Positions 1 to 64,000 of a stretch of DNA of 64,000 nt are shown here, piece after piece. The position numbers and the translations under genes are program-made. This DNA is from Marsupella aquatica (lineage: Eukaryota; Plantae; Marchantiophyta): the NCBI GenBank assembly GCA_973895155.1, contig OZ316898.1, positions 11,245,187-11,309,186 of the forward strand, in the 5' to 3' direction. The notes beneath the pieces are model-generated. The model saw only the letters and a program-made list of their open reading frames with translations. It was not told the DNA's origin and searched no databases. The first letter of the stretch is position 1. Each line of letters opens with the position of its first letter.

Positions 1-610
1 ACAATACTAAAGAGATCATGAGGTTTTCAATCTCTCTAGCTTTCTAATGTGTGACATTGAAAGTGTTTGTCAAAGAATTAGAGCGATCATGAGTATTCAA
101 ATTTCTCTAGCTTTCCACTCGTTTCACTTCCACAAAAATGACATATCATGTGCGACAAAATATATGGTCATTTTATTGGTTCAAAGGAAGCTTTCAAATT
201 TTCTGATGAGAACGATAGGGTCTTTTAAATCCAATTTGGAGACTTATAAGAGCATTAGGGTTCTTATAACCAAAATTTGGAATATTCCAATTTGGAATAT
301 TCCAACTTTATAGGGGTTGAAAAATAAAAATTTTCCTTACATTTTAGGGTCCGAGGCCTAAAAACGTTGCAGGTGATGGGGAGACATCCATATAGTGAGA
401 CCCCCAAGGCTTTCCAATGAACCTAACATTGATAGATTTTGTCAAGTACCAAGGAGATGATTAGTTTCTAATTTTACTCTAGCTTTCCAATTAGTGTGAA
501 ATTGAGATATTTTTTCAAGACAATATTACAGAGGTCATGCATTTCTAAATCTTGATCTTGAACTTTCCAATGAATCAAACATTGATACATTTCATCAAGT
601 ACTAAGGAGA
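1..610. repeat. Dispersed AT-rich repeat family (probable non-autonomous DNA TE), copy 1
   Basis: The block CACATCAYGTGCGACAAAA...AAATCCAATTT-GAGACTTATAAG...GGAATATTCCAA...GCAGGTGATGGGGAG...TAGTGAGACCCC recurs at ~14690-15290, ~28920-29430, ~31090-31300 and ~47490-47600. It has internal sub-repeats of CTAGCTTTCCAATGAA..AACATTGA. Confidence 0.75.
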
Positions 611-2889
611 TTGATTATTTAGTTTTATTTTACAATGTGGAGCCAAAGGGGTTCTAACTATGTACAAGTATGTCGATTGGTTTTTTCAAACTTGCAAACA
701 ATTAAAGAATACAAGCATTTTGATATAAAACATTGAGATATCATTGATAAACATCAAAATGACATCTCTTCCTTTGTATTCTGGTTTTTTGACGCTTAAT
801 ACTTATGGCATGGCGCCCCAAAAATTACGTTGCTTTTGCCACAAACATGAATGAGCACTTTTGTACCATCAAAAATAGGATTGTTCCTGTTTGTGGCTGG
901 TTGTGCTGATGTGGCGCAACCTCATGGTAGGGAATTTGCAAGGGACCTCTCATGGGGGTCTGTAAATACTTAATGATTACTCAAACAAGGCCTAAACAAA
1001 AATGTAGCCAGGGGGTCCACGGACTAATTGAGTGTGTGCAGGTATGCTTGTGCCTGTAGAATCTGAAGGGGGTCAGGTTTAGGGAATTCTTTATTGAACA
1101 TGAAAAATCATTAATAATTGCATCTTAATTGTAAACTACATGCAATTGTTTTGACATTGCCATATGCTCTTAGCTTATGTAATTCAGAAAGAGGATACGA
1201 GCATTACATGAAACTAAAGCATGAATAGACCTCCACGTTGTCTCTGAAGCCCAGATGGAATGGCAAAGCTTGGATGGACTTGCTCAGAACATATTTACTG
1301 ACTCAGATTACACTGTTTACACTTTTGACTGAAATGTGACATGTAAATGGTGTCCTTACCATTTGCAGCCGGTTACAATTACATTATACATAGAATCGGT
1401 TTACGGGGTACCTTGATGACTTGACTACTTTGAACCTGAACGACATGAAGACGTCATGCCATTACTCAATATCACAATGAAGTCTTGACTACTTTCTCCC
1501 CAAGGTAGTCAAAGTCATCAGCTGCTATTTGCGATCTGCAACCAGCTTCTGTTTTGGTGTAAAATTGATGATTGCTTTATGTAGTCCATGGGGATGGACA
1601 AGGACATATCTGGGCTTTTGTTTTGCATAACAGGGATAGTTTAATTAAATTTGCCTATTTTTAAAATTATTAATTGTAACAAGGGAAATAACAAAGGGTA
1701 ATCAGGGGAGAGGGTCTATAAAGGAATTTTTTCTATTCAAATATCTTAGCTTGATTATATGATTGTGATAATTGATGTATATTCTTCAACTCATTCCCCC
1801 TTGCTAAACTTGTACACCCAATAAATGGCCACAATGATAACATGACCCCAATGGCTGTATGGCAACACCAACATAGCGGCAATGAGGCATTGGATGACGC
1901 AACAACTTGGTTGCCTCTCCTGCAACTAGTTACCTACAGTAGTTTTGACATTTTTGTGCACCTCATGGACTTTGGGGAAGTGAAAAAATAAAAGAGGAGA
2001 ATAACAAAAGCAGTGATTGAATCTCGGTCTAAATATGATACTAATGTGATGCCACAATTAACTTTGTATTGAAGTAAAGTTTCTAGGAAAACAGGTATAG
2101 TCATGCTAACAAAAAGTTCTAAACAGAATCCCATGAGAGGAGAAGTCAAATTCAAAAACTTGAGGACTACAAAACGAACGATAAAGAAACTCGTCGTAAG
2201 CTTGAGGGAAAAGCCGAGCGTGTCAGTCTGTAAGTGGAAGTGTGGGACGAGCAGAACAGTTAAACCTGCGGGGGTAAGAATAAACACGGCGGACGGGGAC
2301 GGGGAGGCGCCTTTGGCATGAAGCGTGGAGGGCACACGGGGGTCACACGGAGAGCATGCGGCATGGGCCCTAGCGGAGAGCCCTCGCGGGCACCTCAAAT
2401 TTGGCGGAGTGAGGGAACACCGAAAAAACTGGCGGAGGGAAGGCGCTACCCAGGGAGACAGCGGCAGGGAGCGAAGTAGCGAAGTAGCGAAGGGAAGAGG
2501 CGGCCCGGGAGAGCGAGCCAATGCGACGGGACGGGGGCTGAGCCGAGTGCGCAGGAGTACCGTATCTTTGTCGCCGCCACTCCGGCGCAAGACCCTAGGT
2601 GGGAAGGACGGGGTACTCCCCACTAGACGGGTCCACGTAGCTCCCGCCACCATGTGCGTGATTGCGCGCTGATGTCGGAGCCCGGTCTACACGCTCTCCA
2701 ACTTACCACTGTCTCCCTTTACCACTGTCTTAACCACCGGTCTAGAGTCTCAACCCCCTGGTCTGAACCCGGGCGTCTTAACTGACGACTTGCCTTTCGA
2801 ATCCCGAGACCGGATACCGCGGTTATCAACACCACCACCCCCTACTCCTACACACTGCTACTACAACTAGTTACCCTTCGGGGCCGGGG

Positions 2890-3371
2890 GCGGTCCCACG
2901 ATGTTCCTCATCTTCCTTCGAGATAGGGGCCCGCCTGATAGAGGGGCGGTCCCACCTGGAGCTAGTTACTAGCAGTCCGTCTCGTCTTTTTCTTTCTGCT
3001 GGGGCTCCGCTGCTGGGGCTGCCCCACCACCCCGAGCACCACCAGGAGGGTCATTGAGAACGAGAGAGCGAGAATGGTTTCCCTATTAGCTGCGATCCCA
3101 AGCTTGCTTACTTCCTTTCTTCGTCGTCGTGCCTTGCGAGATCATCCGTCCCGTGACCGTCTGCGTTGTGGTGGGCTGATGGTGGCTCGGAGCTTCTCCT
3201 TCACTCCATCCATCGAGCAATTCCGCCTCCTCACCGCAGCAATCAGGCCTGGGTCGGTGTGAAAAGGAGAACTGGGAGTTGTGTGGGAGTATTAGTAGTA
3301 GCGGTCGCAGTAGGAGGAGTAGTACTACTGTTGCTGCAAGTGCTTGCAGGAGAAAGCTAATGTGCGGTCCC
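2890..3371 (+). promoter_or_regulatory. Cluster of TCP-binding-site matches upstream of the TCP gene
   Basis: GCGGTCCCAC at 2890-2899 and 2946-2955 matches both GGNCCCAC and G(T/C)GGNCCC. GGGCCCGC at 2927-2934 is a reverse-strand match, and GCGGTCCC occurs at 3364-3371. Confidence 0.45.
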
Positions 3372-4220
3372 TGTGACTGGTTTGGTTGCATCATATGTGA
3401 AAGGAATGCTTGCATGTGTGGTGGATTGCTCTCAGATCTGTCGAGCAAGGTTTGTACACCGGTTGTCGGCCCAATCCCGTGTTCAGTCTATTATGACCTG
3501 TCGTCTCTCAGGGGGCATGGTTTGCACTTGAGCAATGGCTTGTTGTCTGAACTTGACTATAGGAGGAGGCCATGTACAAGGGGAAGAGATGACTTGATCC
3601 AAATGACAATTTCTAAGTGAGGGAGTGGAGAGCAATTTCAGACTGTGGTACGCACTTCCTGTGTGAGCGAGCAGCACGATTTGTTTTGCTTTTGGTAAAC
3701 TATTGTGCGAGCTAGGTTGCACAACATGAGTGGACAGCCCTGAAATCGTGAGCAGGAATTTAGCGCTGAGCTCAATAGACCTCCGGACACGGAATCTATG
3801 TGGGATTTCTAGGTCTATGGACGTCCATTGAACATCAGCATCAGTCGACCAGTTGAGATGTTACCGTGGAGCTCCGATATTTTTGAGCTCGTCCTTGGTA
3901 CCGAATATATATTCTGTAACGTAGTCGTCACTTCCCGCAATGCGTAAATGTGCTCCATCGTATTGGAGAGATTCTGCGAACGAGGAGGACTGCACACTTC
4001 GTATCTCACTAGATGCAGTGTCTACTTTCTATTCTGACGTACATGTGAAGAAATGTCCCAGCAGATTTGGTTCTAGCACATGCACCACTAACCATGTAGC
4101 AGTCACCGTCTAGGATTGATTTGCCTGAAGCATTGAGCCTCATGAGTGATGTTGGAAATTTGCCTTAGGGATAAATGGGGCATACTGGAGATATGAAGTA
4201 GAGAGGAGTCTGTCAGAATC

Positions 4221-7200
4221 ATGGGTTATTGGGCAAGAGAGCGTAACTGTAGCGTTCAAGACCAGTGCCTAGCATCACTATCCTTGTTCTGGGAACGATA
4301 TAATCGCTCAGAAGAATCAGATCTAAAATTTGAAGCCTTTATGCATTCTTCCCTTACTTGCCCTAATGTTAGTATGTCTGCTTCCTTTTCATCATCAACG
4401 TCAGATGCAAATCATATAGATTCAGCTCTATATCTAGATATTGGTGGAGAAGAAAGGAAACTGAATTGCGGACTGCTCGGCAGGTCAAGTAGCAGGAGGA
4501 CAGGATGCGAGGGTAGACCATGGCCGGCAGAGAGAGACTGTGATCAAGACCTCATCCGAGCATTCTCGAGTTGCGTAGGGTACTCGGAAGGGTCGTGCAC
4601 TACCAGATCTGATAGTCAGCGATGCTTTGATGGAGCTTGCGAGCAGTCAGATTGCGTTAATGCAGGGAAGGAGGGGGTTAAAAAATCCGAGGACGAGGGT
4701 GTGGAAGATGACACAGCAAGTGAGGAACATCCTCAGGAAGAGCAAGTGGGTGAAGAAGACCATGATCGGGTAACAGACACGGACCATGATAAACGACTAG
4801 GCGAAGAGACGGAAGTTGAAGAGTCGAAGCCTGGTCGACAGCTCCGGTCAGATACTGGGAGCACCTTCAGGGACATCAGCAAATCAGATTTTACGACTCG
4901 GATGCCCACAAAGTCAACCGAGCGTCTACCGATCACCTCGAGGGGAACACAGTTGGAATCTGTCGAGCAGACGCTCCGTAGACTCAATGAAACTCCGCTT
5001 GACGCGGTGAGCTCGGAACTAGGGCCTTCCGTAAGTGTGAGATTTAGAGACGGTGCAGAGGCTGTTGACCCCATATCTTTAGGTTTAGGGAGGGGAAAAG
5101 AGCCACCACTGGCTGAGAGAAGAAGCAGATCCCACGAGTTCCTCGGGGAAACGCTGGATGTCGTTGGGTCAAGGAGGGATGACGGAAGCGGAGGGCAGAT
5201 TGGTCTTTCCAGCAGTTGGGGGGATGATTTGCGGGGAAGCCAAGAGCAGTTGAGTTATCCGGGCGAGGATACGGTGGAATGCATTACAAATGTAGGTGAT
5301 CAAGAAGACTTTGCGACCTTCGATGTGGAGGAGTTTCAAACTTCCCATCATGTCCAACCGAAGCATGACGAGCCCATACAAGAAACGGAAAGACTGTCTG
5401 AATTTCACACGAGAGGCGAGAATTCTCAAGATAGACAAAGTAGTCCGAGTCCGACATTTGAAAGTCCGCAAACACAAAATGAGACGACTCTGAGAACAAG
5501 AGCTGGCATCCGGCCGCGATCAAGTGCGAAGGAGTCTGAAGATATTAGCCACTTACCGATTGATGGAGGGCGTAAAATTCCAGAAAGACTCGAGGCGGGG
5601 AGGGCGAGAAAGGGTCAAGAGAAGGACTTGCGAGGCGAAGGGCATCTGCGACAAAGTGAGGCATCAATCGCAACAGATGAAAGGAGAGTCCGGGCAAGGC
5701 TGGACGGTCCTGCCGGTAGTGGAAGGGGTGAAGAGACCGAGGAGGCTAGCACTAAGGTAGTTCGTCCTTCACGTCCTTCTGGAGGGAAAGATCGACACAG
5801 CAAAGTGAACACAGCGAAAGGTCCTAGGGATAGGAGGGTCAGGCTCTCCGTTCCCACAGCAGTGCAGTTTTACGATGTGCAAGATCGGCTTGGATACGAT
5901 CAGCCCAGCAAAGCAGTCGAATGGCTCATAAAAAAAGCGAAAGCCGCAATTGACGAACTTGGCCGGCTTCCTCCTAGAGGAGGCAACGATGGACCTTCAA
6001 CGATGTCAGATATAACTCATGCTTCACCATATTCCACTTCACTAGGAGGTCCTGTAAGTGGCTCTTCCTCCTGTCTACCTGACCGGTCCTTTTCGGCTTC
6101 TCTTAATAGCCCATTTGGTGATCATATGGGGAATCAGATGAGTTACTTTATCGATTCGTCCAATCAGCAAGGAGTGCCTTTCGGTAATCACCCCGTTCAC
6201 AGCAGGGATATGGTCGAGGGCATGGGTTTAAGCCAAGCAAACCTTGTGACAGGTCAAGGACAACTCGCAAGTTTTCCGTTGGGACAGACAGATCTATCAA
6301 GGGGAAGCCCTGGTTGCGTGGAGGGAGGCAAGCTAGGTGAATTTCCTGGAAGAGTAGAGTCCAGATATAAGGCCAGAGAAAGAGCAAGGGAGAGAGTGAA
6401 GGACAAGGGCACGGGGCGAGATTGTGGTAAAGTCACCGGTGGCGTTTCCTCACCTCCCTTGCACCAGAACCCGATTCAGAGCTCCTTCGGTATCCAGAAT
6501 GCGATGCAGACTTCTGTCCACGGACTAGCTCTACAGAACCCACATCCCAATCCATTACAATCTTCACTCTCCAGCGTCTTCGACACCACCCTGTCTGGAA
6601 TCATGCAGAGTTCCCAGCAAGGAACTCTTCAGAATCTGATCATGCAAAATCCTTCTTTGCAGTCACCGTTGACAGATCAAGTACCAAGCTCTCTACAGCA
6701 CCCCTTTCAACCCTCGCTTCCGACCACATTGCAACTCACTTCTCAATCGATGACTTCTCTACTGAACGCTGGGATGCAGCAACAAGGTCCACATCTTCAA
6801 CGATCGTCCTTGGAAGGGAGCACTCAAAGGGCTTTGCATCCGGGATCAGGGTTTACGCCTGGCCCGTGTTCCTCATCTTTCTCAGAGGCCACATCCCTAT
6901 CGTCATCTGACTTTATGTCCGTTTCTTCGATTCCCATTTCTCATTCATTATCTATGTCTGAACTTTCTTCCTATGGGATAAGCTCGCCCAGTTCGATGGA
7001 AACTCAGTTCCCCACCGGAAGCAGTGCAGTGCAGATCCCACCAGGGTTTTCGCCAGGACCGCCCGCTTCCTCATTTCGATCCCGCCCAACCGCTATTAGC
7101 CAGAGCGCTTCGAAGGAGTCCCAGCCACATCTTCAGGGTTTAACGAGGCCGCAATGTCAACTTATACTTCCACCTTACAGCACCGGGCATGGCATAGCAA

Positions 7201-7496
7201 GCCCTGGTGGTTCGACGTCATCGAAAGCTTCAACGTCACTCTACTACCCCCCAACATCTTCACGAATGGGGGGCCTTCAATCCCTTTCACCGGTTCCGCT
7301 CGAATCAGGTTCATTCTCGTCCATCAGAGGCTACGATTATCAAAGAGTGCAGATGATGTCGCCGGGTCGGGCTTCTGGGTCTTACCAAAGTTCCAGCTCT
7401 CAATTGCAAATGCCGGCGAGACTCCATGGCCTCGATGATTTCGACGTCGACGAGTTGAAGGGTTCACCGCCATCTTCCCCCCATGTACATCCTTGA
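4221..7496 (+). CDS. Class II (CIN-like) TCP transcription factor with R domain; single long ORF (true start uncertain)
   Basis: The 1091-aa ORF contains a TCP bHLH domain, [58 protein letters not shown] (~5787-5960), with class II/CIN residues. It also has an R domain, [17 protein letters not shown] (6357-6407), and a Q/S/P-rich C-terminus. 4330-4437 is pyrimidine-rich and ends in TAG, so it may be intronic and the real start may lie downstream. Confidence 0.93.
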
Positions 7497-10400
7497 TTCA
7501 TGAACAAAGTATTGTCATTTTTAGAATGTGATTCACGTCTAGTGAGTAACTGTAAATCCACAGCTGAAAGTTCTCGCCGAGAGTCCTGGCACTCTCAATT
7601 TAGATGAGCTGAAGTTATGGCGTTAACTTCAAATGCTTTCAGGTCGTCAGGATGTCGACCCGTGAGCGGTATATTGGTCAAGAGAATTTCGTAATCAGTT
7701 AGATCGACGACGATGTGTCGTTGCTTGCTTCACTTAAGGAAACCTCAGCGATTCTGTTAGCCGAAGAGGTTGATTTAGCTAGGAAAAGGGAGAAATGTAC
7801 TGCTAGTTCCAAGGTAAAATTCAGCAGCTGATCAATGTCAATAAGCGAGTTTTCGATTGGTCCGGGAATTTCAACGACAACGACAGATCGAGGGGCCTGA
7901 GAGATATCGACTCAGTCTAATTTGGCGTTCAGAGCTCTATATATCAGGAGCCTCAGGCAGCCTGCACCGTTTCGGTGAGATTCGAAGGATGGGACGTGGA
8001 CGTAACTCTCATCAACGAAGTCAGGAGTTTCTGCATGCTGCTTTGTAATTGTAGGAAATTTTCTTTCCAAATTTCTTAGGTGGTGGTCCTTTCTGGCCAG
8101 TGAAATATGTTGTATTCAAACTTTGGCCAATCATTTCAACCTGATGGTGAAACTATTGTATAGGGGGCTTATAGAAACTTATCTCCTTTGAACATTCGAG
8201 CATTTCAAATTCACTAAGTTGCTAGGGAAGATCCCTCTTCTCTGCGTTATATCTACATGTCGCCTCACAACTATTATATAGAGTAAGAGTTTCACGGCGG
8301 CATGCATTCCGATTGGTAGGATCGGTTTCGAGCGACTCAGCAAACTAGAGTCCCCCAAGCCTGCGAAACGAAGAAACGGATGCATAATAAAGATCTTGAA
8401 GACGATTGCTTTTTGAGATTCAATTCAACCTCGCTGCTGCTCTTGTAGTCTTCGGTAGGAGTTGTTTGGATCATCCACTGAGCACGACTGGGACAATTTT
8501 GTGTTGGTCGTCCCTGCTGACATGAATGCGCGTTGGAGCTTTGATGTTGACTCTGAGGGCTGTTATCCCCTATAATTCCAATATTTGAAGCGTGCATATG
8601 GTACATACAGCATTTTAAGAGTCGAGAGTGTACAAGTTACAGCATTGTGAGCGACTCCATGAGGAGTCACAATCATTTTCGGAAATCTCTCTAAATTTGA
8701 CTAGGGAATGACGGCATCGACACTCTCGAGAGTCTTCAACGGCGACGATCCCTCATGTTGCAGGCCAAGGCAATTTTTCGTTCCCATATGGTTCGCAAGC
8801 GACGGCGCGGAGAGATCTCCTCGGTTGGACTCTCCTCAGCTTCAATTGAATTGAAATTCTTCGCGTAATGCAGTTGTACTACAGTAGAAGGATAAAATTC
8901 TGAACAACCTTCCCGCATTAAGTGTCTCGCATGAGCGGGCAAGCCTTAGGCTTCGATCCACAAACTCAATATGCGCTGATTACATTACGTAAGTTGGCCA
9001 TTGGCTCCCGGATAGCCGTCGTACCCTCTAGCTACCACTGAAAATACTCGTCCGTGAGCTCTCGTCAGAGTCTGCCGTGGAGTTCTACGCGCTTTTCTAT
9101 CGCCTGCATATATACTTCGAAATATTCTGTCGAACAGTTAACCTCTATTGCACATTGTGCGCTCATAAGAATTGAGGTAGAAGGGATCCCGGTACGAGTA
9201 TGTGCTCGTGCAGACGTCACCGGCTGCTTCATATAATCATGTACCGACGATGAATGTATGAACTCGTGTTCCTGATAAAGTCTTGCCTTTGAAAAACTTT
9301 GTCGATGTCGAAACAAACCATTGAAGTCACAGCGATTGGCCGACCAAACTAAGGACACCTGGGAAAGGGGCAAGAAACGGCAACGGTCTTCGCTGAGGAT
9401 TGAACATTCTAAAGTTCTGGCATGAGTTGACCACTGTGTGACTGGATCCATCCGTGTGGCTCTGTAAAGCTGTATTAGTCAGTTTTGTCCACAGGCTTGT
9501 GTCCATTCTACGGATTGTAGGTAGTCCATTAATGCGGATGTAGTGTGCGTGCACGAATGTACATCTAAGACTCTCGAAATCATGAGCTGTTGATTGCATC
9601 ACTCTGAGACTGTCTGAAACCCCAGAGACTCAGGAGACGGATGTCTAGTATTCCCCCAGATGTGGCAGAACAAAGTCTGAACTCAAACTGTAGAGCTGAT
9701 ACGGGAGTGCCTTCAAGATTAGATATTGTTCAAAGAGATTGTGCAAACACGAAGAACGAGCGATGGGATGGTTGGCCTCAACATGACTTAGCTTTGAGCC
9801 TGATCCAGTGGGGCTGGCGTGGCGAGGTGAATTTCTCCTTGCTTTCAGCGTAGATCTGATACTCTTCCTACATCAGGGGTCATCTCGGTCAGTAGGACTC
9901 AATCGAGGTAAGAGACCCGCGTGCATCGCAACGCGTACAAACTTGTAGGGTCTTGGACGAGACAAATAATGCGACTATCGTAAACGATGCAGGGAGAAAG
10001 TCTGAATTTAGCGAAAGATGATGAACTTCAGAAGGTGACAATGAGAAAATCAACCGTACCGTGTCCATAAATACTGCTACCGTAGGCACGTCTCGGCCGG
10101 AAATTTGTCCATGAAAACACCCTATTGTGTCGCCATGTCTCGGTTTGCCTTCAAGTTTAGATCAGTTCCTCTCAATCAAGAGAGATCTTCCCGTAGCAGG
10201 TTGTCAACGAAATGTTTGCTACGGTTGTTTGTCCCAAGAACTCCGTCTGGAAAATGGCCAGTTGTTCCATATATCGATGTGCAATCATGTAAAGCAGCTA
10301 GTGCCTACGCCGACCTAACATTCTTTGTCCCAATTCTGAATTAGATTTGTGGTACACTGTAATCACCTGGATTAATTTTATCTATGGCTGGCTTCTTTTC

Positions 10401-13400
10401 ACAAGCTTCCTGTAGAATGGAGGGTAAACGCCAACGTGGTCAATTTGTGGACGGTTATCCATTGTTGACAACAACTTTTAGGGAACCAGAACCTTTTGCA
10501 GACGAGCGCTTCGATCTGAAGAAAGGAATTTACGAATTACCTCACAGTATACCTTAACAGAAAGTCTACTCTGATAAGGCAATGCTGTCAAAGGCATTCG
10601 TGCAAGTGATCCGGACTGAAACAGGCCTAGTAAGTTACTGATTACGTGCATCTAGCGAATGGGAGCCTCGAGTTCTCAGCCTTGACGTACACTAACGGCA
10701 ATTGTGACCTTACGGTTTGAAAGTGAAGCTTTACTGACTTCTGGTCCAGAAAGGATCCAATCTCTACAACTGGCAAAACCAAACACACATTAAAGCTTCA
10801 GCTCCGTACCTTGTTTAGTGCAGCAAGTTACTGTCCAGTCTTTCCGTAAGCAATGCACAAGTTGTGATCGATATTGCGACGGGCCTCGTCTACCTATATA
10901 GGTTGTGTAAGACATAGTGACATGTAACTTTGGAGGGTTCGTTATGAGCACGGAAACAGAATGAAAGCACAGTCGGCACCTGTCACCCTTTGAAGCATTT
11001 CGCCGAAACAAGGAAAACTTCTTTGTGACAGCATTCACCGTTTTGCTGAAGGATTCATTGGAGTCATACGGGGCATTATGACGAGATATTTCAACCTCCG
11101 TCTCGTTGGTCTACTCCTGCATATTTACCTCTGATGACGCATTGCATTGCAGAAGAGACAACCTACCAGACAGCATCATTATAGGCAGACAATCGCGAGC
11201 TGGTGCAGCAGTCATTGCTCGCACCTTGACTTAGGCAATAAATATTGCGGCCAAATGTACAGACTTGGAGAGGTACGACGTCAATCAATTGCCTCGCTCC
11301 CAAATCCCGGTCGATCTTCCAGGCCAATTCCTAATGAAGACTGAGCGATCAAAGAAGTGCCAATTGCAGAAGATGCGTTGAGGTTCATTATGTTCGCTAA
11401 GACTCCTTCAACGGAAAACCCCGTTGTAGCTAGCAACAACATGACTTCATCCCGACAGCCAGGAACTTTCTCAGCATTCACTGCTTTTAATTATTTGCTC
11501 CAACAACTAACCGCCGTATTCGAATGAAGCATACGGAAGTTAAAGCCCACTATTTACTGTAGAAGTTCCTTGAATGAGTTCGATCGGTCAAATGTCAAAC
11601 AACTCTCCACGGATCCACCTCTACACCTCTCAGTCTTTGTAATCTCTGGATTGACAGACAGACATTCTTTCACATGTTCTCTCGTCATCTTCGAACCTAT
11701 TGCTGCGCAGGTGAAAGGCCTCGAACGCCCCGACCCCGACCCCGACCCCACTAGCTTCTTCATCAACACTCGGCCTTGCTTCCAACACATCAGCAGCATG
11801 TGGGCTTGTGCTCTTTCGCCCGGTGCAGGGCCCTAGTCGCAGCGCATCTCACTGGGTGAGCTTTTCTAAAAATCCGCCATGACACCCAGAACCGAGCACA
11901 TGATCCACATTAAGGCTCCGGCTCACTGGTTCCACCACAATTCCACATTATTGCCTCTTCACCCAATTCGACATTATTGCCTCTTCGATTCCAGGACACC
12001 CTTGCTTGGTGGATAGAGGCGACCTTGGCTACCGACTTACATGACCGAGCGAACAGCGATTTTCGGGGGGGGGGGGGGGTCTGAGACATCGTTGCTCGGT
12101 CTCAAACATTGTTGCTCGCGAAGGAAAAGCATCGTAGTCACAAACGGTCGATGCTCGAGTTTGGAACATGCAGTTGTCTCTTTACCAATTTAATCTGTAA
12201 TCTTGAACAAAATGCTTTAATTGCAACCGAAGGAAACTGTGACTGATGAAAAAACCATTTAATTGATTCGATAGAAAGACAGCTTTGGACTTGTTAGCAG
12301 TATATTAAAGCTTTGTAACATGAAATTCAAAGATCTGGAGCCTTGTTAGTAAGATTTCATATCTTTGAAGGTCTGTTAGACAAAGGATATGAAATCTTAC
12401 TAACAGACGAACACCACCCAAGCTTTATTAAGTAACATCCCAAAGAAGACAGTGCGCGTAGCATGTTACTAGGGGTTTCAAAAGTTTGGAACCCATCATT
12501 TTATATAGTTAGCGTCCTTTCCTCATGCCATTGATATCTGCACAGCCCCGATGTGGCGTTACTGGTTGATGCTTGACACAGCCAGGCTGCCTAATTGATG
12601 TCCAACCTGTTAAATTTGCATCCTAAAACATGTTATACCCATTGCCACACATTCATCAACCAAGCCACTAGGTCTGGTGAAGAGTTGGTGTGTGTGTCGG
12701 GTGGGTCCCATACAAATCTGCTCCGAATGAAAATCAAGCATAAAAAATGTTTTATGATCCATATCATAGAGTTTGTATCAAAGGCCAAACATTGATTGAC
12801 CATGAAGGGCACCGAATTCGACAGTCCCGTGGAAGGTCAACACGATTGTCAAGTAAATTAATGCTAGGTTTATGAGAGAGCATCCTCCCCTCACAATCAT
12901 TCTTAGAGCATGATACTCGCTTCTGATCACCCCTTGGTGTAAAACAAGAGGGAGAATCTTCTGGTCATCATGGTCTCCAGTATTAGTAAAACCATTTACT
13001 ACACTCTTAATAAAACCATTTATTACACTCTTTGTAGTATTTAGTGTCACCAAAACAATTAGTGTGACACACACTAATTAGGGGTAGCTCTAGATTTTTG
13101 GTCAAGTGACACTATTTACCTCCACCCTAAATTTTGGAAAATATATTAATATATTGAAAATATTGATAATTAGAGGTGACAATGTTATTACTCCAAAGTT
13201 ATCCAAATTACCAATGACATCTCTTTGTGTGTATGTTTTTAGAAAGTTCCTTTGTGTTTTACCTTGTCAGTCTTTGTGAAAGTAGGTTGATAGATTTATA
13301 ACATGTTGGGAATTAATGGATTGGTAGTCATAGTTGGATTTGCCAGCACAAGGGAAAGAGAATCAAGACTATGTCAAAATGTCACTGGTAATTAATCTGC

Positions 13401-13532
13401 ATCTTGTTTGGCTTATCCTCACTGCATTTCAAAAAATGATAAATGAAGACCCAAAAAATGTGGGGACTGGGGCATGGGGCACATCTGGGAAATTGATAAA
13501 TCCAAGCAAACACGAGGACAAACTTTGATTTT

Positions 13533-13946
13533 TGACATTGGCAAGGGACTCTGTAGCTGAGGTGAACAGTTCTATTGACAGACATGACATGTCTTATGCA
13601 CAAAATTCAATGATAAACACCTGTTTGTCTCTAAATGTCAATGGTTTACAGTCTGAAAATTAACTTACACCTGAGCTTCAGAATATCATGATAGCAAAGT
13701 ATCGAGTGAATGTTTAAGGGAGTCAAGTTGGCCTTGACATTGATGCTACTATTGAAGTGGCTCATGATATTAGTGAACCAGGTGAGGAGCCAGCTCAACC
13801 CTCTTCTCTTGGGGCTGTACGTCGTCTTGCAAAGATGAGACACATGAGACAGATTGTAGGAGATTGAAACGAATGTTAGTTTGTAGCTTATGTGAGAGAA
13901 CATGTGCTATTCATAGTTGATCGAAGTGAATCAAACAGATCTTGTT
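13533..13946. repeat. Dispersed repeat; empty-site paralog of the pogo insertion site
   Basis: Aligns by eye to 47761-48097 joined directly to 54453-54520 (TTGACATTGGCAAGGGACT...TAGTTTGTAG-TTATGTGAGA-AACATGTG-TATTCATAG). Confidence 0.8.
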
Positions 13947-14689
13947 TGCTCAATGTGGTTCAAGAGTACCCCAAACTGCAAATGTGAGGAGCCTGAGTTA
14001 TAATTTTCTGAAGTTTGCTCAATATTTGAGTAGTATATGGAAGGAGGTTATAAGTTTCTAAAGTTTTCTCAATGTTTGAGTAGTAAAATTTGTAAATTGT
14101 AATCAAATATTGTGCGCATTTTTTAATTTCTTCTAAGCAACTTTTAACTATTACTCTTTGTTTTTAACTTTAAATGTGTGTGACACTATTTAACTTGTGA
14201 CCACAATTAGTGTCATACTATATTAGTGTCACACACCCTAATTACCATCACTTATTTCAAATACAACCTCAGAGTAATTAGAGTGTGTGAGACTAAATAG
14301 TTTAAAGAGGGGCTGAAGGCAGCTTGACTTAAGGCCCTCGAGATTTTTCACACAGAAATTACACATGTGTAAATTGCCACCTTCAGTTAGACATGGGCCC
14401 TTCCGGTTTCTAACAGTCAGTTGGAATCTAAAACAGAAGATTGTTTTTCGCTTTTTGTCAAGGCAATAAAAGTCATTTGGTACAGACTCTCTTTCCAATG
14501 CTGGCCATCATTTTCTGTTTTAGTTTTTTGTTGGGGAAGGGGGGTGTGCTTCCTTAGTTTGGAGATAACTTCTCGGTTAAGCTTCTATATGATAATTGTG
14601 CCAAAGAGAGAATAACAGTTGCATTGATGGGTTGATTTTTGTTACAACTCAAGCCATTCATTGGCCCCTTCAATGAAATGACTACAAAC

Positions 14690-15291
14690 TCGGGGGTTTC
14701 ATTTTCACAAAAATGGCACATCACGTGCGACAAAATATAGGGTTGTTTTATTAAATTGGAGGGAGGACTTAAGAATTTTTGTAGAAGAACAATAGGGTCA
14801 TTGAAATCCAATTTTGAGATTTATAAGAACATTAGGGTCTTTCTCATGTCCTTCTCTGCCCCTCCTCGGCTGATTGGGTTTGGTGCGTCCTTCTCCACTA
14901 GTGGTTTTATCGGTCTGTTCCTATCAGTTCTTCTCCAGTTTGGGGTTCCTCCTCTCCCTCGTTGGCTTGCCCCTCCTCTAGGCAGTCAGGATGGGTGTGT
15001 TCCTCCCATTATTTCTCTAGGGGTGCTCCTTCTCTCAGCCCCCTATTAATCCCCTTCTCTCCTTCTCTCCAGGAAGTTGTTTTCTCTTTCGCCAGTTTCT
15101 CATGAATAAAGTTCCCAAGGCCTCCGTCCTTCCCATTAACAAATTAAAAGCACATTAGGGTATTTTTAATCAAAATTTTGGAATATTCCAACTTTATAGG
15201 GGTTAATTTTTTTTAATTCTTACATTTTAGGGGGTCTGAGGCCTAAAAACGTCGCAGGTGATGGGGAGGTCTCCATATAGTGAGACCCCCC
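14690..15291. repeat. Copy 2 of the dispersed repeat, interrupted by a ~310-bp insertion
   Basis: Collinear with 120-410 except for the insert at ~14839-15151, which is flanked by ACATTAGGGT direct repeats. Confidence 0.75.
14839..15151 (+). mobile_element. 5'-truncated retroelement (LINE/SINE-like 3' end) with ~10-bp TSD
   Basis: Pyrimidine-rich segment ending AATAAA...A-rich tail, flanked by ACATTAGGGT at ~14829 and ~15152. It is absent from the paralogous repeat at 250-270. Confidence 0.6.
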
Positions 15292-16079
15292 AGATTACAA
15301 ACATGACTCAGAACTCACAAGGATCAACTGGGGTGTAAATTTGTTGACCGAACTCAACCGAGGAGAGTTAAGTTCAGGCAGGAATGGCCAAGGTCAACCT
15401 GAGGCACTGCCACAAACTTTTTTTTCGATATTTTCTGAGTGATAAGCACAAACTGACTGGACGGGAGAAGGCCAGATTAGCATAAAGAACCCACAAGGGT
15501 ATCACATGCACAGCCTGCCTAATACGACCAAGCAGCCCACCTAAACATCCTGGTCATCCTAATTGATTAGGTAAGTCCACAAGATTTATGTACCATATTT
15601 CAATATGAATGAAAGGATAGGCAAAGGTACACTAATGGCCCGGTTTGACTTTGCCCGTCAAATTGGGGGATTTTTGCCATAAAACCATAAACCCTTAAAC
15701 CCGGTTGCCCATTCTCCCCGAGTCGGAGTCGGTCTGGGTGTGAGGGTCGATTAGGGGTGGCCCAGGCCGGGTTCAGGCCGGATGTTTAGGGAGTTCGGGA
15801 TGGGTTCGGGAGGCTGGGTCCAGGCCGTGTTTGGGCGGGGTCCGGGTGGGGTCCCAGGCGGGTCGGGAGCCGGGTCGGGGACCAGGGGCGTCCGGGGGAA
15901 GAATATACTTCAAACTGGCCATTTTGGGATTATCATTTGACGGTTTTACATGCCCGACAAACAATGAACATGTCCATCAGGGTAAATCTAATGGAGAATA
16001 TTTGATTCATCAAAAACCATATCCGGCACTGTACATGCGTTCAACTTACTGTCGTCTACCTAGTCAGAAGAACTTATGA

Positions 16080-16225
16080 AGTAGATATTACTGAAGGTGA
16101 AGCTTCTTCAAAGGCACTGACCAAGTGAGAGTGAATTAGATATTTCTGAAGGTGAAGCTTCTGCAAGGGAATAGAGCAAGTGAGATTTTAGATATTTATG
16201 AACGTGAAGGTTCTGCAAGGGAAAT
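16080..16225. repeat. Imperfect ~55-bp tandem repeat x 3
   Basis: TAGATATTW-TGAA-GTGAAG-TTCT is repeated at ~16082, ~16137 and ~16189. Confidence 0.7.
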
Positions 16226-18776
16226 GAGTACAGTAAATGACTTCGAGATCGCTTTGTTGCGTACATTTGCGCACTGTGCATAGCTTTCACGAGTAGGGTA
16301 CAGTCCTCCTGTACATAATTGCATGCGGGTTTATGTCAAGGACGGGGACTCTTTCGGTGAGAGAGAGTACGGGACCTCCCAATACAGTACAGTACAGCGA
16401 TCTTCATAAACCAGCATTCCAGACAAAGCTGTTCTAGTGTTCTGTGTCGAGTGGTACAGCCTGATTGATATTTGCAAATTGAAACGAAAGCATGCGATCA
16501 GCCCCTCGTCTCCGAAACATAATCTGATCCATTCAATCGAAACTGTTTTCGAATGCAGTAACTCGATGCTGACGCATTCTATCGAAGCAATTTCAAACCA
16601 CTATCACTGCTACTCTACTACGGCAGCGCAGAAGATCGGATCATACTTGGTGGAAGGAAGCTTTTCCTTGACAGTTAATCAATGAATTTATCGCTGTGGG
16701 CAACAACGTGTCGACTGTCTCCTGCTGCTGACTGGGATATAGCAATCATGATGACCCGAAAATCCAGCGTACCAGTGTTCCGTCAATTTCGACATGAGAG
16801 CCTACTGCAACTCCTGAGGACATGACTCTCACTCTAAGATCACCCATTCACCAAAGGTAAATGCTACATCTCATATATACGGTATCTCTAGGTATGTTGA
16901 CCGTAATGGTGTAGTAGTGCCGTAGTGGGTATCAACCGTGGCAACTTCGAAGCTTGCAAAGTAGCAATGCTAGCGTATACTGATTATTATTCCTTGTCTC
17001 GGTTTGGTGGCCATTCGTTTCTATTGTGGACTATTCTGACAACACGTCAGGCTGCGGCGGAATGAGAAGAGATTTTCGACAAGACAGTACCCTATTACCA
17101 TCATTCTTATTCTGTCACTCGCCACATTCCGCGTGTGGGTCTGCACGAGACACAAAAGCATGATAGCACAGAACCAAGGGAGGACTGGCTGTCTCGTTCG
17201 TTCGTTCGTTCCCATCGCAAGCGACGCGGGCTCCACAGTGACGGAGGGGTCCAATCGGAGTGGTGACGAACTTACATCTCCAGAGGAGACCGAAGTCTCC
17301 GGACCGAATGGAGGTCCCCATCGCCTTTAAGGCTTGAAATCTCCCAGAATTTTGGCTCCGTCTGCGTGGGTCAGTCAATCAGTCAGTCAGTCTTTGTGAG
17401 CTTCGCATGTGACATGCCTGCGAGGGAAACAGCTTGCGACCTACACTAATGAGATTGCGACTGGAGAAAGAAAAGAAACGAAAAGAAAAGAAAACCAGAT
17501 TTCGATTGGATCTTCTTTGCATGGGTACCACATCCGAATCTACAGTACACAGTTCACATAAATCTGAATCTTGTCTGGAGCTGGGAAAATAAGCCTGGGT
17601 AGATCAGAATGTTTACGATACAGCTCGAATAGACCACTTTACACTTTCGCTGGGTTCTGTCTCCTGGACGTCTCTTTTATATATATATTAGACGCGTCTC
17701 TTCTACTTTTGCAGTTTAATATATATAATAGACCACTGCCACCCGATGTAGTGTTTCATGTGTTGGTTGAAGAATTGGAAGCCCCCGTGTACCTTAAGGT
17801 TGGTCTTTGAAACCCTCATGGACCACATTTCCCCCAAAAAATAGAGTGTAATTGTAATAGCATGATATTCACTAATTCAAATTTTAAAAAAGTTTTGGGG
17901 ATATGATAAAGATTAGACAAGTACACTTCCATCAAAGTGATACTGAATTTTTGGTCATTTTGGTGGAGCTGAGGGGTAAGTTCCATTAGATTAATATTTG
18001 TGTTAAAATTAAATATTGGAGTTTGTGATTTTTTTGTGTCTCCTCCTTCTCTAGTTCCCTTCCAGGAGCACAAGTAAAAATTATTTTAAGAACTCATTAG
18101 TACACAGGAGCATGGGACGTACGGGACCGGGTACTTATGAGACTCCTGTCTGACCTTTGAGAAGTCATAAGTACAGGTCCAACATAGTGGTCCATCCTGG
18201 CTTCAGTTTTATTGGTTGAAACTGAAATAGTACTTTATATTTAGTCTTCTAATTAAATGGTCACACTTTTGAGTCTCAAAAGCTGCTAGATCTTATGCAT
18301 GCTTTGTAACTTGCATGTCAAACTAGCCATTAAGTACATTATTATGTCCCAAAGCCCAATGCTTAGGGGTGATGTTTTTTGGCTATAAAGAAAAAGCCCC
18401 ATGGTTAGGGGTGATGGCTTTTGGCTATAAAGAAATGACAGAATTTTTCTTGAGTCGCAGGCCTGGTAGTGTAAAATTGTAATTTCAATAGCCTTTACAA
18501 TGACTTATGGTCAAGGCATATGATCATTCATGGAATATGAATTTGGGAGACAGTAGATTATTCTGTCACTAGCCTTAACATGGTAGCTACGGTACAACAC
18601 TTTTTAGGTTCGAGACCCCTGCTATTAGCACTACCAATGGTTATGGGTTGAATTTATTACATTGTGGTGAATAACGGTCACCACTAGCTTGCATGTCCAT
18701 TGAGGAGAACCTTACTGTCTAATCTTAAAGGCTTTTGGTCACAAAACAGTCTCTCCAGCATCCTCTGGACTTGATG

Positions 18777-18973
18777 GTCTCCAAAGATATTAAGGACTTG
18801 ACCAGGCCCTTAGACAATCAGCCATTAGAAATTCAAAATATTGTCTCCAAAGATATTAAGGACTTGACCAGGCCCTTAGACAATCAGCCATTAGAAATTC
18901 AAAATATTGTCTCCAAAGATATTAAGGACTTGACCAGGCCCTTAGACAATCAGCCATTAGAAATTCAAAATAT
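18777..18973. repeat. Perfect tandem repeat, 66 bp x 3
   Basis: Unit GTCTCCAAAGATATTAAGGACTTGACCAGGCCCTTAGACAATCAGCCATTAGAAATTCAAAATATT starts at 18777, 18843 and 18909. Confidence 0.95.
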
Positions 18974-21900
18974 GCAGTGAGTCTGCAGCAATTGTAGTCT
19001 GGTCCGCCTCTGCTAAAACAGCACCACTACTTTTCTTCAAATTTTTTTAAAAATACGTGTTTATTAGAGAAGCCACCGCAACAAGACCAGCAAGGCAGGC
19101 AACAAACCACACAGAGGGCACATATAGCCCAATCGGCGACTAAACGCCAAAAAGCATCCCAACAGTACACTAGGTCACCTCCTAAAGACTGGCCAAGCCA
19201 AGGGGGGAGAAAACAAAAAACCAATAACACAACAGGCAAACAAGACACCTCCCACCAGCAAAGGGGAGAATGGCACCACTACTTGACTTGGGGTGCCACA
19301 AAGCCTACAAAAGGTCAACTTCTGTAAAACCCCAATATTTTGTTGGATAACAAACCTTTTTTTAAATAGCTGAAAAATATTTGGTGTGATCTGTTAAGTT
19401 CAGGCTACCTACCGGAAAAAGTTGTGACTTTTTGGACATGCCAATTCAGGGTATGCCAATTTCTAAGTCAGTGATAATATTAATTTCCCGGGGCAGAGAT
19501 ACATCTAGATGAATAGAATAAGTCACCCGGAACTTTAAGAGAGAATCTGCCTCACCAGCTCAATTTATGGTCGCTCCTGTGCTCCACTTTTCCTAAGTGG
19601 CAGTCACATTGGGCATCTCACCCGGCTCATTTATATATGGAAAGCTCTGATACACAAAACATTTAAGGGCCGCTATGTTATCCATCGACCTTGGGGCTTG
19701 GGGGGATTGCGGCCCACAATACAAATGGAATATGGCTCTAAGCTTATGCTAAGGGTCAGTGTTTTTACATACAAGTGGTTAAAAGCTTTTAGCACTCAAT
19801 TTGTGGGAACCAAAGCGTACATAGATTGCAACTATTGACAAGATGCTCGAAAGGACTGCCATTCCTAATAAATGCTTTATAGTAGGTTTGTGCAAACGAG
19901 AGTGGCATTAAGTTTGTGAAGCCCAAGAAATTCTTCTACTAGATCTTATCATAGAATCCAAAGATCCAACATTAACTAATAACAAGAGAAATTAATGCCT
20001 TGATGATAAAAAATTCTTGAATGTGACTCTACTACTTTTCAAAAAGGGGTCTAGTGCCAAAGTGAAACAGGGGCCTATTGCCAAACTAGCCAGGCTTCTA
20101 GGATTTATATTAAAAAAAATTTAAAAACTTGTTGCATACGTATCTAACCTTCAAATCTCACTAAAGACTTTTTAATGTTATTAATTTGGAGAAATGGAGC
20201 TATAAGCTCGGATGGGATCCACACCCAAAACTTTCACCGATTCCTAAGCTTGTACGTGATCTATGGAAACGTGCATTATCACCAAATTGACCTGGATGAA
20301 GAAAGGAGCCTAACCCAACTTCATTTGTAATTCAACTTTTTCAAAAGTGGAAACCCAAACTGTCTGAGAATTTTACAGGTGTAATCTTTTGTGACGCAAG
20401 GTCTAAGGCCTTTATATGGTAGCCCCCCCCCCCCCCTCTTTTTTTTTTGCCCTCATGTTTTGGTCGGACTAGAAACGGCACAAGGCCAAGACTCACCCCG
20501 GGCCCACATTTGTTCCCTTGGGAAAAGGGTATGTATTTATTTATCTAGATATAACAATGTAAATTTATTTAACAACCAAGCATTCATGTCTTGATGGTAG
20601 CTCATGCGGTTTGTAATACTCGATATTGTCATGCCATATGACTTGCAGTTTGATTTCAACAACAAATATCAACGACTTGCACTACAACTATGCTAAGGTT
20701 CCCAAAGTCTAAAACAACCTTTCCAAGTCAAGATATATATATATATAATACACATAAACAAAAATATTATGGAAAATAGAAGCCAAATTAATATCTCGAG
20801 TAGACAGGCGCTTTGAAGCCAGATCTGGAAGTTCTTCACAATCTCTTGAAATTTGTATTATTGAGGAATGGGCTGCTTCAAATCATCTATGACAAAAGAC
20901 AAGTGGCCTGTCAGACCAATTGACAATGATTGAGGATAGCGTCTCTTTGGTATGTTACAATCAGATTATATGAAGGAATTTAGGTAGAGCTATGAGGACA
21001 ATTTCAAGTTACTCCTGGACTAGGCAATTACAGACTTGAAATCAGAGGTGGAGTGGATGCAAGGACATGTCAGACCAGCTACTGAAGTGGTGGGAGACTG
21101 GGGTTACCAGCCAGGACAATATGTAGAAGCAATAGTTCTGAGGACACAACGCTTGCTTTGTTTATACTTACCATTTGATATTGTTTGATCAAATTTGGTA
21201 TGTTCTCTGTCCAGTTTACCTTTGTTCCATAGGCTATAATTGTTGACACATTGTTGACAGGAACAAGGGTATGCCCAAGAATCAACCTGGTAAGGTTGGG
21301 CAGAGATGATAGTTAATTGGTTGCAACCCAGTTTGGAGTCTTGAAATGCAAAAGTGGTGTAGGACGTTCCTTTCTCTCAGCCTATCTAGGGTGTGACATG
21401 AGTGGATTGTCGCCTTTACAAGATGAACCTGCTATCCAGGGAGCTATTCAGAAGGTGTATGAATTGGTGTTAGTTATTGGCTCAAGTTCCCATCTTTAGT
21501 TAGTTGGGTCTTAGTAGGGTTAGTTAACCCTTGATTGCATTAGGATGAGAAATGCTTGCATTAGACCTGCACATGTCAGCCCCAGGTGGGGGTATAGGTT
21601 GGAGGGAGAACATTTTCTCCTTTATTCTTCACATGTACTCTCATATGTTATGGATCCTTAGGAGTTTCTCCACTTGTGGTGTCTTGTCGGTGTAGAATCC
21701 AATCAAGTGTCTCTCATATTCCGCGTCTGCTGTCAAGTCTGATCGAGCCGACAATTGCTTACAATTGGCCTAGTTATCAAGGATGGAAGTGCCTGTGAAG
21801 TAACCGGCAAGCAGAAGCTAGAGCTCATTTAGTGTCATGTGTGGATACTGGATACTCTAAACCCTCCAGCATAAGATCATTTAGTGTCATGGATGTCTCT

Positions 21901-22429
21901 GTTGTCATGTTGTCAGTCTTAATCCCTTACAGCAACTGTGTGTTATCACCCAGTTCATTTTGTAAGACTCAAGTCTTCATTATTTATACACAAATGATTA
22001 CCAATGACTGCTCATTCTCCTCCTGCTATTGTGAAACACATCCAACAAATTTAGTTATGATCTTCCAAGTCAATATGTATTTCTGTATTAAACATTAACT
22101 CCAACATATGTTATCTGTCCATCTTTGTGACTAATAGGTCCTTCATTAGAACTTTTGAAGTCATTAGTGATGACTATTGTATCAATTCTTTGAGTTTGTT
22201 ACAATAGGTTAAGTTATTGTCTATGATTGACTTAGAAGTCATTGTAATGACAACTTTGGTTAACTTGCAAAGCTGATAACTTGGTGTAGTAAGAATGACT
22301 ACCAGCAGATGGAGTTATATTGTGGTATAACCACACTGCAACTCCAGATCTTGGGTAGGACTGTGGTCATACCCAGTCTCTAGTATGATGATTTCTTCTT
22401 CTATGTGTGAAGTTCATCATCCAATTTGG

Positions 22430-22610
22430 AGGTATTTGCTTGATCAACCCCCAAAATTAAATTTGTTACTTGATCAACCTCCTGAGGTCTATCAACGGTC
22501 CAGATCTGATATTGAAAGGTCCATCAATGGTCCAGATTGGGGAAAAATATAGAGGGGGTTGATTAAGCAAACTTTTTCCAGAAGGGGGTCTACTAAGCAT
22601 ATCTCTCTCC
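22430..22610. mobile_element. Small inverted-repeat (MITE-like) element
   Basis: TTGCTTGATCAACCCC (~22436) and GGGGTTGATTAAGCAA (~22555) are inverted repeats, and ATCAA-GGTCCAGAT is duplicated internally. Confidence 0.5.
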
Positions 22611-23357
22611 AATTCGTAGACATAACTAAGCCTTTCTGGTCGCAAACATTTTTGACTCCAATTGGAACAACTTAACTATATATAACCAAAAAATAGTCTT
22701 CTCATTTATCTCACTGTCCCATCTGGGCAATTCAATGCTTGTAACAATTCTGCCTACTTGCTTCATCCAGTCTGAGAGAGCATGAAGCCATGAACCCTTC
22801 TTGACACACACACAAATCTCAGCCCTCATCTCAGCCAACTCATCAGGTTTTTCTTTCAGCTTTCTGAAACAGCTAAAAGTCTTTACTCAGGTTCTATCAC
22901 AGTTTTTAGTAATTTGAGAACTAAGGTGGAACCACATTTGTTTTTAAGAGCATGGAAAGCACTGAAAGAGTCTCTTTCCCCAGTGGCAAGACCCCCAGGT
23001 TCTATGAGCCTGACACTTGGTTTGTAAATTGCTTGCTTTCTAGGTGTTAAAAGCATAGGTTGGATCCAACGTTATGTGAAGATTACAAGCCCCTTACAAG
23101 CACTAGAAAAAATGCAATATAGTAAAGCCAACTAAATAGGTTACTTTGACTACGATTAGTTTCCCTCCACAAGATAGTAATGATCTCACTTCTTTAGTAC
23201 TAATTCCTGAGATATCAATGCCTAACTACAAAAATGGTAAACGCAGCACAGGATTTCTTTCCTTGACTTTGTTGCACATGATCAGTGAACCACCCGAGAA
23301 AAGACCTCTTTGGACAAATAAGAAGTTTAAGGAAATGTATTCCTGCAAGAAGTAGAT

Positions 23358-26300
23358 CTAAACGTGGACAGAAAAGCTACAAGTAGCTAGGTCACCAGGT
23401 ACATTAGGCTGAGATTTCAGAATGGGGTTTCTATCAAAGAAATTATTAGGCTTTAGCTCAAAACTACCCACCACTGAGGGCATGACAGGAAAGTCTTCTT
23501 GGCAGGGCACGTGATGAAAACCTAGAGTGTACCACAAGACTATATCCTCATTGAGAATCCCTCGATTCCTGTACAACAAGCAGTTAGAGCAATAGTCAGT
23601 TTCAGGTAGAAAAGTTGCAATGGCTCCATCCAACCATGTAATGACTTTTCAATCTATTGAGATCAAAACAAAATCATCGCTATGAATACTCTCAACCATT
23701 CCAAAGATCTTAGTTATAAAATTTTCTTTCCATAAAAAGGCCTTAAAGATGTGATCTTCACCTTATAATGAGGTTGGAAGGGTTGATATATTAATTTGAC
23801 AATAATCACATATCAAGACACAACACACTGACAATTGCAGTAGAGAAACTGCATTACTTGAACCAAATGCGCACCTGTTTGACCAAGTGGATAAAGTATC
23901 ATCCCCCTCACTTTGCCATGTGAAGAGACCACCAGCCCACTTCTCACTTTGATTGTACTGAGTAATCCAAATCTGAATACGGGCCCCAAGGTTAGTATCT
24001 TTGTCTATATAAAGAAATATCAATTCAATTCAATACTAGCTTTAACTAAAATTTCACACTTGTTTATTGACAATTCAAAAAGTGATATCCAAAAAGTAAA
24101 GAGTAGTGATTCTCCTTTTGAAGTGAGTGTTTACGGTCGGGACAGAAAACTACATGAATCTGACTAGCAACGACAGGAATTCTTTTAATTAGTTCAAAGC
24201 GTTTACAAAGAGATTGTAATGAATGGCCTCGATCAATAACCGAAAAAAACACCGACCTGGTTGTTTGTGAAAGCACCACGAATTTGAGGAGGGTCATCTA
24301 ACGAAAGTAAACTGGCAGCATTGCCTGCAGGGACCAGCTTGTAGCCCAGAGGATTGCCCAGTCTGCTTTTTCCTTTCGAATTGATGATAACAAACTCCGA
24401 AGGGGAGTACAAGCTCAGTTGTATCCTGGCGTCAGCTTCAGTCTCTGCGACATTGGTCTCGACATCCCAGTAGCTCTTTCTCAAGGACGAATTATCCTGC
24501 ACAACACAGGGAGCTGGGTTACCATGGCCACCTGGCATGAATTTAAGACCACAGTAGTAGAAGGGGATATAAGTTGAAAACGACGACAGACCAACTGTCA
24601 AGTCTCATCTGAAAATTGGGATACTTCAGTATTAGCTACAAGAATTTCCGGAGCTAGTCTCTTGAATGGGAACAGTCAACATGAATGCTGGGCGGTAGTT
24701 GAGAGGATGATTATCCAGAAAAGACCTGCTAACAGTGAAGTGCCACAGATAACTGCTGACCTTATTGTGGCTTTGCAAACAAAAATACTGACCAAGTTTC
24801 AAACCTTACCTGCACATCCCTTCGCTTCATTCTTCTATTCACGAAACTGTTCTGTGTTCCGTCCACATCGAGATCCAGGTAGTAGCACAAAAAGTGGTCA
24901 TGAATTACGCCAACTGTGTTCTCGGATATAAGCGTTCCATGCAAGCTGTCCTCAGGGGCATCCCCATTGTCATCTTCTACTCGCTCGGAGGTGCTGCCTT
25001 TGACCATTACGATCCCAGACTACGCAACCTGTCAATTAAAGGATATACTCGTAGTCAAATGTTAGATTTGATTACAGCCTGGCTTCTTCTACGTCCGGGG
25101 AAAAGACTACAAGAAAACAGACGTCCTACTAATAGCATACCCAATGAATAAATGAACGCAAGAAACAAATTTAAAAAATGCACGTCCATGCTACGTGAGG
25201 AGTTGCACTGCCTGAGTCAATGGAGCAGATGAATGAAATACAGTAAGGATACTACAGTAAGTAGCGGGCATCATGAAGCTGAAAGAACCTACTGTGTTGA
25301 TCGTGATCAAAATTGGACACCTAATCAGTTGTCGAATCCCCTTATAAATTACCACGGACTTATATGTACCTATCACTGTTTCAAATTGAAGTAAAATATT
25401 ATGTGTTTGGGCTAATTCAATACGACGTGGAATTCAACGTGTATCTAAGCGAGCCAAGGGTTCAAATTGCCGCAGATGGTAGCATGATCATATACCTGTC
25501 TAGAATTTGTAGCTTTAAGCTGCAGCGCCTGTACCCAGACTGAGGAGAGAAGAAGACTTGAATTAATGAAGAATAGGCTTTGAAGAAAAACTAGAGTTAA
25601 AAGGCCACTCAAACCCGCTCTGTGTTACCGGCACAAATCAAAGCCTCGATTTCTCCCAAGCATAGTTTTTCGAAGACTCAGAAACAGAGGTCACTCACAA
25701 TAGCCCATTGGCGGCTCGGGCTCACCACCCTCAGGGATTTCACCGCATGAGCTCAAAGAGCCTAAACACCCTATGACCTCCTCCAGCCCATGGGTTACCC
25801 CACACAATCACAAACCACCACTACTTGCCAAGCTTTTGTTTACTTCGAATCTCATGGCGGCATCCACTTCATGTCAGTCTCTCTCATGCCAAAAGCACTA
25901 GAAAGTCTAGTTAACTTGCTCAACCTTCCAATCTGGAGGACCACGCACAAGGTTCGAGCTAGTAATCCACCTTAATTTTGTACCTGAATGCGGATTACGC
26001 CATCGGTTTGAAGCTCCCAGTCCATCGTATAGTCATAATTTCCAATCGATGCCACCATCCGAACAACTAATGTTACTTTGGGTCGCATCTCGCGCACCTG
26101 AATTTTTAAGTCAAATTATCAGTTTGAAGAGTTTTGATCCCTTTCTTGTCATTGAATGTTGTTTCCATTTGATGCTTGCAATGGAAGATAAAAGAAGCGC
26201 AGCTGCTATGAACTACTTGATAAATCTATCCTACTGGTCATAAAAATAATCGTGGAACAGTATTTGGAACGCTCCAATTTCCTGGGTCCATCGTACTTCA

Positions 26301-27569
26301 TTCATCCATCAAATCCCGGCATCAAATCAAGTTTGATTTCAATGCAAAGATCTTTTTATGTTTTCGTACCCGCTGGGCACCGAAAGCTTCAGCGTGGCGC
26401 CAGGAACTATCACCAGAGTAGCGCTCGAAGATACAAATGGCGTTAGGTGTGACCACGGGGATGCCGTAATCAGAGGCCAAAACAGCATCCAGATACTGGG
26501 CATGGCGAGGGCAGTCGTTCAAAGGCTCCAGAGGGAACATCAAGGTGCCGAGCCCATACTCCCCAGCATCCATGTAAGTCCTGAAGAACCACCCCTCGGC
26601 TGGATCCTGGTACGGAACGAACATCTCGCTCACAAATCCTTGGTACAACACACTCCTCCACCTGCCACCGTCCAAAATCTGCGCTTGCGAGATGACCGTC
26701 CCTGCACGGGGGTCCATCTTGACATGGAACTGCCAGTTGGCCCATCGGACAGTATTCCGTTCGATTGCAAAGCTGGGGCCCTCGGGCTGCTCGATAGAGA
26801 TAGGCTTCAGCTGAGGTACGAGGGGCAGCTGCTGCTTCTCGAGTCGGTAATCTGTGCCCTCTGCCTTGGGCAAGGGTACCTTGAAAGCATCGGAGAAATG
26901 CACCACGACCAGCTTCTCGATGTCTACCACCAGGGTGATTCCTTCAATTGGTCGCAAGTAGAAATTGACCGTGCCATTCTTGTAAAAGCACTGCACTTTC
27001 ATCAGCCGCTTGCCTTCCTCTTCTGGGACTCCATACCACCCCGGGGAGAACGGCGCGCACAGGACCTCCTCAACATTCAGCCCCCTGCTCGCGATGGCCT
27101 CGAGGAATGGAGGGTGTTGGAGGCTCACGGCATCCGCAAGCAACAGCTCACTCTGAGAAAGAGAAGGTTGTCCTGTGCCAGTGTAGACCTCGTCCGATAC
27201 TACGGAGAGAGAATCCAAATCGACGATGATTTTGTGCGTGATGCCATTCTGCCTTGTCGCAGCAGCTGCCCGACGAGGGGGCCGCTCTGCAGCTGGTCCT
27301 TCAGCCGAGCCACTCCATGCCTTGACGATGTGCTTCTCCGGTTCGTCCAACACCAGCGAACGGAGCTCCGGAAGCGCGCAGTCCAAACACAGCAGCGAGG
27401 CGTTGATCAAGACACTGCGCACGCTCAGAATCTCGTCCACGCTCAGCGGATCGAGAGGATGATAAAATCCAGTCGACAGGCCTTCGTCAGAAGCCTCTGA
27501 AGCGAAGATGGCAATGAGCAGAAACAGCAGACGACTGAGTCTACGCAGCACTTCGACAGCCGACGCCAT
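23358..27569 (-). CDS. Copper-containing amine oxidase (CuAO, TPQ-dependent primary amine oxidase), 6 exons, with an in-frame TAG in exon 3
   Basis: GT-AG exons are 27569-26370, 26097-25984, 25028-24810, 24496-24257, 23972-23875 and 23568-23358 (2082 nt, frame-consistent). The protein has an N-terminal signal peptide, [14 protein letters not shown], the TPQ motif IGNYDY (exon 2), Cu ligands HDH (exon 3) and [15 protein letters not shown] (exon 6). Codon 3 of exon 3 (25020-25022) is TAG. Confidence 0.93.
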
Positions 27570-28919
27570 AACTCATACACTCGCAATCTCGTTCATCCAG
27601 ATGGAACGAATAGGCATTAGCGTCGACGCGGACGAATCCAACCAGGAGGCTTTTAACGACTGATTGTCATCCATTAAAACAATGACCAAAGAATCAGAGT
27701 CAAGAACAATCATGTACAAAGGATGGGAACATTGCCTCCGCGCCATTCTTGGAGCGAACAAATCTAGATCCTCCCTGGAATCCTGGATGCTGGCGTTTGG
27801 CAGCTTCGAAAAGGCTGAGTGTGTGAGAATATGCAACCTTCCGTGCAGCGCAGCCAAAAAGAACAAATTGATTCACAATCCTCGATAAAAGGGAGGCCTG
27901 GTTGACTAATTACAATCCAGACGGATTCTCAAAGTACTCACATTCAGATGGTACTCACATTCGGATGGACTGTACCAGCGGCGTGACCAGCTGCAGGCTA
28001 CAGGGATTCTCGAGTGGACCTGGTATCCTCCGAATCACCATGCAAGATCTCAAGTCGATGGTCCGTAGAGAGCATGACGTATTTAGATCAAGAACTCCCG
28101 AATGTGAGCTTTCTGCAAACTAACGGCGGGTTGCCCGGGAATAAACTGGATGTCAAATGCGAGGTGATGGTGCTCGCCATTCAGAACGCGACGACGAAAT
28201 TGTTCTGTGCAAGCGGTCTGGGAAGGGATCGTCCAATGTTTGGAACCAAAATGCATAGTTGCCAGAGGGAGTCCCGAAAGGGAAACACTCCGCAAGCAAT
28301 ATATGGGGAGCCTTGAGAAACCTCCGTCGAGGTCGTCTAGCGCCGACAGAACTTCCAAAGAGCAATGTTCTCGGAGAACATTAAATATGCAAAGGAACTC
28401 TACTATGTGGAGCCTCCACATTAGACAAATTTCTCTTAGTGACCCTCTTTTTTTTTACTTTTCCTTTTTCAAAGGGGACAATATGAAACCCCAGAAAGGG
28501 TCCTTTTTTTTTCTTGTCTTTTTTCAAAGCAGACATCTGCGAAACCCCACAGAAAGGGAAGAGACGAGTTAAGACTTATGAGTAGTCACTCACAATATTT
28601 GCACACTAGACTTATGAGTCTCAAAGCAAGTGAACTACAGCACAACCATGCCTCTCTAGGGCTCTTAGTGATCCTCCTATCTGTTCCTTTTACATTAGCT
28701 TAGTGTACTTCACAATTTGCTCTTTATGAGTGTTTTATTATTTCTTGTATTATATATAAATTTAGTTATGGACCCAGTGGGAAATTCATTTCAAGATTCA
28801 TGGCATCAAGTGTGATCAGTTTGACACGTAAGTTTGGCTCACAAAGAGTATCAATAATGATAGGATGCAAGAAAAATAAATTAGACCCACTAAGTATATG
28901 ATATTTTGAAATTACAAAC

Positions 28920-30520
28920 TCCAGGGTTTGGTTTTCACAAATTAACACATCATGTGTGACAAAGACATAGGGTCATTTTATTGGTTCTTGAGGAAAATTT
29001 GAGAATTTTCTTGGAAGAAGATTAAGTATGATCCTTTAGGTCCAAATTTGAGACTTGTACGAACATTAGAATCTATATAATTAGACAAAATTCTGGAATA
29101 TTTCAAGAATATTCTAGCTAATAGAGGTAAAAAAACAAAAAAAAATTCTTAGACTTTAGGGGGTACAAAGGCTAAAAATACAGAAGGTGATGGGGAGGCC
29201 TTCCTACAATGAGACCCTTGAGATAGCAGATTCCCTTAGTACTTGATAAAAATTGCCAATGTTGCGCTCATTAGAAAGCTAGTCAAAGAAATCATAGATT
29301 CATGATCTCTCTAGTACTTGACAAAATCTGCCAATGTCTAGGTTCAATATATGTGTGACTGAATAAATACATGTTTACCCAACCTAAAAATGCTACAGGT
29401 GATGTGGCGGGCTCCGTATAGTGAGACCCCGAAGAAAAAATAGTTCATGGACCCTCGAGGGCCTCACTCTGAGGTTCCATTTCATGGGCAAAGGGGGCCT
29501 CAAAATAATTTTTAAATTTTTAAAGGATGTTTTACCCCAAAATTTCTGGAATCTTCTTGGAACATTCTTAAATTTGGTCTTAACACCCCTTGCAATTCCT
29601 GTGAATACCTTTAATTAGTGTTGTATCAAAATTGTGTGTCCACCTGAGTTTACTATGATCATGTGAACACATCACATGGGCTTGATCAATTTCAATCTTG
29701 GATCATTTCCAAGTTGAGGTTCATTCCAAGAACGTCATCAACAGTTTCTTTCCTCCATTCTTTTCAGCATTTTAAATAACTGACTTGAATCTTACTAATA
29801 AATTGCTATGAGCAGCTAGAGTTGGGGTCTCTTTTTATAGAATGAAGCCTCTAGACCACGACTCTAGGCCCCACCAGAATTATGTGGATGAAAGGACAAG
29901 GGGATGTTATGTATGTCGAAATGATATCATGCATGATGATTTGTTGTCATCATTTCTATTAACATTCAAAGAATAATTAGGCATTTATGCTTGTGGATGT
30001 TTAACTCCAGATGGCCCTCCACCTCTTTCCAACGGCTACCTTGTCTATGAATGCAACCTCTGGTATATTGACAATCAATTAGAAATATTTTTTAAAAATT
30101 TTCCAATGAGCCTAACACCACCAACTAAGTATCAAAGAAATCATGATTTTCTGAATTTATCCGCCCTTCCTTGAAAGTCTGGCTATGTTGTCAACAAAAA
30201 ATGATTTTGAATTTCCCCTCATCTCTTGATAAATCCTTTCATGCTTAGAATGCTTAGAATACTTTTTGAAAGAGCTTTACAATAACCCTAACATTTTTTG
30301 ATTTCATCAACTGTCTAAGAAAAAACTCATGGATTTCTACATCGCTATGCCCTTCCAGAGTCTAGCTATGTACTTGGCAAAACCCTATTTCAAAATTCTC
30401 ATTCGTCTCTCAATAAAATCTTTTGTGCTTAACCTCATAAAAAAAAATATAGCAATGGCTCTCCAGTCAACCTAACATTCATTGGTTTGACAGATTTCAT
30501 CCGGTACGAAGGAGAGCATT
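28920..30520. repeat. Further copies/sub-repeats of the same dispersed repeat family
   Basis: The same motifs as 1-610 (CATCATGTGTGACAAA, TCCAAATTTGAGACTTGT, GGTGATGGGGAGG..TGAGACCC, CCTAACA repeats) occur in both orientations. Confidence 0.65.
29790..29938. repeat. Dispersed repeat with an inverted copy at ~43601-43751
   Basis: CTAATAAATTGCTAT..GCTAGAGTTGGGGTCT..TGAAGCCTCTAGACC..TAGGCCCCACCAGAAT..GGATGTTATGTATG..ATCATGCATGATG matches the reverse complement of 43601-43751. Confidence 0.8.
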
Positions 30521-32034
30521 TTTGAACCAGTTTTTACATCCAAAAAATAGAGACAGATGTGTGTTCAAGGCCTTGCCAAATAAATTGTGTTCCAGAGCCG
30601 CCATTCCATGGATATTGACAAGCACCAAGAATTGCAAACTTTCTGCAAACCTATACAATACACAACCCACTTACAAGGCATTAGAACTACACACGATTTC
30701 CAAACTGGGAAAACAAGCATCCTAGCTGCGCTCGGCATTCCAAACCAGGTTTAATTATTCTATTGTTGTATGGCATGCATATCTGTAAGACTTGCAAAAT
30801 AAGTGAGAGTAGAGGGTCCCACAGATGGAAAGAAAGTGGATTTGCATGACGATCTTGGTCGTTGGAAATGTTTGCCATGACATTGTGATTACTATTGGTT
30901 CTGCTATTGGTTTGCAAAAGGGTGAAAAAGTTAATAGGCTTGAGGGGGAATTTTGTTACAAGGATGTGGTAAGTGGTGGAGGGAGGTAAAAAGGTGGGAA
31001 ATGATTTGATATGCCATCCATCTAGGGTGCATCTATACTCTTTTGTGCATGCATGATGGACAAAGAGAAAATAAGTGAGGACCCATGATATCATGTGCAA
31101 TAAAGCATAGGGTTGTTTTATTAATTCTAAGAGAATAATTTCAGCTCTTTGTGAAAGAACACTAGGATACTTTAGATTTTTCAGGCTTATAAGAAACGAT
31201 AGGGCTTTATAAAGCTAGCAAATTTTTTGAATCTTCCACACCTCCCTCCCCCCTCCCACCCCCTCCTTTTTCCTTAAGTTTTAGGGTGTCCGAGCCATCA
31301 ACTCATCGCACGCCATGACATAGCCCTAACCCATGTACATCTCTCCCAACCTCGTCCATTGTCATGTTTTGACGGATGCCAGGGCCGACGACATTGTGGG
31401 GCTGGAACAACATCGGTTGGGGTGGTTAATCCATGTAGTCCACTACAGGCCAATTGGAGGCCTTTTTGGACTCATTGTCTTCCAGGGTTTTCCTTTTATT
31501 TTCTCCCCTTTATTGGGTTTCCTGCCTTTCATATCCTGCAGCAATTGGGAGCTTTCTGTTCTTTGTCAATTTGAATATGTCGTTGGATCTCCTATTAGCT
31601 TCCTGTTAAGGTGATCACATATAAGAGCATCCGCACCGGTGCTCTCCATCCGGGTTGCGGCTGGCATTTCCCGTCATATGCCGGCATGAGACATTTTTCG
31701 CGTTGCACCGGTGATAGGCAGCCCTAATGTTTTTGCCTTTCGCAGCGCGCACACTTTTGCCGACCGGAATACCTGGCGTTTTTGCAGGTCTGTATTCTCC
31801 TTTTGCCAATGCTGGCAAATTCCATTGTCCTTTTGCCACATGTTCACATCCCATGACTCCATGGAATTCCCTCACTTTTATGAACTTCGCGCCAGAGTTG
31901 AGCCCAGACCTCTGCCAAGCTTGTCGAGTGCACTGTAGAGAATGTCGAGTAGACACGGTTTTGCGCCTGCATGTGAAGCTTGTGGTCCCAGCTCCCGATT
32001 TCTGAAGTACGGGGACAGTGCACAGTGATCGTGT

Positions 32035-32997
32035 GTGCTGCAATCTGACGACATGGCGCAGCGAGGGAAGAATTTTAGCCCACCAGAATTAAAGCAACTA
32101 TGCTATTCATACTTGGAGATTTCTCAGGATCCATGTGTTGGCTCGGGGCAGAAGAGAGAGAATTTTTGGGAGCGTGTCAGGGAGCACTACGATAGAAATA
32201 AACCAAGAGGTCTTGAAAGTAGGACCTCAAAATCTCTCGAAAGCAAGTGGGGTGATGTGCGGAAGGCCACGACTCGTTTTATTGGATGCTACAAATGTGT
32301 TGAAGATCTTGACATTTCTGGCACCAACAGCGACGACACATTGATCAAGGCGAAAGAACTGTACAAGACACGACATTCAAAGGGCAAGGAATTTTCCTTT
32401 TCTGTGTGCTACGACATCCTGAAGGACTGCCCAAGGTGGATGTTGCCAGAAGACCAAATGTCGAAAGGAAATGGGAAACGCAAGCAGTCAATGTCGACAC
32501 CAAGCAAGGAACAAGGGGAGAAGGAGTACACAAATTTGTCAGATGAGGGGCCAAACTATGTTCAATCCAAACCAGAGAAGGAGCAGAATGAGCAGGAGAG
32601 CTCCCAAGGAAATTCGAGCAAGAGGCCCCTTGGAAGCAAGCTGGCAAAGGACAATGCCAAGAAAATGAGACCTCATGAAGATGCATTCAAGATGGCTGCC
32701 CAAGCTCAGAAGGTGATGGCTGAAACAGGTGTGCAACGTTTGAGGGTTCTGGAGAGCCAAACATTCATGAATATGCTCACAATGCCAACAGAGCACCTTG
32801 ACAACGAGACCTTGGATTTTTTGAAATTGTGGAGGACAGACCAAATGACCAAGTTAAGGGACAGGATCTCTGTCGGGAGCATTGGAATACCCTCCCCGTT
32901 GCCACCAAGGGCGTCCAGGAGTTCCCTTCCAACTCCATTGCCTAGCGATGAAGATTCTTCACCTATAGATGAAATTGACCCTCTATCCCCCCAATAG
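32035..32997 (+). CDS. Harbinger DNA-binding protein (Myb/SANT-like, NAM-associated type); likely start MAQRGKNF at 32053
   Basis: RGKNFSPPELKQLCYSYLEISQDPCVGSGQKRENFWERV...LESKW...CYDILKDCPRW...KRPLGSKLAK is the typical plant Harbinger ORF1 pattern. The ORF is open and lies inside the TIRs. Confidence 0.85.
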   Translation: MLQSDDMAQRGKNFSPPELKQLCYSYLEISQDPCVGSGQKRENFWERVREHYDRNKPRGLESRTSKSLESKWGDVRKATTRFIGCYKCVEDLDISGTNSDDTLIKAKELYKTRHSKGKEFSFSVCYDILKDCPRWMLPEDQMSKGNGKRKQSMSTPSKEQGEKEYTNLSDEGPNYVQSKPEKEQNEQESSQGNSSKRPLGSKLAKDNAKKMRPHEDAFKMAAQAQKVMAETGVQRLRVLESQTFMNMLTMPTEHLDNETLDFLKLWRTDQMTKLRDRISVGSIGIPSPLPPRASRSSLPTPLPSDEDSSPIDEIDPLSPQ

Positions 32998-34102
32998 TGA
33001 CATAATATTGGATGTAGTATTTTTTTGTCACAATCTTAGATGCGTATGTACTCTTGAAAATTCCAAATGTTAATAAAGTGGCCCTAGTTATGTTCATTCA
33101 TATCTGACTTTGTGTGTGGGACTAGTCCAAAATTGTGAAGCCTGTATTTCACGAAGCTCACAGTCACGCTCTGTACAAGGTCCTCTTGGTACTGCAACGT
33201 CAGGGAATTATTTATGGTCTTGTCTCCCACGGTACAGACCTCTGTATGTACAGACTTGTGAGCTCATGTGAATGCTCCTGCAATTTGTGTGATCTGATGG
33301 CAACCCTTGATCATGTACAGTGAAAGTCGTTGGGCCTGGAGCTTTTCCTCTTCTTGTTGTGCAAACTTACGGGAGCTCGCCATAATTGCATTTTCGTGGT
33401 CACCTTTTTTAAGCTTGAGCTTTTCTGTTGTGCAACCGTGGACTCGTTGTTTTTCGGGGCTGGGAGAACTACCGACTCGGTCATCAAGGAAAGATGTCAA
33501 TCTCAAGCTCTGAAAGCTCCACTGCTCATTCAAAGCCATGCCCCTCCATAGTGAAGCCCGTAGTCAGGAGAAGTCCAATTGCAAAAGAGAAGGCCACACA
33601 GTAGAAGAGACAACAAACCCCTAGAGTTCATTTTGTCTTGAACGAGGGGCAGCCAATTCGTTTGAACAAGAGCTTCTTCACAGCATGGAGGACTCAGGGG
33701 ACAATGAGGAAGACGATAAATAAGTTTGACACTACCTTGAGCAAAAGGTTCGTATGCAGCAGGCTCAGTTTTAATTATGTTTGTTGTCTATCAAAAATTG
33801 ACAGAGTATGTTGTGGGCTTATGTTGCACGTACTCTGTGTGCTGCACAGGTCTACTTTGTATGATGAGCGAATGGAGTTTGGCGTAGCAAGCTGTGGAAT
33901 ACGAGTGAATGAAGTGTCATTCACATTATGAGTTTTGAGCACCTTCATCTCACAGGGTAGCATTTAGACTCTGAAACATTTTCAGTCTACATAGTTCAGA
34001 CGTCTCAATTTTGTATACACAAAACTGAAATAAAATGCAGGCACTTTATTGCACATCTCATGATCACATATTCTGAATGTACAGTCCTACAATATTTCTA
34101 CA

Positions 34103-35426
34103 CTACTCCTCTAATCCAATGTCACCCTTCTGCTTCCATAGATGTTCCATTAAGTCATTTCGCAGGGCATTCCAACTGCTTGCATTCTCGAGCTCTCTTG
34201 TGGCAGCTAGGTAGTCCCTCCATGGCATTCTTCCTCTCTGCACTGCCAATAAAGGACCAGCCTCAATTCTAAAATCTTCATGTTCCTCCCCTCGCTCATC
34301 CTCAATGATCATGTTGTGAAGGACAATGCAGGCCATCAGAATTGTATGCACTCGCTCGAGATGCTAAGATCTTGCTGGTTGTTTCACAATTCCCCATCTA
34401 GCTTGCAAAACCCCAAAGGCTCTCTCCACATCTTTTCTGGCAGCCTCTTGGCACTTGGCAAAAAAACACTTCTTCTATGATTGGGGCTTGTGAAAAGTCG
34501 TGACAAAACAAGACCACTTGGGATAAATGCCATCAACCAAGAGGTAGGCTCTCTTGTACAATGTGCCATTAATGTTGTAGTTGAGTTGCTCATAGTGCTG
34601 GTGCAACATGTCATTCACCAGAGGAGATCGGTCCAATACACTTAAGTCATTGTTCCCACCAGGCAAGCCAAAGAATGCATGCCAAATCCAAAGCTCTTGA
34701 TCTGCAATTGCCTCTAGAACTATTGATTTGTTGCCATCTTTGTCTGTGAATTGCCCCTGCCAAGCCACAGGGCAATTTTCCACTCGTAGTGCATGCAGTC
34801 TAGCGAAGCAAACATTCCGGGGAATCCTCTACTCTCGTTCACAGCCAACAAGCGCAGGAAGTCACTCCTATCTGGCTTCCTCAGGTACTTCTCCTCATAC
34901 AATTGCCGAATTGCCAAGCAAAACCTATACAATGACTTCCTAGCTGTAGATTCTCCAAGCCTACAATACTCGTCTGTTGCATCTGCACCAATTCTAAATG
35001 CCAATTGCCGGAGAGCTGCAGTGATTTTCTGGAGACCAGATAACCCTATTTTGTTGGCAGCATCTCGCCTCTGTTGGAAGAAGCTGTCATGTGCACAAAT
35101 CGCTTGGTGAATTTTGTGGAATAGTCTTCGTGTCATCCTAAACCTACGTCGAAAGTCCCTATTGTCATACGTACAGGGCTCTGCAAAGTAATCATCCCAA
35201 ATTACTTGATGTCCCCTCTATTCTTCCGATCTTTGTTGGGTCTCTTGCCAAGCACTGATCCACCACCTCGTTTGTGCTCTTTCTGCTGGATTGTACCAAG
35301 CCCTTGGAGCGACAAGGGACCGGTCAGTATAGCCTTCTCCCAGAAATCCTGCTCCTCTTCCATTGAATTCTGCTCAGCTTCAATCTGCAATCGCAAATTC
35401 AACCTCCATACTTCAAGGCGATCCAT
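34103..35426 (-). pseudogene. Harbinger (HARBI1-like) DDE transposase, disrupted
   Basis: Motifs DDYF...FRRRFRM, RGFPGMFASLDCMH, WIWHAFFGLPGGNNDLSVL, YLLVDGIYP, RKDVERAFGVLQARW and ACIVLHNMIIEDE. Frameshifts near 35215 and 34776; in-frame TAG stops at 34475-34477 and 34364-34366. Confidence 0.92.
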
Positions 35427-36262
35427 CACAAAAAATTGGATGAAATTGGTCAGAGTTCTTTTGTTGCAAAAAAGCTTCGCGGGCGCAGGCTATGGAGTTT
35501 CGGCATGACGAACGTCCATTCTTGATTCCCCGTGTTTTTGCATTCTCTCGGTCGAAACACTGCACTCCCGTGTGGTGGACGGTGTTCGAACCTGAGTTGC
35601 TGAGGTGCGAACGCAGGTTAACCCATTTGCAGGTGCTGGTTTACAAGGCACGGGTGCAATATCATGCACCCGAACCATATCGGGATGCCGGCTTCCAAAT
35701 GGTGGCAGAAGTTTTCCCTTTGGCAGCCCTGGGCCGCTAAACCGGTGTGGATGCTCTAACCCAGGTGATGACTGGCATTTATCTTGGGGGGGTGGGGGGT
35801 ATTGGGGGTCTTTTGGACTCATTGTCTTCCAGGGTTATTTACTAGGTAAAGCAGTTTGGGGCAGAATAATGGTGGGGTAGGCTAGTAAAACACGGATACC
35901 TTAGAATAAGCCAAACACAACGCTGGTATTGACACTTGGAAATACCGCAGGATTGCCAGAGCTGTTTCTTCGGGAAAATGGCAGGAAAACGGAGTGCAAT
36001 CACTGATTAGGGTGTTATGTTGATGTCGGTAAGGCATGTTGAAGCCTCGACTGTGCTCTCCCGTTGTTAGAAGCATCGCAGCACGAGGAAAAGAGCTCTG
36101 GAAGACCGAGGATTCCGGAGAGACCTTCTGTTTGTTCTCGGCCGTTAGCGAACGACAGACGTACATCATCATCACCATCATCAGTGAGAAGGTAGACAAA
36201 AGCATTGCCCCCGCAAGGCGCTCAGGGGAGCAACCATTTACGTTTTGCCCGGGCGGGCCAGA

Positions 36263-39200
36263 ATGGCGGACAAACGCCTGGTGCTGTTCCTCCGCACCGC
36301 CGCTTGGGGATTACCCACGGCTTGCCCGACATGCCTCCCTTCGTACCTCTACCTTAAGCTCGCTCGCATTGCCTTCACACCTCAGTTTGCGACTTTCCAG
36401 CCTGATTCAGGTCTGCCCCTCGCTTCTGCATAACATGGTCCGCGCTTTCTACGTCTTGTTTGTGCTCATTGATACAGTTGGACTGATTCCGTCTCTTCTG
36501 CCGTTAGTGCTTTCCTTCAGTTTTCATCAGATACGTCGAATATGTGCAGAATGCTGGTTGTGGGGTCGTCTAGGACTGCCCTTTGATTTTCCTGAAAGAT
36601 TACAGAATTCTCACACGATGTGTTTTGCCTGAATGGATGGTCGAGGATTATTCTTCTGGCGGGTCGTTGGATGAACCCCGCACTTCTGTAGCTATGGGTG
36701 AAAAAAGTGCAAGATATACATGCTAGACACGGTAGGATGGGAATATTTTGATCAGGTCTTGATTTGGAATTGAAAATTCTCGAAATTCTTGGAATTGATG
36801 TCATCTGGTTTTTCTTTATGCAGAAGACTTACCCATACTGGAGTACGGTGACCTAGTCGGTTATGGAAACGAAACCGGCGGCATTTTTGAAATTCTTAGA
36901 AGAGAGAATATTGTAGACCTAGATCATGGATTAGCAGATTCGGACAAGGCAGATTTGAATGCGTACACCGCGATTGTGAGTTCTTGGCTAGTTGACGCTC
37001 TCACATACGAGCTGTGGTTGAAGGAAAACGATGCTACAGTTGCCGTAGTATACTTCTCGTCCCTTCCCTGGCCTATCAACAAAGCTCTTGATTGGAAACA
37101 GAGAAGATCTGTAATGGCCCGCCTCGGGATAACGACTGAGAACGTCACAGAACGTTCAGCAGAGGTACTTTACTATTGAAGTGAGTGTTTAAGCTTTTAA
37201 TCATTGAGAGTGGGACAGTAATTCATTAATCGAACATAAGGGTCCGAATTCTGGGGTTCATATGAGAGCACTTTGGCCGTTTCTAAATGCGCTATACAGA
37301 ACGATGTTTCGGATACTCTTCATACGAACATCACATCCTGGAGGCTCTAACTTGTCGATCTTTTCAAGGGCAACTTTATAGGTTCACAAAGATTTTAAAG
37401 AGAAACGGTAAGAGACCAGTCACCTTTGGTTGGGGGAATGCGTTTGAGGAACAAGGAAGTTCGATGCCTTATATATACGTACTTTACACTGAGCGAACAC
37501 AGCAGGTCAAGCTGACCAGCACCTGATAGATACTAGTATATGGCTCTGGGAGGGAAAGTAGTGCGTGAAAGGACCCCTGGTACACTTTCGTCATTACTAA
37601 GCATAATTCGAAAGATTATAAGGAACTTCAATCATCCATAATTCTTTGTGTTTTGCTTACCTTACGTTCAATCTCATCTCGCTGAGAATCCTGTTTTCTC
37701 TAGCTCTAATTTGGCATCTTGCATAAAGCATCTAGTTCTTCAAGAAACACATATTCAACGCACTTTGTAGCTTAGAAAAACTTCATCGCTCTGATTTTCA
37801 CGAGTGACAATTATCTAGAATTGATGTGGGCATTCCAACCAAACTGACGAGGTGATAAAGTTGGCCTACTAGTCCTTGTAGTGGCTTCATCCTTTCTTCC
37901 AGTAGTCTGACATTCTCCTCTCTTGAGCCTTTTGACATCCCTTTTTCAAAGTCATAGTTTTCTTTGATCTTATGTTTGCTTGGATATTAGCTTTGTACTT
38001 GGTAAGATGTGGGACTAGCCGTCAAGGAAGCAGTCCTCAGATACCTCCCTCGGGCGCACTCGTTTGTGCACTATTTTCCTTCCCTTAAATGGCCTCAAAA
38101 CGTTATGGCGGTCCTCAGATACCTCCCTCGGGTTAACGGCACAGAAGAAACGCCTGGTTTATTGCAAGAAGGAAGTTGCCAGTGGCTTGCAAACCCAAGA
38201 TAGGTCTTTTAGTTGCTAAATATTGTAATTCTGATGGGAACAGTTGTACAGGAAAGCTGCTGCAGCATATGAGGCACTTGCCATGCGCCTAGGCGATCAG
38301 AAGTATTTTGTGGCTGGAAGGTGAGACTGTCATCATGAGCTCCATCCTGACCAAAGTGGTGTTGTCCTCTCCTCGCGGGGTGAATCAGAACTAAGGACTA
38401 AGGCATGTGTAACCGTTATTATGCGAACTCGATCTAACGGGCACAGGTCACTGTCCGGTAAATCTTTAGTTTTTTACCAGTAAAAGTATGTTGTTAGAAC
38501 ATTACAACGGGTTATAGAGACTCCAGATTTGGCTGGAAAGTTGTTAGTGATGTCAGTGGACTGTTCATGGTCGTGTTGGCTGGGCTAATCTTGATTGGTA
38601 CTGGATGATTGCAGGGCAACCAGTCTTGATGCAATGTTCTTAGGCCATATTCTTTTCCTTCAACAAGCACCGTTGGTACTTTTTCTGCCTACTTATACGT
38701 TGAATTTTTCTCATGGACCCTTGTATTTCTCATGCTTTTGAAACTGTCCCAAGGAGGTTCTTCAGCACTTCTAACCAAGCTTCTATGAGGGGCAAATCCT
38801 GCTCTCCTTTCACTTTGCAGCGAGGACTCTCAGAAGTAACTTGATGTTAACTCAATGCTGAGTTGCTCACTGCTGCAGGAAGTATCTCGTTTAAGGCGGG
38901 AGCTGAGTAAGCATACAAACTTGCTGAACTATGCTGAAGTGATGAAGACCAAGATCTTTGGAGATATGGTTTCCCCAATCATGCCAAAAATCCGGACATC
39001 GGTAACAGGAACCAGTACAGCAAGTAGCATGAGTAGAGGTCAGTATCCAAACTGTGTGCTTTCGTACGATATCCAGGATTGCGCTTTGGGGCTTACGATG
39101 AGTTTTGTCGAGTGTCAGCTTATTGTGAAGTGTTTTGTCTACGAAACAGGTCCTACGGGGACGTCTACGAAAAAAAATACTAAGACGAGAAGCGACAAAG

Positions 39201-39331
39201 AGAAAGTGTTCCGGAAACGGGCAAAGTATTTTATAATTGCCCAAGTGGCTGCTATTTTGTTGTATGTTGTCTTTGCCGGCATTGAGGTCGAAGATGAAGG
39301 CATGGAGGATGATGGTGGTGTTGACGACTAG
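36263..39331 (+). CDS. MTX1: Metaxin (mitochondrial outer-membrane import/SAM component), 6 exons
   Basis: Exons are 36263-36410, 36824-37164, 38244-38320, 38615-38675, 38879-~39038 and ~39150-39331. Motifs WGLPTACPTCLPSYLYLKLA, LPILEYG, YFSSLPWPI, AYEALAMRLGDQKYF and TSLDAMFLGH, plus a C-terminal TM helix (KYFIIAQVAAILLYVVF) followed by an acidic tail. Confidence 0.9.
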
Positions 39332-42030
39332 TGTGCATCAAAGAGAACGAATAAAAGCCTAACTCATCTTGAAAGTGAATAGCCTTCTATGACTCCGTTT
39401 GGAGGCTGCTTACAAGTTATATCAGGACGTCTGATGCGATCTCTGATGACTCAGACAACATTATCTGTTTGGCCTAAGAGGGGACAGATCTGCCCTAGAT
39501 TGGTAGTAGGACAGGATTCAACTTGGCTACAGTGAAAGGGAATTTCTGCAGAAAGCCTAAATAGTGGTGCAGTTAGCAAAGGAGCAGCGATTGTTTAGAC
39601 ACATAAAATTTGGAACTTAGAGGAAACGAGGGTGTATCATAAAGTACAAGATCTTGAGGCATACAAAGTGAACTCTGGGAGCCCATGACAGTAGTCCTTT
39701 GCTCTCGCGGACCTTCAAGATTCGAACAATTTTGCTCGGCATGACTAATTATCACACAGGCGTTAGGGATAAGCCCCATTTGACAAGATCCGTTTGGACC
39801 CTTTCATTTGAAAAGAACTACTCCAAGCAACTCCCCGTACTATGTTTATTACGTCAGGTTATTGAAGGCTGTTCCCAACGATATTCTCTCGAGCTCGCTT
39901 CCAGTTCATCTGCTCAAATTCAAATCCGAGTGAAATGTGCATCTTAGAGGAATCATAGAACTCATTCGCACAATTCTGGGACACTGCAAGCAACCATAGA
40001 ACTCGTTCGTACAATTCGGACACTGAAAACTTCACACCGTAGTTGCCGAGAAGTTTTCTCTGTTTTTTTCCTGATGTGGGACCACGCTAGTTTTTACTTG
40101 TACACGTGATTCAAATTCAGTGGCCAAGAAGGTATTAAACATGAAGGATTAGCCTATTTGAGGTAATTCAGATCAGAAGTTGTGCGCCCATGTCCTCCGG
40201 TACTCTGTCCTTTGACACGATGAAGCAACTCGATAACCTACCAGGTATCCCGCTCATTTCATATCCAGCTGGGGTATCAACAATGGCATTCTTTACACTA
40301 TGTTGTGAGTATGATCATTGTAACATAGATAGTTATTTGAATGAGACCAGATATAGCCTCTTCCACGCGTGATTTCCTGTTCTTGCTTTGTGGTTCCCAA
40401 TTCCATTGGAATTCAACTAGGTGTTGACGTCTGTCAGGGTGGAAGAAATTCCTCTGGAGGTGAAATCACCAAGTTTGATTATGCGGAGGCCTTTGTAGCC
40501 ACAAAACGTGCGACAGTCCAGATGCCTTTGCCTAGTTCAGAAACTTGCACTGCAACAAGAAATGGAGACCTAGAGAAATGGAAACGCAGTATCATAAGTC
40601 GTTCGACACGGCGATTTACGAGTCAAATTGAGAAGTGTAGTAATTCGTATGTTCCTTATGGGTCAAATTGAAAGTTAAGCAATTGCTGTAAAATTCAGCA
40701 ATTGGTATGATAAGACTATGAGCTACAATCGGGAGTCGTTTGCTCGAGTCGATCCTATGATTCAGGACAGGACCAGCATGATTGTTGTGCACATTCCACG
40801 CCCGCAGTGGCAGTAGACTCTAGTCATTTTCTACCTCGGGGAATGGACAATCTTTGTCCTCATCACCGGAACAACTAAGGAACAAACTGCCCCCATTTCA
40901 AGTTAATCAGGAGGTTCCCGAGACTCTTACAGTCCTTGCGATTGCAAATCAACCTTCAGGACATTGAAAGTCTCCATGTCTCCCTCTTGTTCAAGCCGTC
41001 ATGCATGATCACAGTATATTGCTTTCTGGGGGCTCATCGTTATGTTTTCTACTTCAAATATAGGCCCTTCCAGTGGGACATAAAGTTACTCAAAAGTACC
41101 TTCTTCAGAGCTGATTTCCAGGATGACTGAAGGAGTAACCCACTAGGTCGGTGGGTTGCTCACCTCTTTTCTTGCTTTGTTCTGTCCCCACCTTGGGAAT
41201 TCTGAGGAAAATTCGACCTCAGTTCTTCTCCCGACTTTTTCGTTTTTTCAACAGAGTGACGGACAGAGGGACGGACACGAACTTCTAAACAAGGGGTCTA
41301 TCGGATCGTCTAATTTGTCTCGGCAGCCCTGGCGATGACGAATGCCTCTATAAGTTGTTTGTGTCCTTGTGTCCTCAGTAGCGTGAGCTTCAGGCGAGAG
41401 CAGTCAAACCCTCCTCCCCTTGTACAAATCTAGACAATTTCTACCCTGCCCTTATCTTGCAGAAACTTGCAGTGCTGCCATCGGGGACAATGTAGAGATG
41501 TGGGAAATCAGTGAAATTCAGGGATCGACATCCCCAGCACCATAGTCGAAGACTGACTGCACTGCTAACATGGCATGATTTAATAGGATAATAACCTGCG
41601 GAAACGTCGCATCTTTCAGTCTCTCAAATTTACCTGTGGACATCAAGTGAAAGACTTCCAGAAGACACTAAAGGCTGTGGCATGGCATGATTTGAACTGT
41701 TGACAACGCACGGTGGACAAATTTCTCGACAAAAACTCCAGATGACAATCATCCCATGACAAGTAGAAAAAAGATTCGAAGGACCCGAGGTTATATTACC
41801 AAGGAAGTGGGAGCAAACTATATTCGGATTTCTTCACCACATAAATGGTCATATGTACAAGTTGAGGCAATGCCCTAACATTCAATGTAAAATGTGCAGT
41901 ACAGGACAAAAACATTTCTCCGCTTCAAAGTACACTAGACGACTCTCCCAGAAAAGCTGGAGACGAACGGATTGTGCAATTTTTCACATTAAAGCTGTTA
42001 ACAGTTCGAATCCACTCAAATGATGAGCAT

Positions 42031-42300
42031 TCAGGACGCTGGGGCTGCTCGTACTGCTGGTGCAGGTGCCACTGGAAACCCCGACGCGCGTTCCAGCTCC
42101 TCTTTCAGCTGCTGGGAGAAATCGTCATTGACATCGTCATCATCCCAGTCATCTTCCCATTGTTGCAGGGCGAGCTTCTCTCCTTCTGCATCATCCCACT
42201 CCTCATTCTCGAACTCCTCAAATTCATCGTCATCCTCAAACAGATCGAGTCGAGCGTCCTCTGTAGCGTCCGTTGAGGCTGTATCCGTGGGATTGGCCAT
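42031..42300 (-). CDS. DSS1: SEM1/DSS1 26S proteasome / BRCA2 / TREX-2 small acidic subunit (89 aa)
   Basis: MANPTD...[18 protein letters not shown]...[25 protein letters not shown] likely 5'-UTR intron has its acceptor near 42320 and donor near 43094. Confidence 0.93.
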
Positions 42301-43209
42301 TTCCGAACCCGTCCTTAAGCTGCGATACCAACAAGAGTTGAGAAAAGGCTCAAAGAGGTATATACAGGAAAAATGAGACAGAAGACAGCGGGGGCCAAGC
42401 AATTGCATCCGACATAGAAAGCACTCAACCTGCCTGAACCCTAATTCTTTTTTCCTCTCTCGGTACGACCTTGGCAATTCAAGCCACACAATCCGTCTCT
42501 ACGTCAATAGATATGACGACCAACCCCCGAGACCGATGAATGGAAAAAGAAGCTCCCTGTGCCTGCTGCGAATGACAGGAAAAGGATCGGATCTGCCACA
42601 ATATTATGATGTATACCAAACGACAGTTTCGCCTAGGTTTCGACAATAAGTTCTTTGCCTTTATGCGTTAAATGCAATCGAAACAATGAGTGAGGATCAA
42701 GAAGTCAAGCTCAGCAAACCAGCGAATCGAAGTACTAACGGTCAAATTTGAATGACATATTCTTAAAACCCGGAAGATTTCAATTTCTTTGTTCAAGCTC
42801 AGCTCGACTGACAAGACACATAGCATAATTCGTTTATCATCCCAGCTGAGTAGATTCACACAAACACAACACCAAAACCGGCTCAACCTGATCGCAGCAG
42901 CAGTGCCTAAACATTGACCCTCCTAATTGCAGCAATCGTCGTGATGGAACATTGAAGGCAGAAGACGTGCCACAACTCAGCAGTGAGACCCCAACCTAAT
43001 CCCATCACTATTTAACAACAAACATTGAAGGCAAGGCAGAAGAAGAAAGTGAAGAAGACCCACAATGTAACAGAACGGCTGAAACGGTGGCACACCTGTG
43101 AAGCGGCCCGTGAGAAAAAAGCTCCCGAGGATTCGATCTTCAGGCAGAGCGTTTCAGCGTGAAGAAACAGAGGATTGTGATTCTAAAGAGGATGCCAATA
43201 AGCTCCACC

Positions 43210-43430
43210 TTAGCGACGATGGAACATGATACATTTCACCGTGCCTAACTGCACCATATATAAGTGCATGTTAAGGGTAACTGCATGTCATCCGTTGTTC
43301 GCTACAACCAGCAAAGACAGGTCCCCCATTAGCAACGACGGAACATGATACATTTCACCGTGCCTAACTGCTCCATATACAAGTGCATATCATGGATAAC
43401 TGCATGTCACCCTTGTTCCCTATAACTAGC
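43210..43430. repeat. Imperfect tandem duplication (~119 bp x 2) upstream of SEM1
   Basis: TTAGC-ACGA-GGAACATGATACATTTCACCGTGCCTAACTGC...AACTGCATGTCA at ~43210 and ~43329. Confidence 0.85.
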
Positions 43431-45709
43431 CATAGCAGTCTAGTAATTGCTCTCAAAATGTGACAATATAGGGTGTAATATGTCACTCCATGGACCATAC
43501 CATGATAACTCTAATTATCCTGCGTAAATTCTTGAGTGTTATAACAAAATGTGACAATATGAGAATGTCCATTCTCTGAATATTAATAGAGATTATGACA
43601 CATCATGCATGATTATCATTTTATCATACATAACATCCAATTTTTCCATCCACATGGATTCTGGTGGGGCCCTACAGTCAGGGTCTAGAGGCTTCACTCT
43701 AAACCTAGACCCCAACTCTAGCTTCCCATATATAGCAATTTATTAGTAAGAAAGAGTGTAATATGCACTCCATAGTCCATACCCTGATAAGTAGTTATTC
43801 TATAAACATCCTTGAGTGTTATTCATAGTACATTGTAGATTGTCACATTTTGATATGCAATTACCAGGACACCAGCCAGACTGCTGGAGCTTTGCTTCAC
43901 TGTCTCCTATTCCACCCCAACTATACCTGCGCCACTAGGGTCAAGGTCGCCAAGGTCCCGAGGCTTCACCCTAAACCACAAGCCCTTATCCTAACTGTTG
44001 ATCAGGCTTTATAAGATAAATTTGGGATTGGGAGCTTGGATGGATAGAAACCAGGTAAGTCAGTTTATTGTTGAGTGGGGCCTTAGTTACTTTGCCGTCA
44101 TGGGTGACTCTCAAGCGCTTTTACTCTTTGGTCTTTGTGGGGTTTTCTCCTCGGTTTTCTCCCCTTTACTGGATGTCGTACCCTTAGGGTTCTTGCCCTC
44201 CCTGAGTGGCGCTTTTTGTTCTTTGGTAGAGTGATGTGTAACGGATGGGGATGGACGGAAGTTTGATGTGTGCCATATGACATGCCAAATCTCGATGGAC
44301 ACAACTGAAATGTTTAAATCTACTTGCATAATATGTTTTACACTTGTGTTCCAAAGATGACACGTAAACATACATTTGATCGGTAGTAGGTTTTTAATAG
44401 ATTCCTCGAGTCTTCTGTCCATGCAATGGCCTCTCTTCTCATTAACAAAGGATTTGGGTTCCCTTTCTTACTTCAGTTAGGGTGTGTGCAACCAAATATT
44501 TACACTTTAATATCATGACAGTAAAAGGTTTCATGACATACCTACATTGTATAGTTCTTGTGTCCATATGAATAGCAATGTCAAACTTCAGTCTGAGCTT
44601 CCACTGCCAACATTTTTTGTTGTTTTCAATGTAAGTACACTGGAAAATGCAATTTTTCCTGAATGCTTGAACCTAAACAACAAATATATAATTTCTGACT
44701 GTAGATATTAAGTGTATACATGCATAATGTACACTATGGGCATTTATTGATAAGTGCAACCGACTAGTGCACATAGTAGTTTCATGATTGTACTTATCCA
44801 GTTAAATTGTGTAGTATGAGGACCACAGCTATGAGAAGTCCAATATATGTGTGCGGCTGACAGCACATATGGGAAGTGCATATTATATTCCTCTGCACTT
44901 ATAGTGTAATAAAATAAGTACTTTGCAAGAGCCTTTCTTCTTGGGAAGATGCATTTTGACACTGTAGACTGTAGGAATAGACTGCTTTCCTGCTGGTTTT
45001 TTCTAGTGATGTCTTTGAAAAACAAAACCAAAAAAATCCCAACCTCACTGATTAACCCCACAACAACATCACTAAAGAGAATCCCCGATGATGGAGAAAA
45101 TCCCACCGAAACAATGTTTAAATGTGGTTCACAGTATGAGCCATAGTGTCTGCATCTGCAGTATGTCAAGGTCCAAGCTCCACAGTATATGTGGCAATCT
45201 TCATTCACTTCATTCCAGAGTTTGCACTTGGAAAGAGTGGACTCTTATTTCTTATACATTTCTGTACATTTGTCTAGGTAACCTTAGATGCTATGAGAGC
45301 ATCTTCCTGCAATGCTAGTTAAAGTGAACCTGGATAACTTCTCTAGAGACCTCTTGTAACCTGCAATGGAGGACAAAGCCCAAACACCCAAGAATTGGAA
45401 TTGTTGAAATGTCCTAAATGGCTCTGCCCTTGTATGACAACATAAGGGTAGGCTTTTTTGCTGCCCTCATTATTGTGTGGCCCTCACCCTTCCTAACTTG
45501 TGCTTGCAGACAGGAGGTGGGTGTCAGTGAAGGAACACACATCTAATTCAAATGACTGCATCTCACCAACACTGAGGCAGACTAAAGGTGCATCTGAGAA
45601 ACTCTAACTTAACTGAGCCTGGGTTAACAAACATTTTTATGATGAATAAAAATCAAGGCTACAAGATGTGCTTTCCATCAAGCCAAACATCTCCTATTTT
45701 TGTTAAGGA

Positions 45710-46065
45710 TCAATTGCATGTACAAATTTTCAAAGTCAGCTATCTTTTTGTGAATGTTTACCCATTTTTTGTAATCAGCAATGATCAACCTTTGATTTCT
45801 CCCTAGTACTGGATGATAGTTGTCGATCCTGGTACCATTAGAAGCTCCTTGAGATGTCCTTTCCAGCCCAATGAGCCAAACATCGTCCATTTGGGTTGAG
45901 ATCATTGCATGTACAAATTTATGAAGTCAACTGTCTTTTCTTGAATGTTTGCACATTTTCTGCAATCAGCGATATTGACCTGTGATGTCTCTATGAATAT
46001 TGGATGATAAATTTCAATCCTGATAACACTAGAAGCACTTTGAGATGTGCTCTCCAATGAGCCTA
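45710..46065. repeat. Diverged tandem duplication (~190 bp x 2)
   Basis: ATTGCATGTACAAATTT..AAGTCA..TGAATGTTT..ATCAGC..TGGATGATA..TAGAAGC..TGAGATGT is repeated at ~45712 and ~45904. Confidence 0.75.
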
Positions 46066-46899
46066 GCACCCCCAGTTTTCATAGAGTATCTCAACATATA
46101 TAAAATAATGCCAAAGTTAGCTTTCTTTCTTTGAATGTCTTTTCTAACTTAGTCCTCTTTAATTGCCAATGTTGAAGACCTAGAACTTGACTAACGAACG
46201 AGCTAACGAATAGCTCAAGCAGGTCACCCCATTGCCTCTTATTTTGGCATTGTCAAGAAATGAGGAAAAGACATCTACAACAGGTTGTTACTAAGCAAAA
46301 TCTACAGAGTCATCAAGTGGATGGTACTCAAAGCAAAAACCTAGGGTGGAGAGAGAACTTAGCATTACTTTTCAAGCTATGAATCAAAGAATTCCCTCAA
46401 GTTTATTGTCCTAAGCAGACAATGCAAACCTAAGAAAGGCATCCAATTGGTGGAAGAATTGTTCTGTGATTATGCTTAGATGTACCAAGAAGGACTGTAG
46501 CTTGAATCCATTCAACATTGCCACAATGGAGTACGTAGAAGGGTTCAGTTGACAGTTGGCCATGGTCGTAAGAAAACTGCATGGGCTGGTTGGATATATC
46601 CTCTTATTTGTGAAGGGTTTACCAGCTTGCCAAAGTTGTTGGTTTAAAGTTTTTCCCTTTAACTCTAAGAATGATTGCTACAAATATTTTGAGATATATA
46701 GTCCATGAGACATTCTCAAGGGACCACAAATATGTCACCTGGTGAACAATAATAAGAATTTTGATGAACTGATGATGCCATGCTGATACAGACTTTCCAA
46801 GATCACAACAACATTGTCATTTGGTCTCAAGCAAGGAAGTTGATGTGTTCTCCAGCCAAGTAGAAATATATTGAATGAGTAACAGCACATCACATAATG

Positions 46900-47450
46900 G
46901 GTGTTCTACATAGAGGCATTGATTATGGAGAACTGAATGATGATATCACTGAGAACATGGATGAGACTCATTTTGTCATAAATACGGACAATGGAAAAAC
47001 CTTAGGCTTTTGAGGTGATAGCAATGTGAAGTATTCTGATGTGGTATCTGGTGGTGAAGGGATGACAATGTATGTGAAGGTTTTGGGTGGTGTGAATGCC
47101 AAAATTCAACCCCTGTTTATGATTTTCAATAATTCATTGTCTTCATATGATTCCATTGGCTATGTGTTTGACAATGTGCATGGATCAAGTTTCTTACAAG
47201 AGTACCCCATCTTCTTTCATGACCAGTGCTTGTTTGAAAGAGTATACATTGAAAGGGGAGCAAGCACACCTGATATTCAAAGGAGAGTCAAGATTCCATC
47301 AAGGAATAATTGCAAAGGGCACAACCAGACACCAACTTCCATTGCAGCTTTGCAAGAAATTATGATAGATATCAGGTATCTACCAGCAAATCCAACTCTC
47401 CTTTGCCAACCCACTGATTCATTTATGATTTCAAAGATACGATGTCTCGA
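46900..47450 (+). pseudogene. Second, unrelated and older pogo/Fot1-like DDE_1 transposase remnant
   Basis: ENMDETHFVIN..GKTLGF*GDSNVKYSDVVSGGEGMT..IQPLFMIF...RYLPANPTLLCQPTDSFMI, with stops and heavy decay. No TIRs found. Confidence 0.7.
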
Positions 47451-48294
47451 AAAAGAGGTGGAAACACCGGGGGTGGGGTGATATGTTCACGAAAGTGACA
47501 TATCACGTGCGACAAACTATAGGGCCATTTAATGGTTTTAATGGAAGACTTATTAAGTTGTCATTGGAAATATAGTAAGGGTCATTTAATTTCAAAATGC
47601 ATATGTGTCATCAATGTCTCCCTCCAACCTATACTCTCAAGGGAGGACCAAGATCTGTGGGCCTAAGTAAAGTATATATTATCCTAATCTAATCAAGAGT
47701 TAACTAACCCCAGTGAAGCCAAACTAACTATAGTTGGGACTCAAGTCAATTCCTAGCATTTTGACATTGGCAAGGGACTATGTAACTAAGTTGAACAGTA
47801 CAGTCTGTTTACAAACATGACATGTCTTATGCATGAAAATCAATGATAACGTTCAATCTGTCTCTCAACAATGTATGGTTTGAAAATCAACTTGCCCTAG
47901 AGCTTTAGAATATATAACATACAAAGTATCGAGTGAATTTTGAAGGGAGTTGAGTTGGGCTTAACATTGGTGCTACTGTTGAAGTGGCTCGTGATGTTGG
48001 TGAACTAGGTGGAGAACTAGCTCAACCCACTTCTCTTTGAATTGTATGTCGTTATGAGACATAGGGGACACGTGTAAGGAAACTAAACAAAAGGCTACCG
48101 TCTTCCCCCGAACACAGCGCCCGGGCGCTGTGTTTGAAAGTTTTGATTTTTGGGTCCTGGTGTTAAAAAGTTACTTTTCTTCGAACACAACGTCACTTTT
48201 ACACAACGCCCGGGCGCTGTGTTCGAACTTGGCTTTGTGTTCGGGGATGTCGTTGTGTTCGGGGGACCGTTCTTGCATGTTCCTTTACAATCAA

Positions 48295-48660
48295 AGTGTT
48301 CATAGTGGACACCGGCGTCAAAGCCCGGATGCGGCAGCTTCGACTCCGTTGCGAGTAGGGAGCCGATCTGTTGCGAGTAGGGAGCCAATCTGTTGCATCA
48401 ATCTGTTGTGAGTAGGGAGCCGTGAATGCGAATACGAGGTCGTTGGACCGGATGGTGTAGCTGCAGTACGTCTGATTGCCGGTCGTCTGATCCAATTTTG
48501 CCATGAGGTTCATGCCCAGCCCCCATGAGAACCGTCGCCAGGTGTTGGACGTGTCGCCGCACCAGAACTCCACATGATGGAATTTCTCGACCGCAAACCG
48601 GTCGCTCAGCGGATTCTTCCTTACGAAATTCTTGAATCCTACCAAATTCAAACCACCGCC
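48295..48660 (-). pseudogene. HPPD: Captured N-terminal fragment of 4-hydroxyphenylpyruvate dioxygenase inside the pogo element
   Basis: NLVGFKNFVRKNPLSDRFAVEKFHHVEFWCGDTSNTWRRFSWGLGM...DQTTGNQTYCSYTIRSNDLVFAFTAPYS...PHPGFD. It is truncated by the left subterminal region and disrupted by 22-bp duplications. Confidence 0.9.
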
Positions 48661-48759
48661 CAAAGAATTCGGGATCGCAATCATACACAGTATGGATCCA
48701 GAGGTTGACAGTGGCTTTGAACTCATCCGGCACAAGAATTAAATGGCATTTATACCTGA

Positions 48760-50226
48760 CAGAAACCAAAATCTCGGATTGGACATGAAGCGATTCAGTC
48801 AAAATGCCTTGCGTTGAACCCGTCTGCACCCTGGCGGCATTCATTTCTGATTCCAAATCCTCAAGAACGTATTGAAGGTCCCTGTGCATCTCCAGTTGTG
48901 CGAGAAGCTCATTCTACACATGAAGAAGAGAAGAATATAATGGTGAATTCTGTATTAATCTTAGAATGTTGTTGTCATCCGTGTCGAGCTTAACATCTGT
49001 GTCGAGCTTAACTGACAATTTTGCAACCAGGATACTTCTCACACATGTCTTTGCAAATATCAATTGCACTTCTTTCGCGAAAGGATGCAATGCCGCACAG
49101 TAATTCAAATTTTTGGATACACGAACCCCGGTCCAAGAACGATGATGAGTTACCCTACCTTTAGATTTAGATTCTCTATCTGAACCTTGCTTAAATATCG
49201 CTTGATCTTTGCTCAATTCTTCATTTAGTTCTCTTGTGACCTCCTCAATCTGTGAACAGTGTCAACAAAGAATGATTCCGGAACTTTAAGTCAAAATCAA
49301 ACCAATGACGGTCTTCCATTTTTCCAACGAACCGAGGGATTGTCATCAGAAACAAAAATGTCTCGACAGTTAGGGCACTGTGGAAGCAAATAGAAGCTCT
49401 CGACAACTCTCACACCTTTTCTAGAATGTTGCCAACAACAATATGGCCCAGACATACTCCATTAAATTAAATGGCACTTTGGAACTTTATATAGTTGTGC
49501 AAATCAATACATCCAGGCGCAATTGCACTGCGGCACAAATCAAACTATGATCCTCAATCGTAACTCTTACTGTAACTTATCTCCTGCAAAGCGATTCACC
49601 AAATTTGTGATAGCCTTGCCTTTTGGCAATAGAACATTGATTCTCCTGGCTTTCTTGGCTGGCTGTGGTGATGGAGAGAACTTTGTGAAGCTATCCAAAA
49701 GATACAAATCAAAATCTTCTGTGGGTACCGGCTTCCTCACAGAGAGACATGCACTGACCCAATCAAAGCTGACGAACTTCACTCTCCCACTAGTAAAACT
49801 CCACAGTCCCCCATTCATACTTTGCCAAAATCGTCTGCCAATTCTTGGCAATCACATGAGTCGTCATTGAACTAAATCGGTAACAAATTGAACCTCCACA
49901 CTGGACAAATCGTCGCTTCAATAAATCAAATTGGCCTGGGCTGAATTCATCAGGAATCAGTAGTGCATACATGCCCTCGAATGTGTCTCGAGTCTTGGCA
50001 AGTGCACGAGCCAGTGCATCCATCTCAGCTTTGACGTCTGTCTCTATGTTTGGCTCCAGCTTAGTGCAATTTGCCGCCATCTCAGCATTTGCCTCCATTT
50101 GAGTGGTCGCCTCAATTGCAATCTCCTGAATGGACTCAATGTCTGCAACCAATGACTCTATGGCTGCCGCAGACTCCACCTCTGCCAACACATCAATCTC
50201 TGCATTTGAAGTCTTCTCTGCCATCG
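48760..50226 (-). pseudogene. Captured fragment(s) of a BRCT-domain / coiled-coil gene inside the pogo element
   Basis: FEGMYALLIPDEF..LKRRFVQCGGSI..FSSMTTHVIA, then a frameshift near 49820, then VKFVSFDWVSACLSVRKPVPTEDFDL. This is a BRCT pattern similar to the N-terminal BRCT of plant X-family polymerase lambda. Acidic/coiled-coil exon-like pieces lie at ~49985-50226, ~49249-49150 and ~48913-48760. Confidence 0.6.
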
Positions 50227-51048
50227 CTACCAGCAAGCAAGAAAGCCTTACAAAAGATGAGAAATGAACAATGAGGTGCCTTGCACAGTTGCCCCCGCCA
50301 CTTTGAGAAGGGGCGTTGTGATCGATTTATGCTACAAATTAGGAAATTGCTCCAAAAGAGACAAAGTATGAAAACAGACAAAATGTCCCACCATTCTCGC
50401 TCCATCACAAAATCGAGTTGGTGCCTTGAGCAAACATTGGGAACTTGGGAGGCTTTGGCTATGGACAGAAGGCAAACCAAAGAGCTGCAACAGGAGGGGT
50501 AAGTGAAGAAACTTAAGTCAAATAGAAACAGACTGTCAATCGTTAGCTCACTCATGTTAAGGTTACTTGATTGAGACTAATGCCTCCGTGAATTGCTTTG
50601 TTGCAGCAAGGATCAAAGGCCTTGAGGTCCTTGTCGTTGGCTCCTCACGCGTTTGACTTCCTCCTTCCTGGCTCAGAACATCAACTAAGAGTGCAGGACG
50701 AAAATGGGTCAGTGCACGACAACTCATTCTTGTGTAAAGTTTCAATTCTATTGAATCATACTCATTGACTGTCGACCCTGCCACTTTTTACATTCATTTC
50801 TCTTCATGGTCGACAGCCAACAATCGATAGTCGATAGTATATGACCAACTCCAGCGATCACAGGAGAAAATCAGTTGGGGTAACTTTCCTACATGGATGG
50901 AAAAAGTTGAGCGCTCTAGACCTTAAGTATCCACAAGAAGTCAGCCAGGTCGGTTAGGTGACAGACGTTAAAACCTCCATTAAATCATGGATACCATCCA
51001 TAGGAGAATCAAAAGGAATGAGCGATTTGGAAAGGGCAAGGGAGATAC

Positions 51049-51187
51049 CGTAAACAATCTTCTTATCAGACGCAGGATCTCGGCCTCTCTCAAAAAATTC
51101 TGCGAGTCCGCCACTCATAGGCCGAACTGTTGTACGAGTGTGCGCTGAGGCCACCACAGGTTGCAGCAAGGTCCTAAAAGCCTGCAT
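51049..51187 (-). pseudogene. Captured first coding exon of mitochondrial ribosomal protein uL29m/L47 inside the pogo element
   Basis: A presequence-like MQAFRTLLQPVVASAHTRTTVRPMS is followed by GGLAEFFERGRDPASDKKIVYG, resembling the LEEFF...VVYG start of MRP-L47. A phase-1 GT donor follows (51047-48). No downstream RxW..SELRLKS exon is visible. A probable 5'-UTR intron lies at ~51219-51411. Confidence 0.72.
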
Positions 51188-51751
51188 TGTGTCCTTAACT
51201 CCCGTTTGATCTATCTCCTGTCAAGCAATGGCAAGCTAACACATTCTCTAGCAGGGCTCTCCCTAACAGAATTGTTGTCCGTCCGGCAACAGGAGAAATT
51301 GCAACGGAGACGGTAGGAAATCGGGCGAGGTAAAAGACCCTAATTTTGTGAAGTTGCTTGTTTGACCATTGAAATCAGGAGTCCCGATTGCTATAGAGAG
51401 GTTCAAGTGACCTGCAGGAGCCAAATTGGTGTAGACATTATAGTACCGTCAAATTCAATATCACTGCACTGAAGTGTTTGTAAAAGCTCAGATGTCTGTG
51501 GTGAACTTTGACAAAGTGCTTAAACCACAATTGCCACGATAAAGGCCCCTGGCTCTTCTTCTATGGTCGCAACCAGGGTCGACCATTCCCATCTTTCATT
51601 TCATGCCTTTGTTGATTTCTTCGTTGTAGGAAGCCAGGGTTAAAAGTGTTATGTGAAGGAGGTTGCTACCCCTGGCATTGACAGACCGTATTTCATTGAC
51701 AGACCGTATTCATTGACAGACCATATTTTCCTTTGCAGGAATTAGAGAGCT

Positions 51752-53743
51752 ATGGCAAGACATCCTCGTGAGACAGCTAATGAGAAGCGACGGACTTACT
51801 CTCTTAAGTTCAAGCTGGACGTGATTTGGGAATACAACCCCAACATCAAAGGGCAAGGCTTTGTGGCACTCAGCAAAAAATTTGGAGTGCCCCGGTCTGC
51901 TTTGAGAGGGTGGTATGAGAAGAGGGCAGAGTTGCAAGCCTCTCTTAAGGACGATAAGATCTTAACCCGGAAATCACGCCGGTTAAGGGGAGGTGGACGG
52001 AGACCATTGCTGCCCGGAATGGAGGAGGAGCTCCACACTTGGATCCTGGCACGAAATGAGAAGGGATTGAGGGTGAAGGACATGTACATTGCCAAGATGG
52101 CCTTGAAGATTGCAGAGAGGATGGCTGCCAGCACAACAAATGAGGAGCTTGCGACATTTAAAGCGTCAACAGGTTGGTTGGATAGGTTCAAGAAGCGACA
52201 CAACCTGGTGTCAATGAGACACACAACAGATCACAAGCTACCAGAGAATGTTGTTGATTTGTCATTCAAGAGTGCCAAGAATTGATTGACACTAACAAAA
52301 TTAAGCCCAAAAACACTATCAACATGTATCAGGTTCCGAGGTACTATGAGACTGAGCCAAAGTCAACTATTGCTACTAGAGGCATTCGGACGGTGATGAT
52401 GAGAAAGGTGGTACCAGCCATAAACGATTCACCATAGCTTTTTCCATCACAGGAGAAGGCAAGCATTTGAAACCACACATCCTCATCTCAAAGAGGAAGA
52501 ATAAACCTGAAGTCCCGTTGGGCGTGTTTGTCGATGTGAACCAGACAGGTATTTTTTTCAATATCTATTATCTTGCAAACTAAGCTTCTCTTTTGTAATT
52601 TTCATGACTTTTTTAGGGTTGCCAGTAAACAAACTCTATTCTAATTATTGACCGTGGGTTTTATACTATGCAGGTATGTGGAATGAACATATATGTTGGG
52701 AACACTTCAATGAAACAGTGATGAAGCGAGGTGAGACCCAATTCTACCGGGAGCCCACTCTATACATCATTGACGCATATGGTCCCCACTTGAAGTGGCC
52801 CAAGGCACATGCAAAGGTACTGGAGGACTACAATGTGTTTGTGCGGATTGTGCTAGCGAATTTGACCTCCCTCTTGCAGCCTCTTGATGTTGCAGTGAAC
52901 CGGAGCTATCAGGCAGATTATGCAACACAATATGACACTTACATTGCAGATGCCTTAATTGATCCAAATTTGCAGACAACTGCAGAAAACCCTAAAGTTT
53001 CGGCTGCCAAGATGGTGGCAGAATGGGCACTTTCATGGATTGGAAATTGTGAAAAACAGGACGTGGCAAATGCATTTAGGGTAAGGTGGAGAAGTTTTGA
53101 CATTATTTGTATGTACAAACATTTTATGTGACTGGAAACATTTGGCAAATATTTTCTAGTGAATCCTAATTAAGTTGATGCTTCTTGTGTTGTCAGGTTT
53201 GTGGCTTGGTGCCCAACTCACAATTTGCAGTGGAAAACCTACATCTGCCACTAAGAGCTTTGTATGCAGCAGAACTTGGACTTGGCTGAATGGAATGAAC
53301 TGTATGGGCATGTACTTCACGAGAGTGAAGAATTGCGTCCCACTCTTGTCATCGAGCCGCCTACATGGTTTTGTCCTGAAGAGGATTACTCTTTGTTCAA
53401 ATGTCTTCTTCGTTGCAAGGGTATACACGGAAGTGATGTGGACGAATACCTTGACACCTATGTCATGAAGCTGGTGGTGCACATGTCAATGTGTCCTGAT
53501 CTAGATGACATTTTTGATGATGACGCTGCAGCTGACATGGTAAGTGGAGAAATGGTGGCAGGTACCTTGGCAGTGTTTGCAGCTTCAAACTTGGAGGAGT
53601 GGGAGATTGAGCTCACGGAAGTGAACCTTGACAACAAGATCATCCAAAATTTTGTGTACAAGGTGGAGGATCCTGTCAAGCGAGTTCATTTAGCACGAAC
53701 AGGGAATTACTTTTGTGCTCAGCTGAATGAAGGATTGATGTAG
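51752..53743 (+). pseudogene. pogo-like transposase (HTH + CENP-B/Tc5 HTH + DDE_1 + C-terminal extra domain), 2 introns, frameshifted
   Basis: Motifs RRTYSLKFKLDVI, EEELHTWI...FKASTGWLDRFKKRHNL, INMYQVPRY (first Asp of NMDQ apparently mutated to Tyr), KRFTIAFSITGEG and LYIIDAYGPH...LTSLLQPLDVAVN (37 residues between D2 and D3). Introns 52549-52673 and 53081-53196; frameshifts near 52260, 52390 and 53270. Confidence 0.88.
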
Positions 53744-56212
53744 GGCATGCACATCATCCTTGTTGGGTGACAACCTTCTTGGGCATGTGTTCCTTGTGTC
53801 ACTATGAGAGTTATGAGATCGATATTGGACTGGTTCTTCAATGAGAGTAAAACTTTGTAACTCTCATAGGTACACAAGGTGAACTTGTCCAAGCATTTTG
53901 ACTTCATTTTGTGTGTTCATGATGCTTCTATACAAAAATGTTTCTCTTTTGAGGCAATTGAACACTTGTGTTTATGTTTTAAATTATGTTGTTCACAATA
54001 GTGACCTTTTGGGACTACAAATATGTCATAATTAAATATGTTTTACATAATTATATGTTTACCAAGTGATAATGTTGATTTGGTAAATTTTTTGCATGGT
54101 TTGTAAGGTCTTATTTTGTGCTACAAATAAATTTGTTCTAGACTACCCATGACTTGTTGCATTTCAGTGTTTAAAGTAGCTACATTTTCCCAATTTAACA
54201 CTTATCTCTAACACATTGGTTGTATCCTATAATTCCAGCTTATACCCCAAATTCATATAATGCCTAAATTCAAACACAACGCCACAATTCGAACACAACG
54301 CCACAATTCGAACACAACGCCACACGCTAAAAAATCATAACTAGAGTCTCAAAACTCGAACACAACGCCCTGGGCTCACTATTCGAATATAGCGCCCCTT
54401 GGCCCACTATTCGAATATAGCGCCCGGGCGCTGTGTTCGGGGGAAGACGGTAGTTTGTAGTTTATGTGAGACAACATGTGTTATTCATAGTTTGATAGAA
54501 GTGAATCTAAAAGATCTTGTAGTACACCAAATTGCAACTTTCTTACTTAATCGACCAAAAGATGCATATTTTTGCCCATTGGACCTTTGGGCCACCAAAG
54601 ATACCATTTCATGTTAGATGTTCTTCTAATGCAATGTGCACTCCTTACAACTTGAGAATGTCATTGTAAAATGCAACATTGTATACATTGACAACAACGC
54701 ATACACGGACTGTGATGTCAAATAAACCATTTGCCATGAGATTGCAACATGACACAAAGCATCATTGTTAACACTTGTAACACTGACAACAATGTCTACA
54801 TAGAACACTATGTCAAATGAACCAAGCATTGTGCAATCACAACACAATATGGAGCACTGCAGTTAGATTTGTACGTGTATGGACATCAATGTATACAAAA
54901 AGTATTATACATAGTTAGAGAACTTATGGTTTAGGGTAAACTGGAGCTTAGGCACGTAAAATCAGAATTGATATATGTATATCTTGAGCCGAATATAGTA
55001 TTGACAATGATTTGGTGTACGACCCACCAGATCATTGACATGACATAGAACTTTTGCACGTTTCGGTCATTTAACACAATGTTTTTTTGATGCACATGCT
55101 TTGCAATGTCAACTCGCACCTCAAGGTTGTGAGTGGTTCCACTCCCCTAAAGTGTTAGTACAGTTTTTCTAGAGGGAGCATGTTAGGCATGGAGGACAAT
55201 GAGTTGATGCATTTATGGACAATGCGACAATGCAATTTGTATACACTGAGACAATGTCTTCATAAGCAAGCTACGAGGTTGGGGGAGCTAAGGTGCTTGC
55301 AAGCTCCAGTGCGGTTGTCAACTATTTCCACTGTATCTTGAATACTACAGCCAAAATGTATTCTAGAAAGCTGCAAGGCGGGTGCTCAAAGGTGCAGGCG
55401 TGCTGTGATGCCACTACAAGCTCCTTTATTTATATTTTGAATAAAATAGCCATATTGTATTCAACCAGACTAGGAAGCCCCATGCTTCATTGGTGTCAAG
55501 GTCAGGGTACGGGCATTTGCGTGATCCATGCACTGCATAATTATCGTAGAGGTTATTACATAGGCCCAACCATGGGATCCTATGGCTACTCAGTGAGCCT
55601 CATCTCTGTGATGAACCTTTCACAAGAACATTGTTGTACAGAGTACTAGGCCCAGAGGTTCACTCGGAGTGAATCTGAAAGTTAGCTCCACCTGATAAGT
55701 TAGCTCCACCTGATAACAATATGCAATTTTTGGTAGGTTAAATGAGAAGGTTAGATTTGGAGGTCCTTAAGTAGATCTCTCTTTGAAACCCACATTGTTA
55801 GTGTTCATTGAGAATGAAAACAACTACTTTATTGTGCACAGGCAAAGGTTATTACCTACACGAGGTTGCCAATTAGGAAAGAAAAAACTTATCCCGTTGT
55901 TCACTTTGGAGAGACAATGAGTTATACCCCCCATTAGTGATCATTACTCTTGCCAATCCAAGGCGTAATCATAAATATTATACTTTCTTTATGAAGCACC
56001 AAACTAATACATGTGTGGCACGTTTGACCCCCGTGCAGGTCCCGGTAAAAGGGGAAAGAATCCATGACTGCTAAAAACACTGCAGCCATTGTTCACTCCA
56101 ATGCTCTCATTACTTGATTACCAATTACTACAGGTTGCATTAAAGAAAGAAAGAAGAGTAATGACATGTGGACAAAACAACTAACTCCTCCCTCACAGAA
56201 ACTAACAACTAC

Positions 56213-56460
56213 AGTACTTTTACACACGCACAAATTCCATCCAAATTCCTTCCTTCATGAAGAGTCCGAATTCCGAAACTCCCGATTCCAACCTACAGTC
56301 CAAGTGTCCAAGCGAATTCTGAAATAATATAATACAAGTACTTTTACACACGCACAAATTCCATCCAAATTCCTTCCTTCATGAAGAGTCCGAATTCCGA
56401 AACTCCCGATTCCAACCTACAGTCCAAGTGTCCAAGCGAATTCTGAAATAATATAATACA
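56213..56460. repeat. Perfect tandem duplication, 124 bp x 2, upstream of NDR kinase
   Basis: Units start at 56213 and 56337 (AGTACTTTTACACACGCACAAATTCC...AATATAATACA). Confidence 0.92.
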
Positions 56461-57205
56461 AAATCAAATTAAAATATACTTAAAATATTACAGTATAATG
56501 AAACTATTGCTATTATAACTTGTGCGGACTGCGGAGACCTAACAAGACGCCCTTCTCCAGTCGTCGTTGTAGTAGGCCAGAGACAGTCAGACAGAGAACA
56601 GGGTCCCACCGGGGTTCGATCGTGCCACCGATTGCTGCAGAAGTACTGTACTTCTCTACTGCTCGCTCTCACTGCCCTCCTTCCCCAGTCCCTACCTCTC
56701 TGGAGTCCCGGGCCAGGCCGCAGCCCCTGCAAAGCCCTACCCTACCCTACCCTATTCTACCCTACCCACCCCTTTCCCATCCTTTCCCTTCGCCTCCCCC
56801 GCCCCCGCCCCTATCCTGTGTCCCTGCCCTTCTCTGGACTGACCACCGGGCCTGCGCGAGCACATGGAGCAAGACGGCTGCCGCTGCCTCGCGCCCTGAG
56901 TGAGTGTCTCTGTAGCTCTGTTGTTGTTGTTGAGACGTCCACCTTCTTCTCTCCTTCCCTCCCTTTCGCTGCGCTTTGGTTTTGGGCTTTCGTCTCAGGC
57001 ATGAATGTTGTTCGCTCCACCGTCTGTCTTCTCGGCTTCCCTGTGCAGCTTCGGCTCGGCTCCCAGGCTTGTTGTTGCTCTGCTCCACCTTCTTCTCTCC
57101 TTCCTTTCCTTTCGATTCCTTTCCTTTCGTGTGCAGCTTTGATTGCATCCTAAGTGAGTTCCTTCGTCTTCGCCGCTCGCTGCTGGTCGCCTGTGTATCG
57201 AGGCG

Positions 57206-57231
57206 CGTGTGTGTGTGTGTGAGTGTGTGTG
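57206..57231. repeat. (GT)n microsatellite in the presumed NDR kinase 5' leader
   Basis: GTGTGTGTGTGTGTGAGTGTGTGTGT. Confidence 0.85.
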
Positions 57232-57917
57232 TAAGTGGATCCATCTGGCCGAGGGAGGGAAGGAGGGCCGTGTTGTGTATGGGCGGAAGGTATGTCTGGT
57301 CCATGCCTGTGATTCGGTGTGCGTGGGTATGTGAGTGGATCCATCTGGCGGTGTCCGAGTTATTGCTGCGTTGAGTGCAAAGCTCGGCCGTGTGGTGGAG
57401 TGCGGGTGTATGGTGCTGCGGCTGTCCGACGGAGAGGTGTTCTCGTCTGTTGAGTGGTAGTGGTAGTGTAGGTCGTGCGATGATGGCGCGCCTCCGTTTA
57501 CTTTCGCTGGTACCTCGGGGGCTGCTCTTCATGTCGGTGTTGTTCCCTTGACCTTGCAGAGAGAGGAGGCGAAGGAAGGGAGACAGGAGCGAGCGAGCGA
57601 ACTATCGAAAGGATCGATCGGGCGATTGTTAGAGCCGTTCCGATGTGGTTCGAGACCCGCGGCTTTGTTTCGTTTCGATCGATCGGGTTCTTTGATTCAT
57701 TCGTTGTGGCTATGTTGGTTGGTTGATCGAGTCACTTTGCGGCAAGCTTGTAGCACGCGCGGACAGGCTTCCCGTGTATCTGCCACCTTTCACCGTGGGC
57801 AGGGGTAGTTTTTATCTCGTCGGTGGTAGAAAGTGCTTGTTGCTGTCGCGTCGGGCGGGGAAGACGTGAAAGAGGGGAGGGGAGGGGAAGGGACGGGAGA
57901 GGATCGTAGAGCGAGAG

Positions 57918-63932
<6,015 letters not shown>

Positions 63933-64000
63933 GTGAGGTCTAGTATGGAACGTGTTGTATTGTTCTTATCTACTAGATTATAAGGCAATGGGAGGTCTTT

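Follow-up and report, generated by a model that had tools for sequence, protein, structure and literature searches.

A probable non-autonomous pogo-superfamily transposon copy with an accessory BRCT gene and two low-copy inserts in a bryophyte-type plant genome

The segment at 48098-54450 of the window, the whole 64-kb stretch of DNA analyzed here, is likely a single dead, non-autonomous copy, with an accessory BRCT gene and two low-copy inserts, of a pogo-superfamily DNA transposon that targets TA and is abundant in a bryophyte-type plant genome. The coordinates of the features are listed in Table 1.

Ends, transposase and family of the element

The 32-nt sequence CCGTCTTCCCCCGAACACAGCGCCCGGGCGCT was matched exactly twice within the window, at 48098-48129 on the + strand and at 54419-54450 on the - strand, where 0 matches were expected. 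The left and the right TIR are identical in 32 of 32 bp. A TA abuts both ends of the element, and a TA also adjoins the termini of the relatives L001 and L002. The perfect 32-bp TIRs and the TA target-site duplication proposed in the initial annotation are thus verified. The motif CGAACACAACGCC is present in five copies near each end (0.05 expected in the window). These 13-nt subterminal repeats are probably transposase-binding sites, as putative targets of the CENP-B/Tc5 HTH domains. The true left terminus was located by Logan contigs from public runs. In dozens of contigs whose flanks are unlike each other, the match ends at 48094-48095, and unrelated sequence lies beyond 48095 in 34 (X1), 55 (X3), and 22 (X5) contigs. 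Similarly, the contigs of many other insertions lose the match 1-3 nt outside the TIR. The left subterminal region is the deepest bin in all four runs, and loose ends at 48129 in other copies reproduce the right-end sequence of 54260-54418. The length of this copy is 6.35 kb.

Table 1 Features of the element at 48098-54450 and its flanking target site.
Feature	Position	Strand	Evidence
Left TA target-site duplication	48096..48097		TA at both flanks; same in L001 and L002
Left TIR, 32 bp, perfect	48098..48129	+	Two matches in the window, 0 expected
Left subterminal region, five CGAACACAACGCC-type motifs	48098..48268		75.6% identity to the L001 end
Low-copy HPPD-locus insert (upstream DNA and 5' coding part)	48269..49377	-	Joints; absence from most family copies
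HPPD coding fragment, about the first 120 of some 440 residues, start Met included	48300..48684	-	Matches to Arabidopsis HPPD and P0011
22-bp tandem duplication, 2.2 copies, within the HPPD fragment	48348..48396		
Transposon-borne BRCT gene with one BRCT domain between an acidic N-terminal part and a basic tail; frameshifted by 1 nt near 49793	49567..50226	-	
Second low-copy insert with uL29m-like exon; left edge approximate	50650..51253	-	Loose ends; low depth
Possible exon 1 of mitochondrial uL29m/L47, ATG to GT donor (G/GTATCT)	51049..51187	-	At1g07830, E 0.07 / 0.86
18-bp tandem repeat, three copies, just 5' of the transposase ATG	51676..51728		
Pogo transposase, CENP-B/Tc5-type HTH and DDE_1, broken	51752..53131	+	Pfam; relatives; indels against other copies
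C-terminal ORF of the transposase region, no Pfam match	53264..53743	+	164-aa ORF at the same place in a relative's contig
Right subterminal repeats, 19 bp x 3.1 and 28 bp x 2.1, with CGAACACAACGCC motif	54260..54418		
Right TIR	54419..54450	-	Inverted match of the left 32 bp
Right TA target-site duplication	54451..54452		TA flank

Each piece of the broken transposase and BRCT genes was searched separately. The + strand ORF at 51752-52285 was matched to HTH_Tnp_Tc5 in Pfam (6.9e-16), with weak BrkDBD and CENP-B_N matches over its residues 12-64. The + strand ORF at 52676-53131 was matched to DDE_1 at 5e-4 and 20.1 bits, just below the Pfam cut-off of 22 bits; the ORF of a relative bears PF03184. 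When compared with relatives and other copies, the gene lacks 10 bp at 52261 and 1 bp at 52406 and has a 4-bp insertion at 53129. The bases lost at 52261 and 52406 are still present in other copies of the family. The first catalytic motif, at 52327, reads NMYQ here and NMDQ in L003, a D to Y change. At least three indels and this substitution bear out the earlier description of a decayed + strand pogo transposase, and the window copy is no longer able to make transposase. The transposase gene is kept whole though broken (51752-53743), which makes the element functionally non-autonomous and autonomous-derived.

Between 246 and 923 contigs from four public runs (X1, X2, X3, and X5) were placed on 6 kb of the element at 80-100% identity, where Logan contig depth is a rough guide and not a copy number. 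The contigs of the four runs represent an abundant family, and dozens of different sequences flank its left end. The transposase of the relatives is 62% identical to that of the window copy, and the TIR and the TA are the same. L001 is a pogo copy from another sample with about 30% divergence, and its BRCT gene lies about 100 bp from the same TIR. In L002, with the same TIR and the 62% identical transposase, the left TIR lies 1.6 kb upstream of the transposase. The family backbone runs from the left end through BRCT and the transposase to the right end. Metagenome contigs were also scanned for the exact TIR, without a match; L002 and L003 are from JGI metagenomes, and the scanned collection evidently does not include their samples.

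Since the family is abundant, with near-identical contigs and with copies free of the frameshifts of the window copy, recent mobilization in trans is plausible, and the initial annotation's claim of such movement is retained at that strength only. Any move after the breakage would have used transposase supplied by intact relatives that recognize the still-perfect ends. An orthologous insertion shared with L001 in a sister species was also considered. This is unlikely, as the TIRs in the window are still identical despite a difference of 25-30% between the two elements, and 44466-48097 of the window is not filled by any bounded insertion. The L001 flank at 1142-1317 has 72% identity to 44465-44294 of the window, 3.6 kb left of the element, and this match is probably a short shared repeat.

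The BRCT gene and the two inserts

The BRCT unit is a complete single-exon ORF at 50226-49567, now frameshifted, on the strand opposite to the transposase and without a PHD or F-box partner. The window copy and L001 share 70% nucleotide identity over this gene, the same place beside the left end, and the stop codon. When the two copies were compared codon by codon, dN/dS was 0.33 overall (p 8e-8) and 0.18 in the domain (p 4e-9), and their disabling lesions are independent. The gene is found in most family copies, with 5-10 distinct overlapping contigs per run, and is multi-copy like the transposase. Pfam returned PTCB-BRCT at 0.011 for the first BRCT piece alone, and the relatives P0004 and P0003 were matched to Pfam BRCT at 3.5e-15 and 2.9e-6. 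The family profile matches the BRCT domains of BRCA1, MCPH1, Rtt107, and BARD1 at 5e-8 to 1e-4.

Only four BRCT matches were found among 1.84 billion protein representatives, all transposon-linked or orphan, and no conserved host BRCT protein was matched in that set. P0003 lies directly upstream of a CACTA transposase gene (Transposase_21), and P0002 is on the same contig as a PHD_NSD protein. On these sequence comparisons, the BRCT gene looks like an accessory gene of this pogo lineage and not a recent host capture. Its description as a host fragment is replaced by that of a lineage-inherited whole ORF under purifying selection. Its extent was also revised. The gene had been drawn to 48760, and the similarity to L001 and the common stop codon place its end at 49567. 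The stretch at 49377-48690, a candidate part of the BRCT gene, belongs to the HPPD-locus insert. L002 is without the BRCT gene, so the gene was gained within the family, and an ancient capture from a host gene may lie behind it. The BRCT protein probably served the transposon, and docking to host break-repair factors is one speculative way in which it might have done so.

The HPPD fragment on the - strand matches residues 21-128 of Arabidopsis HPPD at 3e-35 and is 78% identical to P0011, a bryophyte-type HPPD N-terminus. Its frame is broken by the tandem duplication, and the homology (SKLPHPGFDAG) resumes in another frame. A joint from 48348 to 48401 with eight letters between them, found in X1 and X3, represents a version without the duplication. 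Contig joints skip the whole insert, from 48268 to 49378, from 48215 to 49425, and from 48311 to 49347, the last with about 25 other letters instead. The segment at 48269-49377 is absent from L001. At 48552, only one or two distinct variant contigs were found, and X5 has the variant letter only. The description of the inserts as low copy rests mainly on distinct-contig counts and joints because Logan depth is not copy number.

A parent-like HPPD locus is present among the contigs: the match of X1 record 2 (6956 bp) and of X5 record 25 to the window ends at 49349, beyond which both continue as unlike DNA. The parental HPPD and uL29m genes were approached through contig placements. By its match to HPPD, its absence from most copies, and the separate parent-like locus, the HPPD piece proposed earlier is confirmed, at the level of sequence, as a true transduplicated piece of a host gene and a later insert into the backbone.

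The second insert is marked by loose ends at 51253 in all four runs and by low depth over 50700-51100. The best matches of its exon-like piece are plant uL29m chains in PDB, with E values of 0.07 and 0.35 (77 aa) and 0.86 (46 aa), at a collinear N-terminal position; these values are not significant alone. No match to this exon was found in Pfam (E up to 10), the word-index protein search, the ESM Atlas, the exact-product look-up, or the metagenome scan, and a search for exon 2 did not find it. The uL29m assignment stays weak because all these searches were blank. The insert of about 0.6 kb may hold the first exon of uL29m and part of the first intron. What stands of the uL29m/L47 fragment reported at 51187-51049 is an exon-like piece within a low-copy insert; with a best E value of 0.07, its identity is not statistically established. 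Both the HPPD piece and the uL29m piece are probably passengers without a function, the HPPD piece being short and frame-broken with no sign of selective retention.

These results bear on the initial reading, in which a pogo of autonomous type had taken up pieces of three unrelated host genes (uL29m, BRCT/coiled-coil, and HPPD) and worked as an exon shuffler for multiple genes. In its favor, the HPPD piece does derive from a host gene, the second low-copy insert includes a uL29m-like exon, and the BRCT-less L002 means that BRCT was acquired at some point. Against this, BRCT is a whole ORF with its stop codon kept and purifying selection between pogo copies that differ by 30%, it is as multi-copy as the transposase, and its matches among 1.84 billion representatives include no conserved host protein. 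Only HPPD is confirmed among the three genes, and this reading is considered unlikely.

Integrity of the element and origin of its cargo

Two separate pogo ends or MITEs might by chance flank ordinary DNA with decayed host genes, and the cargo would then never have been mobilized as a unit. In many derivatives the shared sequence stops after the first 32-45 bp of the TIR, as seen in loose ends at 48129, 48138, and 48142, which indicates that solo ends are common in this genome, and the left flank of the element is itself repetitive. This composite origin is nevertheless very improbable, as the backbone order is matched by L001 and L002 in the distances from their left ends to the BRCT gene and the transposase, TA lies at both sides, and other copies have about 25 nt exactly at the site of the HPPD insert. 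Wrong joining of the HPPD and uL29m pieces to transposon repeats during assembly is the least probable explanation, for although chimeric joins arise easily in repeats and this element is a highly repeated one, the junctions at 49347-49378 (contigs at 49031-49407 in X1 and 49138-49407 in X3) and at 51253 (X2 record 11, spanning 51044-51285) are crossed with zero differences by Logan contigs from three different studies, one of whose samples may be the source of the assembly. The concern of mis-assembly was thus addressed with these contigs, and the junctions are real.

For the single transposon copy with later inserts, the cargo would most likely have originated in filler-DNA synthesis by template switching during the repair of a double-strand break or an excision gap. 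The replacement of about 25 nt of other copies by the 1.1-kb HPPD piece fits this mechanism. The HPPD piece consists of upstream DNA and the 5' coding part of a gene that is both essential and targeted by herbicides, and small RNAs directed against the parent gene could in principle arise from this piece.

Unrelated DNA-transposon superfamilies in bryophytes, including pogo and CACTA, may, tentatively, have exchanged a small BRCT adaptor gene or recruited it independently, each keeping it under selection; we regard this as possible rather than probable. If true, the cut-and-paste transposons of this lineage would carry their own module for engaging the host double-strand-break repair or chromatin machinery, and such repair-linked biology might also explain the pickup of host DNA by this pogo copy. 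It is a testable idea that, in this plant, several superfamilies of cut-and-paste elements come with an adaptor of the DNA-repair type of their own.

Comparison with known systems

Gene-fragment capture is well documented in MULE, CACTA, hAT, PIF, Helitron, and rice mariner-like elements, and ULP1-protease-bearing MULEs and CACTAs have host coding sequence within transposase-encoding elements. The present element resembles the pogo superfamily (IS630-Tc1-mariner; Lemi1/Lemi in plants) in its TA duplication, its short TIRs, and a CENP-B/Tc5-type HTH followed by a candidate DDE_1 domain. In the survey of Gao et al. (2020, PMC7386202), the only land-plant pogo elements were the Lemi elements of 23 eudicot species, which were not notably amplified, and pogo elements were 1.2-5.2 kb in length with one or two transposase ORFs. 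In contrast to the surveyed elements (PMC7386202), the present one has a bryophyte-like host, an abundant family, a 6.35-kb copy, and a non-transposase BRCT gene.

Similar to Pack-TYPE elements and Pack-MULEs, this is a TIR-bounded cut-and-paste element that encloses a duplicated host fragment, the 5' part of HPPD. Pack-TYPE elements are non-autonomous and without transposase sequence, and any transposase match is classed as autonomous-derived in the published pipeline (PMC8903248); this copy, however, retains a broken transposase gene and thus falls outside that definition. The earlier remark that capture is much less often described for Tc1/mariner elements is fair, but Pack-Mariner elements of rice have already been published (Gisby and Catoni 2022, PMC8903248). 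Unlike these, the present element is pogo and not Stowaway/mariner-like. As in Turmoil-1 of C. elegans (PMC2572040), host coding sequence lies inside an element that also encodes a transposase; the superfamily and the host are different, and the HPPD piece here is short, frame-broken, and without sign of selection.

The element is a genuine yet fairly ordinary gene-fragment capture. As a clear pogo case in a bryophyte-type genome, it is one further example, and it extends the range of plants in which pogo is known. Its most interesting part is the BRCT gene borne by the transposon. As in CACTA, a small BRCT protein is encoded beside the transposase, and the relative P0003 adjoins a Transposase_21 gene; however, the identity to the CACTA-borne BRCT proteins is only 25-35%, and the transposase superfamily differs. 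The correction of the BRCT assignment is the more useful result: the gene looks like one that selection has kept in the transposon lineage, with relatives among the BRCT genes carried by CACTA, and not like captured junk.

Termini, class and abundance of the pogo family

The 32-nt sequence CCGTCTTCCCCCGAACACAGCGCCCGGGCGCT has exactly two matches in the window, in inverted orientation, and none in 100 shuffles even when up to 3 mismatches were allowed. TA adjoins the element at the left and the right end. The 32-bp TIRs and the TA duplication reported in the initial annotation are thus confirmed. The 13-nt motif CGAACACAACGCC (at most 1 mismatch) is present in five copies inside each end, those of the right end being arranged as 19-bp and 28-bp tandem repeats; its count in the whole window is 11, versus 0.05 expected. 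Together with the HTH_Tnp_Tc5 and DDE_1 matches (see the table), these TIRs, TA flanks and end motifs are features of a pogo-type element. The element is assigned by sequence to the pogo superfamily through its TSD, TIR and HTH, the DDE_1 evidence being weak.

Logan contigs of four public sequencing runs (X1, X2, X3 and X5; two organisms, three studies) were placed on 47900-53899 at a likeness of at least 80%. The number placed per run was 246 to 923, with identities from more than 99% to less than 90%. At 48094-48095, 34 (X1), 20 (X2), 55 (X3) and 22 (X5) contigs leave into unrelated sequence, and the consensus agreement beyond this point is only 0.37-0.48. This divergence indicates many insertions at different sites sharing the TIR and the TA. 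The family is abundant, and 48098 is a true terminus. Other copies with these TIRs had been named beforehand as support, and they are present in the run contigs with dozens of differing left flanks (up to 55 contigs per run). Loose ends also occur at 48129, 48138 and 48142 and represent other copies' right ends as well as derivatives sharing only the terminal 32-45 bp.

In many contigs the match ends after the first 32-45 bp of the TIR (window 48129-48142), where they split into a few recurrent sequences; these short TIR-only contigs suggest MITE-like derivatives of the family. A 137-bp skip at 51404-51542 was seen in two contigs each in X1, X2 and X3, and the stretch separating the BRCT gene from the transposase is an indel mosaic among family copies. 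The left flank, 47900-48099, is highly repeated in all four runs, and the pogo copy has probably inserted into older repetitive DNA. The host flank of a pogo copy diverged by about 30% on a contig of another sample (L001:1142-1317) shows 72% identity along about 180 bp with window 44294-44465, 3.6 kb left of the element. A short repeat common to both is the probable cause; orthology of the two insertions is unlikely because the window TIRs are still identical.

Features of the element and its surroundings (window coordinates)
Feature	Position	Strand	Remarks
DSS1/SEM1 proteasome subunit	42031-42489	-	ordinary host gene; Pfam 1.1e-17
ORF in left flank	47026-47481		LPANPTLLCQPTD-like stretch resembling DDE transposase; no Pfam match
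Left TIR	48098-48129		32 nt
ORF with HPPD homology	48735-48199	-	homology from Met ~48684 to ~48300
HPPD insert	48269-49377		~1.1 kb
BRCT gene	50226 to stop at 49567	-	single-exon ORF: acidic N-terminal part, one BRCT domain, basic tail
uL29m-like exon	51187-51049	-	46 codons to GT donor at 51049
HTH_Tnp_Tc5	ORF 51752-52285	+	7e-16; weak Brinker and CENP-B_N matches further upstream
Likely intron	~52551-52672	+	common to window copy and relative L003
DDE_1	ORF 52676-53131	+	5e-4, slightly below Pfam cut-off
159-aa ORF 3' of DDE_1 part	53264-53743	+	no Pfam match
Right TIR	54419-54450		32 nt
Tandem duplication outside element	56213-56460		perfect, 124 bp, 2 copies, 100% identical

The decayed transposase

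The transposase gene was searched piecewise, as separate ORFs. Searching a word index with the N-terminal ORF brought up relatives that are 62% and 49% identical, and contigs were readable for two. On one of them, L002, the same terminus (TA followed by CCGTCTTCCCCCGAACACAGCGCC...) lies 1.6 kb upstream of the transposase start. On the relative L003, the second transposase ORF is uninterrupted. The lesions of the window copy were called against L003 and other copies from the public runs: 10 nt are missing at 52261, where other copies have TGTCGGGCAT, encoding CRA as in L003; one G is missing at 52406; 4 extra nt are present at 53129; and the first catalytic Asp motif reads NMYQ versus NMDQ in L003. 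The transposase is therefore heavily broken, as was first described. Copies without these frameshifts are present among the run contigs, so a supply of transposase in trans is plausible, and the earlier suggestion of movement in trans stands at that strength.

At the position equivalent to the 159-aa ORF, a relative's contig holds an ORF of 164 aa. The 159-aa ORF therefore probably forms either a second ORF or a conserved C-terminal portion of the transposase. After WLDR, L003 has an intron (window 52189-52246 versus L003:1203-1395) that is absent from the window copy: an intron has been gained or lost inside a single transposon family.

The BRCT gene and the inserted sequences

The BRCT ORF is interrupted by a 1-nt frameshift after ...EWGTVEFY (~49793). 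Its family profile matches the BRCT domains of BRCA1, MCPH1, Rtt107, BARD1, REV1 and TdT, so assignment to the BRCT fold is sound. A HMMER scan of all 1.84 billion cluster representatives returned only four relatives. P0001 (67% identity) is encoded on L001, a 1.7-kb contig; a diverged version of the same left end (...GGGGGAAGACGG followed by TA) lies about 100 bp from the gene. The other hits are orphan BRCT proteins. One of them, P0003, is encoded on contig L005 immediately upstream of a Transposase_21 (CACTA) gene, and P0002 is on the same contig as a PHD_NSD protein. The window and L001 genes share 70% DNA identity and the stop codon, and their disabling lesions differ (the frameshift in the window, W to stop in L001). 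Between them, dN/dS is 0.33 for 175 codons (Fisher p 8e-8) and falls to 0.18 for the 96 codons of the BRCT domain (p 4e-9). The shared stop, the low dN/dS and the different lesions show that the gene was functional for most of the time over which the two pogo copies diverged. BRCT is absent from L002, so the pogo family acquired the gene after it had formed. The numbers of distinct overlapping contigs in the runs are 5-10 at a BRCT position, about 11 at a transposase position, and 1-2 at the HPPD and uL29m inserts. The BRCT/coiled-coil gene of the initial annotation is real, but it is shorter than claimed (50226-49567), and the dN/dS of 0.33 and the L001 copy point to a lineage gene rather than a host fragment.

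The HPPD ORF matches Arabidopsis HPPD residues 21-128 at 3e-35 and is 78% identical to P0011, a bryophyte-type HPPD N-terminus. About 120 of the ~440 HPPD codons are present; a 22-bp tandem duplication at 48348-48396 splits the homology, and SKLPHPGFDAG continues in another frame. Other family copies are without the HPPD region (joints 48268>49378, 48215>49425 and 48311>49347) and hold about 25 other letters instead, and in L001 only about 100 bp lie between the BRCT gene and the left subterminal region. These joints and the short L001 spacing show that 48269-49377 is an insert limited to the window copy or to a small subfamily. In X1, a 6956-bp contig matches 49031-49349, and in X5 a contig of 771 bp matches 48928-49349, at about 88-94%; both are then unlike the window. 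At 48552, X5 has the variant letter only, and its coverage over 48300-49300 is at single-copy level. The two contigs look like a parental HPPD locus, with its upstream region extending past the captured boundary. A mis-assembly at the insert junction is made unlikely by zero-difference contigs of X1 (49031-49407) and X3 (49138-49407) crossing from the insert into the BRCT gene. The HPPD host fragment proposed at the outset is upheld by the Arabidopsis match, the skipping of the insert in other copies and the parent-like locus.

The motif LAEFFERGRDPASDKKIVYG of the uL29m-like exon aligns with a stretch of Arabidopsis uL29m, LEEFFEFDRSQDEDKPVVYG, that has the same N-terminal location. The exon lies within a low-copy stretch. 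Loose ends in each of the four runs mark the right edge of this stretch at 51253, and the edge is spanned by an exact contig (X2) and an 87%-identical contig (X1). The collinear match and the low-copy stretch speak for the claimed uL29m fragment; against it stand E-values of only 0.07 (77 aa) and 0.86 (46 aa), and no support in Pfam, word-index, ESM Atlas, exon 2, exact-product and metagenome searches. On balance, a uL29m origin of the exon is slightly favored.

Proposed capture mechanism and comparison with known elements

The HPPD and uL29m-like inserts may be 5' gene ends copied as genomic DNA. They would have entered the dispensable stretch that separates the left end from the transposase, and could have arisen as filler DNA by template switching in break or gap repair. 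The exchange of about 25 nt for 1.1 kb is typical of template-switch filler DNA.

The first reading, a transposon carrying pieces of three unrelated host genes, is borne out only in part. The most fitting description is a dead pogo copy derived from an autonomous element, with a BRCT accessory gene specific to its lineage and with one proven (HPPD) and one possible (uL29m-like) fragment as passengers. In a published survey, land-plant pogo elements were found only in eudicots, with lengths of 1.2-5.2 kb and transposase ORFs only (PMC7386202). Gene capture by Pack-Mariner elements in rice has already been published (PMC8903248). Strictly defined, Pack-TYPE elements do not include the window element, since it still holds its transposase gene.
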